From the NCBI GenBank assembly GCA_903928055.1, contig CAIYPG010000154.1, positions 5,774 through 69,773 of the forward strand: DNA of 64,000 bases, written 5' to 3'. Shown one piece after another: positions 1 through 64,000 of the stretch (position 1 is the first letter of the stretch; each line of letters starts with the position of its first letter). The notes below the pieces were generated by a model. It made no database searches. It worked only from the letters and a program-made list of their open reading frames with translations, and was not told the origin of the DNA. A program made the position numbers and the translations under genes. Source of the stretch: an uncultured beta proteobacterium. GTDB lineage: Bacteria > Pseudomonadota > Gammaproteobacteria > Burkholderiales > SG8-39.

Positions 1-15
1 GTTGGAGATAGAAAA

Positions 16-384
16 ATGATCCAGATGCAGACGGTGCTGGACGTCGCCGATAACACAGGCGCACGTTCAGTGATGTGTATCAAAGTGCTCGGCGGCTCCA
101 AGCGCCGGTATGCCTCCATTGGCGACGTCATCAAGGTCAGCATCAAGGATGCTGCGCCTCGCGGACGCGTCAAGAAAGGTGAAGTCTATAACGCCGTCGT
201 GGTGCGCACCGCCAAGGGCGTGCGGCGTGCTGACGGCAGCCTCATCCGCTTTGACTCCAATGCGGCAGTTTTGCTGTCGGCCAAGATGGAGCCGATCGGC
301 ACACGCATATTCGGGCCGGTGACGAGGGAATTGCGCACTGAGCGCTTTATGAAGATCGTTTCGCTTGCGCCGGAGGTGATCTGA
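16..384 (+). CDS. rplN: 50S ribosomal protein L14
   Basis: 122-aa [20 protein letters not shown]... is an unmistakable L14 sequence. GGAGA RBS upstream. First gene of the canonical spc order. Confidence 0.98.
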
Positions 385-385
385 T

Positions 386-703
386 ATGGAACGTATTCGC
401 AAAGGCGACAGCGTCGTTGTCCTGACCGGTCGTGACAAGGGCAAGCGCGGTTCAGTATTACGCCGGACCGACAAGGATCACGTGCTGGTTGAGGGTATCA
501 ATCGGGTCAAGAAGCACGCCAAGCCGAATCCGATGAAGGGGCAGCCCGGCGGCATCGTCGACAAAGAGATGCCCATCCACATTTCCAACATTGCGCTCTT
601 CAATCAGCAGACGCAAAAGGCCGACCGCGTGGGCATCAAGGCGCTGGAAGGTGGTCGGAAGGTACGGGTCTTCAAATCAAACGGTGAGCAGATCGACGCC
701 TAG
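386..703 (+). CDS. rplX: 50S ribosomal protein L24
   Basis: 105 aa, [22 protein letters not shown]... (KOW motif). Starts 1 nt after the rplN stop. Confidence 0.97.
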
Positions 704-718
704 GGGCGGAGGAAGAAT

Positions 719-1258
719 ATGGCGCGCTTACAGCAATTTTATCGCGAGAATGTCGTACCCGATCTGATGAAGAAGTTTGGGTACAAGTCGCAAATGCAGG
801 TTCCACGCATCGAGAAAATCACGCTCAACATGGGTGTTGGCGAAGCGGTGCAGGACAAGAAGATCATGGAACACGCAGTCGGGGATCTGACCAAGATTGC
901 CGGTCAGAAGCCTGTCGTGACCAAGGCCAAGAAGTCGATTGCGACCTTCAAGTTGCGCGAGGACTATCCGGTTGGCTGCATGGTCACTTTGCGCGGCACC
1001 CGCATGTACGAGTTCTTGGACCGGCTGGTTACGATCGCCATTCCACGTATTCGTGACTTCCGCGGCATTTCCGCCAAGTCATTTGATGGTCGCGGGAATT
1101 ACTCCATGGGCGTCAAGGAACAGATCATTTTCCCTGAGATTGAGTACGACAAGATCGATGCGCTGCGGGGACTGAATATCAGCATCACCACCACGGCGAA
1201 AACCGATGACGAAGCAAGAGCGCTTCTCGCCGGCTTCCGGTTCCCGTTCAAGAACTAA
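719..1258 (+). CDS. rplE: 50S ribosomal protein L5
   Basis: 179 aa, [22 protein letters not shown]...; L5 signature and operon position. Confidence 0.98.
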
Positions 1259-1272
1259 GAGGATTTGCCAAC

Positions 1273-1578
1273 ATGGCCAAACTCGCCCTGATCAATCGCG
1301 ATGCCAAGCGCCGCAAGACTGTTGCTAAGTTTGCGGCAAAGCGCAAGGAACTGCTTGCGGCTGCAAATGACCTCAAGCAATCAGAAGAAGACCGTGCGGA
1401 AGCGCGCGCCAAGCTGCAACTGCTGCCGCGCAACGCCTCACCGACACGCCTTCGCAACCGTTGCAAACTGACAGGACGTCCGCGCGGTGTATATCGCAAG
1501 TTCGGTCTGGGACGCAGCAAGCTTCGGGATATCGCCATGCGTGGCGAAATTCCGGGTTTGACCAAGGCCAGCTGGTAA
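1273..1578 (+). CDS. rpsN: 30S ribosomal protein S14
   Basis: 101 aa long-form S14, ...[21 protein letters not shown]...LTKASW. Confidence 0.97.
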
Positions 1579-1587
1579 GGAGAACGC

Positions 1588-1983
1588 ATGAGCATGACCG
1601 ACCCGATCGCCGACATGCTGACGCGCATTCGCAATGCGCAGTTAGTCGGTAAAAACACTGTAACCATGCCGTCGTCAAAGCTGAAGCTGGCGATTGCGCA
1701 GGTTCTCAAGGACGAAGGCTATGTCGACGGGTTCGCACGTCGCGAGAACGAAGGCAAGCCCGAACTCGAAATCAGCCTCAAATACTACGCTGGCGAGCCG
1801 GTCATCGAAAAGATCGAGCGTGTCTCCCGGCCCGGCCTGCGCATCTACAAGGGGCATGATGATCTGCCCAAGGTGATGAACGGTCTGGGTGTGGCGATAG
1901 TGTCGACTTCGCGCGGCGTCATGACCGACCGCAAGGCTCGCGCCACTGGCGTGGGCGGCGAAATCCTCTGCATTGTTGCGTAA
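1588..1983 (+). CDS. rpsH: 30S ribosomal protein S8
   Basis: 131 aa, [17 protein letters not shown]... Confidence 0.98.
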
Positions 1984-1994
1984 GGGGAAAGAAC

Positions 1995-2528
1995 ATGTCA
2001 CGCATCGGAAAGAGCCCCATCGAAGTGCCCAAGGGCGTTGAGGTGACCATTGCGGCCGATCAGGTTTCGGTCAAAGGTCCGCTCGGCACGTTGAGCCAGA
2101 AGCTGACGGGCATAGTGAAGATTGCCAGAGAAGGTGAAAACCTTGTTTTCGCCGCAGCCAATGAAACCTACGAAGCGAACGCCATGTCGGGCACGCTGCG
2201 TGCGCTGGTTGCCAACATGGTGACGGGCGTTACCAAGGGTTTCGAGCGGAAACTGACGCTGGTTGGCGTTGGATACCGGGCGCAGGCCCAGGGCGACAAG
2301 CTCAACTTGGCGCTCGGGTTTTCCCACCCGGTTGTTCATCAAATGCCCCAGGGCATCAAGGTGGAAACCCCGACCCAGACAGAAATTCTGGTCAAGGGCA
2401 CGGACAAGCAACTGGTTGGCAAGATCGCTGCGGAAATTCGCGCGGTCCGCCCCCCTGAGCCCTACAAGGGCAAGGGTGTGCGCTATGCCGATGAGAGAGT
2501 GGTTCTTAAAGAGACCAAGAAGAAGTAA
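1995..2528 (+). CDS. rplF: 50S ribosomal protein L6
   Basis: 177 aa, [17 protein letters not shown]... Confidence 0.98.
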
Positions 2529-2540
2529 AGGTGGCTAGCC

Positions 2541-2897
2541 ATGATTGACAAAAATACATCGCGTTTGCGGCGCGCCGCCCAGACCCGTCGCAAGATTGCA
2601 AAACTGAAGACGGCACGGTTGGCGGTTCATCGCACAAACGGCCACATCTACGCCCAGCTGGTATCTGACGACGGTGCGCGCATCCTGACGAGCGCATCCA
2701 CGGCGGAAAAGGAAGTGCGGTCCACGGTGGCCAACGGCGGCAATGCTGCTGCTGCTGCTGCTGTCGGCAAGCGCATCGCCGAAAAAGCAAAGAGCCTTGG
2801 CATTGAAGCCGTGGCATTCGACCGTTCCGGCTATAAGTTCCACGGGCGGGTCAAAGCACTTGCAGATGCGGCTCGCGAAGCCGGTCTGAAGTTTTAA
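2541..2897 (+). CDS. rplR: 50S ribosomal protein L18
   Basis: 118 aa, ...[15 protein letters not shown]...[22 protein letters not shown]. Confidence 0.97.
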
Positions 2898-2906
2898 GCG
2901 AGGTTC

Positions 2907-3431
2907 ATGATGGCTAGGATGCAACCCAGGATGCAGGGTGGTGAAGACCGCCAGGACGGCCTCAAGGAAAAAATGGTCGCGGTTAACCGCGTTACCAAGG
3001 TGGTAAAGGGTGGCCGAGTGATGGGATTTGCCGCACTTACCGTGGTCGGCGATGGTGACGGCGGGATCGGCATGGGCAAAGGCAAGGCCCGTGAAGTGCC
3101 GGTGGCTGTTCAGAAGTCGCTTGACGAGGCGCGCCGCAAGCTGTTCCGCGTCAAGCTTAAGAAGGGCACGCTCCATCATGCCGTCATCGGCAAACATGGT
3201 GCCTCCACCGTGATCATGCAGCCGGCCTCTGACGGTACGGGCATCATCGCTGGCGGACCGATGCGCGCTGTTTTTGAAGTGATGGGCGTTACCAACGTCC
3301 TCGCCAAGATTGTCGGCTCGACCAATCCCTACAACGTGGTTCGCGCCACGCTGGATGGTTTGAAGCGGATGAACACACCGTCGGAAGTCGCGGCGAAGCG
3401 CGGCAAGACCGTTGCCGACATCACCGCCTGA
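2907..3431 (+). CDS. rpsE: 30S ribosomal protein S5
   Basis: 174 aa, ...[19 protein letters not shown]...; start could be one of several N-terminal Met codons. Confidence 0.96.
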
Positions 3432-3445
3432 TCGGGAGCACGGTT

Positions 3446-3631
3446 ATGAGTACAGCAAAGAAAATCAAGGTGACGCTGGTCAAGAGTCCCATCGGTTGCA
3501 AGCAGGCCCATCGCGCAACCGTGCGTGGACTGGGATTGAGCCGCATGAACCAGACCGTTGAAGTTGTGGACACGCCGCAGGTGCGCGGCATGATCCTTAG
3601 CGTGAACTATCTCGTGCGCGCAGAAGGCTGA
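3446..3631 (+). CDS. rpmD: 50S ribosomal protein L30
   Basis: 61 aa, ...[25 protein letters not shown]... Confidence 0.96.
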
Positions 3632-3642
3632 GCGAGGACATT

Positions 3643-4125
3643 ATGCAACTGAACACCATCAAACCTGCTTCCGGCGCCAAGCGTCCACGCCGCCGCGTCG
3701 GCCGTGGCATCGGCTCTGGCCTGGGCAAGACCGCGGGTCGCGGCCACAAGGGACAGAAGTCCCGTTCGGGCGGTTTTCACAAGGTCGGATTCGAAGGCGG
3801 CCAGATGCCGCTGCAGCGCCGCCTGCCCAAGCGCGGCTTTGCCTCGCGCAAGCATTCTGAGGAAGTTCGTCTGGATGATCTGGCGCTGGTCAAGGGCGAC
3901 CAGGCTGACATAGCAGCCCTCCAGGCTGCAGGCGTGGTCACCATCCATGCACTCCAGGTCAAGGTGATTCTGGCCGGTGAACTGAAGCGCAAGGTCAATG
4001 TTGTCGGACTGAGCGTGACCAAGGGCGCCAGGGCGGCAATCGAGGCTGCCGGTGGCACGATCAACGAGATCGTGGTTCCGCCCAAGGTGCGCAAGCTGCC
4101 GAAGAAAGATAAGCCCAAGGCTTGA
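3643..4125 (+). CDS. rplO: 50S ribosomal protein L15
   Basis: 160 aa, [30 protein letters not shown]...; Lys-rich C-terminal extension. Confidence 0.97.
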
Positions 4126-4147
4126 GTTCGCTCAAGACTGACATCCC

Positions 4148-5473
4148 ATGGCGACTGCGGCCCCACAAATCGGCAAGAGCGGCAAGTACGGCGACCTGAA
4201 GAAACGGTTGCTGTTCCTGCTCGGCGCATTGATCGTATTCAGGATCGGTGCGCATATTCCGGTTCCGGGCATCGATCCGGCCAAGCTCGCCGAACTGTTT
4301 CAGACCCAGCAGGGCGGCATTCTTGGAATGTTCAACATGTTCTCGGGCGGGGCGCTTTCGCGCTTCACGATTTTTGCCCTGGGGATCATGCCCTACATCT
4401 CGGCCTCGATCATCATGCAGTTGATGACGGCGGTGTCGCCGCAGCTGGAAGCGCTCAAGAAGGAAGGCCAGTCGGGCCAGCGCAAGATCACGCAGTACAC
4501 GCGCTACGGCACCGTTCTGCTGGCCCTGTTTCAGGCGACCGGCATTTCGATCGCCCTTGAATCGCAGGCCGGCCTGGTGATGGACCCGGGCCTGATGTTC
4601 CGCTTTACCACGGCGGTCACCCTGGTCACCGGCACGATGTTCCTCATGTGGCTGGGTGAGCAGGTCACCGAGCGTGGCTTGGGCAACGGCATCTCGATTA
4701 TCATTTTCGCGGGTATTGCGGCCGGGCTGCCCGGTTCCATCGCGGGTCTGCTTGAACTGGTGCGGACCGGTGCGATGCATCCCCTGACTGCCTTGCTGGT
4801 CACGGTGGCGGTTGCGCTGGTTACCTGGGCGGTGTGTTTCGTGGAGCGGGGACAGCGAAAGATCCTCGTCAACTATGCCAAGCGACAGGTGGGCAACAAG
4901 ATTTACGGCGGCCAGACTTCGCATCTGCCGTTCAAGCTGAACATGGCTGGTGTCATTCCGCCGATTTTTGCCAGCTCCATCATTCTGTTCCCTGCGACGC
5001 TGGCGGGCTGGTTCGGGTCCCATGATGGCGTGTACTGGCTCAAGGACATCGCCGCGACGCTGTCGCCTGGGCAGCCGATTTATGTGTTGTTGTACATGTC
5101 TGCGATCGTGTTCTTCTGCTTCTTCTACACGGCGCTGCAGTACAACCCGAAGGAAACCGCGGACAACCTGAAGAAGTCCGGTGCTTTTGTTCCCGGCATC
5201 CGTCCGGGTGATCAGACGGCAAAATACCTCGAGCGCATCCTGCTGAGGCTGACGCTGGCCGGCTCCATTTATGTGGCACTGGTCTGTCTGTTGCCTGAAT
5301 TCCTGATCCTCAAGTGGAACGTGCCGTTCTATTTCGGCGGGACTTCGCTGCTGATCATTGTTGTGGTCACGATGGACTTCATGGCGCAAGTGCAGGCCTA
5401 CATCATGACCCATCAGTATGAGAGCCTGCTGAAGAAGGCAAATTTCAAGGGAGCTGGGTTTCCCGCTCGCTAA
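4148..5473 (+). CDS. secY: preprotein translocase subunit SecY
   Basis: 441 aa polytopic membrane protein, ...[24 protein letters not shown]...; canonical position after rplO. Confidence 0.98.
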
Positions 5474-5554
5474 GCCGGATCGGTTTCAATTCGAAGCATT
5501 AGGTAGGTCCCGGAGCCAATAACGGCTCACCGGGCCAAATGAAGGAGAGCAGTG

Positions 5555-5668
5555 ATGAAAGTACTGGCTTCAGTCAAGAAAATCTGCCGTAACTGCAAGG
5601 TTATCCGCAGAAAAGGCGTGGTGCGCGTCATTTGCTCCGATCCGCGCCACAAACAGCGCCAGGGTTGA
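5555..5668 (+). CDS. rpmJ: 50S ribosomal protein L36
   Basis: Not in the ORF track because it is under 60 aa. Hand translation gives [37 protein letters not shown] (37 aa), with AAGGAGAG RBS 6 nt upstream and TGA at 5666..5668. Confidence 0.95.
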
Positions 5669-5687
5669 TCCGAATCCTTTCGCATAC

Positions 5688-5717
5688 TTGGTATTCGACA
5701 GGTTTTAACGCTATAAT
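5688..5717 (+). promoter_or_regulatory. candidate sigma70 promoter of the alpha operon (rpsM-rpsK-rpsD-rpoA-rplQ)
   Basis: TTGGTA, 18 nt, then a perfect TATAAT (5712..5717) in the rpmJ-rpsM spacer. Spotted by eye only. Confidence 0.4.
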
Positions 5718-5765
5718 CTTTGGTTCCGCTTTTCAGCCGAACCAACTCTTTTGACGGAGTGACGC

Positions 5766-6146
5766 ATGGCCCGCATTGCAGGGGTAAATATCCCAAATCA
5801 CCAGCATGCCGAAATCGCGCTTCAGGCGATCTACGGCATCGGTCGCGCCCGCGCGCAGGCAATTTGCGTGGCCACCGGTATCGAAAAGACGTCAAAAATC
5901 AAGGATTTGTCTGAGGGCGACATGGAGAAGCTCCGTGTTGAAGTGTCCAGGATCACTGTTGAAGGTGACCTGCGCCGCGAAATCTCGATGAACATCAAGC
6001 GCCTGATGGACCTTGGTTGCTATCGGGGCACCCGCCACCGCAAGGGCCTGCCCGCCCGCGGACAGCGCACCCGCACGAACGCACGTACCCGCAAGGGCCC
6101 GCGCAAGGCCGCCATCAAGCTCCAGTCGGCCCCTAGCAAGACCTAA
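5766..6146 (+). CDS. rpsM: 30S ribosomal protein S13
   Basis: 126 aa, [26 protein letters not shown]... Confidence 0.98.
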
Positions 6147-6190
6147 GCTTCCGGCCGGACCGGAAAGTACCTAAGAGGAATCAGCACAAC

Positions 6191-6595
6191 ATGGCCAAGC
6201 AGCCCAACGCACCCGCAGCGACCCGCGTTCGCAAGAAGGTGAAGAAGAACGTTGCCGAAGGCATCGCGCACGTCCACGCGTCCTTCAACAACACCATCAT
6301 CACGATCACCGACCGCCAGGGCAACGCGCTTTCCTGGGCGACCTCGGGTGGCGCCGGCTTCAAGGGCTCGCGCAAGTCGACTCCGTTTGCCGCGCAGATC
6401 GCCGCCGAGGCGGCAGGTCGCGCTGCGCAGGAATGCGGTGTCAAGAATCTCGAAGTACGCATCAAGGGCCCAGGCCCGGGACGCGAATCCGCAGTCCGCG
6501 CGCTGAACGCGCTCGGCCTGAAGATCACCAGCATCGCCGACGTAACGCCGGTGCCGCATAACGGCTGCCGCCCGCCCAAGCGGCGCCGGATCTAG
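6191..6595 (+). CDS. rpsK: 30S ribosomal protein S11
   Basis: 134 aa, ...[30 protein letters not shown]... Confidence 0.98.
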
Positions 6596-6612
6596 TCGAA
6601 CAAGAGGAAGTC

Positions 6613-7242
6613 ATGGCCCGTAATCTCGATCCGAAATGCCGTCAGTGCCGCCGCGAAGGGGAGAAGCTGTTCCTCAAGGGCGAAAAATGCTTTACCGACA
6701 AGTGCGCGATTGAGCGCCGCAGCTACGCTCCCGGCCAGCACGGCCAGAAGAGCGGCTCGCGCCTGTCCGACTTCGGCAAGCAGCTGCGCGAAAAGCAGAA
6801 AATGCGCCGCGTTTATGGCCTGCTCGAAGGACAATTCCGCCGCGCCTATGCCGAGGCTGACCGCCGCAAGGGGGTCGCTGGCGAGAACCTGCTGCAGGTG
6901 CTGGAGTCGCGCCTGGACACCGTGTCCTACCGCATGGGTTTCGGCGCAAGCCGTACCGAAGCGCGTCAGGTCGTGCGTCACAACGGCATCCTGGTCAATG
7001 GCCGCCGCGTCAACATCCCGTCCTACCAGGTGAAGCCCGGTGACGTGGTGGAAGTGGCGCAAAAATCCAAGGCCCATCTGCGGATCAAAGCCGCAGCCGA
7101 AGCCGCGGAGTCGCGCGGTTTCCCGGACTGGATTGAAGTCGACATCAAGGAACTCAAGGGCAAGTTCAAGGCGCTCCCGCAACGCAGCGAGTTGCCCTCG
7201 AACATCAATGAGAGCCTTGTGATCGAGTTGTACTCCAAGTAA
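6613..7242 (+). CDS. rpsD: 30S ribosomal protein S4
   Basis: 209 aa, [26 protein letters not shown]... Confidence 0.98.
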
Positions 7243-7289
7243 TCCGCGAAGAAACCTCGATTTACCTGAATTACCAGGGGAAAGCGTAC

Positions 7290-8273
7290 ATGCAAACCAG
7301 TGGATTCCTGAAGCCGCGCATCATTGACGTCCAGACCGTCGCACCGAACCATGGCCGGGTTGTAATGGAGCCGTTCGAGCGTGGCTACGGCCATACGCTC
7401 GGCAACGCGCTGCGTCGCGTGCTGTTGTCCTCGATGCCCGGATTCGCACCGACCGAGGTGCAGATCGCCGGCGTCCTGCACGAGTACTCGACCATCGAGG
7501 GCGTGCAGGAGGACGTTGTCGACATCCTTCTCAACCTCAAGGGCGTGGTGCTGAAGCTCCACAACCGCGATGAGGCCCTGCTTACCCTGAAGAAAAAGGG
7601 TGAAGGCCCCGTTACCGCGGGCGACATCGAAGTCACCCACGACGTCGAGATCATCAATCCCGAGCACGTGATTGCCCACCTGTCGCCGGGCGGCAAGATC
7701 GAGATGGAAATCAAGATCGAAAAGGGCCGCGGCTACGTTCCGGGCAACCTGCGCATCGTTCCCGAGGAGTCCAAGGGAATCGGCCGCATCATTCTCGACG
7801 CCTCGTTCTCGCCGGTGCGCCGCGTGTCCTACGCCGTGGAGTCCGCGCGCGTCGAACAGCGCACCGACCTTGACAAGCTCATCATCGACATCGAGACGAA
7901 CGGCGCAATCGAATCCGAAGAGGCGATCCGCTACGCAGCGCGCATCCTCGTCGACCAGCTGTCGGTGTTTGCGGCGCTGGAAGGCACGGCGCCGGTGACC
8001 GAAGAGAAGAAGTCGCCGCAGGTTGATCCCATCCTGCTGCGTCCGGTCGACGACCTCGAACTGACGGTGCGCTCGGCCAACTGCTTGAAGGCCGAAAACA
8101 TCTATTACATCGGCGACCTGATCCAGCGCACCGAGACCGAGCTCCTCAAGGCTCCGAACCTCGGCCGCAAGTCGCTCAACGAAATCAAGGAAGTGCTTGC
8201 ATCGCGTGGTCTGACTCTGGGCATGAAGCTCGAGAACTGGCCGCCGGCAGGTTTGGAAACCGCGCGCGCCTGA
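7290..8273 (+). CDS. rpoA: DNA-directed RNA polymerase subunit alpha
   Basis: 327 aa, ...[23 protein letters not shown]...[21 protein letters not shown]... Confidence 0.98.
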
Positions 8274-8306
8274 TCGGCACGCCGGCAATAGAGAAAAGGC
8301 ACACCT

Positions 8307-8705
8307 ATGCGTCACCGTCTTGGACTGCGCAAACTCAACCGCACCAGCAGCCATCGCCTTGCGATGCTGCGCAACATGACCAACTCGCTTCTGAAGCACG
8401 AGGTCATCACCACCACTCTGCCCAAGGCCAAGGAATTGCGCCGTGTGGTCGAGCCGATGATCACGCTGGGCAAGGAAGCCACGGTGGCCAATCGCCGCCT
8501 GGCGTTCGACCGCCTGCGTGACCGCGACATCGTCACCAAGCTGTTCGGCGAACTCGGTCCGCGCTACGCCACCCGCAACGGCGGCTATCTGCGCATCCTG
8601 AAGTTCGGTTTCCGCAAGGGCGACAATGCCCCGATGGCGCTCGTGGAATTGCTGGATCGTCCCGAGCCCAAGGAAACGGCAGCTACGGAGAAGGCAGCCG
8701 CCTGA
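8307..8705 (+). CDS. rplQ: 50S ribosomal protein L17
   Basis: 132 aa, [24 protein letters not shown]... Confidence 0.98.
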
Positions 8706-8724
8706 TCATTCCAGGTGCTGCATG

Positions 8725-8752
8725 AAAAAGGCCGGCCTGCCGGCCTTTTTTT
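8725..8752. terminator. bidirectional rho-independent terminator
   Basis: AAAAAGGCCGG-CCTG-CCGGCCTTTTTTT: 7-bp stem (8729-8735 with 8740-8746), 4-nt loop, A-run 5' and T-run 3'. Lies between convergent rplQ and the glycerate kinase gene. Confidence 0.85.
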
Positions 8753-8773
8753 ATGGATCTTTCACACGACGTC

Positions 8774-10048
8774 TTATGTGATCAGCAGGACCCGGTAGTC
8801 ATTGACGTTCGTGCGCGTAGGGCCGGTGACCACCAGGTCGTCCAGCGCCGCGAAGAACGCCCAGGCATCGTTGTTCGCAGCCAGAGCCTTCACATCGAGG
8901 CCCTTGTCCGCAGCACGTTGCAGCGCATCCGGGGTCAGCACCGCGCCGGCGTTGTCCTCCGATCCGTCAATGCCGTCCGTGTCGCAGGCCAGGCCCCATA
9001 CGGTGGCCTGCCCGCCCAGATCCATGGCCAGCGCCAGCAGGAATTCGGTGCAGCGCCCGCCACGGCCAGAGCCGCGCAGCGTGACCGTGCACTCACCACC
9101 CGAAATCAATGCGACCGGGGTCCCCCATGGCTGGCCATGCTTGATGATCTGGCGCGCCAGTGCAGCATGCACCTTCGCCACCTCAGATGCCTCCCCGGTG
9201 ATGCTGTCGCTGAGCACCACGGCATTGACGCCCTGGCCCGCGAAGAAGGCTGCGCCTGACTGCAACGCCGTCTGTGCCGAGGTGATGACATGGTTCTCCA
9301 CGCGCTCGAACAGCCCGTCGCCGGGCTTGGGCGTTTCGGGAATTTCACCGCGCATGCCGCGCTCCAGATGTGTGATGACTGCGTGTGGCGCATCGATGCC
9401 GTAACGCGCGATGACGGCCAGTGCATCGGCGTAGGTGGTGGGATCAGGCGCGCAGGGGCCGGAGGCAATATGGGTCGGATCATCACCGGTTACATCGGAG
9501 ACGATGAGTGCCATCACGGACGCTTTGCAGGCCGCGGCCAGCCGGCCGCCGAGGATTGCCGACAGGTGCTTGCGCACGGCGTTCATTTCCTGAATGGGGG
9601 CGCCACAACGCAGCAATTCACGCGTCATCGCTTTCAGGTCATCGACCTTCAGGCCGTCGGCCGGCACCGCCAGCAGTGATGATCCGCCGCCTGACAGCAG
9701 CACTAGCAGCAGGTCATCACGGCCAAGGCTGCGCACCATGCGCAGCATCTCGCGTGCGGCAACTTCGCCGGCGTCATCGGGCACCGGATGACCGGCTTCG
9801 ATCACCTTGATGCGGTTCGTCAGCAGGCCGTGCCGGTAGCGTGTAACCACCATGCCTTCCAGCGGCGCACCAGCGGGCCAGTGCTGTTCCACGGCCAGCG
9901 CCATCGCTGCCGCGGCTTTTCCCGCCCCCAGCACCAGCGTCCTTCCCGCGGGCGGGCGCGGCAGGTGCGGCGGAACTGCAGCATGCGGGTCCGCCGCAGC
10001 CAAGGCCGCTTTGAAGCTGTTGATTATAATTTCTCTATAAACTTGCAT
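8774..10048 (-). CDS. glycerate 2-kinase / hydroxypyruvate reductase-like protein (DUF4147 + MOFRL, TtuD-like)
   Basis: ...GRTLVLGAGKAAAAMA...VVTRYRHG...LLSGGGSSLL...ISGGECTVTL...CDTDGIDG... is typical of the family. I prefer the ATG at 10048 (MQVYREII...); the ORF track start at 10066 is an alternative. Confidence 0.8.
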   Translation of the reverse strand: MQVYREIIINSFKAALAAADPHAAVPPHLPRPPAGRTLVLGAGKAAAAMALAVEQHWPAGAPLEGMVVTRYRHGLLTNRIKVIEAGHPVPDDAGEVAAREMLRMVRSLGRDDLLLVLLSGGGSSLLAVPADGLKVDDLKAMTRELLRCGAPIQEMNAVRKHLSAILGGRLAAACKASVMALIVSDVTGDDPTHIASGPCAPDPTTYADALAVIARYGIDAPHAVITHLERGMRGEIPETPKPGDGLFERVENHVITSAQTALQSGAAFFAGQGVNAVVLSDSITGEASEVAKVHAALARQIIKHGQPWGTPVALISGGECTVTLRGSGRGGRCTEFLLALAMDLGGQATVWGLACDTDGIDGSEDNAGAVLTPDALQRAADKGLDVKALAANNDAWAFFAALDDLVVTGPTRTNVNDYRVLLIT

Positions 10049-10115
10049 TAATAAATATATGAACAATCGATATTGATAATATTATTTTTGTAAAAGTGCT
10101 GAATTCCGTATTTCC
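10049..10115 (+). promoter_or_regulatory. AT-rich intergenic module (copy F, most divergent)
   Basis: Strongly AT-rich stretch ...TAATAAATATATGAACAATCGATATTGATAATATTATTTTTGTAAAAG... in the divergent spacer between the glycerate kinase and ankyrin genes. Shares ACAATCGAT / TGATAATA-type blocks with the other copies. Confidence 0.35.
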
Positions 10116-10220
10116 AGACAGGCATTCCTTGCAGCACACGGCGCTGAGTACAGAGCATAAGCCATCGCCGGCAGGGGTGCCGGCATCGCGCATTCATGTA
10201 CCCGGGTCTAGAATGACAGC

Positions 10221-10904
10221 ATGAACTGTTTACGCCAGATGATGCGCGTGCCGGCAGTGCAGGGCGTGATCGCGTTTGCCGCCATCCTGCTTGCGGTGCC
10301 GGCCGTCGCCCAACTCCCGCCCCCGCCTGACACGCTGTCCCGGCAACCCGTATTCGAGGCGATCGAGCGCAATGACAATGTTGCGCTGGATCGCCTGATC
10401 GCGGCGGGCGCGCATCTTTCGGCGCGCAACGACGATGGCGAGCCGCCGCTTTACGTCGCCGCCGAGCAGGCCAATTTCGAGGCATTGAAGCGCCTGATTG
10501 CAGGCCGGGCCGATCCGCGCCTGCGCACACCGAATGGCGAGACCGCGTTGCATGCGGCAGCCATGCAGGGTGACTCCGACTTCGCGCGGGTGCTCATTGA
10601 TGCGGGTGCCGATCCGAATGCGCTCAACCGAAACGGCGAAACGCCGTTTGCCTGGGCGGCCATGACAGGCACGCTGCATACGGCGCGACTCCTCGCGGAG
10701 CGCGGTGCATTGATCGACTCCGCGGACGAAAATGGAAACACGCCGCTGCACGGCGCTGCCAAGGCCGGCAACCTGCCCATGGTGGCCTGGCTTCTTGAGC
10801 GGAAGGTGCGCACCGGTCAGCGCAACCGCTTTGGGCAGACCGCCTACGACCTGGCGCGGGAGCGCGAACATCCGGATGTCGCCGCCCTGCTGCAGACGCG
10901 CTGA
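10221..10904 (+). CDS. exported ankyrin-repeat protein
   Basis: 227 aa. N-terminal signal peptide (...AAILLAVPAVA-QL), then about 5 ankyrin repeats (e.g. NGETALHAAAMQGDSDFARVLIDAGADPN, NGNTPLHGAAKAGNLPMVAWLLE). Confidence 0.88.
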   Translation: MNCLRQMMRVPAVQGVIAFAAILLAVPAVAQLPPPPDTLSRQPVFEAIERNDNVALDRLIAAGAHLSARNDDGEPPLYVAAEQANFEALKRLIAGRADPRLRTPNGETALHAAAMQGDSDFARVLIDAGADPNALNRNGETPFAWAAMTGTLHTARLLAERGALIDSADENGNTPLHGAAKAGNLPMVAWLLERKVRTGQRNRFGQTAYDLAREREHPDVAALLQTR

Positions 10905-11018
10905 ACGCATGCATTGACATGCAGGAGTGGCTGCATCGGATCGCCGTATAATGGTTTCACATCAACCGTACGGTGGCGGCATGCCCGCAGACCGGAAAAT
11001 CCACAAGGAGAGGGAGCC

Positions 11019-11489
11019 ATGACTGACAAGGTTGTCATCAAGACGATGGATGAGTTGCGCGCCAAGATCGGCCAGGAAGTTGCCGTGGGCAAATGGCTCA
11101 CCGTCACCCAGGAACTGATCAACAAGTTCGCCGAAGCCAGCGGCGATTACCAGTGGATCCACGTCGATGTCGAACGCTGCAAGAAGGAATCGCCTTTCAA
11201 GACGACGATTGCCCACGGCAATCTGACGCTCTGCCAGTTGTCATCGATCGGTCGCAACTGCGACATTGAACTGCCTCCGGCCAAGATGGGCGTCAACTAC
11301 GGCAGCAACAAGGTGCGCTTTACCGGCGTGGTTCCGGTTGGCTCGCGCATCCGCGGCCGCTACAAGCTGCTCGATATCAAGGACGTGGATGCCAGGACTT
11401 CGCTGATCACCTGGGGTGTCACCGGTGAGATCGAAGGGGGCACCAAGCCCATTTTCATCGCCGAGACGCTGTCGCGGCGGGTCGAATAA
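11019..11489 (+). CDS. MaoC-like (R)-hydratase / hotdog-fold dehydratase
   Basis: 156 aa from the ATG at 11019 (AAGGAGAGGGAG RBS). ...FAEASGDYQWIHVDVERCKKESPFKTTIAHGNLTL... is the MaoC/NodN motif. The track ORF 10914.. is a 5' over-extension. Confidence 0.85.
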   Translation: MTDKVVIKTMDELRAKIGQEVAVGKWLTVTQELINKFAEASGDYQWIHVDVERCKKESPFKTTIAHGNLTLCQLSSIGRNCDIELPPAKMGVNYGSNKVRFTGVVPVGSRIRGRYKLLDIKDVDARTSLITWGVTGEIEGGTKPIFIAETLSRRVE

Positions 11490-11540
11490 CAAGGAGTCAA
11501 CGCGCCCGGCCGAGGCTGGCGGGCGCTTTCAGCCGCATCA

Positions 11541-12308
11541 ATGAATGACATCCCCGCCCAGCAGTGGATCAAGGGCCGCGTCAGCGGCCGCAGGCGGTGG
11601 ACCGATGCGCTGTTTTCCCTCCAGGTCGATGCCGATCCCCTGGATTTCGAAGCCGGCCAGTTCATCAAGCTGGCGCTGCCCCTCAATGGCGACATGGTCG
11701 GCCGGCCGTGTTCATTCGTCAATGCGCCGCATCGGCGGCCGCATGAGTTCTATGGCGTCACGGTGCCCGGCGGGCCGCTCAGCCCGCACCTTGCAGCACT
11801 CAAGGAGGGTGACGACATTTATCTTGCGTCGCGCCCGTCCGGATTTCTCGTGCTGTCGGAAGTGCCCGACGGCGACAGCCTGTGGCTGATCAGCACGGGA
11901 ACCGGCATCGGTCCTTTCCTGTCCATACTGGGTACGGACACCGTCTGGCGACGTTTTCGCCAGGTCATCCTGGTCCATGGAACCCGCCACATGTCGGAAC
12001 AGACCTACAGGGATGCCATCGCCGCGATTGGTGTTGCCCATCCGGACCGCTTTCGCCTGGTTTCCCTGCTGACAGGCGACCAGGCTGGTGTTGATGCGCA
12101 CACGCTGGCCGGTCGCATACCGCAGGCGATTGCTGACGGCCGCCTTGAGCGTGCCGCTGGCGTGCCGCTGGCACCGGAAAGCGCGCAGGTCATGCTGTGC
12201 GGCAATCCCGCCATGGTGTCCGATGCCAGCGCAGTGCTGCTGTCGCGCGGCCTGAAAAAGAACCGCCGGCGCACGCCCGGAAACATCACCGTGGAAAACT
12301 ACTGGTGA
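11541..12308 (+). CDS. fpr: ferredoxin-NADP+ reductase
   Basis: 255 aa. ...RWTDALFSLQV...FEAGQFIKLAL...GTGIGPFLSIL...MLCGNPAMV...ITVENYW; bacterial subclass Fpr hallmarks including the C-terminal aromatic residue. Confidence 0.9.
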   Translation: MNDIPAQQWIKGRVSGRRRWTDALFSLQVDADPLDFEAGQFIKLALPLNGDMVGRPCSFVNAPHRRPHEFYGVTVPGGPLSPHLAALKEGDDIYLASRPSGFLVLSEVPDGDSLWLISTGTGIGPFLSILGTDTVWRRFRQVILVHGTRHMSEQTYRDAIAAIGVAHPDRFRLVSLLTGDQAGVDAHTLAGRIPQAIADGRLERAAGVPLAPESAQVMLCGNPAMVSDASAVLLSRGLKKNRRRTPGNITVENYW

Positions 12309-13213
12309 AGCAGTCCTTCGCGCCAGCAAGGCCGGTGACGCCGGTACTGCGTGGCGTGCTGGTCGCCGTGGTGCTGTTTGCGTCGCTTGTCCTCGCCGCC
12401 TGCAGCACCGTTCGATTTGCCTACAACAATGTCGATGCGCTGGTCCGTTTCATGGCCTCGGACTACGTCGAGTTCGACACGGCCCAGTACGAGCAATTCA
12501 AGCTGCGCCTGGCCGGCCTGCATGAATGGCACCGCGCGCAGGAACTGCCGGTGTACGTGGCGCTGCTGCGCACTGCAGGCGATAAGGTCGGCCGGGGCCT
12601 CACGGCTGATGACGTGGCCTGGGCCATCAGCGAGCTGCGCATCCGCTACCGCACGCTCTCGGCCCGCGCCGCTGAGGATGCCGCACCGCTGCTCGCGCAG
12701 TTGAGCGATGCGCAGATCGCCGACCTCGAGAAGAATTTCGCCGAGCTGAACCGCAAATACTCCCGTGATCGGCTGGAAGGAGACCAGCAGAAATTGCGGC
12801 GCAAGCGTGCCGAACAACTGCAGGGCTATTTCCGCGACTGGACCGGAAAGCTGAGCGATGACCAGGAGGCGCGCATTGAACGCTTTGCCGATGACTTCGG
12901 CCACCTGACCGCGTTGCGATTCGAGGATCGCAAGCGCTGGCAGGGCCAGGCGCTCGCGCTGCTGCGCGCCGAGCGAAAATCGCCGCAGTTTGCAGCGCAC
13001 CTCGCAGCGCTGTTCACCCGCCCCGAAGAGGGCCGTTCGGCGGAGTACATCGCCGCCCAGGCCCGTTATGAGTCCGGCCTTGCCGGGCTGGTGGTTGACA
13101 TCGATCGCACGCTCACCCAGGAACAGCGTGTGGCGGCGGTGCGCCGCATGCACCACTATGCCGATGAATTTGCCGCGCTGGCCGGACAGCGCGCCGTCGC
13201 GCGCCCGTCCTGA
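12305..13213 (+). CDS. lipoprotein of unknown function
   Basis: GTG at 12305 overlaps the fpr stop (GTGA). Signal peptide with lipobox LVLAAC, mature part CSTVRFAYNNVDALVRFMASDYVEF.... High GC3. Family not assigned with confidence. Confidence 0.7.
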   Translation: MKQSFAPARPVTPVLRGVLVAVVLFASLVLAACSTVRFAYNNVDALVRFMASDYVEFDTAQYEQFKLRLAGLHEWHRAQELPVYVALLRTAGDKVGRGLTADDVAWAISELRIRYRTLSARAAEDAAPLLAQLSDAQIADLEKNFAELNRKYSRDRLEGDQQKLRRKRAEQLQGYFRDWTGKLSDDQEARIERFADDFGHLTALRFEDRKRWQGQALALLRAERKSPQFAAHLAALFTRPEEGRSAEYIAAQARYESGLAGLVVDIDRTLTQEQRVAAVRRMHHYADEFAALAGQRAVARPS

Positions 13214-13236
13214 ACCGCCTGACTGATCGTGGCGCC

Positions 13237-14058
13237 ATGACCGCGCGCCCCACACTGGTCTTTTCACACGCCAACGGCTTTCCCGGGGCGTGCTACCGCA
13301 AGCTGTACAGCTTCCTTGAAGACGACTTCCGGGTACTGCACGTCGATTGCTTCGGCCATGATCCGCGCTATCCGGTCACCGACGGCTGGGTGTCCCTGCG
13401 TGACCAGTTGGCTGATTTTGCCGCTGCCCATGCCCGGGACGATGCACCGGTCATTGCCGTCGGGCATTCGCTGGGCGGCTATCTCAGCCTGCTTGCGGCC
13501 GCCAGCCGTCCGTCCCTGTTCTCTGCAATCGTGCTGCTCGATTCACCGATCCCGGGCGCGTGGAAGGGCGCTGCGCTCGGCATGCTTAAGCGTTTCGGGC
13601 TCGTGGATCGGGTCACGCCTGCGGGGGTGACACGCGAGCGCCGCCGCGAATGGGCGTCGGTCGAGGCGGTCTATCACCACTTCCAGGGCAAGCCTGCCTT
13701 CCGGCAATTTGATCCGAACTGCCTGCGCGATTACGCCACGCTGGGGACGGTGCCCGCCGGTGGTGGTGTGAGGCTTGTATTTGACCCGCAGGTCGAATAC
13801 CGCATCTATCAGGGCATCCCGCATGACCTGGCGCGCCATCTGCCGGGACTGACCGTTCCCGCGGGATTCATCGGCGGGCGCCGGTCTGCAGACATCCGCC
13901 GCATCGGGCTGGACCTCACGCAAAGGCATTTCAGGGTGGACATGGTTGAGGGCGGGCATCTGTTCCCCTTCGAGCATCCGCGCGATGCTGCGAAGGCCAT
14001 CCGCGAGATGATTGCCATGCTGGGCGTGAAACCTGGTGGCAATGTCATTGCCGGGTAA
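13237..14058 (+). CDS. alpha/beta hydrolase
   Basis: 273 aa. VFSHANGFPG..., nucleophile elbow GHSLGG, C-terminal ...GGHLFPFEHP. Confidence 0.85.
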   Translation: MTARPTLVFSHANGFPGACYRKLYSFLEDDFRVLHVDCFGHDPRYPVTDGWVSLRDQLADFAAAHARDDAPVIAVGHSLGGYLSLLAAASRPSLFSAIVLLDSPIPGAWKGAALGMLKRFGLVDRVTPAGVTRERRREWASVEAVYHHFQGKPAFRQFDPNCLRDYATLGTVPAGGGVRLVFDPQVEYRIYQGIPHDLARHLPGLTVPAGFIGGRRSADIRRIGLDLTQRHFRVDMVEGGHLFPFEHPRDAAKAIREMIAMLGVKPGGNVIAG

Positions 14059-14167
14059 TGCGCTGAGGGTGTTTCAGCAGGAGGAAGCGGTTGAAATGCG
14101 CTGGCGCCAGAGTGGACAGAGAGGGGGGGCGGGGCGCGATCCTGCAGGGGAAAATGCGAAATTCAGA

Positions 14168-14212
14168 GGGTGATGCAGGGGATGACGCAGAGGTAATGCA
14201 GAGATGAAGCAG
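14168..14212. repeat. degenerate ~11-nt tandem repeat x4
   Basis: GGGTGATGCAG / GGGATGACGCAG / AGGTAATGCAG / AGATGAAGCAG read directly from the sequence. Purine-rich on the + strand. Confidence 0.6.
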
Positions 14213-14217
14213 AAACG

Positions 14218-14248
14218 CGCGGTGTGACGGCGTGGCCGCCACACCGCG
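14218..14248 (-). terminator. hairpin terminator downstream of the SWIB gene
   Basis: CGCGGTGTG(A)CGGC-GTG-GCCG(C)CACACCGCG: 13 paired positions, located 8 nt after the stop of the minus-strand gene. Confidence 0.5.
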
Positions 14249-14255
14249 GCGTGAA

Positions 14256-14567
14256 TTACTTGAGGTGCTTGCTGACGAGCTTGGTCATCTCGAACATGGA
14301 CACCTGTTTCTTGCCACCGAAAATCTCCTTGAGCTTTTCGTCGGCATTGATGTTGCGCTTGTTCTTCGCGTCCTGCAGCTTGTGCTTCTTGATGTAGAGC
14401 CAGATCTTCTTGGTGACTTCGGTGCGGGGCATCGCGCCCGTGCCGATCACCGCGCCCAGAGCTGCGCTCACGGTCATCGGCTTCATGAATGCTGCATTTG
14501 GTTTGCGCTTGGCTGCGGCTTTCTTCTTAGCGGGTTTCTTCGCGACTACTTTTTTCTTTGTGGCCAT
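14256..14567 (-). CDS. SWIB/MDM2 domain protein with Lys/Ala-rich histone-like tail
   Basis: 103 aa from MATKKKVVAKKPAKKKAAAKRKPN.... The rest (...MTVSAALGAVIGTGAMPRTEVTKKIWLYIKKHKLQDAKNKRNINADEKLKEIFG...) is a SWIB domain. Confidence 0.85.
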   Translation of the reverse strand: MATKKKVVAKKPAKKKAAAKRKPNAAFMKPMTVSAALGAVIGTGAMPRTEVTKKIWLYIKKHKLQDAKNKRNINADEKLKEIFGGKKQVSMFEMTKLVSKHLK

Positions 14568-14889
14568 GTATGTGTACTCCCTCAATCGTTTCGGGGTCGG
14601 TGAAAAGGATTGCACAACAACGTGCGCGCTGAGAATGCTTCAATGGCGCGTCAATGTCAACGGTAGAAGATCAAAAATTCATGCTGTTTTCCCTCTGAAA
14701 CGGCCGGAACTTTCAAGTGTGAAAACGATGCTCGATGCCGCAGGCGGCCCGGCTTGATCACCTATAATTGGCGACAGTGAAGCAATGGTGCGCGCATGCC
14801 GCCGCATCGGACAGACCTTCGGGCACACCGTTCCGGGCTACTGACAGAATCATGACGAACAATGCAGGCGCTTATTTCTCCGTTGTTTT

Positions 14890-15978
14890 TTGCCGCCTGC
14901 CGCAGAGCGGCACGACCGGGGTAGCAGGGTGAGCAACCACGCCGGCAGCCTGCTGAGCGATGGCGCCAGCCATGTCATCGACCCCCAGGTGCGCGTGCTG
15001 CTCGAGCGCTGGGCGCAGGAGCCCCAGCCCGCCTATGCATCCCTGGCGCCTGCCGAGGCGCGCCGGCTGTACCGCGAGTCGCGGCTGCGCCTGCAGGGTG
15101 AGCCGGTGCAGGTTGCCGCCGTGGAGTCCCTGACGGCCGATGGCGCAGCGCAATCCGCATCCCAGCCTGCATCTCCACCCATTGGATTGCGGCTGTACCG
15201 GCCGTTCTCGCAGGGCGAATCCCCTCTGAAAGCCCCTGTCGCAGGGCCCTTACCCTGCCTGGTGTATTTCCATGGCGGTGGCTGGACGCTGGGCGATCTG
15301 GACAGCCACGATGACCTGTGCCGCGCGCTGGCACACGCCGGGCAGTGCGCTGTTGCAGCGGTCGATTACCGCCTCGCCCCGGAGAACAGATTCCCTGCGG
15401 CGGTGGACGACGCCATTGCCGCGACACGCTGGATCGCCGCGCATGGCCGTGAAATGGGAATTGATACTCAGCGCCTCGCCGTCGGCGGCGACAGCGCCGG
15501 CGGAACGCTGGCTGCGGCAGTGGCGCTTGTCCTGCGCGGCGGCGACATCCCGCTCGCTCTGCAACTGCTGTTCTATCCGATCACCGACATGGCGCATGAA
15601 CTGCCCTCGCATTTCAGGCTGGCCGAAGGTTATGCGCTGACGCGCGCGAGCCTGCTGTGGTTTCGCGGCAACTACCTGCGCAGCGAAGCGGACATCGCCG
15701 ACTGGCGCGCCTCGCCGCTGCGTGCCGCGGACCTGGCCGGCCTGCCACCGGCCAGCATCATCACCGCCGGGTTTGATCCCCTGCTCGACGAGGGGCGCGC
15801 CTATGCCGAGCGCCTGCATGCGGCCGGCGTGCCGCTCCGGTATGAGTGTTTCAACGGCATGATCCACGGTTTTCTACTCATGGCCGGCGAGCTGGCTGCC
15901 AGCCGCCACGCCATCCATCGCGCCGGACAGTCTTTGCGCGAAGCCTTCACAGGACGCTTCAATGCCCTTGCACGCTGA
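14890..15978 (+). CDS. alpha/beta hydrolase fold-3 esterase/lipase (HSL family)
   Basis: HGGGW oxyanion motif (YFHGGGWTLGD), GDSAGG nucleophile, ...HGF near the C-terminus. TTG 14890 is the track start; GTG 14929 is an equally plausible start. Confidence 0.88.
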   Translation: MPPAAERHDRGSRVSNHAGSLLSDGASHVIDPQVRVLLERWAQEPQPAYASLAPAEARRLYRESRLRLQGEPVQVAAVESLTADGAAQSASQPASPPIGLRLYRPFSQGESPLKAPVAGPLPCLVYFHGGGWTLGDLDSHDDLCRALAHAGQCAVAAVDYRLAPENRFPAAVDDAIAATRWIAAHGREMGIDTQRLAVGGDSAGGTLAAAVALVLRGGDIPLALQLLFYPITDMAHELPSHFRLAEGYALTRASLLWFRGNYLRSEADIADWRASPLRAADLAGLPPASIITAGFDPLLDEGRAYAERLHAAGVPLRYECFNGMIHGFLLMAGELAASRHAIHRAGQSLREAFTGRFNALAR

Positions 15979-16036
15979 ATGCGGGGATTCGGGCATGTCC
16001 ACCCCCGGCCATCAGTCCGGTGGCCGCGAGAGGTCG

Positions 16037-16660
16037 CTAGAAGCGTCCGCCGAGGCGGTAGAACACGATCTTGGCCAGTTCAAGCAGCACGTTGCGCGCC
16101 GCGTCCTGGTCAGTCCACCAGCGTTCCGGGAAGGGATCGTAGGGCGTCGGGACGATGCGCACCTGGCCCGCCGCAAAACGGTCGGTGAAAATCATGCGGG
16201 TGCGGCGCAGGTGATAGGGCGAAGTCACCACCAGCAGGTGGCTGTCCGCCGCCGTGCCGGAGAGGGCGGCGCGCAGGGCATCGGCTTCAGCCGCAGTGCT
16301 CGGCACCTCGCCGCCGACCGTGCTGATGGCCGCATCGGGCACGCCCAGCTTCACCAGCACCTCGCGGTACACCGCTTCGGTTCGCGGGAAGGCCACGCCG
16401 ATCTCGTCCAGTTTGCGCTGCGGGCGGCCGCGCGCCTCGATGGTCAGCAGCACCTTCGGTGCCAGCCCCTGCCGGTACAGGTCGGCGGCATACACGACGC
16501 GCAGGGCATCCCCGGACAACACCACGATGGCATCGGCGCGCGCCGGCGCGTCGGGCACATTCAGCCAGCCTGCAGCGAACCAGAGCACGGTGCCGGCCAA
16601 TGCCAGGCAGGCACTGGCAAATACGGCGGCGGCGAGCAGGCAGCGGCGAAGGCACGACAT
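16037..16660 (-). CDS. DUF218 (YdcF/ElyC-like) membrane-anchored protein
   Basis: 207 aa from MSCLRRCLLAAAVF.... ...AIVVLSGD... and ...LLVVTSPYHLRRT... are DUF218 hallmarks. Confidence 0.8.
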   Translation of the reverse strand: MSCLRRCLLAAAVFASACLALAGTVLWFAAGWLNVPDAPARADAIVVLSGDALRVVYAADLYRQGLAPKVLLTIEARGRPQRKLDEIGVAFPRTEAVYREVLVKLGVPDAAISTVGGEVPSTAAEADALRAALSGTAADSHLLVVTSPYHLRRTRMIFTDRFAAGQVRIVPTPYDPFPERWWTDQDAARNVLLELAKIVFYRLGGRF

Positions 16661-16731
16661 GGCGGAACAATTCCTGCAGGGGGATCGGCCGGATTCTACG
16701 CCCGGCCGGCTGGCGTTCACAGAGTGCGAAG

Positions 16732-17520
16732 ATGAGGCGCATGCGCCGCTGGCCCGTCGGCCGCCAGACCGCCGTTGCGGTGAGCGAGGAGGGCGGTGTG
16801 CGCTATCTCCACATCGGTGGCGATGCCATCCAGAGCGCCATGCGCCTGTCCAATCCGGACCACCTGGAACTGCATTACAACCGCGCCATGATGGGCTTCC
16901 TCCTGTTCCGTCCCGATCCGCGCGAAGTGCTCATGGTGGGTCTCGGCGGGGGCTCGATGGCGCGTTTTCTGCATCGCAGCCATGCGCGCTGCCGGGTCAC
17001 GGCGATCGAACTCAACCCGGACGTGGTGGCGGCAGCGCGGCGGCATTTCGACCTGCCCGCCGACGGTCCGCGTTTCAGCACCGTGCTTGATGACGGCGCC
17101 GCCTGGGTGGCGGCCCATCCCGGCGAAGCGGACGTATTGCTGCTGGATGCCTTCGATGACGGCCACCAGGTCGCGGGGCTGTGCAGCGAGGCGTTCTACC
17201 GCACCGCGTTTGCTGCACTGCCGGAAAACGGCATCCTGGTGCAGAACTTCATGTCCGATGACGATCGCGTCGACCTCTACGCCGAGCGCATCGAACAGGC
17301 TTTCGGCCGGCCGCCGACCTTCCTGGCTGCGGCCGACCGCGTGAATACCATCCTGTTTGCCTCGCGCAGCGCGCCGCAACGCATCGCCTGGAGCACCCTG
17401 GAGAAGCGCGCAGCCGCCCTGCAGGAGAAATTCGGGCTACCCGGCAACCATTACCTTGCCAGCTTGAAACGCCTGAACACCCGGTCCGGTCGCGACAGCG
17501 AAAGATTCTTTGTTTTCTGA
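16732..17520 (+). CDS. spermidine synthase-like class I methyltransferase-fold protein
   Basis: 262 aa from the ATG at 16732. ...VLMVGLGGGSMARFL...VTAIELNPDVV...LLLDAFDD.... The track ORF 16459.. is an over-extension into the divergent gene. Confidence 0.7.
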   Translation: MRRMRRWPVGRQTAVAVSEEGGVRYLHIGGDAIQSAMRLSNPDHLELHYNRAMMGFLLFRPDPREVLMVGLGGGSMARFLHRSHARCRVTAIELNPDVVAAARRHFDLPADGPRFSTVLDDGAAWVAAHPGEADVLLLDAFDDGHQVAGLCSEAFYRTAFAALPENGILVQNFMSDDDRVDLYAERIEQAFGRPPTFLAAADRVNTILFASRSAPQRIAWSTLEKRAAALQEKFGLPGNHYLASLKRLNTRSGRDSERFFVF

Positions 17521-17768
17521 GTGAAGCTGACGGCGGCGTCTCCTGCGACAGGGCTGTGGATGCGAGCCGATTTCATTGAGCGGCCCCGCCTATCTGACCG
17601 CAATGCTGCTCTGAACGGGCATTCTGCACCGGGTTACAATGCTGGCCAACGCGCCCTCATTCACAGAAAAAGGCGCAGGCCGCAGGCCAGCAGACCGCGA
17701 TGCAACCATGAACGCGGCGCCGAACCGGCTTTCCGCAACCGCGATACAAAGTTGGAGTCCGCATTCTC

Positions 17769-19868
17769 ATGATCTCAGTCGAATACAAGGTGCAGGGTCC
17801 CGTAGCCGTCATTTGCTTCAGCAATCCGCCCGTCAACGTGCTCTCCCACGCCATGCGCGCCGAAATCCACGCTGCGCTGGACCGTGCCGAGGCCGATGCC
17901 GCCGTGCGTGCCATCATCCTCGCCGGCACCGAGAACGCCTTTTCCGGGGGCGCCGACATCAAGGAGATGGGCACGCCCAAGGCTTCGGCCTTTCCGACGC
18001 TGCATGACATGATCGCCCGCCTCGACGAGATGAAAAAGCCGGTGATCGCCGCCATGAGCGGCTTTTCCGTCGGCGGCGGCCCCATCCTCGGCCTGGGATG
18101 CCACTACCGCCTGGCCCGCAAGGGCACGCGCATTTCCTTCCCGGAAATCGACATCGGCCGTGTCGCCACGCCGGGCACGCAACTGCTGCCGCGCCTGGTC
18201 GGTGTGGACTATTCCATCGAGCTTCTGGTCGGCGGCCGCTTCGTCTCCCCCGAGCGCGCCAGGCAGATGGGCCTGATCGATGAAGTGATCGACGGCGATG
18301 TGGTCGAGGGCGCGCTGAAATTCGCCGAGACGCTGCTCGCCTCGGGCAAGGGTGTGCGCCGCGTGCGCGACATGACCGTGCCGCCCTCGGATGGCAAGGC
18401 GGAGATGGATCGCAAGTTCCCGCGCGGCATGAAGCTGCCCGGCCTGATCATCGACTGCATCCAGGCCGCCACGCGCATGAACCTCGAGGAGGGCATGGCC
18501 TATGCCCATCACATCGCCCAGGACGTGCTGAAGACCACCGAGCACAAGGCCGTGGCCTATGCGACTGCCGCCGAGCGCATCGCCGCGAAGATTCCCGATG
18601 TGCCGCCTGACACGCCGAAGCGCGCGATCAGGTCAGCCGCGGTGCTGGGCGCCGGCACCATGGGCGGCGGCATCACCATGTGCTTTGCCAATGCCGGCAT
18701 TCCGGTGACCGTGATCGAGGTCAAGCAGGAGGCACTCGACAAGGGGCTGGCCATCATCAAGCGGAATTACCTGGCCACCGCTTCCAAGGGGCGCCTTACC
18801 GAGGCCGACGTCAACAAGCGCATGGCCTTGATCACCGGTTCTCTGGATCGCAACAGCGCCTCCACCGCAGACATCATCGTCGAGGCGGTGTACGAAGACC
18901 TCGACCTGAAGTGCGAAATCTTCAAGGCGCTCGATGCCATCGCCAAACCGGGCGCCATCCTCGCTTCGAATACCTCCGGCCTCGACATCGACAAGATGGC
19001 CGCCGGCACGAAGCGTCCGGAAGACGTGATCGGCGCGCACTTCTTCTCGCCGGCCAATGTCATGCGCCTGCTCGAAGTGGTGCGCGGCGCGAAGACCTCG
19101 AAGGAGGTCATCGCCACCGTCATGGACCTCGCCAAGAAACTCGGCAAGGTACCGGTGCTGTCGCGCGTATGCGATGCCTTCATCTGCAACCGCATGATGA
19201 AGCCGGTGCGCTCGCAGAACAACGTCATGCTGGAGGAGGGCGCGAGCCCGAAGCAGATCGACGATGCACTGCTCGCTTTTGGCATGGCCATGGGTCCCTA
19301 CCGTGCCGCCGACAACTCCGGCATCGATGTGGGCTGGCGCGGCCGCCAGTCACGCAAGAAGGCCGGTCTGCCCTTCGTGGCGGATGACCTGGTCGACGGC
19401 CTGTGCGAGCAGGGCCGCTGGGGCTGGAAGACCGGCAAGGGCTGGTACCGCTACGAGCCCGACGGCCGCGGCGGCTTCTCGCGCACCGCGCTGCCCGATC
19501 CGGATGTCGATGCCTACCTTGCAGCCCATCGCAAGAAGCTCGGTGTCCAGCCGCGCGACATCAGCGAGCAGGAGATCGTTGACCGCTACATGTTCGCGCT
19601 GGCCAATGAAGGCGCGAAGATCCTCGAGGAGGGCATTGCCATCCGCGCCTCCGACATCGATGTCACCTATCTCACCGGGCGCGGCTTTCCGCTGCATCGC
19701 GGCGGGCCGATGTTCAACGCTGACGTGGTGGGCCTGAAGAACGTGGTTGCCGCGATCGAGCGTTTCAAGACGTATTACCAGGGCGAACTGTGGCAGCCTT
19801 CGAAACTGCTGCTGCAACTGGCGGCCGAAGGCAGGAGCTTCAAGGATTACGACGCAACGAAGAAGTAG
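17769..19868 (+). CDS. bifunctional enoyl-CoA hydratase / 3-hydroxyacyl-CoA dehydrogenase (FadB/FadJ-like)
   Basis: 699 aa. N-terminal crotonase fold (...FSGGADIKEM...), central NAD-binding VLGAGTMGGGIT, 3HCDH C-terminal domains. Confidence 0.9.
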   Translation: MISVEYKVQGPVAVICFSNPPVNVLSHAMRAEIHAALDRAEADAAVRAIILAGTENAFSGGADIKEMGTPKASAFPTLHDMIARLDEMKKPVIAAMSGFSVGGGPILGLGCHYRLARKGTRISFPEIDIGRVATPGTQLLPRLVGVDYSIELLVGGRFVSPERARQMGLIDEVIDGDVVEGALKFAETLLASGKGVRRVRDMTVPPSDGKAEMDRKFPRGMKLPGLIIDCIQAATRMNLEEGMAYAHHIAQDVLKTTEHKAVAYATAAERIAAKIPDVPPDTPKRAIRSAAVLGAGTMGGGITMCFANAGIPVTVIEVKQEALDKGLAIIKRNYLATASKGRLTEADVNKRMALITGSLDRNSASTADIIVEAVYEDLDLKCEIFKALDAIAKPGAILASNTSGLDIDKMAAGTKRPEDVIGAHFFSPANVMRLLEVVRGAKTSKEVIATVMDLAKKLGKVPVLSRVCDAFICNRMMKPVRSQNNVMLEEGASPKQIDDALLAFGMAMGPYRAADNSGIDVGWRGRQSRKKAGLPFVADDLVDGLCEQGRWGWKTGKGWYRYEPDGRGGFSRTALPDPDVDAYLAAHRKKLGVQPRDISEQEIVDRYMFALANEGAKILEEGIAIRASDIDVTYLTGRGFPLHRGGPMFNADVVGLKNVVAAIERFKTYYQGELWQPSKLLLQLAAEGRSFKDYDATKK

Positions 19869-19897
19869 ATTCGGAGCGTGGTGGAGTTTCCCTGCTG

Positions 19898-20893
19898 ATG
19901 ACTAAGGAAAATTTCGTGAAAGTGAAGACACTGCTCAAGACCGGCATTGCATTGCTGACGTCCGTGATCGGCACGGCGGCATTTGCGCAGGCCTACCCGA
20001 CGAAGCCGGTGCGCATCATCAACAACTACACCCCGGGCGGGACCACCGACTTTGTTGCACGCGCCATGGCACAGAAACTGACCGACGCGCTGGGGCAGCA
20101 GTTCCAGGTGGAGAACAGGCCGAGCGCCAACGGCGTGGTTGGCTCGCAGGAAGCGGCGCGCGCCAAACCCGACGGCTATACGCTGCTCTTTTCCACCTCG
20201 GGCCACACCTCCATTCCGATGGCACTGCTGGGCAGCAAGCTGCCCTTCAACCCGCCGAAGGATTTCGCGCCGATCACGCTGCTGGTCGTCAGCAACCAGT
20301 CGATCGTCGTGCATCCCTCGCTGGGCGTGAAGAACATTCCCGAGCTGGTGAAACTGGTGAAGGCCAATCCGGGCAAGTACGCCTACGGCTCGGTCGGCCC
20401 GGGCAGTCCCAACCACCTCGGCGTAGAACTGCTGAAGTACATGACCGGCATGGACATGGTCCACGTGCCCTACAAGGGCGGATCGCAGGCCGTCATTGAT
20501 CTCGTCGCGGGCCGCACCGTGCTGATGCTGAACAGCAACGCCTCGCTGATGCCGCACATCAAGGCGGGCAAGATCATCCCGATCGCAGTCGGTGGCAAGA
20601 CCCGCTCCTCGGCGCTGCCCGATGTGCTGCCGGTGTCCGAACAGGGCTATCCCGACTATGACGTCACCACCTGGTACGGAATGTTCGGCCCGGCCTGCCT
20701 GCCGAAGGACATCGTTGGCAAGCTGAATGTCGCACTCAATGCCGCGCTGAAGCAGCCCGACATCATCAAGAGCTTCGATGCGCAGGGCGTGGAGCCGCTT
20801 GGCGGCACGCCCGAGGATCTGTCGAAGAAGATGATCGGAGAGTACGAACGCTGGAAGAAAGTGGTTGAGTTCGCCCACATCGAGGCCGAGTAG
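19898..20893 (+). CDS. Bug/TctC-family tripartite tricarboxylate transporter substrate-binding protein (paralogue 1)
   Basis: 331 aa. Signal peptide then AYPTKPVRIINNYTPGGTTDF. ...PNHLGVELL...HVPYKGG...WYGMF...GTPEDL... are family hallmarks. Confidence 0.92.
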   Translation: MTKENFVKVKTLLKTGIALLTSVIGTAAFAQAYPTKPVRIINNYTPGGTTDFVARAMAQKLTDALGQQFQVENRPSANGVVGSQEAARAKPDGYTLLFSTSGHTSIPMALLGSKLPFNPPKDFAPITLLVVSNQSIVVHPSLGVKNIPELVKLVKANPGKYAYGSVGPGSPNHLGVELLKYMTGMDMVHVPYKGGSQAVIDLVAGRTVLMLNSNASLMPHIKAGKIIPIAVGGKTRSSALPDVLPVSEQGYPDYDVTTWYGMFGPACLPKDIVGKLNVALNAALKQPDIIKSFDAQGVEPLGGTPEDLSKKMIGEYERWKKVVEFAHIEAE

Positions 20894-20976
20894 CGGCGCA
20901 CGACGACGGGTATGCGACGTCGGGCAGGTAGCGGCAAAGAAGGCTGGATCGACAAGAGCACCGCAGTACCCTAAAG

Positions 20977-21006
20977 GGCGGGGTCCGACAGGGCCCCGCC
21001 TTCATT
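20977..21006 (+). terminator. hairpin terminator after Bug paralogue 1
   Basis: GGCGGGGTCC-GACA-GGGCCCCGCC followed by TTCATT. Confidence 0.5.
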
Positions 21007-21071
21007 GGCGCCCGGAGCAGGCGGCAATCATAAAACGCTGACCGGGGACTATCCGCAAAAAGGAGGTTCCA
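21002..21071 (+). promoter_or_regulatory. conserved 5' leader, copy 1 (duplicated upstream of Bug paralogues 2 and 3)
   Basis: TCATTGGCGCCCGGAGCAGGCGGCAATCATAAAACGCTGACCGGGGACTATCCGCAAAAAGGAGGTTCCA. Roughly 85-90% identical by eye to 22159..22225. Contains a CCCGG...CCGGG stem and the RBS. Confidence 0.6.
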
Positions 21072-22106
21072 ATGTTCTCAGGTTCTCGCAGCACGTATTC
21101 GCAGTCCCCTGTTGTCCCGTTCATTTCGCTCGCCGCAGCACTAATTGCCGCGCTGACGATGCTGGCACCGTCGGCGGCCCAGGCCCAGGCCCAGGCCCAG
21201 GCCTATCCAAGCCGCCCGGTGCGCGTCATCACGAACTACACGCCCGGCGGCACCACCGACTTCGTGGCGCGCTCCATGGCGCAGAAGCTGGGTGAGGCCA
21301 CCGGCCAGACCGTCACCGTCGAGAACAAGCCCAGCGCCAACGGTGTGTTGGGCACACAGGATGCGATCCGCTCCAACCCCGACGGTTACACGCTGCTGTT
21401 CTCGACCTCGGGGCATACCTCGGTGTCCAAGGCGCTGCTCACCGATCGCCTGCCGTTCGATCCCTTCAAGGAACTCACTCCGATCACGCTGCTGGTGCTG
21501 AGCACTCAGATGCTGGTGGTCCATCCCTCGCTGGGGGTGAACAACGTTCCCGACTTCATCAAGCTGATGAAGGCCAATCCGGGCAAGTATTCGTACGGCT
21601 CCGCCGGCATCGGCAGTCCCAATCATCTGGGCGTGGAGCTTCTGAATGTGCTGGGCGGCTTCGACATGCTGCATGTGCCCTACAAAGGGGGCGTCGGGGC
21701 GGCAACGGACCTCGTCGCCGGACGCACCCAGATGATGATCAACAGCATGGTGTCCATCCTGCCGCTCGTGAAAGCGGGCAAGATGACGCCCATCGGCGTG
21801 GGCTCGGCCAAGCGCACCTCTGCAGCGCCTGATGTGCCCACCGTCATCGAGCAGGGCTATCCCGATTTCGAGGTTTACACCTGGTATGGCATGTTCGCGC
21901 CACCCAACCTGCCGCGCGACCTCACCCTGAAACTGAACGGCATCTTCAATGACGCGCTGAAGCAGCCCGATGTCATCAAGAGCTTCACCTCGCAAGGCGT
22001 GGAGCCTGCCGGCGGCACGCCGGAAGACCTCGCGAAGATGATGCGCAGTGAATACGAGCGCTGGCGCCGTGTGGTCGTGGCGGCCAAGATCGAAGTGGAC
22101 CAGTAG
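21072..22106 (+). CDS. Bug/TctC-family substrate-binding protein (paralogue 2)
   Basis: 344 aa. Signal peptide ...APSAAQAQAQAQ-AYPSRPVRVITNYTPGGTTDF. About 80% aa identity by eye to paralogue 3. Confidence 0.92.
   Translation: MFSGSRSTYSQSPVVPFISLAAALIAALTMLAPSAAQAQAQAQAYPSRPVRVITNYTPGGTTDFVARSMAQKLGEATGQTVTVENKPSANGVLGTQDAIRSNPDGYTLLFSTSGHTSVSKALLTDRLPFDPFKELTPITLLVLSTQMLVVHPSLGVNNVPDFIKLMKANPGKYSYGSAGIGSPNHLGVELLNVLGGFDMLHVPYKGGVGAATDLVAGRTQMMINSMVSILPLVKAGKMTPIGVGSAKRTSAAPDVPTVIEQGYPDFEVYTWYGMFAPPNLPRDLTLKLNGIFNDALKQPDVIKSFTSQGVEPAGGTPEDLAKMMRSEYERWRRVVVAAKIEVDQ
21177..21200 (+). repeat. (GCCCAG)4 hexanucleotide repeat inside the signal-peptide region
   Basis: gcccag x4 read directly; encodes (AQ)4 just before the mature AYP start of paralogue 2. 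Confidence 0.9.
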
Positions 22107-22112
22107 GCACCG

Positions 22113-22142
22113 GCGGAGCCCCGGCGTTGATCGGGGTTCCGC
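22113..22142 (+). terminator. hairpin after Bug paralogue 2
   Basis: GCGGAGCCCC-(10 nt)-GGGGTTCCGC, a 10-bp stem including one G-U pair, followed by a T-containing tract. Confidence 0.4.
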
Positions 22143-22158
22143 TGTCCGTTGTTCATGG

Positions 22159-22225
22159 TCATTGGCACCCGGAGCAGGCGGCGATCAGAAACGCTGACCG
22201 GGGGCGATCCGCAAAGGAGGTTCCA
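22159..22225 (+). promoter_or_regulatory. conserved 5' leader, copy 2
   Basis: TCATTGGCACCCGGAGCAGGCGGCGATCAGAAACGCTGACCGGGGGCGATCCGCAAAGGAGGTTCCA; paralogous to 21002..21071. Confidence 0.6.
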
Positions 22226-23230
22226 ATGTTCGCAGGCACCCGCACTTCCGTTTCGCATTCCGCCGTCGCTGCGCTCGCTGCAGCGGTCATCATGGCGCTG
22301 GCTCCCGCCGTGGCCGGGGCGCAGGCCTATCCTAATCGTCCGGTGCGCGTCATCAGCAACTACACGCCCGGCGGCACCACCGATTTCGTGGCGCGCGCGC
22401 TGGCGCAGAAGCTGGCAGAGGCCACCGGCCAGACCGTCACCGTCGAGAACAAGCCCAGCGCCAACGGCGTGGTCGGCACCCAGGAAACCATCCGCGCCAG
22501 GCCCGACGGCTACACGCTGCTGTTCTCCACCTCGGGGCACACCTCGGTGTCCAAGGCGCTGCTCACCGACCGCCTGCCTTTTGATCCGTTCAAGGACATC
22601 GCGCCCATCATGCTCGCAGTGACGATCACGCAGTTGCTGGTGGTCCATCCGTCACTGGGCGTGAAGACCGTTCCCGAGTTCGTGAAGCTGATGAAGGCCA
22701 ATCCGGGCAAGTACTCGTATGGCTCGGCCGGGACGGGCAGCCCCAACCACCTCGGCGTGGAGCTGCTCAAGTACACCGCCGGCTTCGAGATGCTGCACGT
22801 GCCCTACAAGGGCGGCGCGCAGACCGTGCCCGACCTTGTCGCGGGCCGCATCCAGTTCATGCTGAACGCCATGGTGGCGCTGGCGCCCTTCGTGAAGTCG
22901 GGCAAGATCATCCCCATCGGCGTGGGCACGGCGAAACGCTCGCCGGCAATGCCCGATGTGCCCACGGTCGCCGAACAGGGCTATCCCGATTACGAGTCCT
23001 CGACCTGGTACGGCATGTTCGCCCCGCCCGCGCTGCCGCGCGACCTCGTCATGAAGCTGAATGGCATTTTCAACGATGCGCTGAAGCAGCCGGACATCAT
23101 CAAGAGCTTCATGGCGCAGGGCGCCGAACCGGCCGGCGGAACGCCCGAAGACCTGGCAAAGATGATGCGCAGCGAATACGAGCGCTGGCGCAAAGTCGTG
23201 GTCGCGGCGAAAATCGAGGTTGACGAGTAG
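22226..23230 (+). CDS. Bug/TctC-family substrate-binding protein (paralogue 3)
   Basis: 334 aa from the ATG at 22226 (AAAGGAGG RBS). ...AGAQ-AYPNRPVRVISNYTPGGTTDF.... Confidence 0.92.
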   Translation: MFAGTRTSVSHSAVAALAAAVIMALAPAVAGAQAYPNRPVRVISNYTPGGTTDFVARALAQKLAEATGQTVTVENKPSANGVVGTQETIRARPDGYTLLFSTSGHTSVSKALLTDRLPFDPFKDIAPIMLAVTITQLLVVHPSLGVKTVPEFVKLMKANPGKYSYGSAGTGSPNHLGVELLKYTAGFEMLHVPYKGGAQTVPDLVAGRIQFMLNAMVALAPFVKSGKIIPIGVGTAKRSPAMPDVPTVAEQGYPDYESSTWYGMFAPPALPRDLVMKLNGIFNDALKQPDIIKSFMAQGAEPAGGTPEDLAKMMRSEYERWRKVVVAAKIEVDE

Positions 23231-23259
23231 CCCGAGAGATTCATTACAGGAGAAGCACC

Positions 23260-24273
23260 ATGTCTTTTGTTTTGCAACGCAGCGTTTTCCGTCCCGTGAG
23301 AGCGGTGTCATGCGCACTTGCGGCAGCCGCCGTCACACTGGCCCCATTCCATGGTGCATCAGCCCAGACCTATCCGACCAAGCCGGTCCGCTTCGTCACG
23401 CCCTATGGGCAGGGTGGCAATGCCGACATCCTGACGCGCATCATCGGCGATGCCGTGTCCAGGAGCGTGGGCCAGCCCTTCCTGGTGGAGAACCGTCCGG
23501 GCGGCAGCAGCACCATCGGCTCCTCCATCGTCGCCAAGGCGCCGCCCGACGGCTACACCATCATGCTCATCTCCTCGTCGCACTCGGTGAATCCGGCGCT
23601 CTTCGGCAGTGACCTGCCCTACGACACGGTGAAGGACTTCGCGCCGATCAGCCTCACCGGTTCCACGCCCATCCTGGTGGTGGTCAATCCCGGCGTTCCG
23701 GCCAACAACATGAAGGAGCTGATCGCGCTGGCCAAGGCCAGGCCCGGCACGCTCAATTACGGCACCTCGGGCAACGGCTCGCCGGCCCACCTAGCCGGCG
23801 CGCTGATGGAGGCGTTGGGCAACGTCAAGCTTTCGCATATTCCCTACAAGACCACCACGCAGGCCACCAACGACACGCTGTCCGGCCAGGTGCAGATGGC
23901 CTTCCCCAGCACGTCCTCGACCCTGCCCATGGTGAAATCAGGCAAGCTGCGCGCCATCGGCATCACCAGCCTCAAGCGCTCCCCGCTTGCTCCGGACGTT
24001 CCGCCCGTTGCCGACACCCTGCCTGGCTACCAGGCCAGCATCTGGACCGGCATGCTCGCCCCTGGCGCCACGCCCAAACCCATCGTCGCAAAACTCAACG
24101 GCGAAGTGGTGAAGGCGCTCAAGGTGCCCGAGGTGGTCACCAAGCTCACCGCCATGGGCGTGGACATCGAATCCAGCACTCCCGAGGAATTTGGCGCCTT
24201 CATCGACGCCGAAATGAAGAAGTGGGCGCGCGTCATCAAGGAAGGCAACATCAAGGTGGAAATGGAGCGCTGA
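23260..24273 (+). CDS. Bug/TctC-family substrate-binding protein (paralogue 4)
   Basis: 337 aa. ...GASAQTYPTKPVRFVTPYGQGGNADI...HIPYKTT...GATPKPIVAKLN.... Confidence 0.9.
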   Translation: MSFVLQRSVFRPVRAVSCALAAAAVTLAPFHGASAQTYPTKPVRFVTPYGQGGNADILTRIIGDAVSRSVGQPFLVENRPGGSSTIGSSIVAKAPPDGYTIMLISSSHSVNPALFGSDLPYDTVKDFAPISLTGSTPILVVVNPGVPANNMKELIALAKARPGTLNYGTSGNGSPAHLAGALMEALGNVKLSHIPYKTTTQATNDTLSGQVQMAFPSTSSTLPMVKSGKLRAIGITSLKRSPLAPDVPPVADTLPGYQASIWTGMLAPGATPKPIVAKLNGEVVKALKVPEVVTKLTAMGVDIESSTPEEFGAFIDAEMKKWARVIKEGNIKVEMER

Positions 24274-24327
24274 TCGCAACGTCCGCCACAGAGCAGCACC
24301 AGCTGTCGCGTACAAAGGAGGAGTGGC

Positions 24328-25302
24328 ATGAAACGCATCGCAATGGTGCTGATGGCCGCGCTTGGAACCTGCCTCACCGGCGCCGCGGCCGCGCAGGCCT
24401 ACCCGACGCATGCCGTCACGCTCATCGTGCCCTCGGGGGCAGGCGGCGCCGCCGACATCGTGGCGCGCATCATCGCCAAGGAACTGGAGAACGAGACGAA
24501 GCAGTCCTTCGTCGTGGTCAACCAGGCGGGCGCCACCAACACCATAGGCGTGCGCAACCTGCTGCAGGCGCCCGCCGACGGCTACACCACGCTGATTGCC
24601 GCGGCCACCAGCAGCCTGGCCACCAACGCCGTGTTCATCAGGGACCTGCCCTTCGACACCGTCAAGGACCTGCAACCCATCTCCTTCGTGGGCAACGCCG
24701 ATTCGGTGCTGGTGGTCTCGCAGAATCTGCCGGCAAAAAACATCGCCGAGCTGGTGGCCCTGGCCAAATCCAAACCGGGCGCGCTGAACTACGCCGCCAC
24801 CAGCATAGGCAGTGTCGGTCACCTCAACATGGAGCTGTTCAAGCAGGCGGCGAAGATAGACATGCTGCCGGTGCATTACAAGCAGACCTCGCAGGTGCTG
24901 CCCGACCTGATCGCCGGACGCGTGGATGCCTGGATCACGCCCATCCCCGCCGTCATTTCCACCATCAGCGCCGGCAAGATCCGCGCACTGGGTACCAGCG
25001 GCACGGCGCGCTCGCCGCACCTGGCCGGCGTGCCCACCATCGCCGAAACGCCCGGGCTCTCCGATTTCGAGGTGCTCAGCCTGTACGCCATGTTCACCCG
25101 CACCGGGGCGCCCAAGGCGGTGGTCGACCGGCTCAACGCGCTGGTGAAGAAGGTCACGCTGTCGCCCACGGTGAAGTCGCAGCTGGAGGCGCAGGGCGTG
25201 GACCCCCTTTCCAGCGAGCCCGAGGCGGTGCGCGAAACCATGATCCGCTACATTGCCAAGTGGACGGCGCTGGTCAAGGCTGCCAACATCAAGGTCGACT
25301 GA
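24328..25302 (+). CDS. Bug/TctC-family substrate-binding protein (paralogue 5)
   Basis: 324 aa. ...AAAAQAYPTHAVTLIVPSGAGGAADI.... Confidence 0.9.
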   Translation: MKRIAMVLMAALGTCLTGAAAAQAYPTHAVTLIVPSGAGGAADIVARIIAKELENETKQSFVVVNQAGATNTIGVRNLLQAPADGYTTLIAAATSSLATNAVFIRDLPFDTVKDLQPISFVGNADSVLVVSQNLPAKNIAELVALAKSKPGALNYAATSIGSVGHLNMELFKQAAKIDMLPVHYKQTSQVLPDLIAGRVDAWITPIPAVISTISAGKIRALGTSGTARSPHLAGVPTIAETPGLSDFEVLSLYAMFTRTGAPKAVVDRLNALVKKVTLSPTVKSQLEAQGVDPLSSEPEAVRETMIRYIAKWTALVKAANIKVD

Positions 25303-25311
25303 CGGAACAAC

Positions 25312-25400
25312 GTTTGTTGAGTGATAACAATAATCATGTTTATGCCTGTATCCAGATGATGTTGGAATAAAAATGGATATAAATAGATTTCAGATAACCC
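25312..25400 (+). promoter_or_regulatory. AT-rich intergenic module (copy D), 33 nt upstream of hyuA
   Basis: GTGATAACAATAATCATGTTTATGCC...ATGGATATAAATAGATTTCAGATAACCC. Shares the 11-mer GTGATAACAAT and the terminal GATAACCC with copy C. Confidence 0.55.
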
Positions 25401-25432
25401 CCAGCAGCACCTAATCGACGGGAAACAATCCA

Positions 25433-27505
25433 GTGCCTTTCATCTTCAGCGTAGACATCGGCGGCACCTTTACCGACCTCGTCGCCTGCGACCTCGACTC
25501 AGGCGCCCTCAGTTTCTCCAAGAGCCCCACCACCTACGACGACCTCGGTCGCGGCGTGTTCGACTGCATCAGGCGCGCCTCCGTGGACGCGCGCGACGCC
25601 ATCTTCGTGAAGCACGGAACGACGCTGGTCATCAATGCCCTGCTGCAACGCTCCGGCGCCGTCACCGCCCTGGTCACTACCCGCGGCTTCGCCGACGTGC
25701 TGGAGATCGCGCGCGGCAACCGCATGCGCCCCTTCGACCTGCGCTTCCGGCGCGACGAGCCGCTCATCCCTCACGAGTTGCGCTTCGAGGTGAGCGAACG
25801 GATGCTGGCCAGCGGCCAGGTCGAGACGCCGCTGGCGGAAAGCGAACTGAAGGATCTGGCAGGACGCCTGCGTGAGGCGAAAGTCGAGGCGGTCGCCATT
25901 TCCTTCCTGAATGCCTACGCCAATCCCGAGCACGAGCAGCGCGCCGCGAAGATACTGCGCGAACTGCTGCCGGGCACCTTCGTCACCTCGGGCACGGAAG
26001 TCACCCGCGAGTGGCATGAATTCGAGCGCACCGCCACTGCCGCCTCCAACGCCTACGTCGGCCCGCAGGTGAGCCGCTACGTGGAGCATTTCGATGCGAG
26101 CCTGCGCAAGGTGGGCTTTCCCGGCTCGCTGCTCTTCATGGGCTCGCATGGCGGCGTGGTGTCCTCGGCGCGCACCGTGCGCGAGCCCATCTCGCTGGTG
26201 GAATCGGGGCCCGTCGGCGGCTGCATAGGCGCAGCGCGCTACGCAGCCTCGCTGGGCCTGGAAAACATCATCGCCTTCGACATGGGCGGCACCACCGCCA
26301 AGTGCATACTCATCGAGAACGGCGAGTACGCCGTGGAATCGACCTATTACATCGGCGGCGAGGAAACCGGCTTCCCCATACGCGGCAATGTCATCGACAT
26401 CGTCGAAGTGGGTGCCGGCGGCGGCTCCATCGCGTGGGTGGACGAGCACGGCGGCATGTCGGTGGGACCGCGCAGCGCCGGCTCCACGCCGGGCCCCGTC
26501 TGCTACGGACGCGGCGGCACCGAGCCCACGGTCACCGATGCCAACCTGGTGCTGGGCCGCCTGGACGCCGGCTACTTCCTCGGCGGCGAGATGAAGCTGG
26601 ACGCGCCGGCGGCGCAGCAGGCCATCGCAAAGAAGATCGCCGAGCCCCTGCAATACCGCGGCGAAAGTGCCGTCGCCAAGGCGGCCAGCGGCATCCTCAC
26701 CATCGCCGGCTTCACCATGGCCGACGCCATCAAGCGCATCTCCATTTCGCGCGGCAAGGATCCGCGCGACTTCGCGCTGGTGAGCTACGGCGGCGGCGGG
26801 CCGCTGCACTCGGCGGAACTGGCGCGCGAACTGCACATCCCCTTCGTGATCATTCCGCCCGAGCCCGGGAACTTCTCCGCCACCGGCATGCTGCTGGCCG
26901 AGGCGCGGCTGGACTCGGCGCGCACCTTCGTGGCCGAGCTGTCGGAGGCCTCCATGCAGCAGCTCACCGGCGTGATGGCCGAGCTGCAGCAAGGCGCGCG
27001 CGCCGCCATGGAAGCGGACTTCGGCTCCGAAAGCGAGGCCAACAAGGCCAAGGTGGCCTTTCGCAACCAGGCCGAGCTGCGCTACGTCGGCCAGAAGCAC
27101 TCGCTCAAGGTGGCGCTGCCGGAGCAGCAGTCGCTGGAGGAACTCTCCGCCATATTCCATCGTGCCTACCGGCAGCGCTACGGCCACTCCATGCCCGGCG
27201 CCCCGGTGGAGTTCGTCGCCATCCACGTCGCCGCCACGCTGGAGATGCGCCGTCCGCGCACCGACGCACTGATGAGCCAGCAAAGCCGCGTCCACGAGGG
27301 ACGCCCCAGGACGCGCCCGGTGTATTTCCTGGACGCCGAGCGCTATGTCCCCACGCCGGTCTACAACCGCTATGATCTGCCGGTGGGCTTCGCCGCCGAC
27401 GGACCTGCCGTCATCGAGGAATACGGCGCGACCACCTTGGTCGGGCCGCGCGACAAATTCAGCATAGGCGAGTTGAAGGAGATCAAAATTGACTGCCGAA
27501 ACTAA
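25433..27505 (+). CDS. hyuA: hydantoinase/oxoprolinase family protein, A subunit (HyuA-like)
   Basis: 690 aa. GTG start, ...FSVDIGGTFTDLV...AFDMGGTTAK...GAGGGSIAW...SYGGGGPLH.... Confidence 0.9.
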   Translation: MPFIFSVDIGGTFTDLVACDLDSGALSFSKSPTTYDDLGRGVFDCIRRASVDARDAIFVKHGTTLVINALLQRSGAVTALVTTRGFADVLEIARGNRMRPFDLRFRRDEPLIPHELRFEVSERMLASGQVETPLAESELKDLAGRLREAKVEAVAISFLNAYANPEHEQRAAKILRELLPGTFVTSGTEVTREWHEFERTATAASNAYVGPQVSRYVEHFDASLRKVGFPGSLLFMGSHGGVVSSARTVREPISLVESGPVGGCIGAARYAASLGLENIIAFDMGGTTAKCILIENGEYAVESTYYIGGEETGFPIRGNVIDIVEVGAGGGSIAWVDEHGGMSVGPRSAGSTPGPVCYGRGGTEPTVTDANLVLGRLDAGYFLGGEMKLDAPAAQQAIAKKIAEPLQYRGESAVAKAASGILTIAGFTMADAIKRISISRGKDPRDFALVSYGGGGPLHSAELARELHIPFVIIPPEPGNFSATGMLLAEARLDSARTFVAELSEASMQQLTGVMAELQQGARAAMEADFGSESEANKAKVAFRNQAELRYVGQKHSLKVALPEQQSLEELSAIFHRAYRQRYGHSMPGAPVEFVAIHVAATLEMRRPRTDALMSQQSRVHEGRPRTRPVYFLDAERYVPTPVYNRYDLPVGFAADGPAVIEEYGATTLVGPRDKFSIGELKEIKIDCRN

Positions 27506-29261
27506 TCTCTCCGCTGCAAGGAAGTCCGTACCCGAAGCACCGTCGCGGGTGGATCCTGTCACCGTCGAGGTCATCAAGCGGCGCCTGGTTTCCATCGCCG
27601 ACCACATGGACCTCAACATCACGCGCACCGCCTTCAGCCTGCTGGTGTCGGAATACAAGGACTACGCCGTGGGCATCGTCGATGGCGAAGGCAGGCTGCT
27701 GTGCCAGTCCACCGCCGGCATGCCGCTGTTCATCGCCGACGTGCTCGGCTCATGCGTGCGCGACGGCCTCAAGGTCTACGGCGCGGACGGCTTCGCCGAA
27801 GGCGATGTCGTCATCAGCAACGACATCGGGCAGCACCTGAACAATGTCGCCATGTACACGCCGGTGTTCGAAGGCAGGACCATCGTCGCCTTCGTGGTGG
27901 TGGTCATGCACTGGGTGGACATCGGCGGGCGCAACCTGGGTTCGACCAGCCGCTTCGCCACCGACATCTGGCAGGAAGGCCTGCTCATCAACACCGTGAA
28001 GCTCTACTCGGCGGGCAGGCTGAACGAGGAAGTGCAGCGCATCATCCGCACCAACTCGCGCCTGCCGGAAGAACTGATGGGCGACATCGACGCGCAGATC
28101 GGCGCCTGCTATATGGGCCGCGATGGCGTGGACGGCATTGTGAAGAAATACGGCCTGGAGGTCTTCCGCGAGTCCGTCGTCGCCATGTGGGACCAGGCCG
28201 AGCGCGCCGCGCGCAAGGCCATCGCCGCCGTGCCCGACGGCATCTACACGGCCGAGGCCTTCATGGATGACGACGGCCTCAACCGCGGCAAGCCCATCCC
28301 GCTCAAGGTGAAAGTGGTCATCAAGGGCGACGAGATGACCGTGGACCTCTCCGAACTTCCGAAGGAGACCAAGAGCGCCATCAACGCCGGCGAGAGCGGC
28401 GGCGGCTGGTCCGTGGCGCGCCTGGGTTTCCGCTACGCCATCCTGCCCGAGGGGCACGCCAGCGAGGGCACCTTCCGCCCGCTCAAGCTGGTGCTGCCGC
28501 AGGGCAACATCATGAACTGCGGGCCCACCGCGGCGCGCAGCTACTACAACCTCGCGTTGCCGACGTTGATTGACCTGGTCATCAAGTCGCTGGCGACGGC
28601 CATTCCCGATCGCGTTGCGGGCGGCCACTACGCCACCTTCTCGTCGGTGCGCTTCCGCGGCAACAAGCCCGGCACCAGGCAGGCCTTCCAGTGCGCCGAG
28701 AGCGGCTTCGGCGGCTGGGGCGCGCTCTCTGACGGCGACGGGCCCGGTCCCTTCCGCACCATGTGCCACGGCGACACGCGCCTCATACCCATGGAAGCGC
28801 AGGAAGCCGAGTTCCCCATCGTGTTCGAAAGCATGGGCCTGCTCCCCGACTCAGGCGGCCCCGGCGAGTTCCGCGGCGGCCTGGGCATGATCAAGAAATA
28901 CAAGGTGCTGGCGCCGTGCGAGTTCAGCGTGTCAGTGGACCGCACCGCCTGTCCGCCCTGGGGCATCAACGGCGGCGGCGCGGCCACCGGCGGCGGCGCC
29001 ACCATCACCAAGGCCGACGGCAGCTCGGGCGCCGTGCTCAAGGAAGTGACCAACATGGACAAGGGCGACCGCGTCACCATCTGGACCGGCGGCGGGGGCG
29101 GCTACGGTCCGGCCGAAAAGCGCGCCATCGAGCGCATCAGGCAGGATGTGAGCCGCGGCCATGTCTCGCGTGAAGCCGCCGAACGCGACTACGGCGTGGT
29201 GCTGGACGAGCAGCTGAACGTGGTGCGCCGGCAGGCGCCGGTGAAGCGGGATTCGGCCTAG
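27489..29261 (+). CDS. hyuB: hydantoinase B/oxoprolinase family protein (HyuB-like)
   Basis: 590 aa. TTG start with AAGGAGA RBS, 17-nt overlap with hyuA. ...DPVTVEVIKRRLVSIADHM...GGGGYGP.... Confidence 0.9.
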   Translation: MTAETNLSAARKSVPEAPSRVDPVTVEVIKRRLVSIADHMDLNITRTAFSLLVSEYKDYAVGIVDGEGRLLCQSTAGMPLFIADVLGSCVRDGLKVYGADGFAEGDVVISNDIGQHLNNVAMYTPVFEGRTIVAFVVVVMHWVDIGGRNLGSTSRFATDIWQEGLLINTVKLYSAGRLNEEVQRIIRTNSRLPEELMGDIDAQIGACYMGRDGVDGIVKKYGLEVFRESVVAMWDQAERAARKAIAAVPDGIYTAEAFMDDDGLNRGKPIPLKVKVVIKGDEMTVDLSELPKETKSAINAGESGGGWSVARLGFRYAILPEGHASEGTFRPLKLVLPQGNIMNCGPTAARSYYNLALPTLIDLVIKSLATAIPDRVAGGHYATFSSVRFRGNKPGTRQAFQCAESGFGGWGALSDGDGPGPFRTMCHGDTRLIPMEAQEAEFPIVFESMGLLPDSGGPGEFRGGLGMIKKYKVLAPCEFSVSVDRTACPPWGINGGGAATGGGATITKADGSSGAVLKEVTNMDKGDRVTIWTGGGGGYGPAEKRAIERIRQDVSRGHVSREAAERDYGVVLDEQLNVVRRQAPVKRDSA

Positions 29262-29348
29262 ACACCAAATCCCAAGACGGGCTGTTGGATAACAAGGTGC
29301 AGCCATAGTGACGGCGCAGACGGCATTGAATACCTGGAGGCAGTCGGC

Positions 29349-30320
29349 ATGAAAAAAAACGTACGGACAATTGTTTTGCTTCTGGCTTTGCTGGCACAGG
29401 TCACCGCTTTCGCGCCAGCCCACGCGCAGACCTACCCCACCAAGCCGATCCGGGTCATCCTGCCTTACGCGCCCGGCGGCGGCGCCGAGACGCAGACGCG
29501 CATGGTCACCGGCAAGGTATCCGAACTCCTTGGCCAGCCCATGCTGATCGAGAACCGTCCCGGTGGCGCCTTCGCCATCGCCACCGGCTTCGTCGCCAAG
29601 TCCGCCCCGGACGGCTACACCCTGTACAGCACCTACTCCTCCATGCTGACCGCCGCGTTGACCGTGAAGGACTTTCCCATCGACGTCATCAAGAGCTTCG
29701 CGGTGGTGTCCTGGCTGACCGAGTCCGGCACCATACTGGCGGTGCCGGCTTCCTCGGAGGCCCACAGCCTCAAGGACCTCATGGACATGGCGCGCAAATC
29801 GTCCAGGCAACTCAGCTACGGTTCCACAGGCCTGGGCGGCACCCAGCACCTGAATGCCGAGATGGTGATGCTGGCGGCGCATGCCAAGGGCGTGCATGTA
29901 CCCTACAAGGGATCGGCCGACGCGGCCACGGCGCTGCTCGGCCAGCAGATCGATTTTTCCTTCGTCGATAATTCCGCGCGGCCGCTGATCAAGGCGGGCA
30001 AGCTGCGTGCACTGGTGGTTAGTTCCTCGCGGCGCTCCGCCGGCCTGCCGGACGTGCCCACCGTGCAGGAGTCCATCGGCCTGCCGGGGGCGGCCACCCG
30101 CAACTACTACCTGGTGCCCGCCGCCACCCCGGCCGCCATCGTCGGCCAGATCAACGCCGCCGTCCTCAAGGTGCTGCGCATGCCCGACATGATCGAAAAA
30201 ATGACGGCGAACGGCTACGACATCATTGCCACCTCGCCCGAGGAAGGGACGAAGGCCTACGTCGGCGAGTACCAGGCCTATTCCAAGCTGCTGAGCGAAA
30301 TCGACCTGAAAATCGATTAG
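29349..30320 (+). CDS. Bug/TctC-family substrate-binding protein (paralogue 6)
   Basis: 323 aa. ...APAHAQTYPTKPIRVILPYAPGGGAET...HVPYKGS.... Confidence 0.9.
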   Translation: MKKNVRTIVLLLALLAQVTAFAPAHAQTYPTKPIRVILPYAPGGGAETQTRMVTGKVSELLGQPMLIENRPGGAFAIATGFVAKSAPDGYTLYSTYSSMLTAALTVKDFPIDVIKSFAVVSWLTESGTILAVPASSEAHSLKDLMDMARKSSRQLSYGSTGLGGTQHLNAEMVMLAAHAKGVHVPYKGSADAATALLGQQIDFSFVDNSARPLIKAGKLRALVVSSSRRSAGLPDVPTVQESIGLPGAATRNYYLVPAATPAAIVGQINAAVLKVLRMPDMIEKMTANGYDIIATSPEEGTKAYVGEYQAYSKLLSEIDLKID

Positions 30321-30372
30321 CCGGCCGCGTCGCCACGCGCCGCAGCAGCCGGGCGCCACGCCCAGGCTCGCC

Positions 30373-30495
30373 GCCATGGGCGTGGGCATCGAAGCCAGCA
30401 CGCCCGAGGAGTTTGGCGCCTTCATCGACGTCGAAATGAAGAAGTGGGCGCGCGTCATCAAGGAAGGCAACATCAAGGTGGAGATGGAGCGCTGA
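30373..30495 (+). pseudogene. 3' remnant of a Bug gene (last ~40 codons plus stop), paralogous to the end of paralogue 4
   Basis: Hand alignment of 30373..30495 with 24151..24273 gives 6 mismatches in 123 nt, ending at the same TGA. No matching 5' part and no start codon. Confidence 0.85.
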
Positions 30496-30603
30496 TACAC
30501 CAGAATTCCCCCGGCGGCGGGCGTATGCAACCATCAACGGTCGCACGCCGGGGCGCGGTGCCCAATCCTCGGCGCCCAACCCTTCTGCCGAAGGAGCAAA
30601 ACC

Positions 30604-31437
30604 ATGCAAGCCACGGATTGCTTTATCGATGTGGATGGACTGCGTATCCACTACCTTGACTGGGGCGGCGCCAATGACGAGGCGGACGAGGCGAACGACA
30701 GGCAGCCCCTGCTGTTGCTGCACGGCATCGGCCGCACTGCGCACAACTTCGACCACCTCGCGCCACAACTGGCGCAGCGCTACCGCGTCATCGCCCCCGA
30801 CCTGCGCGGCCATGGCGATTCGGGCTGGCATCCCGAGGCCGCCTACCTTGTAGAGGACTATGCCCGGGACATCGAGGCACTGATCATCGAACTCGGCCTG
30901 GAGAATCTCGTGCTGTGCGGGCAGTCCACGGGCGGGCGTGTGGTGCAGGTGATCGCCGGCAGGCAGCCCGAACTGGTCGCAGCGGCCATCGTCGAGGACG
31001 TCGGTCCCGAGCGGCCGAAGAAGGTTTCGGAGCGCCGCCTGCGGCGCATGGGCGATGAATCCAAAGGCTGGGCCTCGCATGACGAACTGCTGGCCGCGAT
31101 CAAGCCGCAGTATCCGCTCACCCCCGAGGCGACGCTGCGCCACTTCGTGATGCATGGCTCGAAGCGCCGCCGCGATGGGCGCATTGTGTGGAAGCGCGAC
31201 CCGAGCATCGCCGAAGGATTTGTCACAACTGAGATCTGGCGCTATGTGCGCGACATCCAGGCACCCATCCTCTACATCCTCGGTGGCGCCAGCGACATCG
31301 TCCCGCCCGAAACCCAGGCAGAGCTGAAGGAGGCGCTGCCGCAGGTGGAGATCGTCACGCTGCCCGGGCTCGGCCACTACCCCAGCGACGAAAAGCCCGA
31401 CGAGTTCCTGCGCGTGGTGCGGGAGTTTCTGGGCTGA
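30604..31437 (+). CDS. alpha/beta hydrolase
   Basis: 277 aa. ...LRIHYLDWGG...LLLLHGIGRTAHNFDHL...DLRGHGDSGW...GQSTGG.... Confidence 0.88.
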   Translation: MQATDCFIDVDGLRIHYLDWGGANDEADEANDRQPLLLLHGIGRTAHNFDHLAPQLAQRYRVIAPDLRGHGDSGWHPEAAYLVEDYARDIEALIIELGLENLVLCGQSTGGRVVQVIAGRQPELVAAAIVEDVGPERPKKVSERRLRRMGDESKGWASHDELLAAIKPQYPLTPEATLRHFVMHGSKRRRDGRIVWKRDPSIAEGFVTTEIWRYVRDIQAPILYILGGASDIVPPETQAELKEALPQVEIVTLPGLGHYPSDEKPDEFLRVVREFLG

Positions 31438-31507
31438 TCTGCCCGGCGCATTCGCACCGATGTTCACGTGCTGCCGTCAGCTCTGTGCAAGCGGGAAGCC
31501 GGCGGTT

Positions 31508-31598
31508 TCATGTCTCGTACGTCATGATCATAATTTTCATGAAAATACCTGTAAAATATTGATTAGAAATCAATTCTGATCATATTAATCGGGGTATT
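31508..31598 (+). promoter_or_regulatory. AT-rich intergenic module (copy A)
   Basis: CATGATCATAATTTTCATGAAAATACCTGTAAAATATTGATTAGAAATCAATTCTGATCATATTAATCGGGG. Contains palindromes ATGATCAT, TTTTCATGAAAA and ATTGATT-AGA-AATCAAT. Shares TTTCATGAA and TGATCATATT, at similar spacing, with copy C. Confidence 0.55.
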
Positions 31599-31715
31599 CT
31601 GTCCGGCGTCCAGCAGTGCGCCTCGCTTTTCAAGCGATGGCGGGCAGGGGAGGTGGGGGCTATAGTCGGCCACGGCGCCCCGGTTCTGCGGGCGCAACTT
31701 TGCCGGGAGGGCGAA

Positions 31716-32000
31716 GTGGACAAGGCCCAGCATTCTCAAGATCCCGTGGTTGCCTACAAGCGCATCCAGCGCCTGCTTGCGCACTGGACGATCGAAGAGC
31801 ACCTGAAGAAGAGCTTCACGCTGCTGGCGCTCGGCACCTTCCTCCTGACCTGCGCCGCAATCCCCTGCGTCAGCGAACTCGCCCCGGCCGACGCCGGCCT
31901 GCAGCCCGTGCTGTGGATGCTGCTGGCGTGGCTGGTGTTCGTAGCCATTCTCTCGGTGGCGGTGATCCGGATCGAGACGCGGGAGAAGGAAAGGTTGTGA
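31716..32000 (+). CDS. small 2-TM membrane protein, unknown function
   Basis: 94 aa from GTG 31716 (GGGAGGG RBS). Two hydrophobic helices (FTLLALGTFLLTCAAIPCV; VLWMLLAWLVFVAILSVAVI). Native high GC3. No family recognised. Confidence 0.5.
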   Translation: MDKAQHSQDPVVAYKRIQRLLAHWTIEEHLKKSFTLLALGTFLLTCAAIPCVSELAPADAGLQPVLWMLLAWLVFVAILSVAVIRIETREKERL

Positions 32001-32075
32001 GTTCGAGCTGGTTTGAATGCATGGGACCCGAATCCATTTGATTTCCGTGTGGTTCAGTCGGTACTCTGATACCCA

Positions 32076-32462
32076 ATGATCAATCCAAACAAACATCGCG
32101 GATCGAGTTTCGACGACTTCCTGATTGAGCAGGGCATGCACAAGGACGTGCAGGCGGCTGTCCTGAAGCGTGCTCGGCGTTCAGATCGTGTTACAAAATC
32201 CAAAGGTAATGTATTCATCGATCTGGGGTTCAAACCGGACGAAGCGGTGGTACTCGCCATGCGCGCTGATCTGATGGCAAGACTGCGCACCGTGATCAAC
32301 GAACGCGGCTGGACGCAGCAGGAAGCATCCAAGCGGCTCGGTATCGGGCAATCGCGCATCTCCGATCTGGTGCGCGGTAAGTGGGACAAGTTCAGTCTGG
32401 ACATGCTGATCACGCTGGCGGAGCGGGCGGGGCAAAAGCCCAAGCTGGTGTTAGACGCGTGA
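32076..32462 (+). CDS. XRE-family HTH protein, HigA/antidote-like (orphan antitoxin or R-M controller candidate)
   Basis: 128 aa. ...NVFIDLGFKPDEAVVLAMRADLMARLRTVINERGWTQQEASKRLGIGQSRISDLVRGKWDKFSLDMLITLAERAG.... Confidence 0.85.
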   Translation: MINPNKHRGSSFDDFLIEQGMHKDVQAAVLKRARRSDRVTKSKGNVFIDLGFKPDEAVVLAMRADLMARLRTVINERGWTQQEASKRLGIGQSRISDLVRGKWDKFSLDMLITLAERAGQKPKLVLDA

Positions 32463-32612
32463 GGTTTTGAATGGGGTATCTGGTGTCGTGAACTTTAAAT
32501 GGCGCTAGGTAAAATCTACCCACTTCACTCGGCTACAATTTAGTCAATCGGGAAATTCATAGATGGCTTGAAGCTATTTGACTGCGGTAATTGGCGATAT
32601 TTAGGACTACAA

Positions 32613-33341
32613 ATGTTCGAGAAGCTGAAGAAGAAGGGCTTTCAAGTCTTGCCTTTGCATCACGCAGAGGCAATTTTGAAACATGACATGACTTCAGCTG
32701 TAGGAGAGCTTGAGTCAGTTCTGCTTGATATCCAAGTCCCAGTTGAGGAATTAGTGTACGGCGGTGGTGGCGAGGGCGAGTTAACTCAGCGACTTCGGCG
32801 GACGTTGTCTGACACGCACGGGTGGAAAAAACATGTTTTTGAAATCAAAAAAACAGTCGACGGTAAAGAAAAAGAATCGATTTCGCATGAGATAGATCAT
32901 GTTAAGGAATTCAAGAATGGAACGTTTGCGCTTGAAATTGAGTGGAACAATAAAGACCCATTCTATGACCGAGATCTTGAAAACTTCAAACGTTTGCATG
33001 CGGACGGGGTTATATCAATTGGCGCAATCGTTACTCGGGGGACTTCCTTACATGAGGGAATGCGCGAGCTTATTGCATCATTTGCTGTCAAAGAGAGCAT
33101 TGACAGCGTGAGTAAGCTCTCGAAATTTTATACTCCGACCCCACGACAGATTGACCTAATTGAGAAAGCTGTGAAATCAAAAGGATCGTTTTCCCAGGGT
33201 TGGGCTCATGCATTTGTCGCTGATAAATTTGGTGAAGCGACTACCCATTGGCGAAAACTAGAGGATCGTGTTCATCGTGGTGTTGGAAATCCCTGCCCGC
33301 TTTTGCTAATTGGCATTCCAAAGAGTGTAGTTGTTGTTTAA
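32613..33341 (+). CDS. type II restriction endonuclease, BamHI/BglII/BstYI-like (PD-(D/E)XK)
   Basis: 242 aa from ATG 32613. ...SHEIDHVKEFKNGTFALEIEWNNKDPFYDRDLENF... (D...ExE) and the C-terminus ...HRGVGNPCPLLLIGIP resemble, from memory, BstYI (...DFVKDRVAIEVQFGK..., ...GRGVPAVPLVLIGVAP). Adjacent methyltransferase. Confidence 0.7.
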   Translation: MFEKLKKKGFQVLPLHHAEAILKHDMTSAVGELESVLLDIQVPVEELVYGGGGEGELTQRLRRTLSDTHGWKKHVFEIKKTVDGKEKESISHEIDHVKEFKNGTFALEIEWNNKDPFYDRDLENFKRLHADGVISIGAIVTRGTSLHEGMRELIASFAVKESIDSVSKLSKFYTPTPRQIDLIEKAVKSKGSFSQGWAHAFVADKFGEATTHWRKLEDRVHRGVGNPCPLLLIGIPKSVVVV

Positions 33342-33381
33342 ATAATCTTTATTACCGAATTCCCTCGGAGTGAATAACGTA

Positions 33382-34062
33382 ATGGCAAAAATTTTCAACC
33401 TCACCCAAGTCAACCCGTCAGAAGATCTACTTGATAAGGAAAAAGGTCCTTACTCAACAATATTGGCAGATCCACCATGGCAATTTCAAAATCGCACTGG
33501 AAAGATGGCGCCTGAGCATAAACGCTTGCTTCGCTATCCGACCATGGAGCTAAAGGAGATTATGGAGTTGCCGGTTGCGAAGTTGGCAGCGGCGAAATCT
33601 CATCTATATCTCTGGGTGCCAAATGCTCTGCTTCAAGATGGGCTAAAAGTAATGGAGGCGTGGGGGTTTACTTATAAATGCAATTTGGTCTGGTACAAGA
33701 TAAGAAAAGATGGTGGGCCGGACGGTCGCGGTGTTGGGTTCTATTTTAGGAACGTTACAGAGCTTGTGCTATTCGGGGTGCGGGGGAGTATGCGAACGCT
33801 AAAACAGGGGCGTACTCAAGTTAATTTACTTTCTACTCGAAAACGAGAACACTCTCGGAAGCCAGATGAGTTTTATGATCTTGTAGAGGGGTGTTCACCG
33901 GGGCCCTATCTAGAATTGTTTGCCAGATTCCGTCGGCCAGGTTGGCACCAGTGGGGTAACGAGGATGTTGAAGAAAATTCAGATCGTGGTGTGGCCAAAC
34001 GGATCGCGCATGCTCAGCCTCAGTTGAAGCTGCTCCAGGTTCCGAAGCGTTATCGCGCATAG
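33382..34062 (+). CDS. MT-A70-family N6-adenine DNA methyltransferase
   Basis: 226 aa (GTG 33370 is an alternative start). Catalytic ILADPPWQF motif, ...HLYLWVPN...WGFTY...HSRKPDEFYDLVE.... Confidence 0.85.
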   Translation: MAKIFNLTQVNPSEDLLDKEKGPYSTILADPPWQFQNRTGKMAPEHKRLLRYPTMELKEIMELPVAKLAAAKSHLYLWVPNALLQDGLKVMEAWGFTYKCNLVWYKIRKDGGPDGRGVGFYFRNVTELVLFGVRGSMRTLKQGRTQVNLLSTRKREHSRKPDEFYDLVEGCSPGPYLELFARFRRPGWHQWGNEDVEENSDRGVAKRIAHAQPQLKLLQVPKRYRA

Positions 34063-34117
34063 TGCTAGTTCGGTGATGGGCGCACAAGATGTGTGCTCAT
34101 CAATTCTAGAAGATGCG

Positions 34118-34981
34118 TTAACGCACTGCACTTACAATCCCTCGCATCATCGAACTCCCCGCATCCCCATGCGCCGCCATCCCCAGCGTGGAATGATTGT
34201 CTTCGGGGAACTCCAGCACGGTTACCGCACACCCCGCCGAACGGAGTACCTGCACGTATTCATCGGTCTGGTTGATCCAGCCCGGTGATTCCCTGCCTCC
34301 GGTGAAGATCAGGATCGGCAGCGGCCGCAGCGGCGGGTTGAACATGGGGCTGTTGAACTTCACGCGATCCGGGGTGAGCTTGATCACTTCGTTCAGCGTG
34401 ACCTGTGGCACGAAGCCGATGTCGTAGATGCCGCTGGACAGCGCGGCACCAATGAGGAAATCTGACGGCACGCCGCGCGAAGTCCAGTCGCAGGCCAGCG
34501 CCATGGCGCAGAGGTGCGCGCCGGCCGAATGGCCCGAGATGAACACCTTCGCGCCGGGTACGCCCAGTCGCGAGCTGTTGCGATACACCCAGGCGATGCC
34601 ATCGAGGACCTGTGCGGTGAGTTGTTCCAGCGTGACGTCCGGGCAGAGGTCGTAGCCCAGCACGACGGTGGGCATGCCCAGTTGCACCGAGGCCGGAGCG
34701 ACATAACTGGAGGTGTCCTTGTGGCCCTGGCGCCAGAAGCCGCCGTGCACGTACACATGGATGACTTTGCCGTTTCCCACTGTCCTGTCAGGCGCAGGAA
34801 AGAAATCCAGCAACTGCCGTGGACCGGTGCCGTAACGGATGTTGCGTTCCGGATTGAGCGTGGCGATGGCCTTCGCGCTTGCGGCATCGCGCGCCGCCAT
34901 CGCCGGCCCGCGCGATTCGCCTGACACCAGGTTCGGGCTGAAATGCCATTCAAGCTTGTCCGTGTAGTCAGTCCAGGGCAT
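34118..34981 (-). CDS. alpha/beta hydrolase (arylformamidase/esterase-like)
   Basis: 287 aa from MPWTDYTDKLEWHF... (GAGGA RBS). HVYVHGGFW oxyanion motif, GHSAGAH nucleophile elbow. The track ORF to 35413 is a 5' over-extension. Confidence 0.85.
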   Translation of the reverse strand: MPWTDYTDKLEWHFSPNLVSGESRGPAMAARDAASAKAIATLNPERNIRYGTGPRQLLDFFPAPDRTVGNGKVIHVYVHGGFWRQGHKDTSSYVAPASVQLGMPTVVLGYDLCPDVTLEQLTAQVLDGIAWVYRNSSRLGVPGAKVFISGHSAGAHLCAMALACDWTSRGVPSDFLIGAALSSGIYDIGFVPQVTLNEVIKLTPDRVKFNSPMFNPPLRPLPILIFTGGRESPGWINQTDEYVQVLRSAGCAVTVLEFPEDNHSTLGMAAHGDAGSSMMRGIVSAVR

Positions 34982-35071
34982 GGCGCAGGTTTCCTCAAAG
35001 ATCATCAGGTGCGGGAGCGCAGATGGTAGGCTCAGGGCTGTTTTCCTGCAGCAGGTAAAGGTGGGCACGCG

Positions 35072-35521
35072 ATGTCGATTGCAATCGGGCAGGGCCCGTG
35101 GCGGAAGATCGCCTGCGCAGAATGCCATGGCGGGGACATCCGCATCGACGGGTTGCGCGCCGGGGTCGGCATCCTGGTGTATGACGCCACCTCGAAGGCC
35201 ACCTTCGGCGGACATTTCCCGGCACCTGATGCACAGAGCGCCGGGGGCGTTGACGGACTGTTCGCGATGCTGCAGCAATCGATGGAAGATTTCCGCGACA
35301 GCCCGATCGTTCACATCTATGCCTCGGGCTGCGCCGAGCAGGATCATGAGTCCTGGAAATGTACCGGCCCCGTTGCGCAGCGCTTCGTCGATGCCGAACT
35401 TCGCAGGCGCCACCGGCCGAACCAGCAGCGCGACATTCGCTGGCCGCGCAGCAATGTGCTCACGTCGGAGATGTCGCTATGTCCGGAGAGCGGCGCCTAC
35501 GAATGCGGCTTTCGCTGGTAG
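35072..35521 (+). CDS. hypothetical protein
   Basis: 149 aa. High GC3 codon pattern typical of the host. Divergent from the hydrolase gene. No family recognised. Confidence 0.45.
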   Translation: MSIAIGQGPWRKIACAECHGGDIRIDGLRAGVGILVYDATSKATFGGHFPAPDAQSAGGVDGLFAMLQQSMEDFRDSPIVHIYASGCAEQDHESWKCTGPVAQRFVDAELRRRHRPNQQRDIRWPRSNVLTSEMSLCPESGAYECGFRW

Positions 35522-35590
35522 GTGGGGGTTAAGCGCCGGAAACATTGCTGGGGCCCGGCATTGCTGCGCAGGCCCCCTTTCTTCTGATGC

Positions 35591-36592
35591 CTAGTCGCTC
35601 AGCTTGATGCCGGTCTTCTTGATCAGGTTGTCCCACATGTCGTATTCCTTCACGAAGGCCTTTTTCAGGTCGGCAGGTGAAGTCTTCGGGCCGGGCTCTG
35701 CGCCGTCGGCGGCGAATTTTTCCTTCATGTCGGGCAGGTTGACGATCTGGTTGATACCCTGGTTCAGCGCCGTCTGGATGGGCGCGGGCGTTCCGGCCGG
35801 GACATACAGGTAGTAGGAATTGCCCAGCTCGAATCCGGGCACCGTATCGGCAATCACCGGCACATCAGGGAACGCGGCAATTGGCGTGGTGCTGGCCGCG
35901 CCGATCGCCTTCAGCTTGCCGCTGTGTATGAAGGGCGAGACGCTGGCGCCGAGGGAAAAGATCATTTGCAGGCGGCCACTCATCAGGTCGGTGAAGGCCT
36001 GTCCGTTGCCCTTGTAGGGAATGTGCGTGAGCTTGGTTCCGGTGGCGAGCTGGAACTGCTCGAAGCCGAGGTGATTCACACCGCCGATGCCGGAGGACCC
36101 GTAGTTCAGTTCGCCCGGGTGGGCCTTGGCGTAGGTGATCAGTTCCTTCACCGTGTTGATATTGAGCGAGGGCACGATGGCCAGCAGATAGGACTGCGTG
36201 GTCGTCTGCACCGCGACATCAAATGCCTGGCGCACGTCGTAGTCCACTTTCTTTGTCACGCCGTTCAGGATCACCAGGTTGCCCGAGTGGAGCAGGGTGT
36301 AGCCATCGGGCGCCGAGCTCTTCAGCGTTTCCATGGCGATGACGCCGTTGCCGCCGGCGCGGTTGTCCACCAGCACGGCCTGGCCGGTGCGTTCGCCCAG
36401 CTTGGCCCCGACGGCGCGCGCGGTGATGTCATTGGACCCGCCCGCGGCGGAACTCACCAGCATGCGTATCGGGCGATTGGGGAAGTTGTTCGCCAGCGGT
36501 CCGGGCTTAGCCTGCGCAAGGACCTGCAGCGGCAGCGCCACCTGCAGGGCAACGGCGGCGGACAGCAGTCCGCGAATGATGGATGTGTTCAT
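35591..36592 (-). CDS. Bug/TctC-family substrate-binding protein (paralogue 7)
   Basis: 333 aa from MNTSIIRGLL.... ...NFPNRPIRMLVSSAAGGSNDI...HIPYKGN...; ends ...GIKLSD like paralogue 8. Confidence 0.9.
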   Translation of the reverse strand: MNTSIIRGLLSAAVALQVALPLQVLAQAKPGPLANNFPNRPIRMLVSSAAGGSNDITARAVGAKLGERTGQAVLVDNRAGGNGVIAMETLKSSAPDGYTLLHSGNLVILNGVTKKVDYDVRQAFDVAVQTTTQSYLLAIVPSLNINTVKELITYAKAHPGELNYGSSGIGGVNHLGFEQFQLATGTKLTHIPYKGNGQAFTDLMSGRLQMIFSLGASVSPFIHSGKLKAIGAASTTPIAAFPDVPVIADTVPGFELGNSYYLYVPAGTPAPIQTALNQGINQIVNLPDMKEKFAADGAEPGPKTSPADLKKAFVKEYDMWDNLIKKTGIKLSD

Positions 36593-36621
36593 GTTCTCTC
36601 CTTGGGTTTCGGCAGGCGATT

Positions 36622-37653
36622 TCAGTCGCTGAGCTTGATGTTGTTCTTGCGGATCAGGTTGTCCCACATTTCGTATTCTTTCACGAACGCGCTCTTGAAT
36701 TCCACCGGCGAGCTCGGCGGCCCCGGCTCGGCGCCATCAGCGGTGAATTTTTCCTTCATGTCGGGCAGGTTGACGATCTGGTTGACCGCGCGGTTCAGCG
36801 CTGTTTGCAGGGGCATCGGTGTTCCGGCTGGAACGTACAGGTAATAGGAGTTTCCGATTTCGAAACCCGGCAGGCCCTGCTCGGCAAGGGTCGGGATGTC
36901 GGGAAAGGCCTGCGTGCGGCTGAGGCTGCCCACGCCCACCGCCCTGAGCCTGCCGCTCCTGAGGTAGGGCGCCATGCTGACGCCGCTGGAACAGATCATC
37001 TGGATGCGGCCGCTCATCAGGTCCGGATAGACGCCTGCGCTGCCCTTGTAGGGGATGTGCGTCAGGCTGATGCCGGTGGCGGCCTGCAGCAGCTCGAAGC
37101 ACAGGTGGTTGACTGAACCGATTCCGCCCGAGCCGTAGTTCAGCGCGCCCGGATGGCCTTTGGCATAGGCAACCAGTTCCTTCACGCCATTCACGCCGGG
37201 CGCCGGAATGATCGCGATCACGTAGGGCTGCGTGGTCATCATCACTGCCACGTCGAAAGCGGTGCGCACGTCATAACTCACGCGCCTGGCGACGCCGTTC
37301 AGCAGCAGGGCGTTGCTGGAGGCGAGCAGGGTGTAGCCATCCTTTGCCGATTGCTCCAGTGTGTCCATGGCGATGACGCCATTGCCGCCGGCGCGATTCT
37401 CGACGATCACTGATTGGCCGGTGCGTTCAGTCAGTTTCTGCGCCACGGCGCGTGCGGTGATGTCCAGTCCTCCACCGGCGGCCGAACTCGCCAGCATGCG
37501 CACGGTGTGGTTGGGGTAGGTGTCGAGCAGCGGGCCGGGCTTTGTTTGTGTCTGGGCATGGGCGCGGGGCATGGCTGCCGCCGACAGGCAGGCGAGCACG
37601 AGCAGGGCGACCTGCCATGTATGCACATGACGCTGATTGAGAACTTTTTTCAT
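36622..37653 (-). CDS. Bug/TctC-family substrate-binding protein (paralogue 8)
   Basis: 343 aa. ...TYPNHTVRMLASSAAGGGLDI...HIPYKGS.... Tandem with paralogue 7 (29-nt gap). Confidence 0.9.
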   Translation of the reverse strand: MKKVLNQRHVHTWQVALLVLACLSAAAMPRAHAQTQTKPGPLLDTYPNHTVRMLASSAAGGGLDITARAVAQKLTERTGQSVIVENRAGGNGVIAMDTLEQSAKDGYTLLASSNALLLNGVARRVSYDVRTAFDVAVMMTTQPYVIAIIPAPGVNGVKELVAYAKGHPGALNYGSGGIGSVNHLCFELLQAATGISLTHIPYKGSAGVYPDLMSGRIQMICSSGVSMAPYLRSGRLRAVGVGSLSRTQAFPDIPTLAEQGLPGFEIGNSYYLYVPAGTPMPLQTALNRAVNQIVNLPDMKEKFTADGAEPGPPSSPVEFKSAFVKEYEMWDNLIRKNNIKLSD

Positions 37654-37851
37654 TGCTCCTCCGGCGAACTTTGATTTTTAAGTCATCAAGCCGCGCAGGA
37701 TGTCTGCGCGTCTGTCGGATCTGCTGTCTGTGCCGTGTGGCCCCGTCCGCCATGCAGTAAGATGTTGTCGCGTGAAGTGGCGGCAGCAAAAAAATCATCC
37801 GCCCGCGCAATCCATACGCAATACCGTGCCCTACGGCACCCAGGAGAGACC

Positions 37852-38817
37852 ATGAAAAAAACGATAGTACTCGCAGCAGGCATTTTACTCAGCATGACCG
37901 CATCGTGGGTCGGGGCACAGAGTGCCTTCCCCGCCAAGCCCGTGCGCATCATCGTCGGCTTTGATCCGGGCGGCCCGAATGACACCCAGGCGCGCATGGT
38001 CGGCCAGAAAATGAGCGAAACCATGGGTCAGGCGGTGATCGTCGAGAATCGCACCGGCGCCGACGGCATCATTGGTGCGGATCTCGCAGCAAAAAGCCCG
38101 GCGGATGGCTACACCCTGCTGCTGGTATCCGCGGGCCATGCCATCAACACGAATTTCGTGAAGCAGCTCCCCTATCACCCGGTCAATGATTTTTCATCGG
38201 TCATCCAGCTTTCGTCGGCGCCGTTCGTGCTGGTCGTGCATCCCTCGGTGCCGGCACAGAACACTGCGGAACTGATCCGCTATGCCAAGGCGAATCCCGA
38301 CATGCTTCACTACGCTTCCACCGGCCTGGGCAGCTCGCTGATGATGGGCATGGAACTGTTCAATCTCCTCGCCGGCATCAAGACCGTGCATGTGCCCTAC
38401 AAGGGCGGTGCTCCGGCGACTTCGGACCTGATCGCCGGCCGCGTGCAGGTGATGACGAACAACGTGGTGGGCTCGCTGCCCAACGCGCGTGCCGGCAAAC
38501 TGCGCGCACTGGCCGTGACCTCGGCACAGCGCTCGCCGCTTGCGCCGGATCTGCCGACCATTGCGGAAACCGTGCCCGGCTATGAAATGGATGCGTGGTA
38601 CGGACTGCTCGCGCCCAAGGGTGTCCCGGCGGCGGCGGCCAACCGCCTGAATGCCGAGGCGAACAAGGCGCTGGCTGGCGCCGACGTCAAGCAGCGCTTC
38701 GCCGTGCTCGGCCTCACGCCGGTGGGTGGCACGCCCGAGGCCTTCATGAACCTGGTGAAGAGCGAATCGGTGAAGTGGGCGAAGGTCGTGAAGGAAAGCG
38801 GCATCACCGTGGAGTGA
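37852..38817 (+). CDS. Bug/TctC-family substrate-binding protein (paralogue 9)
   Basis: 321 aa from MKKTIVLAAGILL... (AGGAGAG RBS). ...AFPAKPVRIIVGFDPGGPNDT...HVPYKGG.... Confidence 0.9.
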   Translation: MKKTIVLAAGILLSMTASWVGAQSAFPAKPVRIIVGFDPGGPNDTQARMVGQKMSETMGQAVIVENRTGADGIIGADLAAKSPADGYTLLLVSAGHAINTNFVKQLPYHPVNDFSSVIQLSSAPFVLVVHPSVPAQNTAELIRYAKANPDMLHYASTGLGSSLMMGMELFNLLAGIKTVHVPYKGGAPATSDLIAGRVQVMTNNVVGSLPNARAGKLRALAVTSAQRSPLAPDLPTIAETVPGYEMDAWYGLLAPKGVPAAAANRLNAEANKALAGADVKQRFAVLGLTPVGGTPEAFMNLVKSESVKWAKVVKESGITVE

Positions 38818-38829
38818 TACGCAGGCAGG

Positions 38830-38864
38830 GCTGATCCCGGCCGAAGTGCGTGGCCGGGATCAGC
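38830..38864. terminator. long hairpin between convergent genes
   Basis: GCTGATCCCGGCC-(9 nt)-GGCCGGGATCAGC, a 13-bp perfect stem. The T-run follows 11 nt later, so not a textbook intrinsic terminator. Confidence 0.5.
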
Positions 38865-38881
38865 GTTGCTGCACATTTTTT

Positions 38882-39736
38882 CTAGCGCAGTTCCGGCCAG
38901 AATTTCAGCGCGGCACCGGCCATCAGGTTTTCCCGGTCTTTTACCGAGAAGGGCTTGATCGCATCCTTCGCGGCTTCCAGTGCGCTTGCGTAGCTCCAAT
39001 CCGGTTCATGGATGGCCGGATAGTTCGAGCCCCACATCAGTCGCTCCGAACCGTAGGCATCGACCAGACGCTTCATGAAGTCCTGGGGCTTTACATTCGC
39101 CTTGAGGCAATTCTGGATCAGGTTCGTGGAGAACTTCACCGAGAAGTTCGGAAAGCGCGCCAGGTCAAAAAGCGACTGCGCCTTGGCAAAGGGCGCGCCA
39201 TCATCGACCTGCACGCCCGAGGTGTGGTCCACGGTTATTGCGATGTCCGGATAGCGCTCGAGCATTCGTGTGAAGGCGGCATGGGCCGGCGGCCGTACCC
39301 CCATCATCACCATGGGCACTTTCAGCGCCCTGCAGGCATCCCACACCGGGAAGGTCCGTGGATCATCGACGGCATATTCCAGCGGCCTGATGCGCACGCC
39401 GCACAGGCCACGCCGTACCCAGTCGCGCACGGTGTCGGCCGCACCGGGGGCGAGCGGATCGATCATGCCCACCGGCGTGAAGCGCTGGCGCTGCACAGCA
39501 CCGGCCTGTTTGTTGTGGCGGATGGAACTGTCCAGCGTATAGCGATTGTCGTAGCCGTGTCCTGCCAGGGCCTGCACCAGCACCGCACCGGTGACGCCGG
39601 CGGCGTCCATGCGCGCGACGATCTCCTCCATATCCTTGGCATCGGTGGGCACCCAGGCGAGCTTTGTCACATGGATCTGCGGATAGTCCGGCTGGTTCTT
39701 GGCAATGACGTGCACATGCGTGTCGATGATGTCCAT
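38882..39736 (-). CDS. amidohydrolase-2 family metal-dependent hydrolase/decarboxylase
   Basis: 284 aa. MDIIDTHVHV... (HxH metal motif), TIM-barrel amidohydrolase pattern, ...WGSNYP.... Confidence 0.8.
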   Translation of the reverse strand: MDIIDTHVHVIAKNQPDYPQIHVTKLAWVPTDAKDMEEIVARMDAAGVTGAVLVQALAGHGYDNRYTLDSSIRHNKQAGAVQRQRFTPVGMIDPLAPGAADTVRDWVRRGLCGVRIRPLEYAVDDPRTFPVWDACRALKVPMVMMGVRPPAHAAFTRMLERYPDIAITVDHTSGVQVDDGAPFAKAQSLFDLARFPNFSVKFSTNLIQNCLKANVKPQDFMKRLVDAYGSERLMWGSNYPAIHEPDWSYASALEAAKDAIKPFSVKDRENLMAGAALKFWPELR

Positions 39737-39770
39737 GCACTTCTCCGGGAAATGGGGGTGTTTTGCGCCG

Positions 39771-39835
39771 GCAATAATAATCGATTTAATATCACATTAA
39801 CCAGTTTTGTCGATTATGTTATTGTTTTTGGAATC
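39771..39835 (+). promoter_or_regulatory. AT-rich intergenic module (copy E)
   Basis: GCAATAATAATCGATTTAATATCACATTAACCAGTTTTGTCGATTATGTTATTGTTTTTGGAATC in the divergent spacer; right end ~45 nt before the Bug paralogue 10 start. Confidence 0.4.
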
Positions 39836-39882
39836 GGAGGTCTTCGCGTTCCGACAAACGGGCGAAAGTGAGGAGGGCGAGC

Positions 39883-40872
39883 ATGGGGCATCTGCGACTG
39901 TCGGTGAGGACGTGCCTATTCATCATTCTGCTGCTGGCGTGGAGCGCGCGGGTGCAGGGCCAGGAGGCCGCTGCCTACCCCTCGAAGCTGGTGACCATCG
40001 TGCTGCCGTTTCCTCCGGGCGGCCCGTCGGAGAAGGAGTCGCGCCTCTACGCCACGAAAATGACGGCGCTGCTCGGCCAGACCTTCCTGCTTGACTACAA
40101 GCCCGGCGCCGCCGGCACGATCGCCGCCGCCCAGGTGGCAAAAGCCAGGCCCGATGGCTATACGCTGCTGATCGCCACCGGCGGATTCACCACCAATCCG
40201 GCGCTGTACAAGGACCTGAGCTTTGATCCGGTGAAGGACTTTGCCCCGGTCTCGCTGATGACCCAGCGCACCTCCGTGCTGCTCATCAACCCGAACCATC
40301 CGGCGAAGACCTTTGCCGAATACATCGCCTATGCAAAAAAGAATCCGGGAAAAATCAATTACGCCACGGTGGGTGCAGGCGGCATCGCGCACCTGGGCGC
40401 CGCCTGGCTGCACAGCGCCAGCGACGTGAAGGTGACCTATGTGTTTTACAAGGGCGGCACGGCGCTGATGCTCGACCTGATGGAAGGTCGTCTCGATGCC
40501 ACCTCGGCGCCGCTGTTGTCGGTGCTGCCGCAGATCAAGGCCGGCAAGCTGCGCGCCCTGGGACTGATGAACGACAAGCGCTCCGACCTCCTGCCCGGCG
40601 TGCGCAGCATTGCCGAGCAGGGCGTGCCCGGATTCAATTACGCGAGCTGGTTTGGCGTGGTCGCGCCCGGCGCGACTCCCGTGGCGATCGTCAACAAGCT
40701 GGCCGAAAATCTGGCGATCACTGCCCATGCGCCGGAAGTGGCTGCGCCGCTCGAGGCCGAAGGCAGCAGCATGGTCGGCAGCACGCCGGCGGAATTCCGC
40801 AAGGTCATTGTCGCGGAGACCGCGATCTGGAAGAAGGTCGTGGCCGAGGCCGGGATCAAACTGGAGGAGTAG
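39883..40872 (+). CDS. Bug/TctC-family substrate-binding protein (paralogue 10)
   Basis: 329 aa from ATG 39883 (AGGAGG 6 nt upstream). ...AAAYPSKLVTIVLPFPPGGPSEK.... Confidence 0.9.
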   Translation: MGHLRLSVRTCLFIILLLAWSARVQGQEAAAYPSKLVTIVLPFPPGGPSEKESRLYATKMTALLGQTFLLDYKPGAAGTIAAAQVAKARPDGYTLLIATGGFTTNPALYKDLSFDPVKDFAPVSLMTQRTSVLLINPNHPAKTFAEYIAYAKKNPGKINYATVGAGGIAHLGAAWLHSASDVKVTYVFYKGGTALMLDLMEGRLDATSAPLLSVLPQIKAGKLRALGLMNDKRSDLLPGVRSIAEQGVPGFNYASWFGVVAPGATPVAIVNKLAENLAITAHAPEVAAPLEAEGSSMVGSTPAEFRKVIVAETAIWKKVVAEAGIKLEE

Positions 40873-40882
40873 TGCCTCTAGG

Positions 40883-41395
40883 CTATTGCAGCATCGCCGA
40901 ACAGGCCTGCACTTCGTTGTTGATGGCCTGCTCGATGTCCCTGCGCATCCTGCCGGAGTAGCCGCCAAAGAACAGGGTGGTGGCCGGAACGCGCTCGCCG
41001 TTGTGCAACACCAGGGCGAGGCGATAGGAAGGGCCGCTCTCACTGGTGGCGGGCCTGACCTCGAACTCGGCGTGCTCAAAATCGCGGATCGCGACCTCTG
41101 CCGGGCCGCCCGCCCGTTCAACGACCAGTTTGTTCGCGGATTTGTTGATGGTCACCCTGAATTTCGAGCGTCCGGCGATCCACGCAAATGTTCCGGAACC
41201 GGCGAGGCTCGCGGCAATCACGCCGGCCACGATGAACCAGGGCAGGTTGCCGACGGAATAAAAGGCCACACCGAGGAAAATCAGCGGCATCACCATGCTC
41301 GTGCCCATCAGCAGTTTCAGGCTGGGTTCCGCGGACACCACCAGCCGGCCTGTCGCGTCACGTTCGATGCGGCATGCGGCGAACATTCCCTGCAT
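40883..41395 (-). CDS. membrane protein, unknown function (2 TM + soluble C-terminal domain)
   Basis: 170 aa. Hydrophobic hairpin MVMPLIFLGVAFYSV / WFIVAGVIAASLAGSGTFAWI. 24 nt downstream of, and co-oriented with, Bug paralogue 11. Confidence 0.6.
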   Translation of the reverse strand: MQGMFAACRIERDATGRLVVSAEPSLKLLMGTSMVMPLIFLGVAFYSVGNLPWFIVAGVIAASLAGSGTFAWIAGRSKFRVTINKSANKLVVERAGGPAEVAIRDFEHAEFEVRPATSESGPSYRLALVLHNGERVPATTLFFGGYSGRMRRDIEQAINNEVQACSAMLQ

Positions 41396-41419
41396 GGGTC
41401 TTCCTTTTGCTGTCGCTGC

Positions 41420-42406
41420 TCAGTCCAGCGGCTGGATATTCAGCAGCTTGAAGTCCACGGCCAGCGCATCGGTTTCCTTCTTCACAAAAGCGGTGAACTG
41501 TTCCAGCGTTCCCGTCCATTGTTCGCGCTCGAAGCTTTCCTGGCGCGCCTTGAACTCGGGTGTCGCGGCGATCTGCGCCCATGTGCCGCGCAGCTTCTGC
41601 AGGATGGGCGGGGGCAGGTTCGCCACGCCATACAGCGCCTCCCAGAACGTCAGGTCGGCCACTTCCGGATATCCGGACTCCTTGAAGGTCGGCAGGTCGG
41701 GCAGGATTTTTGAGCGCTGCGTGCTGGTCACCGCCAGCGCCGTGATCTGCGGCAGTTTCATGCGCTGGCGGGCGACCGCCAGTGTGGGAAAGTAGACCTG
41801 GATGTCGTTGGCCACCAGGGCCTGGTTCAGCGGATCGCCACCCTTGAACAGCACCATTTCCATGTTGATGCCGGCAGCACGCTTCAGGCGCTCGGCGAGG
41901 ATGGTGCTGACTCCGGCCGGACCGAGCGAGCCATAGTTCAACTTGCCCGGATTGGCCTTGGCGTAGGCCACGAACTCGGCGAGTGTCTTCGCCCCGACTG
42001 CGCTGTTGATGATGAAGCCGTAGTAGGACAGGCCCACCACGCCCAGCGGCGTGAAATCATCGAACTTGTATTGGGGGTTCTTGTAGGCAAACACATTGCT
42101 GGCGAGGCCGGGCGCGGCAAACATGATGGTGTAGCCGTCGGGTCTCGATCGCAGAACCTCGATGGTGCCGATGAGGCCGCCGGCGCCGCCCTTGTTTTCA
42201 ACCAGCACCGGCTGCTTGAGTTGCATCGATAGCGTCTGTGCGACGAACCGTGCCGTGACGTCGGAGTTTGATCCGGCCGCATACAGCGTGACCAGGCGGA
42301 TCGGCCGCGCCGGATAGTCCTGCGCGACAGCGCGGGTCGCCGTGGCGATGGTGGTGGCGGACAGGATGACAGCGGTGGCCAGAACGGCCGGATGCAGTGT
42401 GCGCAT
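41420..42406 (-). CDS. Bug/TctC-family substrate-binding protein (paralogue 11)
   Basis: 328 aa from MRTLHPAVLATAV... (GAGGAGGA RBS). ...AQDYPARPIRLVTLYAAGSNSDV.... Confidence 0.9.
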   Translation of the reverse strand: MRTLHPAVLATAVILSATTIATATRAVAQDYPARPIRLVTLYAAGSNSDVTARFVAQTLSMQLKQPVLVENKGGAGGLIGTIEVLRSRPDGYTIMFAAPGLASNVFAYKNPQYKFDDFTPLGVVGLSYYGFIINSAVGAKTLAEFVAYAKANPGKLNYGSLGPAGVSTILAERLKRAAGINMEMVLFKGGDPLNQALVANDIQVYFPTLAVARQRMKLPQITALAVTSTQRSKILPDLPTFKESGYPEVADLTFWEALYGVANLPPPILQKLRGTWAQIAATPEFKARQESFEREQWTGTLEQFTAFVKKETDALAVDFKLLNIQPLD

Positions 42407-42631
42407 GCGTTTCCTCCTCGTTGATCTCTCCCTGTCCATCGTTCAGCGGGAACACTGCCCGTTGTTCCACCGGGTCGGAGGCTGCGCCTCTCTTTCCCCG
42501 GGCTTTCCGCCCTTGCATTGTTGAGGGCGGAAAACAGGCCGCTGCGTCGGCGGCCCCTTTGTGATTCGCTGCTTTGTGGTTCGTTGATGTGGCGAAAATC
42601 CGTGTTGCGAAAGTCTGCCGTCAAGCCGCCA

Positions 42632-44032
42632 TTAATGTACCAGCAGTGCAACGATGGCGTTCAGGTCGGCGCAGTTCTCCAGATCGCGCAGCGCGGCAAA
42701 GGCCTGCTTTGCTTTCGTCTCGGCAATCTTCGCTTCGCCGGCGCAGTCGCGGAATTTCCCCTCGAGATTGTCCCAGGTGAGTTCGCGTGACGGATGGCCG
42801 GGCGGCTTCATGACGCGAATGCGATCCTTCGTGCCGTTCTTCAGTTCCACGTCCACTTCCACGAAGCCGCGGCTGCCCGAGCTGCGCGTGTCGAACAGCG
42901 GATCATCGCCGCGGCATTCCGGCGTCTCATAGGCGCGGACGCGCTTGAGCAGGTCGCGCACTTCCGGGCGGCGCACTGCCGCGTCGGTGAATGTCGAGAT
43001 GCCGTAGCGTCCATCGATTGCTCCGGCGGCAGCCGTGTACTCCATGCTGAACTTGCCCTCCAGGCCGGTATTCGGTGCGGGGAAGGTGAGCACCTCCATG
43101 CCGCCTTCGGGCATGCGCACTTCGAGGCGGACCACATCGGTGGCGGCAAAGCCATGCCTGGCCTTCAACGCGAGCACGCCGTCCATGCCGCGATGCGTGG
43201 CGTAGCAGCACGGGAACTGTTTCAGCGCGATGCCCGGGTCGGTGATGATCCACGGCTTGCCAAGGCCGTCGATCGCCACCTGCGGATCAGACTCCTTCGT
43301 GCCATAGGAGGCAAAGAAACCGGCCTTGCCTTCCAGCGCATCCTCGGCGGCGGTGAAGCCGCTCATGGCGAGGTTCACGGCCTGAAGTGCATTGCGCGCG
43401 GCAAGCCCGGTGTGCAGCGGTGGGGTCATGGTGCCGAAATTGCGCCGCAGGCCGCTCGCCATGGAACTGGCGATGCCGAAGGCGATGCGCGTGGTCGTGA
43501 CATCGAGTGCATGCGTCTTGGCCAGCGCTGCCACGCCGCAGAACATCGCCAGCGTGCCGGTGCCGTGGAAGCCGCGGTGATAGTGCTCGATGGTGATGGC
43601 GTGGCCGATCTTGCCGCCGACTTCGATGCCCATGACCTGGGCCTCGATGAGCGTTTTTCCGGACATGGGCTTCGAGGCAAGCCCGGCGATCACGGCCGGC
43701 AGGATCACGGCGCTGGGATGCGCCGGCATCATGGACAGGACGTCGTCGAAATCGAGCGCATGGCCGTAGGTGCCGTTGATCAGTGCCGCGGTCTCCGCGC
43801 CGCAGCGCTGCGCGGTGCCGAGTATCGGGCTGCTGCCGGTTTCGCCTGAGCGTTTCAGGTAATGGCTCAGCGGTTCGGACACTTCGCTGTTCGCGCCGGA
43901 GAGGATGACGGCGACGGTATCGACGATGACCTTCTTTGCCTTGTCGTTGGCGCCCGAGGGGAAGTCCGCGAGCGATTTGTCGCGGATGAATTCGGCGACG
44001 ACCTGGGTCAGTCCGGCGGGGCGCGCGCTCAT
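42632..44032 (-). CDS. MmgE/PrpD-family protein (2-methylcitrate dehydratase-like)
   Basis: 466 aa from MSARPAGLTQVVAEFI.... ...VIVDTVAVILSG...LDFDDV...HPSAVILPA...GFHGTGT... is typical of PrpD-like proteins. Confidence 0.85.
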   Translation of the reverse strand: MSARPAGLTQVVAEFIRDKSLADFPSGANDKAKKVIVDTVAVILSGANSEVSEPLSHYLKRSGETGSSPILGTAQRCGAETAALINGTYGHALDFDDVLSMMPAHPSAVILPAVIAGLASKPMSGKTLIEAQVMGIEVGGKIGHAITIEHYHRGFHGTGTLAMFCGVAALAKTHALDVTTTRIAFGIASSMASGLRRNFGTMTPPLHTGLAARNALQAVNLAMSGFTAAEDALEGKAGFFASYGTKESDPQVAIDGLGKPWIITDPGIALKQFPCCYATHRGMDGVLALKARHGFAATDVVRLEVRMPEGGMEVLTFPAPNTGLEGKFSMEYTAAAGAIDGRYGISTFTDAAVRRPEVRDLLKRVRAYETPECRGDDPLFDTRSSGSRGFVEVDVELKNGTKDRIRVMKPPGHPSRELTWDNLEGKFRDCAGEAKIAETKAKQAFAALRDLENCADLNAIVALLVH

Positions 44033-44057
44033 GAAGCTGCTCCGTGAGCCGTGTCGC

Positions 44058-44132
44058 TGTAATATGTGATCATAAATTTCATGTAATCTCTCTTGTAACA
44101 ATGATATTTATTTATTATTGATAATAATTATG
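44058..44132 (+). promoter_or_regulatory. AT-rich intergenic module (copy B)
   Basis: ATATGTGATCATAAATTTCATGTAATCTCTCTTGTAACAATGATATTTATTTATTATTGATAATAATTATG. Shares TGATCATAA and TTTCATG with copy A. Confidence 0.5.
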
Positions 44133-44425
44133 CGGCCGATTCCGGCACGGCGGCTGTTGCCGCTCTGGTCTGCCGCAATGATAAGCGATTTGCTCCGGGG
44201 CTGTTCCAGCGGCATTGCAGGGCGGCTGTGCCGGAGCGGGACACGGTGAAAACCGCTATCATCCCCGTCATCAATGCAGCATTCCAGCAGGCCGTAGCGG
44301 AGGGCGCAGCACCCGGTTCATCGGGGCGGGCCATTTGGCGATTGGACGAGTCTTCGGAAGTCCGCAATCCGAGCGCATCAGACCGCATCCGATTGCCTCC
44401 GGTGACCCATGGGGAATAACGACCG

Positions 44426-45028
44426 ATGATCGTAGGGGTGGTTTCGGACATTCATTGCAACGTCGAGGGCCTGCGCGCGGCCGTCGCCGCAATGGGCCGC
44501 ATCGACCACCTGATCTGCCTTGGCGACTGCATCTACGATTTCCGGTTTTCCAATGAGGTCGTGGCGCAACTGCGCGAGTACAAGGCCGACGTCATCATGG
44601 GCAACCACGAAGAGGGGTTCTTCGGCCCGAACGGCGTGCGCGCGCGCCAGGCGGCCTGGATCGACCGCGACCATTTCGACTGGCTGTCCAGCCGGCCGCG
44701 CCGCCTCGAGCTCGACCTGCACGGGCGCAGCATCCTCGTGGTGCATTCCACGCCCTGGGAGCCGCGCGGCGATTACATTTATCCGAAGCACGCCAAGCTG
44801 CCGCAGTTCGGCGAGGCGGATGCCGATTTCGTGCTGTACGGCCATACGCACATGCCGGTGGTGCGGCGCTTCGGCCGCGTGCTGGTGGTCAATCCCGGCA
44901 CGGCCGGCGATCCGCGCTTCGGGCCCATGATGAGTTGCGCCGTGCTCGATCTCGAAGCCAATGACGCGCGCATCATCGAATACACACTCGACACGCAGGC
45001 CACCGAGGCGGAGAGTTCTGGCACCTGA
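44426..45028 (+). CDS. metallophosphoesterase (YfcE/MJ0936-like)
   Basis: 200 aa. VVSDIHCN...GDCIYD...GNHEE...VVHSTPW...GHTHMP.... Confidence 0.85.
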   Translation: MIVGVVSDIHCNVEGLRAAVAAMGRIDHLICLGDCIYDFRFSNEVVAQLREYKADVIMGNHEEGFFGPNGVRARQAAWIDRDHFDWLSSRPRRLELDLHGRSILVVHSTPWEPRGDYIYPKHAKLPQFGEADADFVLYGHTHMPVVRRFGRVLVVNPGTAGDPRFGPMMSCAVLDLEANDARIIEYTLDTQATEAESSGT

Positions 45029-45104
45029 GGTTTCGTCGGGATTTCACACGCGTCCCGCAGAGGACGCAGCCGGTTTTTTCATTGCAGCATCAAAGGAGAG
45101 CGTT

Positions 45105-46103
45105 TTGCATCATCGTCACTGGTTTGTGTCGTCCATGGCCGTTGCATCCACGGTTGCCTGCCTGTCCCTGCCGGGTGCCGCATCCGCCCAGGGAAATCCT
45201 GCTGCGTATCCGGCCAAGCCGGTCACCCTGATCCTGCCGCTGGCCGCGGGCGGTCCGGTGGATGTCGAGACGCGTGTCTACTCGACCAAGCTGACCGAAA
45301 TGACGGGCCAGCCCTTCCTCGTCGATTACAAGCTCGGTGCCGCAGGCACGATCGCCGGCGCCTATGTCGCGAAGGCGGCGCCTGACGGCTATACCGTGCT
45401 GGTCGTGAACGGCGCCTTCACCACTTTCCCCGCGCTCTATACGAACCTGTCCTTCGATGTGCTCAAGGATTTCGCGCCGGTGTCACTGGCCAGCAAGCGC
45501 GGCCAGTTGCTGCTGGTGTCGCCCTCGTTCCCGGCGAAGACCTACGCCGAGTACATCGCCTATGCCAGGGCCAATCCGGGCAAAATCAACCTGGGGACCA
45601 CGGGCGCAGGTTCCGGCACGCACCTGGCGGGCGCCTGGCTGCACAGCGCAACGAACACCAGGGTGACGTTCGTGCACTACAAGGGCACGGGTCCGCTGCT
45701 GCCCGACCTGATGGCCGGACGCATCGATGTCACGGTGGCGGCGGTGCCGCCGACGCTGCAGTTGATCAAGTCGGGCAAGCTGCGTGCGCTTGCCATGATG
45801 GGTGACCGCCGCACCAGCTTCCTGCCCGACCTGCCGACGGTCGCGGAGATGGGCGTCCCCGGCTACGACTATTCCGGCTATACAGGTTTCTTTGCGCCGG
45901 GCGCAACGCCGCCGGCGCTGGTGGCACGCCTCAATGAAGTCTTCGTCAAGGCGGTGAAATCGCCCGATGTCAGCAGCCGGCTCGAGGCCGACGGCAACAT
46001 CATGGTGGGCAGTACGCCTGCGCAGTTCCGCCAGATGCTGGTCACCGAAGCTGCGGTATGGCGCAAGGTGGTGGACGAAAACGGCATCAAGCTGGAGGAG
46101 TAG
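45105..46103 (+). CDS. Bug/TctC-family substrate-binding protein (paralogue 12)
   Basis: 332 aa if the TTG at 45105 (AAGGAGAG RBS) is used; ATG 45135 is an alternative. ...AAYPAKPVTLILPLAAGGPVDV.... Confidence 0.88.
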   Translation: MHHRHWFVSSMAVASTVACLSLPGAASAQGNPAAYPAKPVTLILPLAAGGPVDVETRVYSTKLTEMTGQPFLVDYKLGAAGTIAGAYVAKAAPDGYTVLVVNGAFTTFPALYTNLSFDVLKDFAPVSLASKRGQLLLVSPSFPAKTYAEYIAYARANPGKINLGTTGAGSGTHLAGAWLHSATNTRVTFVHYKGTGPLLPDLMAGRIDVTVAAVPPTLQLIKSGKLRALAMMGDRRTSFLPDLPTVAEMGVPGYDYSGYTGFFAPGATPPALVARLNEVFVKAVKSPDVSSRLEADGNIMVGSTPAQFRQMLVTEAAVWRKVVDENGIKLEE

Positions 46104-46141
46104 CCCTCCACGGCCGGCCACGCAGCAGCTCGGGCCGCGGC

Positions 46142-48403
46142 TCAGGCTGCCGAGTGGCCCTTGACGCCTTCCACGACGATCACCCGTTCGCGGATCAGGC
46201 GTTCCAGCTCACCGCGCATTCCGATCTCCTCGAGGATTTCCGCGGCATCCGTTCCCGGCCGTGGTGAAGGCCGGCCCAGTTGCACCGGCGTGCGCGACAG
46301 CTTTGCGCTCGGGCCGATCGTGGTCACCGCACCGTGGTCCTGATGGAAGCGCGTCACGCTCAGGCCGTGCGCCAGCACCAGCGGATCGATCATGAGGTCG
46401 GGCACTTCCCTGACCACGCGCTGCGCGGCAATGCCGGCGCGCATCAGCCGCTTCACCCATTCATCGGCGGGCTTGCCGCGCAGTCGTTCTTCCAGAGCAC
46501 GTTCCAGCGTTTCGCCTTGCAGCTCAGCCAGGTCCGCGAGTTCGGCGCAGCCGCGCAGTGCATCCGCATTGGTGCAGATGAAGAGCCACGCATCGGCGGC
46601 TTCATAGGCGCGATACAGCGGACCGGTGCCGAGCACCTTCTGTCCGCGCGGCTCGTTCCACTGTTTGCCGGCATATTCCTGCAGGAACGCTGACTGCAGC
46701 ATGCTTGCGGTGTAGAGGAGTGCGTTGTCCACGTGCTGGCCTTCACCGGTACGCTGGCGATGCAGCAGCGCGAGCGCAATGCCATAGGCGCTCAGCACAC
46801 CGGTGCCGAAGTCGCAGGCGTTGAAGGGCGCCACCATCGGCCGGTCGCCGCCGAAGCGCCACTGGATGCCGGTCATTGCCTGGGCAATTACCTCCACGCC
46901 CGGCCAGCCCGCGTACGGTCCGGTCTGGCCATAGGCATTGATGGAGCAGTACACGATGTCCGGCCGGCGCGCGCGCACCTGCTCGTAGCCGATGCCGATT
47001 TTTTCCGCGGCACCCTTGCGCATGTTCTGCAGCACCACATCGGCGCCGTCGACGAGGCGCCAGAAGATGTCCATGCCTTCCTTCTGCTTCAGGTCGATCA
47101 GCAGCGTGCGTTTGCCCCGGTTCACGTCCGCATGCCAGTTCACCTGGCCGCGATGCGGACTGTCGATCTTGATCACGTCGGCGCCGAACTCGGCCAGCGT
47201 GCGTCCGCAGGTCGGGCCGGCGATGAACAGGCACAGGTCGAGCACGCGCACACCGGCCAGCGCACCGCGCAGGTCTTCGGTTCCAGTGGGCAATACGGCG
47301 GGCAATGCCTTCGGCTTCGTGTGGGTGGTCTTCAACTCATCGAGGATCTGCGCATGATCGGCATCGAGGCGGGGGCGCGGCGAGCGCACGCGGCCCGGCG
47401 ATTCCGACAGGCGCACGTTGATGCCGATGCCGCGAAAACGTCCCAGCTCCGGGTCGTCGAAGTCATCGACGATCTTCGTCGCTTCGGCCTGCGGGTGGTG
47501 CAGCCATTCGGCACTGGTGTAGCAGGCCATGCACTCGATGCCGAGTTTCAGCATCATCTGCTCCCATTCGCGGGCATCGCGTGTGGCAAGGAGCGGGGCG
47601 AGGCGCTGCGTCATCGCCTTGAGGGACAGTTTCTGTTCCTTCAGTTCGCCCAGGCCCACCTGATCAAGGAAGGCGCCGATGTTCTTGTCGGCCGGCGCAT
47701 ACATCAGCCAGCGGCCATCCTTGCACAGCGCATGGGGGCGACCCGTGGGGAGCGCGCGGAACTTCGGGCCATCCCAGATCTTCATGGCGCGATTGCTGAT
47801 GGCGTTGAATGTGGCGTTGAACAGCGGCACTTCGATCTGCTGGCCGCGCCCGTCGCGCCCGCGCGCATGCAGCGCGGCGGCGATGCTGGTCGCTGCGAGG
47901 AAGGCGCCGAAAGAGGAGGAGTGCGGGATTGCGGTATATAGCGGCCGGCCGCTCCACACCTCCGGATCGGGGTCCGGTGCAAAGCAGGCGGTGGCCGCGC
48001 CCAGCACGCCCTCCCAGGCCTGCAGGCCGCCGCGCGGATCGATGGCGGAGAAGCCGGGCAGGGCGCAGTACACCAGGCGCGGATTGCGCGCGGTCATCGC
48101 TTCGGCGCCCAGGCCCAGGCGCTGCATCACGCCGGGCCGGAAGTTTTCGACCAGCACATCCGCGGTGTCCACCAGCTTGAGCGCGATCTCCAGGTCGCCG
48201 GGGTTCTTCAGGTCGAGGACGATGCTGCGCTTGCCGCGGTTCCAGGTGGCGTTCGCTGGCGTGACATGGCGCGGACCTCCGGGCGGATCGATGCGGATGA
48301 CCTCGGCACCGTGGTCGGCGAGGAACATTGCAGTCAGCGGACCGGCAATGTACTGGCCGAAATCGAGAACGCGAACCCCGTGGAGGGCGCCGGGCCGGTT
48401 CAC
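46142..48403 (-). CDS. tandem-domain family III (CaiB/BaiF) CoA-transferase
   Basis: 753 aa from GTG 48403. Two complete family III units, each opening with G-VRVLD-x5-AGP (VRVLDFGQYIAGP and VRVLDLCLFIAGP). The track start 48517 would overlap the upstream Bug gene by 50 nt. Confidence 0.88.
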   Translation of the reverse strand: MNRPGALHGVRVLDFGQYIAGPLTAMFLADHGAEVIRIDPPGGPRHVTPANATWNRGKRSIVLDLKNPGDLEIALKLVDTADVLVENFRPGVMQRLGLGAEAMTARNPRLVYCALPGFSAIDPRGGLQAWEGVLGAATACFAPDPDPEVWSGRPLYTAIPHSSSFGAFLAATSIAAALHARGRDGRGQQIEVPLFNATFNAISNRAMKIWDGPKFRALPTGRPHALCKDGRWLMYAPADKNIGAFLDQVGLGELKEQKLSLKAMTQRLAPLLATRDAREWEQMMLKLGIECMACYTSAEWLHHPQAEATKIVDDFDDPELGRFRGIGINVRLSESPGRVRSPRPRLDADHAQILDELKTTHTKPKALPAVLPTGTEDLRGALAGVRVLDLCLFIAGPTCGRTLAEFGADVIKIDSPHRGQVNWHADVNRGKRTLLIDLKQKEGMDIFWRLVDGADVVLQNMRKGAAEKIGIGYEQVRARRPDIVYCSINAYGQTGPYAGWPGVEVIAQAMTGIQWRFGGDRPMVAPFNACDFGTGVLSAYGIALALLHRQRTGEGQHVDNALLYTASMLQSAFLQEYAGKQWNEPRGQKVLGTGPLYRAYEAADAWLFICTNADALRGCAELADLAELQGETLERALEERLRGKPADEWVKRLMRAGIAAQRVVREVPDLMIDPLVLAHGLSVTRFHQDHGAVTTIGPSAKLSRTPVQLGRPSPRPGTDAAEILEEIGMRGELERLIRERVIVVEGVKGHSAA

Positions 48404-48467
48404 CGGGATATCCCGGTGGCGATGAGTGAAGGGACGATGGACTGAGAGGGATTTCCGAGGTTGCTTT

Positions 48468-49448
48468 TCATTCTTCCTTGATTCCTGCTTCCTTGATGAG
48501 TTTGCCCATGCGGCCAATGTCGTTCCTGACCGCGGCGGCCAGATATTCGGGCGTGCTGCCCACGGCGTCGACGCCTGCCTTCTGGAAACTGTCCCGATGT
48601 TCGGGCGACTTGATGACGCGCACCATTTCCTGGTTGAGCCGGCTGATCACTGCTGCGGGCGTCTTCGCGGGCGCGAACACGCCGTAGATCTGCACCGCTT
48701 CATAGCCCGTCACCGTGGCGGCCACCGTCGGCAGGTCGGGAAACAGTTCGGAGGGCTGTTCGCTCGTCACGCCCAGGCCGCGCAGCTTGCCGGCGCGCAC
48801 CAGCGGTGCGGCCGACGCCGCCGAGGCGAACATCACCTGCACTTCACCGGACATCACGGCGGTCAGTGCGCCGCTGGTGCCCTTGTAGGGGATGCGCCGC
48901 ATGCTGATGCCGGCCATCGAATTGAACAGCTCCGCCGACAGGTGCGAGGTCGAGCCGAGGTTCGCCGAGGCGTAGTCGATTCGCGTACCAGCCTTCGCCA
49001 TGGCAACCAGTTCCTTCACGGTCCTGGCCGGCAACTGGGGATTGACGACCAGGATGTTGTTCGTGCGATGGGTCATGGTGACCGGTGCGAAATCCCTGAT
49101 CGGATCATAGCGCACCGATTCGAGCATCAGCGGGCCCAGCCAGATCGTGCTGCCATTGAGCAGGAGCGTGTAGCCGTCCGGCGGCGATTTCGCGACATAT
49201 TCGGAAACGATGCCGGCGCCGGGCCGGTTTTCCACGATGACCTGCCAGCCGGTGCCGGCAGCCAGTCCCTGCGCCAGGACGCGCGACATGAAGTCAGAGC
49301 CTCCGCCCGCCTCGGCGGTGGCGATGCGGATGACCTTGTTCGGAAAACTTGCAGGCAGGGCCTGCCCCTGTGATGCGGTTGGCCATAAAAACAGTGCATA
49401 GGCGAGCAATGGGCATGCAAGCAGCGCAGATCCCGGATTTGAACGCAT
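48468..49448 (-). CDS. Bug/TctC-family substrate-binding protein (paralogue 13)
   Basis: 326 aa from MRSNPGSALLACPL... (CAGGAGG RBS). ...SFPNKVIRIATAEAGGGSDF...RIPYKGT.... Confidence 0.9.
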   Translation of the reverse strand: MRSNPGSALLACPLLAYALFLWPTASQGQALPASFPNKVIRIATAEAGGGSDFMSRVLAQGLAAGTGWQVIVENRPGAGIVSEYVAKSPPDGYTLLLNGSTIWLGPLMLESVRYDPIRDFAPVTMTHRTNNILVVNPQLPARTVKELVAMAKAGTRIDYASANLGSTSHLSAELFNSMAGISMRRIPYKGTSGALTAVMSGEVQVMFASAASAAPLVRAGKLRGLGVTSEQPSELFPDLPTVAATVTGYEAVQIYGVFAPAKTPAAVISRLNQEMVRVIKSPEHRDSFQKAGVDAVGSTPEYLAAAVRNDIGRMGKLIKEAGIKEE

Positions 49449-49760
49449 GGTTGCCTCCTGTTGATCGACGGGCTGTCGGGGCGCGGCCGGAGCATCCGGA
49501 CGCGCAGGCCGGACGCGCTGATGTTGTGGCGGGGCGCTTCTCATGGCGCCATCATTCCCGCAAGGCTAGGTTGAAACCGCAGGGGAGTGAAATACTATTT
49601 ACTGATGCAGTCATCATTCAGAGTGATTGCCAGCTTGATTGCCTGCCCTGGCGCCGGATCGGATAAGATTCATGCCGGAATCCATCCGGCCGAAAAAAGG
49701 TGCGTACGAACACCTTCCGGCCGGGATGCCCGACACCAACCCATTCTGTGGACCGCACCC

Positions 49761-50636
49761 ATGACAGCCCCTTTGAACGCACCTTTGAACGCACACACGC
49801 CGAGCAGCCGTTTCATCGAGCGCAACTCCGTCAAGCTGCACCACCTCGACTGGGGCAACGAAGGCAGCCACCCCATCGTGCTGGTGCATGGCATCCGCCT
49901 CCACGCCCATGTGTGGAACCATTTCGGGCGCCGCTTCCGCGACCGCTACCATGTGATTGCGCTCGACCAGCGTGGCCATGGCGACAGCGGCTGGGGCCCG
50001 GGCGAGCATTACAACCCGGAGGAGTGCTACCAGGACCTGCGCCACGTCGTCGAGCAGCGCGGACTGAAGAAATTCACGCTGGTCGGCCATTCCATGGGTG
50101 GACGCGTGTCCATGCTGTATGCCTCGCGCCATCCGGAAACGCTGGAGCGCCTGGTGCTGGTGGACATCACGCCGGGGCGCCCGGCCGGCATGTCGCCGAC
50201 CGCGGACATGTCGCGCATCACCGAAACGCCGCCGCCCCAGGACTACGCTTCGCCCGAAGAGGCCGCCGAGTACCTGAAGAAGATCATGAAGCTCGCGCCG
50301 CCCGAAGGCATCGACGAGAGCGTGCGATTCGGCATGCGCAAGACCGACAACGGCCGTTACACCTGGAAGTACGATCCTGCGCTGTTCCGCCGTGCCCCGC
50401 CTGCGCCGATCAACATGTGGGACGTGGTGAAGACCATCCCGGTGCCGACGCTGCTGCAATACGGCAGCCACAGCAACGTGGTGACGCCGGAACTGGCGCA
50501 GCAGATGGGCGAGACCATGCCCGATTGCACGGTGGTGCGCGTGGAGCGCGCCGGACACGGCCTGTTCACCGACCAGCCCGAGACCTTTGCCGAGCATGTC
50601 GAGCGCTTCATTGCGGGGAAACAGCCGGCCCGCTGA
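49761..50636 (+). CDS. alpha/beta hydrolase
   Basis: 291 aa from MTAPLNAPLNAH.... ...KLHHLDWGN...VLVHGIRLHAHVWNHF...DQRGHGDSGW...GHSMGG.... Paralogous to 30604..31437. Confidence 0.88.
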   Translation: MTAPLNAPLNAHTPSSRFIERNSVKLHHLDWGNEGSHPIVLVHGIRLHAHVWNHFGRRFRDRYHVIALDQRGHGDSGWGPGEHYNPEECYQDLRHVVEQRGLKKFTLVGHSMGGRVSMLYASRHPETLERLVLVDITPGRPAGMSPTADMSRITETPPPQDYASPEEAAEYLKKIMKLAPPEGIDESVRFGMRKTDNGRYTWKYDPALFRRAPPAPINMWDVVKTIPVPTLLQYGSHSNVVTPELAQQMGETMPDCTVVRVERAGHGLFTDQPETFAEHVERFIAGKQPAR

Positions 50637-50660
50637 ACCTCCTCCGGTTGGGCAGGGCGT

Positions 50661-50691
50661 AAAAAAGGCCGCAGTTCTGCGGCCTTTTTTA
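50661..50691. terminator. bidirectional rho-independent terminator
   Basis: AAAAAAGGCCGCA-GTTC-TGCGGCCTTTTTT between the convergent hydrolase (+) and the Bug14 / selenoprotein operon (-). Confidence 0.85.
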
Positions 50692-50710
50692 CAACGGAAG
50701 TCCTGCCTGC

Positions 50711-51694
50711 CTAGTCGGTCTGCACGAAGTTGATGGCCTTGACCACCTTGGCCCAGCGCGCGACTTCAACTTTCATCGCCGCACCGAACTCCTCCGGCGT
50801 GCTGATCACCGGCTCCACGCCGGATTTGGCAAACGCATCCTTCACGTACTGGCTGGACAGTGATTTCGCCATTGCCTGGTTGATGCGGGTGATGTTCGCC
50901 GCAGGCGTCTTCGCGGGAGCAAGGACGGAGTTGCTCGCGGTAACCTCGAAGCCGGGGTACAGCGAATCCAGCGTCGGCAGGTCCGGCAGCGAACTGTTGC
51001 GCTTCATCGAGGCGACGGCAATGGGCTGGATCTTGCCGCCCTTTGTCAGCGGCAACACTGCGGCCATGGACACGAAGGTCATGGAAAGGTTGTTGCCCAT
51101 GATGTCGATCAGTGCCCCGGCGGCGCCCTTGTAGGGCACATGGACCATGTCGATGCCGGCCATGAGCTTGAGCATCTCCCCGCCCAGATGCAGCGATCCG
51201 CCGGCGCCGGTGGAGCCGAAACTCAGCTTGCCGGGATTCGCTTTGGCGTAGGTGACGAGGTCGGGCACATTGCGAAAGCCCAGTCTGGGATCGACGACCA
51301 GCACGATGGTGCTCTGCGAGACGGTGCCCACCGGCGTCAGGTCGCGCATCAGGTCAAAGGGCATCTTCGGGTTCGAGGACGGCATGATCATGATCGCAGC
51401 GCTGGTGATGAGCAGCGTGTAGCCGTCGGGCGCGGATTTGGCGACATGGTCGGAGCCGATCATGGTGCCCGCGCCACCCATGTTCTCGACGATGATGGGC
51501 TGGCCGATGAATTCGCCGAGTTTTTCAGCGAAGGGCCGCACCGTGAGGTCCACGGGGCCGCCGGGCGGGGAGAAGGGGATGATCAGGTGAATCGGCTTGG
51601 TCGGGAAGTTCTGTGCTGCGGCCGGGCCCGTGGCGAATGCTGCAAACAGTGCCGCCATCAATCCCATGCCCATCTTCAGCGTCGTGATTCGCAT
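50711..51694 (-). CDS. Bug/TctC-family substrate-binding protein (paralogue 14)
   Basis: 327 aa from MRITTLKMGMG... (GAGGAGAAG RBS). ...AAQNFPTKPIHLIIPFSPPGGPVDL...HVPYKGA.... Confidence 0.9.
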   Translation of the reverse strand: MRITTLKMGMGLMAALFAAFATGPAAAQNFPTKPIHLIIPFSPPGGPVDLTVRPFAEKLGEFIGQPIIVENMGGAGTMIGSDHVAKSAPDGYTLLITSAAIMIMPSSNPKMPFDLMRDLTPVGTVSQSTIVLVVDPRLGFRNVPDLVTYAKANPGKLSFGSTGAGGSLHLGGEMLKLMAGIDMVHVPYKGAAGALIDIMGNNLSMTFVSMAAVLPLTKGGKIQPIAVASMKRNSSLPDLPTLDSLYPGFEVTASNSVLAPAKTPAANITRINQAMAKSLSSQYVKDAFAKSGVEPVISTPEEFGAAMKVEVARWAKVVKAINFVQTD

Positions 51695-51744
51695 TGCTTC
51701 TCCTCGAAGGTTCGCAACTGGCTCGTGCGCGAGCGTGTTTTTCA

Positions 51745-52752
51745 CTAATCGGTGGCGACGAAGTTGATGGCCTTGACCACCTTGCCCCAGCGCGCGATTT
51801 CGTTGCGCACGTCGGCGGCGGCTTCCTCGGGCGTGGTGCTGAGTGCTTCCACGCCGGATTTTGCGAAGCGGTCCTTCAGGTCCTGCGTGCCCAGGGCCTT
51901 CGCCATGGCCTGGTTCAGGCGGGTGATGATGGGGCGCGGCGTTTTTGCCGGCGCGAGCACGGCATTGCCTGCGGTCACTTCGAAGCCCGGATAGAACGAA
52001 TCCATCGTGGGCACACCGGGCAGTGCTGCCGCGGGCTTCAGGCTTGCCACGGCGATGGCGCGCACCTTGCCCGAGGTGCTGAGCGGCAGCACGGCGGCCA
52101 TGGACACGAACATCATCGACACATGGCCGCCCATGATGTCGGTGAGCGCCGGGGCCGCGCCCTTGTAGGGGATGTGCGTGGTCTCGATGCCGGCCATGAG
52201 GTTCAGCATTTCACCACCCAGATGCAGCGAGCCGCCGGTGCCGGATGATCCGAAGGACAGCTTGCCCGGATTGGCCTTCGCATAGGCCACCAGTTCGGGG
52301 ACGGTGCGGAAGGGCAGCTTGGGGTCGGCCACCAGCACGATGGTGCTGCTCGACATCACGCTCACCGGCGCGAAGTCCTTGATGACATCGAACGGCAGCT
52401 TCGGATACGACGAGGGCACGATCATCACCGCCGCCGATGTGACCAGCAGCGTGTAGCCGTCGGGGGCGGCCTTGGCGACATGGTCGGTGCCGATGATGGT
52501 GCCGCCACCGCCCATGTTTTCCACCACCATGGGCTGGCCCAGCGTTTCAGTCATCTTCTCGGCGAACGGCCGCGCGATCAGGTCCACCGGGCCGCCGGCG
52601 GCGAATGGCACGATCAGGTGCAGCGGCCTCGCCGGAAAATTCTGCGCGCCGGCCGGCGCCGGGGCGAATGCTGCGAATAATGCAAGGTAACAAAGGGCCT
52701 TTAACAGCGGGGCTTTCAACTGCGGGGTCTTCAACATCAATCTGCTGCGCAT
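51745..52752 (-). CDS. Bug/TctC-family substrate-binding protein (paralogue 15)
   Basis: 335 aa. ...GAQNFPARPLHLIVPFAAGGPVDL.... About 70% identical by eye to paralogue 14. Confidence 0.9.
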   Translation of the reverse strand: MRSRLMLKTPQLKAPLLKALCYLALFAAFAPAPAGAQNFPARPLHLIVPFAAGGPVDLIARPFAEKMTETLGQPMVVENMGGGGTIIGTDHVAKAAPDGYTLLVTSAAVMIVPSSYPKLPFDVIKDFAPVSVMSSSTIVLVADPKLPFRTVPELVAYAKANPGKLSFGSSGTGGSLHLGGEMLNLMAGIETTHIPYKGAAPALTDIMGGHVSMMFVSMAAVLPLSTSGKVRAIAVASLKPAAALPGVPTMDSFYPGFEVTAGNAVLAPAKTPRPIITRLNQAMAKALGTQDLKDRFAKSGVEALSTTPEEAAADVRNEIARWGKVVKAINFVATD

Positions 52753-52797
52753 TGCGGCTGCTTTCCTGGTTGAACGTGGGCGGAGGAGGCGCTGCGC

Positions 52798-53736
52798 CTA
52801 AAGGGCGAGGATGCCGACTTCGTCCGAAATGTGCGAGGCGACCTGCGCGGCCTCACCTGCGGCGCTCACCAGGTCGCCGCCATAACCGGCGCGCAGCGCG
52901 CCGATGGCATAGAGCGTGGGTTCGCTGGAACGGAAGCCTTCGCCGGTCAGGACACGTCCCGCGGCATCGCGCTTGATCGAGGCGGGCAGGAAGGCGTTGT
53001 TCGGCTCGACGCCGACAAACGGGAACACGCCGGACACCGCCAGCTCGCTGGTCGCGCCATCCTTGCGGTTGCGCAGCGACAGGCTGGCCACGGCATTCTT
53101 GCCGGAGATCGCAGTGACTTCGGTGTTCCAGACGAACTTCACGTTGGTCTTGCCCACGGTGCGGTCGATGAAGGTGCGCCGCGCATGCATGTCGCCGCGA
53201 ACAATGACGTACACCGTGCGGCACATTTCGGTGAGCACAATGGCCTCCTGCATGGCGGCATCGCCACTGCCGATCACCGCAACGTCCTGGCCCTTGAAGA
53301 AACCGCCGTCGCAATGCGCGCACTGCGAGACGCCCATGCCGCGCAGGTCCTCCTCGCCGGGGACGCCCAGCGTCCTCAGGCGCGCGCCCGAGGCGGCGAC
53401 GATGCGCCTGCCGCGCAGCAGGCTCTTCTCGCCCGCCACGATCCACAGTTCGCCTTCCTTCTTCACGCTGGAGACGGACTCGTAGAACAGGCCCACGCCT
53501 TCGATGCCGATGCGCTCCACCAGCGACGAGGCCAGTTCCACGCCGGACACGGCGGCGGTGGACGGCCAGTCATCGAGTTCATTGATCGTGCTGACCTGCC
53601 CGCCGCAGGCCGGCTGGGCCTCGAGCAGTGCCACCGACAGGCCGCGCCGCGAGGCGTGCCAGGCTGCGGTGAGGCCGGCAATGCCGCCGCCGATGATGAT
53701 GACGTCCCAGATGTCGCGCCTGCGCCTAAGTGCCAT
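52798..53736 (-). CDS. thioredoxin-reductase-like FAD/NAD(P)-dependent disulfide oxidoreductase
   Basis: 312 aa. DVIIIGGGIAGLTAA (FAD GxGxxG), redox CAHCDG (compare TrxB CATCDG), VIGSGDAAMQEA (NADPH site). The start overlaps the upstream gene by 11 nt. Confidence 0.88.
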   Translation of the reverse strand: MALRRRRDIWDVIIIGGGIAGLTAAWHASRRGLSVALLEAQPACGGQVSTINELDDWPSTAAVSGVELASSLVERIGIEGVGLFYESVSSVKKEGELWIVAGEKSLLRGRRIVAASGARLRTLGVPGEEDLRGMGVSQCAHCDGGFFKGQDVAVIGSGDAAMQEAIVLTEMCRTVYVIVRGDMHARRTFIDRTVGKTNVKFVWNTEVTAISGKNAVASLSLRNRKDGATSELAVSGVFPFVGVEPNNAFLPASIKRDAAGRVLTGEGFRSSEPTLYAIGALRAGYGGDLVSAAGEAAQVASHISDEVGILAL

Positions 53737-55504
53737 TTTTGCGTTTTCCTTTTGCAGGAGGAGCCGTCTTCACGGCGGAAGCCGCGCGCAGTTCCTTCCA
53801 GTTTTTCGGGAGCTTGATCTCTTTGGCGGTCGGATAACCGAGCACGCCGTTGTGGGCGAAGATATAGCCGCTGTTGCGCCCCAGGTCGCCGGTGACGACG
53901 ATCATGTAGTCATCGGGCTGCCAGACGATGGGCACCATGCGGTTCGGATCGTCGGACTCGTGATACACCTTCGGCATGCGCCCGACGCTGACTTCGAACG
54001 CGAGGTTCCAGCTCGGCTTCTGCGTCCAGTCGCGCGACACGCGCTCCATGTGGTGGGCCGGCACGCGCGCCTGTTCCCACAGCTTCTGCTTGATGTCCTG
54101 CTTCGACCAGCCGGCCGCGGCAAAGAGCTCGGCGAGGATGGGCGACAGGAACATCAGCGGCCGCAGCGTGCCGCCGCATTCGGCGCCGACCGTGAACAGG
54201 AAGTGCCAGCTGTGCAGCTTCTGCATGGAGTCGGTGATGTAGGGCATCAGGTCCTCGGGCTTGGCGCCCGAGATCGACGAAATGTGGTTGCCGCCGGTGT
54301 AGCGCGAGACGGTGATCGTGTTCGTGCCGGCCTTGAAGCCGAAGTCCTCGCTGTTGGTCTTCCAGCCGATCTTGGCGCACACGTCCTCGTTTTCCGGAAC
54401 CACCACACGGAAGGTGTTGCCGAAGGTGGCCTTGTCGTTCTTGTGCGGCAGGAAGCCGGCGATGTTGCGCAGGTACAGGCGCCAGAAGCGTCCGATCGAG
54501 GTGTTGGCCTGGAAGCCGTCGCGCATCACCCCTTGCGTGTAGTTGAAGCCCAGTTCCTTGGTGATGGGCCCGTTCAGCAGGATCAGCGTCTCGCCGCCGG
54601 GCGTGTTGCCGCTGTGCTCGTTGCCGTAGTACGGATCGCACATGGCCTCGACCAGCGCCACCAGGATCGGCATGTACTCCGGGCGGCAGCCGGCCATCAC
54701 GCCGTTGACGGCAATGCTCCAGATCGTCGCGGCGCGCATGTCGGGCAGCAGGATGCCGAGGACCTCGTCGGGTTTGCGGTCGGTGTGGCGCAGGAAGGCA
54801 TCGATGCGCGCCTGCGTCGGCGGCATGATGGGCAGGCCGTCGGAGAGTTCGTGCCTGACGAAGTATTCGTTGATCTCGTCCAGCGTGCCGGTGGCGACGA
54901 TGTCACGCGCCGAGGGTTCGTCCTCGAGCGTGCCCTCGGCGGGCTTTTCCAGCAGCGCGTTGACGACGTTGTACTGCGTCACGCCGAGGATGTTTTCGCG
55001 GAGTTGTTCCTTGCTCTGCACGCCGGTATGGCCGGGCACCATGGCAATGCCGATGTTGGGCATGCCCTGTCCCTGCGAGGCGGCGGCAGCCAGCCCGAGA
55101 AAGCCTTCACAGACCAGCGTCGCGGTGGGGACGCCAGCTTCTTCACAGACTGCACTGGCCCGCAACACGGCGGGCGTACAGGACCCTCAGGCGCCCATGC
55201 CGCTGATCGCGGCGTCGACTCCCAGTTCCTTGAAGCGTTGCGGGATGGAGGCGAGGACTTCATGCTCCTCGTTGCCGTGGGTGGCGCCGAATTCCTTCCA
55301 GCTTATCCAATTGATGTCGGGGTAGCGTTCCTTCAGGCCCTCTTCCAGCAGCGCGAATACTTCGTCGCCGCGGAACACGTAGTCCCACAATTGCACGATG
55401 GTCTTGCCGCGCAGGGTTTCGAGGCGCTTGGCCAGCGGTTTCAGCTGGGTCTGGCGTGGGCTGCGCGGCCAGTAGGCCGAGAATTTCTCTTCGATGTCCG
55501 ACAT
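53726..55504 (-). CDS. predicted selenoprotein: UGSC-motif N-terminal domain fused to an uncharacterised ~400-aa domain (in-frame UGA at 55189..55187 read as Sec)
   Basis: Track ORFs 55187..55573(-) and 53726..55168(-) are in the same frame, separated only by TGA plus 6 sense codons. Read-through gives ...VDAAISGMGA-U-GSCTPAVLRASAVCEEAGVP.... Start ATG 55504 with a GGAGGA RBS. No SD before GTG 55168. SECIS-like hairpin follows directly. Confidence 0.7.
55150..55181 (-). promoter_or_regulatory. candidate bacterial SECIS element
   Basis: Minus strand, starting 5 nt after UGA: CUGUAC-GCCCG-[CCGUGUUG]-CGGGC-(CA)-GUGCAG. 11 pairs including one G-U, a 2-nt bulge, and an 8-nt G/U-containing apical loop. 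Confidence 0.55.
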
Positions 55505-55600
55505 GGGATGTTTCCTCCGACTGCGATGATCGCGCCGGCATGCATGGCCTTGCTCCGGTCCGCTGCCGATCACTGGGATGGCTGCAGTCTAGCACCGTAG

Positions 55601-55647
55601 GGGTATGCCTAAAAATGCTTAAAACACATGTCAGTATTTGCTATCCG
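55601..55647 (-). promoter_or_regulatory. possible short, degenerate AT-rich module upstream of the selenoprotein operon
   Basis: Minus-strand reading GGATAGCAAATACTGACATGTGTTTTAAGCATTTTTAGGCATACCCC resembles copy D (GATAACAATAATCATGTTTATGCC...GATAACCCC). Weak. Confidence 0.3.
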
Positions 55648-55701
55648 GATTCGGTGTATCCGGAAGTGGCGGATGCGCGGCCGGGCGGCCGGATGCCCAG
55701 G

Positions 55702-56454
55702 CTAGGCGGCTTCGGCGAGCTTCTTCTGCAGCGGCCGGCGGCGCGGCAGCATGTGGGCTGCTGCCAGTGCGCCTTCGCCCGGCGTCAGGTGGACGATGGT
55801 GAGCAGGCCCGGCTGGCGCGGGTTGTAGGGCATGCATACGCCGGGATAGCAGGCGAGCGTATTGCCGTGGCGCATCTGGCGGTGCATGTGCACGTGGCCG
55901 AGCGCAAGGTAGTCAAACCCGGAAGCCTCCACTTCGGAGGGCGTGATCAGCGAGGAGCGCCCCGTTTCCTCGTAGTCCACGTACAGCCCGTGTGCCATGC
56001 CGATGTGCCACAGGTCGGCTGTGCGCGGCGGCGTGCCGGCCATGGGCTTGTTCTTCAGGGAGTGCTCCAGCATGCAGCGCCCCCATACCGTGGCGTGCAG
56101 CTCCGGGAAGGTGACGCTGGCGCCCTCGACTGCGTCGAGCAGCGTGATGTGGTGCCCGGCGCGGGTGAAATCCATGCGCTGCATGACCGCGTGTTCGTCG
56201 CCCCAGCAGTCGTGGTTGCCGACAATGACGACGGTGGGGCAGGCAATGCGCGCCAGTTGCTCGTAGACGAAGTCGATCACGTCGTCATGCATGCGGTTGT
56301 GGTCGAACAGGTCGCCGGCGATGAGGAAGAGCTCGGCCTCGGTCTCGATCACGGCGTCGATGACATGCTCGAAGGCCTTGCGCACGGGCATGCCTTCCTC
56401 ACCGTTGCACAGGTGGATGTCGGAGGCGTGGGCGATCTTGAGCGGGCGGATCAT
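55702..56454 (-). CDS. metallophosphoesterase (calcineurin-like; SbcD/Mre11-like core)
   Basis: 250 aa. HASDIHL...AGDLFDH...VGNHD...LGHVHMH.... Confidence 0.85.
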   Translation of the reverse strand: MIRPLKIAHASDIHLCNGEEGMPVRKAFEHVIDAVIETEAELFLIAGDLFDHNRMHDDVIDFVYEQLARIACPTVVIVGNHDCWGDEHAVMQRMDFTRAGHHITLLDAVEGASVTFPELHATVWGRCMLEHSLKNKPMAGTPPRTADLWHIGMAHGLYVDYEETGRSSLITPSEVEASGFDYLALGHVHMHRQMRHGNTLACYPGVCMPYNPRQPGLLTIVHLTPGEGALAAAHMLPRRRPLQKKLAEAA

Positions 56455-56608
56455 CGGTGGTCTGCAGCCTTGGGTAATGCGGGCATCAGGCGGTAAATGA
56501 GAAGTCTTTCTATATCACGAATGGCGCCAACGCGCATCCCGGAGCTGCCGCGGCCTCCTGCGGGAGGCGGGCTAGAATCATACTTCAGCCCACCACCAGC
56601 GACCTGAC

Positions 56609-57445
56609 ATGACGGATCAGAACAGCATGCACGATATCCGCGTTCCCCAGGAGGAGTCGCGCGTCGAGGACCGGACAGCCATGCTGTCCGACGGGCCGCT
56701 GTTCTATCGCGATGCCGGCGGCCATGGCATTCCCGTGGTCCTGCTGCATGCGGCTTCGGGCAACAGCCTGATGTGGAAGCACCAGATCGCGGCATTCATT
56801 CCTGCGGGGTATCGCTGCATCGCCATCGACTACCGCGGCGTGGGCGTCCCCGCCGGGCCGGGCGACTGGACGCCGCGCATCGACGAATTGCTGGTGTCGC
56901 TGGGCATTGAACGCTTTCACCTGATCGGCACCGCGGCCGGCGGCGGCACGGCGCTGCAGTACGCGCTGGTGCATGGTGCAAAGCTGCGCAGCATCGTCGT
57001 TGCCAACAGCCACGGCAACGTCACCGACCGCGACTATGTGGAGATGGGCAGGCGTACGCGCCCGGCGCCGCAGTTCGACGAGCTGCCGGTGGAGTTCCGG
57101 GAACTGGGCCCGTCGTTCCGGGCCGCATTTCCCGAAGGTACCGCGCAGTGGCGCGAGCTGTCGGCAATGCGACCCGGTGATGTGTCGCAGGGTCCGGCGC
57201 ATGCGCCGCCCGCGCTCGCCGCTTCGCACGCGGTGACCTGGGCGAGACTGGAGGCGCTCACGCTGCCTGCGCTGCTGCTCACTGGCGATGCCGACCTGTA
57301 CATGCCGCCGTCGGTGCTGCGCCTCTTCACGGCGCGCATGCACCACGCCGAGTGGGCGGTGATCCCGGAGACCGGACACTCGTCCTATTGGGAGGCGCCG
57401 GAAACCTTCAACCGCATCGTGCTGGATTTCATGGCCAGGCACTGA
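56609..57445 (+). CDS. alpha/beta-fold protein with an atypical nucleophile elbow (GTAAG)
   Basis: 278 aa. ...PVVLLHAASGNSLMWKHQ...AIDYRGVG...HLIGTAAGGG...GHSSYWEAP.... Confidence 0.85.
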   Translation: MTDQNSMHDIRVPQEESRVEDRTAMLSDGPLFYRDAGGHGIPVVLLHAASGNSLMWKHQIAAFIPAGYRCIAIDYRGVGVPAGPGDWTPRIDELLVSLGIERFHLIGTAAGGGTALQYALVHGAKLRSIVVANSHGNVTDRDYVEMGRRTRPAPQFDELPVEFRELGPSFRAAFPEGTAQWRELSAMRPGDVSQGPAHAPPALAASHAVTWARLEALTLPALLLTGDADLYMPPSVLRLFTARMHHAEWAVIPETGHSSYWEAPETFNRIVLDFMARH

Positions 57446-57547
57446 GCGGCCGGGGGGCGGCGGGGGCGTGTTCACCTATACTGACCGCGGACTGAAGGTT
57501 GTTTCCGCCCATGCCCGGGAAATGCCGGGTGTTTCAAAGGAGGGTTC

Positions 57548-57838
57548 ATGTCGATCCGACTGATGGTGACGATCACCGCCGTGCCCGGCAAGGGCGCCGA
57601 GCTGGCCGCGCAGTATCGCGGGCGCTGCGTCGATGTGATGAAGGAGCCCGGCTGTGAGCAGTTCGAAGTGTTCCAGAGCGTGCTTGATCCGGACCGGCTG
57701 GTATTGCTGGAGCGCTGGCGCGATGCCGCGGCACTGGCCGAGCACGCGAAGGTGAACGAGGCGCGCGCGCCATTGCCGCCCGGTTTGCGCCAGGGGTCGG
57801 GTGAGCGCGAGGACTACACCTACAACCGCACGCGCTGA
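57548..57838 (+). CDS. antibiotic-biosynthesis-monooxygenase (ABM) domain protein
   Basis: 96 aa. ...LMVTITAVPGKGAEL...EPGCEQFEVFQSVLDPDRLVLLERWRDAAALAEH.... Confidence 0.75.
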   Translation: MSIRLMVTITAVPGKGAELAAQYRGRCVDVMKEPGCEQFEVFQSVLDPDRLVLLERWRDAAALAEHAKVNEARAPLPPGLRQGSGEREDYTYNRTR

Positions 57839-57863
57839 GTGTCACCGAAGGCGGTACCGGCGG

Positions 57864-57948
57864 ATATTTGTGATAACAATCATTTCATGAATCTGCTTAT
57901 ATTCTTCATAAATTTATAAAAATGATCATATTTTGTTATTCGATAACC
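57864..57948 (+). promoter_or_regulatory. AT-rich intergenic module (copy C), 36 nt upstream of the thioesterase gene
   Basis: TTTGTGATAACAATCATTTCATGAATCTGCTTATATTCTTCATAAATTTATAAAAATGATCATATTTTGTTATTCGATAACCC. Confidence 0.55.
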
Positions 57949-57983
57949 CGCCATGGTGATGGCGGAAAATTCAAGGGGCGCGC

Positions 57984-58415
57984 ATGCGGGTGATTGAACA
58001 GGCTTCCGATGACAACACCAACGGCTTCGGTGTGCTCATCCCGTTTGCCAAATACCTCGGCCTGCACGTGAGCGAGCAGAACGCGCAACACGCGCTGCTC
58101 CGCGTGGACCGCAAGCCCGAACTTCTGAACAGCTGGGGTGTGATGACCGGCGGCGTGATCATGACCATGCTGGACCTCGCAATGGGGGCGGCGGTGCGCG
58201 GCCAGGTCGGCCACACCGTGTCGGTGGCGACGCTGGACATCAGCATGGCTTTCATGAATCCGGCGCGCGGTGATTTCGTGGTCGAGGGCCGGGTGCTGAA
58301 GGCCGGGAAGACGGCCACATCGGCGTTCTTCGGCGAAGCCGAGGCGCGCGGCAGCGACGGTACGCTGATCGCCAAGGGGATCGGCACGCTGAAACCGGTG
58401 CCGGAAAAGAAGTAG
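57984..58415 (+). CDS. PaaI-family hotdog thioesterase
   Basis: 143 aa. ...LNSWGVMTGGVIMTMLDLAMGAAV...VEGRVLKAGKT.... Confidence 0.8.
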   Translation: MRVIEQASDDNTNGFGVLIPFAKYLGLHVSEQNAQHALLRVDRKPELLNSWGVMTGGVIMTMLDLAMGAAVRGQVGHTVSVATLDISMAFMNPARGDFVVEGRVLKAGKTATSAFFGEAEARGSDGTLIAKGIGTLKPVPEKK

Positions 58416-58450
58416 TTGCCTTTCGGGCGGCGGTGCCGCCGGCCGCCTGT

Positions 58451-58933
58451 TCAGGCGTCTTCGTCCTCGATCACCACCGTGCCCGCGACCTTGTCGTGAA
58501 ATCCCTGCTTGCGCTTGTCAAAGGCGATCCACAGAAAACCGAGCATCAGCGGCAGGATGGAGAGGAGATAGCCGAAATAGCGGCCGACCAGTTGTCCCGT
58601 TGATGGCGCACCCAGGGTCCTGGCGTCGACGATGCGCGCACTGAACAGCATCTTGCCCGGCGTCGCGCCGCGGAATTTCCAGAACAGCACGGCGAACAAC
58701 GCCGGCATGGCGATCTGGACGAGGGCGTCGGTGAGGCCGGCGAACCCTTCATCCGATGGTCGCGAGAAGTAGCCCGGCCCGTACAGCGCGAACAGCAGCG
58801 GAATCGTGACGAGGAACACGACGATGGTGTCGACGATGCATGCGACCAGGCGTTTCCAGAATCCGACATAAGCAGGTGCCGTGACGACCCCGGCGGTATG
58901 GATCGGTGCGAATTTGTCCGGGGTGTCGCCCAT
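58451..58933 (-). CDS. RDD-family membrane protein
   Basis: 160 aa from MGDTPDKFAPIH... (GGGAGGA RBS). ...GFWKRLVACIVDTIVV...RKQGFHDKVAGTVVI.... Confidence 0.7.
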   Translation of the reverse strand: MGDTPDKFAPIHTAGVVTAPAYVGFWKRLVACIVDTIVVFLVTIPLLFALYGPGYFSRPSDEGFAGLTDALVQIAMPALFAVLFWKFRGATPGKMLFSARIVDARTLGAPSTGQLVGRYFGYLLSILPLMLGFLWIAFDKRKQGFHDKVAGTVVIEDEDA

Positions 58934-58974
58934 GTCGTCCTCCCTTGAGCCGGTGGCCTGTGGTTTGCGGTGGT

Positions 58975-59400
58975 TCAGGACGCGGCCGCGGCGGCGGTCC
59001 TGCGCTTGCAGTTTGAATATTGGTTGCTGCCGCCTTCGTCCAGGGAGGCTTCGTCGCCCTTGGTGGTCAGCGTGCTGCGGCCATTCGTGAAGCTTGTTCC
59101 CGGGGCGCCGGGCGCGGGGTCCAGCCTGAACTCGCGCTCGGGCAGGATGACCATTGCGGGCTGTCCCGCGGTACCGAAGCGCACCGCAAAGCGCTTGTTG
59201 CCTTCGCACTCATAGAGTGTGGCGCCGACCAGTTGTGCCGGCACCTGCTCCTGCGGGCCGCTCCACCAGGTCATCGGGTTTACATTGATGTTGGAGATGG
59301 AACTGCAACCGGCAGTGAGGGCGGCGGCGCACAGGATCGCGGCACGTACTGCCGGTCGGGCCGTGACGTTCATGCGGATTCTCATTTTCCAGCCTTTCAT
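58975..59400 (-). CDS. lipoprotein, MliC-like (lysozyme-inhibitor fold) candidate
   Basis: 141 aa. Lipobox LTAGC. ...ATLYECEGNKRFAVRF...AMVILPEREFRL...FTNGRSTLTTKGDEASL... resembles the MliC pattern from memory. ATGA overlap with the upstream gene. Confidence 0.5.
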   Translation of the reverse strand: MKGWKMRIRMNVTARPAVRAAILCAAALTAGCSSISNINVNPMTWWSGPQEQVPAQLVGATLYECEGNKRFAVRFGTAGQPAMVILPEREFRLDPAPGAPGTSFTNGRSTLTTKGDEASLDEGGSNQYSNCKRRTAAAAAS

Positions 59401-60002
59401 TTGATATTCGTAAGCAGCGGTTCGTCGAGCGGCGCCGGATCGGTGACAAGGCCGAAACGCTGCACGATTGCCATGCGATTTGTTGCCACGGCGTCCACCG
59501 CTGCATCCAGCAGTCGCACCTTCAGCCGGCCCTGCTTGCGCAGGCGCACAAGAAAATCCTCGGCATCAATGGTGTCGCCAGCCTCGCTGGCGAGGCCATC
59601 CAGCAGCACCGGCAGGTCGCGGTCCAGCACCAGTCCCGGCCCGAGCCCGGAAACCAGCAGCACATCGTCATTTTCATCCACCAGCAATTCCGACGGGGTG
59701 CCCGCCGGCTCGCCGGACTGGCTGAGCCAGCCCTTGCCTTCGTCGTCCAGGCGGTAGACCCGGGGCGTGTAGTCAAGGCCGACGAACACACGTTGCGGTC
59801 CGTTCTGGAAGAACCAGCGGCGCGCTTCGTCCATCAGGTAGTTGCGGCCGATGAATTCAACCAGCCCGGCGTTGCCGATGGGTTCGAATGCATCGGGCCG
59901 CACCTTCAGGCGCCACCGGCCGCGGCGGTCCAGCCGCAGCCAGCCATAGACATCCGGAACGTTGGGCCATTTTTCCATGGCCCGTTTTACGATTTCATCC
60001 AT
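59397..60002 (-). CDS. conserved hypothetical protein (DUF-type)
   Basis: 201 aa. ...WPNVPDVYGWLRLDRRGRWRL... N-terminal motif seen in proteobacterial hypothetical proteins. Good GC3. Confidence 0.6.
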   Translation of the reverse strand: MDEIVKRAMEKWPNVPDVYGWLRLDRRGRWRLKVRPDAFEPIGNAGLVEFIGRNYLMDEARRWFFQNGPQRVFVGLDYTPRVYRLDDEGKGWLSQSGEPAGTPSELLVDENDDVLLVSGLGPGLVLDRDLPVLLDGLASEAGDTIDAEDFLVRLRKQGRLKVRLLDAAVDAVATNRMAIVQRFGLVTDPAPLDEPLLTNIK

Positions 60003-60058
60003 CGTGCCGAGTGTATATCGTCCTACGCCCGGGCGGGAGGGTTCGGTGCCATCCGCTT

Positions 60059-61219
60059 TCAGTGCTGTCCCCCATAGGCAAACAGCCCCATCAGCACGCG
60101 CACCACGGCATACGATATCCAGATCGGCACACGCGTGCGCAGGGGCTGGTTGAACCAGTGTTCGCGCGGCACGGCGATGGCGCCTTCCTCCATGGCGCGA
60201 TGCAGCGACATGCGCAACTGCCCTGCAAAGCCCCTGTCCTCGACGACGATATTGGCCTCACGCGCCAGCATCAGGCTGAAAGGGTCGATGTTGGATGAGC
60301 CGACCGTGGCCCAGTGCCCGTCGATCACCGCCACCTTGGTGTGCAGGAAGCTCTTGTGGTACTCGCGGATGTCCACGCCGGCGGCCAGCAGCGGCCCGTA
60401 CAGCGCCCGCGATGCATAGTGCAGGAGCACGTACTCGACGCGTCCCTGCAGCAGCAGCGTGACCTGCACGCCGCGCTGCGCTGCGCGCAGCAGTGCGCGG
60501 CGGAAGCGGATCCCGGGAAAGAAATAGGCGTTGGCAATGAGCACTTCGTCGCGCGCCGAGTCGATGGCATCGAGGTAGGCATCCTCGATGTCGGAGCGGT
60601 GCCGCACGTTGTCTCGTACCACGAGGGCCGCGCGCTGATTGCCACAGGGCAGGGTTTCATGCTCGATGCCGCGGCGCACCGGCCAGCGTTCATGCAGGCT
60701 CGCCCAGGCGATCCAGCGCAGCAGCCGCGCCGAGTTCTCGCGAATGACCGCCACCAGCGGGCCTTGCACGCGCACGGCATAGTCGTAGCGCGGCGGGATC
60801 TGTCCGGGGGTGTGCATGTCATCGATGATGTTGATGCCGCCCACGAAGGCGATGCTGCCGTCGGCGACCGCCACCTTGCGATGCAGGCGCCGCAGGTGGT
60901 TGCGGCGCAGCGTGAGCGGCGATATCTTCTTGCGGAACACCAGCACGCGCACACCGGCTTCGCGCAGATCTGCGATGACCGCAGGCGGCAGATCCTTCGA
61001 GCCGAAGCCGTCGAGCAGCAGGTGGGTGGCGACACCGCGGGTGGCGGCACGGCACAGCGCGGCGGCGATGCGCCGTCCGGTGTCGTCATCTTCGAAGATA
61101 TAGGTTTCGAGATAGAACTCGATCCGTGCCCCGTCGATGGCGGCTTCGAGCGCGGGAAAATACTCCATCCCCGAACGCAACAGCGTGAGCGTGTTGCCGC
61201 CGAGGAAGGGCAGCATCAT
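60059..61219 (-). CDS. clsB: cardiolipin synthase ClsB (PLD superfamily)
   Basis: 386 aa. Two HKD motifs (HRKVAVADGSIAFVGGINIIDD; HTKVAVIDGHWATVGSSNIDPFS). ATGA overlap with the upstream EEP gene, as in the E. coli ybhP-clsB pair. Confidence 0.9.
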   Translation of the reverse strand: MMLPFLGGNTLTLLRSGMEYFPALEAAIDGARIEFYLETYIFEDDDTGRRIAAALCRAATRGVATHLLLDGFGSKDLPPAVIADLREAGVRVLVFRKKISPLTLRRNHLRRLHRKVAVADGSIAFVGGINIIDDMHTPGQIPPRYDYAVRVQGPLVAVIRENSARLLRWIAWASLHERWPVRRGIEHETLPCGNQRAALVVRDNVRHRSDIEDAYLDAIDSARDEVLIANAYFFPGIRFRRALLRAAQRGVQVTLLLQGRVEYVLLHYASRALYGPLLAAGVDIREYHKSFLHTKVAVIDGHWATVGSSNIDPFSLMLAREANIVVEDRGFAGQLRMSLHRAMEEGAIAVPREHWFNQPLRTRVPIWISYAVVRVLMGLFAYGGQH

Positions 61220-61974
61220 CGCAGTGCGAGATCCGCCGACAGTGCGGCATGGTCGGAGATGCGCGACCACGGATAGCCGTGGTGCACCTCGGTGTGGCGC
61301 ACCTCGAAGCCCCGCACATAAATGCGATCGAGGCGCAGCATCGGAAAGTTGCTCGGAAAGCTGCGTGCCGCAGCGCCGCGGTGGTCGCGGAAGGCTTCGC
61401 GCAGGTGGAGCGCCGCGGCCAGGCGGTTGCCCGCCAGGTTGCGCCAGTCGTTGAAGTCGCCGGCGACGATGACCGGGGCGTTTGCCGGAACCTCGGCCTG
61501 CAGGCGGTCGATCAGCGCGCCGATCTGGTGGCGCCGGCCGCGTTCATGGAGTGCCAGGTGCACGCAGATGCAGTGCAGCGGAACCGGCGAATCGGGCAGC
61601 GCGATTTCGCAATGCAGCAGCCCGCGGCTTTCGTAGCGATGGGCCGACACATCCTGGTTCTCGGCGCGCAGGATGGGATAGCGGCTGAGCACCGCATTGC
61701 CGTGGTCGCCCTGGTCATACACGGCGTTCTGGCCATAGGCGAACTCCGGCCACACCGCATCGGCCAGGAACTCGTACTGCGGTTCCGCCGGCCAGTTGTG
61801 GAAGCGTTCGGCATGTCCTTCATGTTCACCCATGACTTCCTGCAGGAAGACGATGTCTGCACCCATGACGCGCAGCCGGTCGCGCAACTCGTGGACCATC
61901 ATGCGGCGGTTGAAATGGGAGAAGCCCTTGTGGATGTTGTAGGTGGCGACTTTGAGTATCGGTTTGTTCGGCAT
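61216..61974 (-). CDS. endonuclease/exonuclease/phosphatase (EEP) family protein, YbhP-like
   Basis: 252 aa from MPNKPILKVATYNIHKG.... ...DIVFLQEV...GDFNDW...SDHAAL.... Confidence 0.85.
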   Translation of the reverse strand: MPNKPILKVATYNIHKGFSHFNRRMMVHELRDRLRVMGADIVFLQEVMGEHEGHAERFHNWPAEPQYEFLADAVWPEFAYGQNAVYDQGDHGNAVLSRYPILRAENQDVSAHRYESRGLLHCEIALPDSPVPLHCICVHLALHERGRRHQIGALIDRLQAEVPANAPVIVAGDFNDWRNLAGNRLAAALHLREAFRDHRGAAARSFPSNFPMLRLDRIYVRGFEVRHTEVHHGYPWSRISDHAALSADLALR

Positions 61975-62055
61975 TGAATTCGATGTGTGGTATCCGGTTG
62001 CAGCGTTGCGCGGGGGCACCGGGCAATCAGGAAGGATGCGCCATTTTCCGGCAGA

Positions 62056-62607
62056 TCAGACGATCCAGCGATACAAATACCTTCCCCCCACGACCAGCCG
62101 GGTTTCCGGTTGCCAGTCGCCCATGCTGAATTCGTGCGAAACGACGCGCGTGCCCGGCCGCAGCTCGCTTCTCAGCTTCGGCCTCAGCCTGAGATTGACC
62201 TCTTCGCCCAGATAGAGCGAGACGACGGTGGCGTCGCGGAAATCCATGTTGAACAGGTCGGTGACGACAAAGCGCACCCGGTCGGACACCTTCGCCGCGG
62301 CGGCACGCTCGGTGGCCAGGCGGATCTGCCGGGGATCGATGTCGACCCCCACGCCGCGCGCTCCGCGCAGGGCTGCTGCGATCACGATGCGCCCGTCGCC
62401 ACAGCCCAGGTCGTAGACCATGTCGCCGGCGCGCACGTCAGCGAGTTTCAGCATTGCCTCGACCATGAACTCGGGCGACATGATGGCCGGGGCATCCGGC
62501 AGGCGCGCCGGCAGGTTGCCCAGGTAATCGTTCAGGCCGGCGCATCCGGACAGCGCCGGCAGCGTCGACAGTGCGACCGGGGCCAGCAGGAAGTCGCGGC
62601 GCTTCAT
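62056..62607 (-). CDS. class I SAM-dependent methyltransferase-fold protein with a Tat/lipoprotein signal
   Basis: 183 aa. MKRRDFLLAPVALSTLPALSGC (twin-Arg + lipobox), then motif I VYDLGCGDGRIV and GVDID. Confidence 0.75.
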   Translation of the reverse strand: MKRRDFLLAPVALSTLPALSGCAGLNDYLGNLPARLPDAPAIMSPEFMVEAMLKLADVRAGDMVYDLGCGDGRIVIAAALRGARGVGVDIDPRQIRLATERAAAAKVSDRVRFVVTDLFNMDFRDATVVSLYLGEEVNLRLRPKLRSELRPGTRVVSHEFSMGDWQPETRLVVGGRYLYRWIV

Positions 62608-63344
62608 CCGCGTCCCAGCAAAGGCATGGTTACGGGCAGGATGATGCTCTCGTAGAGGTTCACGTCCGGCGGCATGGCGGCCATCGTGAGCACGACACGC
62701 GCCACGGTTTCCGCCTGCATGAGGCCTTCCTTTCTTGCCTGCTCCTCACGGCCGCTCCACAAGCCCGGCAGGGTGTTGCCCGGCTGGATGATGCTGACGG
62801 CAATGCCGAACGCGCGGCCTTCGATGGCCATGGCGCGGGTCAATCCTTCCAGTCCGAACTTGGAGGCGCCGTAGGCCGCCGAGCCCGAGCGCGGCACCTT
62901 GGCTGAAACACTGCCGACATTGATGATGCGTCCCGAGCGCTGGGCCTTCATCAGGCCGAAGGCGTCGCGACTGCAGAGGAAGGCGCCGGTGAGGTTCGTG
63001 TCGATGACCTTCTGCCATGCCGCCAGCGTCAGCTTGTCGGTTTCGCCGCTGGTGGAGGCGCCGGCATTGTTCACCAGGATATCGACACGGCCATGGCGCT
63101 TGACCGTTTCAGCAAAGAGCGCGGCGACACTGGCCTCCTGTGTGACATCCACGGTCATGCTCGAGGCCGAGCCGCCCGCTGCCGTGATTTTTGCCGCGGC
63201 CTCGTCCAGCTTGTTCCTGCGCCGGCCGGCGAGCACGACACTGGCCCCTTCGGCGGCGAAGGCCGTGGCGATCGCCTCGCCGATGCCGGTGCCCGCACCG
63301 GTGACAATCGCGATGCGTCCCGCCAACTGTGTTCCCTGGGTCAT
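62604..63344 (-). CDS. short-chain dehydrogenase/reductase (SDR)
   Basis: 246 aa from ATG 63344 (ATGA overlap with the upstream gene); the track start 63365 is an alternative. TGAGTGIG cofactor motif, ...YGASKFG... catalytic YxxxK. Confidence 0.9.
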   Translation of the reverse strand: MTQGTQLAGRIAIVTGAGTGIGEAIATAFAAEGASVVLAGRRRNKLDEAAAKITAAGGSASSMTVDVTQEASVAALFAETVKRHGRVDILVNNAGASTSGETDKLTLAAWQKVIDTNLTGAFLCSRDAFGLMKAQRSGRIINVGSVSAKVPRSGSAAYGASKFGLEGLTRAMAIEGRAFGIAVSIIQPGNTLPGLWSGREEQARKEGLMQAETVARVVLTMAAMPPDVNLYESIILPVTMPLLGRG

Positions 63345-64000
63345 GGTGTTGCGCTCCTTATCCATGCGCCGATGCCGGCGACGACCTGTTTTTCAATTCC
63401 GTTATAGCAATGATATGCCTGTGCCTCGCAGGGGTCGCCCACGTTCAGCCCGCCGGCCCAGGTCTGCAGGTCCTTGCGCGATGCATTCTCCAGCTTGCGC
63501 ATCAGCGACGGGATGTTGCTGAACGCGCACAGGTTGCAGCCGTCCTGCTCGTGGTGCACCACCAGCACCGGCACGGTCAGTTTCTCCAGCGCCATGGCCG
63601 GCACGGGACGGCCGGTTGTTTCGGTGAGGATGGTCGAGGTCAGCACGATGCCGTCCGGGCTGTCCGGGGTTCCCGCATAACGCACGGCAATCGAGCCGAT
63701 CGACTGCGTGCCACGGCTGGTGCCCACCAGCCAGACCGGCAGCTTGAGGTTCTGGCGCAGCCAGGCGATGACGGCCTTCACGTCCTCGGCGTGCTCGGGT
63801 GTCTGGCGGAATCCGCTGAGGAACGGAGCCGTCTGGCGGTCCGATGGTGCATCAATGACGGCCACGGCCAGCCCCTGGTCGGCAAACAGCTGCCGCGAGC
63901 GCACGAGGAAATTTCCGCCACCGGTGCCGATCCGGCCATCGGGCGCGATGCGCAACAGCCCGTTGCCGCCGGTGAACAGCACGACGACGGCTTTCGCATC
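63341..64000 (-). CDS. alpha/beta hydrolase-like protein (5'-truncated by the window edge)
   Basis: Frame stays open to position 64000. ...VWLVGTSRGTQS... (GxSxG-like). ...VLVVHHEQDGC.... Confidence 0.6.
   Translation of the reverse strand, partial: DAKAVVVLFTGGNGLLRIAPDGRIGTGGGNFLVRSRQLFADQGLAVAVIDAPSDRQTAPFLSGFRQTPEHAEDVKAVIAWLRQNLKLPVWLVGTSRGTQSIGSIAVRYAGTPDSPDGIVLTSTILTETTGRPVPAMALEKLTVPVLVVHHEQDGCNLCAFSNIPSLMRKLENASRKDLQTWAGGLNVGDPCEAQAYHCYNGIEKQVVAGIGAWIRSATP

Follow-up and report, generated by a model that had tools for sequence, protein, structure and literature searches.

Genes and features of the locus

The window (the whole 64-kb stretch of DNA that was analysed) carries two co-oriented genes, designated R and M, whose products match the BglII/BstYI endonuclease and MT-A70 methyltransferase families, respectively. 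The two genes are enclosed by two convergent hydrolase genes of the host (Table 1). A first-pass annotation had placed R and M 40 nt apart, and the intergenic gap is exactly 40 nt. The corresponding gap measures 16–122 nt in co-oriented relatives, and blastn alignments to other carriers of the pair run unbroken across the spacer. The start of R is assigned to the ATG and not to an upstream TTG at 32,568, because all R homologs start with MFEKLKKKGF.

The spacer 5′ of R is not conserved in other carriers, in which similarity begins at 32,594–32,613. A promoter scan upstream of R gave nothing above the shuffled expectation, and terminator and Rfam family scans gave nothing beyond chance. Further upstream, the 115-codon open reading frame has no Pfam match. 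TGATCA-centred boxes like those to the left of the insertion are observed between the same two hydrolase genes in three genus-level relatives (L085, L086 and L088). At the right flank, the C-terminus of the hydrolase (GIVSAVR-stop) resembles that of L088 (GIVSQR-stop), which indicates that the hydrolase gene is not truncated.

Table 1. Coordinates of the features in and around the inserted DNA
Feature	Positions in the window	Strand	Remark
Left flank, alpha/beta hydrolase gene (host)	30,604–31,437	+	Homolog in L085–L089 annotated Abhydrolase_1/Hydrolase_4
Native AT-rich spacer with two TGATCA-centred boxes ∼55 nt apart, left of the insertion	31,519–31,592		
115-codon open reading frame inside the insert (65% G+C, hydrophobic stretches), doubtful gene	31,653–32,000	+	
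XRE/HTH_37 gene inside the insert, 128 aa, antitoxin-like regulator	32,076–32,462	+	Pfam HTH_37, E 8.6e-18
AT-rich spacer (41% G+C) 5′ of R, presumed promoter	32,463–32,612	+	
R gene, BglII/BstYI-family type II restriction endonuclease (predicted), 242 aa, intact	32,613–33,341	+	
R–M spacer, 40 nt	33,342–33,381	+	
M gene, MT-A70-family (beta-class) N6-adenine DNA methyltransferase (predicted), 226 aa from ATG	33,382–34,062	+	
Right edge of the insert: spacer from the M stop codon to that of the convergent hydrolase gene	34,063–34,117		
Right flank, Abhydrolase_3 (arylformamidase-like) gene (host)	34,118–34,981	−	Pfam PF07859

Composition and extent of the inserted DNA

The abrupt drop in G+C content reported in the first-pass annotation is reproduced by counting in 300-nt segments, which gives 0.42–0.49 over approximately 32,350–34,000 and 0.62–0.70 on both sides. 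By feature, the G+C content is 0.446 for R, 0.483 for M, 0.413 for the spacer at 32,463–32,612 and 0.568 for the XRE gene, versus 0.658 and 0.630 for the left and right hydrolase genes and 0.631 for the whole window. The R–M module taken together contains 46% G+C, compared with 63% in the window. A module of lower G+C content than its own flanks is found in 75 of 77 carrier loci, with a mean difference of 7.8 points.

In blastn comparisons with other carriers, DNA similarity is confined to positions 32,594–34,038, that is, to R and M only. Five genus-level relatives that lack the island (L085–L089) were used to define the borders, a comparison that had been proposed in the first-pass annotation. 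In these relatives, the flanking hydrolase genes are 107–326 bp apart, compared with 2,680 bp here, and neither R, M and the XRE gene nor the 115-codon open reading frame is found between them. The similarity to the relatives stops exactly at 31,437 on the left (L085–L089) and restarts at 34,135–34,137 on the right; to the right of 34,135, L084 matches the window at 99% identity, and its contig stops 131 nt beyond the breakpoint. Because the hydrolase genes of the relatives lie only 107–326 bp apart, the insert is larger than the R–M module. It extends over approximately 31,600–34,117 and takes in the XRE gene and the 115-codon open reading frame in addition to the R–M pair. The extent proposed earlier, 32,463–34,117, falls short of the full insert. 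The R–M pair is foreign to the locus and was gained by horizontal transfer, as had been suggested; its low G+C content, the restriction of similarity to the module and the absence of R, M and the XRE gene from L085–L089 agree on this point. The site between the two convergent hydrolase genes is a small strain-variable insertion spot.

The hallmarks of an integrative genomic island (integrase or transposase, tRNA and target-site duplication) are absent from the borders, in line with the first-pass annotation. No integrase or transposase gene is located at the borders, where the neighbours are metabolic genes for TctC-family receptors and hydrolases, and no tRNA gene is found in the whole window. 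No convincing flanking direct repeats were detected; just short imperfect repeats occur, inside genes. A serine recombinase was considered as the vehicle and rejected: it is near the pair in three of four annotated plasmid loci that contain the MT-A70 pair, but the overall count is only 5 of 81 loci, and it is absent from the window. An exact-pattern metagenome scan for an empty site of the same species returned no matches, and a protein-based scan for such a site returned only relatives of at most 66% identity without synteny.

The R protein is a predicted BglII/BstYI-family nuclease

R matches the Pfam family PF09195 over profile positions 1–162 of 163 (78.4 bits against a cut-off of 26, E 6.5e-22). 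An AlphaFold2 model of R (pLDDT 85.3) was compared with the PDB using Foldseek, and the eight best matches are all BstYI and BamHI structures (probability 1.00), which exhibit 13–15% sequence identity to R and TM-scores of 0.49–0.64. BglII, BstYI and BamHI were not among the results when the PDB was searched by sequence with R or with the profile of its 23-member subfamily.

The acidic residues D95, E108 and E110 of R, which we take to be the counterparts of BamHI D94, E111 and E113, are invariant in 23 R homologs of 52–87% identity. They are located in the segment IDHVKEFKNGTFALEIEWNNK (residues 94–114), and the segment RGVGNPCPLLLIGIP (residues 222–236) is found near the C-terminus; both had been read from the sequence as the D-x(n)-E-x-E core and C-terminus of the 242-residue protein, and both are present. 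Across three nuclease subfamilies, D95 and E110 do not vary, and position 108 is occupied by either D or E. The residues N112, K114, D115, D119-R-D-L122, T141-R142 and T210-T211 are also invariant across the three subfamilies, which include the Acinetobacter type with a gene layout that matches the characterised RGATCY system. On the basis of the model, R is assigned to the BglII/BstYI-family nucleases, with the PD-(D/E)XK fold of BstYI and BamHI and a conserved D95...E108-x-E110 acidic triad, and the first-pass assignment to BamHI/BglII/BstYI-like nucleases stands. By analogy with these enzymes, R would perform site-specific, Mg2+-dependent cleavage at a GATC-core palindrome.

The M protein is a predicted MT-A70 methyltransferase

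M matches the full profile of Pfam PF05063 (positions 1–172; 109.3 bits against a cut-off of 23.9, E 2.7e-31) and the PADLOC model MTase_II, a REBASE-derived type II methylase model (E 3.5e-94). Its best sequence match in the PDB is Tetrahymena MTA1 (E 2.8e-19), followed by METTL3 (E 2.9e-13). The DPPW motif that had been recognised in the 226-residue protein occupies residues 30–33 within the stretch ILADPPWQF (residues 27–35) and is conserved: among 80 M homologs, P31 and W33 are invariant, and conservation reaches at least 90% at D30 and P32. M is also 33% identical over the whole domain (E 2e-30) to a Tn1549-type Enterococcus MT-A70 enzyme encoded on pMG2200, which we take, from its gene context, to be M.EfaBMDam. 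Judged by its sequence, M is an MT-A70 methyltransferase of the beta class (DPPW), and by analogy it would form m6A in DNA at a defined site.

R and M as a widespread pair

An MT-A70 gene directly adjoins the R homolog in 79 of 80 genomes. The orientation varies among these loci (33 R>M, 30 convergent, 14 M>R and 2 divergent), and the identity of R across loci correlates with that of M (r = 0.87). More than 7,600 homologs of R were found, and homologs number in the thousands across many phyla. In RefSeq, a BglII/BstYI endonuclease and an MT-A70 protein are annotated together on the conjugative plasmids pRiA4b and pXfc37 and in a Mesorhizobium phage. R and M are an obligate, co-evolving pair across many phyla. 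They are separate, adjacent genes that are inherited together, as in a type II R-M system, and methylation by M would by analogy protect against R.

The combination of the two families had been regarded as unusual, a view that the distribution contradicts. The pair is an ordinary two-gene R-M system, of a type that is very widespread and has been annotated before. MT-A70 methylases of ‘BglII R-M systems’ were already mentioned by Iyer et al. (2016) (PMC4738411), and for a BglII/BstYI-family nuclease of Acinetobacter baumannii A118, protection by m6A has been shown experimentally (PMC10287943). The premise of the earlier view, that the characterised BamHI and BglII methylases are N4-cytosine enzymes, is correct for M.BamHI and M.BglII (PMC2890505).

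Comparison with known systems

The window pair belongs to a clade of 75–87% identity that is found across many phyla. The plasmid-borne pairs of pRiA4b (Agrobacterium) and pXfc37 (Xanthomonas citri) are 50–52% identical to the window pair in R and 67–71% in M, and the methylase of the Mesorhizobium phage vB_MloP_Lo5R7ANS is 66% identical to M. In these plasmid and phage pairs, the same two families adjoin each other without a conserved controller gene, as in the window. They are convergent or otherwise arranged and located on mobile replicons, whereas the window pair is co-oriented (R>M) and chromosomal.

BglII and BamHI systems have controller proteins. R has the Pfam family, the fold and the acidic D...E-x-E core in common with BglII, BstYI and BamHI, and probably a GATC core in its site. 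The partner methylases differ: M.BamHI and M.BglII form N4-methylcytosine and M.BstYI ‘possibly’ does so (PMC2890505), whereas the partner of R is a predicted MT-A70 adenine methylase, which would set the window pair apart from the classical BglII/BamHI type with its N4-cytosine methylase. Dam-type m6A blocks neither BglII nor BstYI (PMC10287943).

The best functional analogue is the ‘RMC’ system of A. baumannii A118, in which m6A protects against a BglII/BstYI-family nuclease. SMRT sequencing and mutants established its site as RG(m6A)TCY, and Dam methylation is protective as well (PMC10287943). [quoted passage not shown] Plasmid pTR3_1 of Acinetobacter sp. TR3 has the A118 gene layout. The TR3 nuclease is ∼24–32% identical to R, and the gene in the position of the methylase (392 aa) is not among the matches of the MT-A70 search.

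Two bacterial enzymes of the MT-A70 family, M.EfaBMDam (Tn1549, Enterococcus) and PhiBZS1_p32 (Serratia phage BZS1), contain the DPPW motif like M and generate G(m6A)TC, as evidenced by MboI resistance and DpnI sensitivity (PMC7556043). Both are solitary enzymes on a conjugative transposon and a phage, respectively, without a nuclease partner, whereas M is paired. The eukaryotic MT-A70 enzymes (Tetrahymena MTA1/AMT1 and METTL3–METTL14) have the catalytic domain in common with M, but they are heteromeric, have no nuclease partner and use either chromatin ApT or RNA as their substrate. Iyer et al. placed the eukaryotic MT-A70 clade inside a prokaryotic radiation that includes the methylases of BglII R-M systems (PMC4738411).

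Recognition site

The GATC-type core suggested in the first-pass annotation is the most plausible reading of the target site, and the site of R and M probably contains it, most likely as RGATCY or a subset such as AGATCT. BglII cuts AGATCT and BstYI cuts RGATCY, and the A. baumannii enzyme of this family is blocked by both RG(m6A)TCY and Dam methylation (PMC10287943). On the methylase side, M.EfaBMDam and PhiBZS1_p32 make G(m6A)TC (PMC7556043); besides these two, no bacterial MT-A70 DNA methylase with a tested specificity was found in the literature.

Site depletion in carrier genomes differs between clades. In clade B carriers, AGATCC/GGATCT, which represents the non-palindromic RGATCY class, has an observed-to-expected ratio of 0.71 (z −8.1) and is the fifth most depleted of 2,013 classes, and AGATCT ranks third of 58 palindromes for depletion. 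The values in a non-carrier control, which is not taxon-matched to the carriers, are 1.00 for AGATCC and 0.99 for GGATCC. Other RGATCY systems in the carriers may cause this depletion. In carriers of clade A, to which the window belongs, AGATCC/GGATCT is not depleted (0.95, rank 488 of 2,007), and only AGATCT (0.63) and GGATCC (0.74) are low. In the pooled carriers, CTCGAG and CAGCTG are depleted at least as much as AGATCT; pooled avoidance of 6-bp palindromes is not diagnostic and becomes informative only after the internal NGATCN comparison, the non-carrier control and the clade split. Because CTCGAG (0.78) and CAGCTG (0.62) are low in the non-carrier control too, general avoidance of the two sites is indicated.

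The same R-M module might instead recognise a site without a GATC core, if the R subfamily is too distant from BglII and BstYI for specificity to be transferred. The low identity of R to BstYI and BamHI (13–15%), the failure of the subfamily profile to find either by sequence, the undepleted AGATCC/GGATCT of clade A hosts and the CTCGAG and CAGCTG values of the pooled carriers are compatible with such a site. The residues invariant across the three subfamilies (N112, K114, D115, D119-R-D-L122, T141-R142 and T210-T211), the GATC specificity of the characterised bacterial MT-A70 DNA methylases, the strong RGATCY depletion in clade B and the general avoidance of CTCGAG and CAGCTG weigh against it, and a non-GATC site is considered a minority possibility.

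RGATCY methylation with a GATC core is also documented elsewhere. A 651-bp adenine methylase gene of Methylococcus capsulatus, for which the methylase family is not given, is predicted by REBASE to target RGATCY, and the motif is methylated there (PMC13390346). RG(m6A)TCY further occurs in the methylomes of Sinorhizobium meliloti, Burkholderia ambifaria and Azospirillum thiophilum and in a marine metagenome, with the methylase family unnamed; no close M homolog was found on the A. thiophilum replicons in the plasmid collection. M.CsaI was considered as an MT-A70 prototype for RGATCY and rejected, as it resembles classical GATC (Dam-type) methylases instead.

Proposed mechanism and alternatives

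An acquired type II R-M module very probably accounts for the locus as a whole. A self-contained two-gene module has entered a Burkholderiales-like betaproteobacterial chromosome of high G+C content by horizontal transfer. As expected from its family, M would use S-adenosylmethionine to methylate adenine at N6 on each strand of a short palindrome, and an R homodimer with Mg2+ would cut the same site when it is unmethylated. Cleavage by R would destroy incoming phage or plasmid DNA and penalise loss of the module. If the site has a GATC core, the methyl group would be placed on the GATC adenine, and G(m6A)TC would prevent cleavage by R, in contrast to cleavage by BglII and BstYI. The module would operate without a controller protein, and the upstream XRE protein would be an unrelated regulator of the antitoxin type.

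R is the first gene of the operon, and the proposal leaves the establishment of M before R unaccounted for.

It is unlikely that R is inactive or silent in the host, so that the pair would be a solitary methylase in effect or a decaying remnant. The R family does decay, because in-frame stops interrupt 5 of the 80 R homologs; there are RGATCY methylases that are solitary, for example MCA0246 with no restriction gene nearby; no promoter was detected upstream of R; and the B. ambifaria HSJ1 methylase assigned to RGATCY was undetected by proteomics there. Against these points, the reading frame of R is intact, every column that is invariant in the 23 aligned homologs is kept in the window, and the low G+C content suggests a recent arrival with little time for decay.

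A three-gene R-M-C system like the BglII, BamHI or A118 clusters, with the upstream XRE protein as the controller (C) protein, is less likely still. The XRE gene is co-oriented with R, lies 150 nt upstream of it inside the inserted DNA and encodes an HTH protein, as do the C genes, one of which is present in each of the A118 and Acinetobacter TR3 systems. A search of the 80 carrier loci gave no XRE homolog in any of them, and on this evidence the module has no conserved controller gene. The XRE protein is instead of the HTH_37 type (128 aa) and antitoxin-like, with plasmid relatives whose genes overlap RelE/ParE toxin genes, and its gene has a G+C content of 0.57 versus 0.45–0.48 in the module; the XRE protein was rejected as a controller. 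No toxin partner of the XRE gene is found at the locus.

That M is an RNA methyltransferase beside a functionally unrelated nuclease is highly improbable: the MT-A70 enzymes include the mRNA methylase METTL3, and a prophage-encoded rRNA methyltransferase is reported among ‘MT-A70 family’ literature matches (PMC10810198), but in 79 of 80 loci the methylase gene adjoins that of a restriction endonuclease, whatever the orientation and with co-varying divergence, a pattern that marks a DNA R-M pair, and M fits the PADLOC model of type II methylases (E 3.5e-94).

Implications for the pair family

Taken alone, the locus adds little, being a further example of an R-M pair that is very common and has been annotated before. 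The family as a whole is abundant across phyla, plasmids and phages, and its methylases lie near the base of the eukaryotic MT-A70 enzymes. Each pair would constitute a barrier to DNA transfer; Dam methylation might allow DNA to pass it, as has been demonstrated for the A118 analogue. It is tentatively suggested that the MT-A70 clade of M, which is reported to be among the nearest prokaryotic relatives of the eukaryotic enzymes, methylates the central ApT of RGATCY or GATC on both strands. In that case, eukaryotic DNA methylases of the AMT1/MTA1 type would owe their symmetric ApT specificity, in relaxed form, to an R-M ancestor with a GATC-core site, and the partner nuclease would differ from the commercial enzymes in being an m6A-sensitive relative of BglII and BstYI. 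The literature searched contained no biochemical characterisation of the nuclease subfamily linked to MT-A70, and the specificity of the pair would apply to thousands of database entries.

Families of the nuclease and methyltransferase

The nuclease gene R and the methyltransferase gene M encode the protein families proposed in the first-pass annotation, a BamHI/BglII/BstYI-like nuclease and an MT-A70 enzyme. R matches the whole Endonuc-BglII profile (Pfam PF09195; E 6.5e-22, 78 bits, cut-off 26). Because neither R nor a 23-member subfamily profile reached BglII, BstYI or BamHI among PDB sequences, the fold was compared instead. The best eight Foldseek PDB matches of an AlphaFold2 model of R (mean pLDDT 85.3) are all BstYI (1SDO, 1VRR) or BamHI (1BHM, 2BAM, 3BAM), with a probability of 1.00 and E values of 2e-5 to 2e-4; the next match drops to E 0.018. 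The D95, E108 and E110 residues are invariant in 23 homologs (52–87% identity), and these positions are acidic in three subfamilies only ∼31–32% identical to the window R. Given these fold matches and acidic residues, the modeled R has a PD-(D/E)XK fold of the BstYI/BamHI type, the feature on which the earlier assignment had been made to depend.

M aligns with the whole PF05063 (MT-A70) profile (E 2.7e-31), and the REBASE-derived type II methylase model of PADLOC matches it with E 3.5e-94. Among solved structures, Tetrahymena MTA1 is its best match by sequence (E 2.8e-19) and METTL3 the next. In the DPPW motif, P31 and W33 are invariant in 80 homologs, and conservation is at least 90% at D30 and P32. 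All three motifs quoted in the first-pass annotation are present where it placed them. Unnamed entries 100% identical to R (P0001) and M (P0121) already exist in public databases.

The ORFs and homolog-fixed starts confirm two co-oriented genes separated by 40 nt; homologs fix the R start at 32,613 and not at the TTG farther upstream (32,568). A promoter scan detected no promoter upstream of R. With R first in the operon, M would have to be established before R acts, for which EcoRI-style internal promoters are one precedent. The reading frame of R is intact in the window. In-frame stops occur in 5 of 80 R homologs (L007, L023, L024, L030 and L043), each beside a stop-free MT-A70 gene; these follow the usual decay route, with loss of the nuclease first, leaving a solitary methylase.

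Features of the insertion locus and compared loci (window positions unless a locus is named)
Feature	Position	Strand	G+C	Remarks
TctC/Bug-family receptor genes	29349–30320; 35591–36667; 36622–37653; 37735–38817
Left alpha/beta hydrolase	30604–31437	+	0.658
TGATCA box pair	31519–31592; L085 ∼11030–11100; L088 ∼6540–6610
Insert	∼31,600–34,117
115-codon ORF	31653–32000		0.65	two hydrophobic stretches; without Pfam match; missing in relatives
20-nt imperfect direct repeat	31851–31870; 34170–34189			TGCGCCGCAATCCCCTGCGT; TGCGCCGCCATCCCCAGCGT
XRE gene	32076–32462	+	0.57	HTH_37 (Pfam)
Spacer upstream of R			0.413
R	32,613–33,341	+	0.446	242 aa; starts MFEKLKKKGF
M	33,382–34,062	+	0.483	226 aa
Right hydrolase (Abhydrolase_3)	34118–34981	-	0.630
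Divergent end of contig L084	L084 10848–10978
Plasmid pairs	L090 2123–3666 (Comamonas pZM22-2); L092 2123–3630 (Roseomonas p5)

Distribution of the R–M pair

The nuclease–MT-A70 pairing, considered unusual in the first-pass annotation, is in fact common. The database holds more than 7,600 R homologs, of which the best 120 are 75–87% identical and come from Betaproteobacteria, Planctomycetota, Chlorobi, Spirochaetota, Nitrospirae and other groups. Several close homologs bear the NCBI name 'BglII/BstYI family type II restriction endonuclease', and M homologs give the same picture. Pairing was surveyed in 80 fetched genome loci encoding an R homolog. An MT-A70 homolog directly adjoins R in 79 of them, arranged as R>M (33), convergent (30), M>R (14) or divergent (2), and identity to the window pair rises and falls together for R and M (r = 0.87). 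Adjacency kept through repeated rearrangement, together with shared divergence, indicates that the two genes function as an obligate pair. RefSeq carries annotations of this pair for two conjugative plasmids, pRiA4b and pXfc37, and for Comamonas and Roseomonas plasmids; in Mesorhizobium phage Lo5R7ANS, it is annotated in both the GenBank and RefSeq records. MT-A70 methylases of 'BglII R-M systems' have already been mentioned (Iyer et al. 2016, PMC4738411). The window pair thus belongs to a known, abundant kind, and any novelty concerns the R-M family rather than this locus, from which alone little is gained.

M.BamHI and M.BglII are N4mC enzymes (PMC2890505), as stated in the first-pass annotation, but an N4mC partner describes a few cloned prototypes rather than the whole BglII/BstYI nuclease family. 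In contrast to these prototypes and to the Acinetobacter baumannii A118 cluster, whose Dam-type m6A partner produces RG(m6A)TCY by experiment (PMC10287943), the window nuclease is partnered by an MT-A70 enzyme. The family therefore has at least three kinds of methylase partner: N4mC, Dam-type m6A and MT-A70. The A118 layout recurs on an Acinetobacter plasmid. In the pZM22-2 and p5 pairs, a methylase 65–75% identical to M overlaps by 4 nt a BglII/BstYI-family nuclease gene whose product is 28–32% identical to R and has a long N-terminal extension. Apparently the methylase was retained and its nuclease partner swapped. An 'abortive infection family protein' gene directly follows the pair on pZM22-2.

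The module is most likely a plain type II restriction-modification system. M would methylate adenine N6 on both strands of a palindrome and dimeric R would cut unmethylated copies, which would restrict incoming DNA and penalize loss of the pair. For this pair, the fold, motifs, linkage and foreign origin are demonstrated; the activity, recognition site and methylation sensitivity are predicted properties.

Predicted recognition site

A literature search found no characterized MT-A70-linked BglII-family nuclease. Among nuclease-family members that have been characterized, the cut site is AGATCT or RGATCY, and both RG(m6A)TCY and Dam methylation block the A118 enzyme (PMC10287943). The only bacterial MT-A70 DNA methylases of tested specificity found in the literature, M.EfaBMDam (Tn1549) and PhiBZS1_p32, both make G(m6A)TC (PMC7556043); the Tn1549-type enzyme on pMG2200 is 33% identical to M (E 2e-30). 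In three nuclease subfamilies, including the Acinetobacter type, N112, K114, D115, D119-R-D-L122, T141-R142, T210-T211, K215-L216, R219 and C228-P229 are invariant, and the well-conserved M clade (65–75% identity) pairs with different nuclease subfamilies. Both the invariant non-catalytic residues and the multiple partners fit a shared target.

Carrier loci also show avoidance of RGATCY-type sites, to a degree that differs between clades. In clade B carriers (50 loci, 0.84 Mb), the observed/expected ratio (O/E) is 0.52 for AGATCT (3rd of 58 palindromes), 0.63 for GGATCC (10th of 58) and 0.71 for AGATCC/GGATCT (z -8.1, 5th lowest of 2,013 non-palindromic classes). The corresponding values are 0.63, 0.74 and 0.95 in clade A carriers, which include the window (0.55 Mb), and 0.74, 0.99 and 1.00 in a non-carrier control (0.46 Mb) that is taxonomically unmatched to the carriers. 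Depletion is only partial in clade A, perhaps because the module arrived recently or has a narrower site. In the window, GGATCC is strongly under-represented, albeit in small numbers (4 sites, O/E 0.28, maximal-order Markov), a direction that fits RGATCY- or GGATCC-cutting activity in the host; TGATCA occurs about as often as expected (38 sites, O/E 1.05). RGATCY occurs 33 times, including three sites inside the module. The 651-bp adenine methylase gene MCA0246 of Methylococcus capsulatus has a REBASE-predicted RGATCY site, a motif that is methylated in the genome (PMC13390346); its size would suit an MT-A70 enzyme, which makes it a further candidate.

The characterized relatives, the MT-A70 GATC methylases, the shared residues and partners and the site avoidance together point to an m6A-protected site with a GATC core. 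The moderately favored reading is an RGATCY-type site methylated at the GATC adenine. This prokaryotic MT-A70 clade, placed near the root of its eukaryotic counterparts, may target the ApT of a GATC-core site.

Acquisition and borders of the insert

The pair is of foreign origin, as the first-pass annotation had proposed. The abrupt composition drop that it described is confirmed in 300-nt windows (G+C 0.42–0.49 over ∼32,350–34,000 vs 0.62–0.70 on both sides). DNA similarity to other carriers is confined to 32,594–34,038, covering the two genes and nothing else. The module lies below its own flanks in G+C in 75 of 77 carrier loci (mean 7.8 points lower) and behaves as a guest almost everywhere.

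Empty sites were sought by fetching contigs with relatives of the right-flank hydrolase. In two genus-level lineages (L085–L087 and L088–L089; ∼79% nucleotide identity), both hydrolase homologs are directly convergent, 107–326 bp apart vs 2,680 bp in the window, with no R, M or XRE gene between them. Window similarity to these loci breaks off precisely at 31,437 and starts again at 34,135–34,137. Their short, AT-rich hydrolase spacer contains two AT-rich TGATCA-centered boxes (AATATGATCATATTTG ... AATAATATGATCATAT, for example), ∼52–55 nt apart, and the window keeps the equivalent; this box pair is common to three lineages sharing only ∼79% nucleotide identity. The element may be a binding site for a protein, part of a small RNA gene or a hotspot of recombination. 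The similarity endpoints and the retained native boxes delimit the foreign DNA to ∼31,600–34,117. Of the island first drawn at 32463–34117, the right edge stands, but the left edge moves outward. The insert comprises the 115-codon ORF of host-like G+C, the XRE gene, R and M, a mixed composition that suggests a mosaic or stepwise history.

Contig L084 is 99% identical to window 34,135–41,000 (6.9 kb) but turns unrelated exactly at the right edge and ends 131 nt later, and its right hydrolase terminates in GIAATVGIKR* vs GIVSAVR* in the window. Divergence at the same point indicates that the insertion spot is polymorphic within the species; it seems to be a hotspot whose content varies between strains, and a repeated element possibly occupies it in the L084 strain.

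As noted in the first-pass annotation, the borders lack a tRNA gene, a mobility gene and a convincing flanking direct repeat; neither tRNA/tmRNA genes (ARAGORN) nor Rfam families at the gathering threshold were found in the 64-kb window. The likeliest entry route is carriage on a plasmid or phage, then recombination into a variable spot. A serine recombinase as the vehicle was rejected: it lies near the pair on three plasmids but in only 5 of 81 loci. A 20-nt imperfect direct repeat (18/20) roughly brackets the insert; both copies are G+C-rich and lie in ORFs, so it is probably due to chance.

XRE gene and neighboring genes

The XRE gene was considered as a controller protein gene and rejected: none of the 80 carrier loci contains a homolog, and its plasmid relatives overlap RelE/ParE toxin genes. 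No recognizable RelE/ParE toxin gene adjoins the window gene, and the N-terminal ∼35 residues of its product lie outside the coverage of the closest plasmid homologs. The best reading is an orphan regulator of the antitoxin type that shares the insertion by chance.

Four TctC/Bug-family periplasmic receptor genes lie within 10 kb, a density that is typical of Burkholderiales and hints at the host lineage. Two are tandem paralogs (∼73% nucleotide identity), their longest ORFs overlapping by 46 nt.
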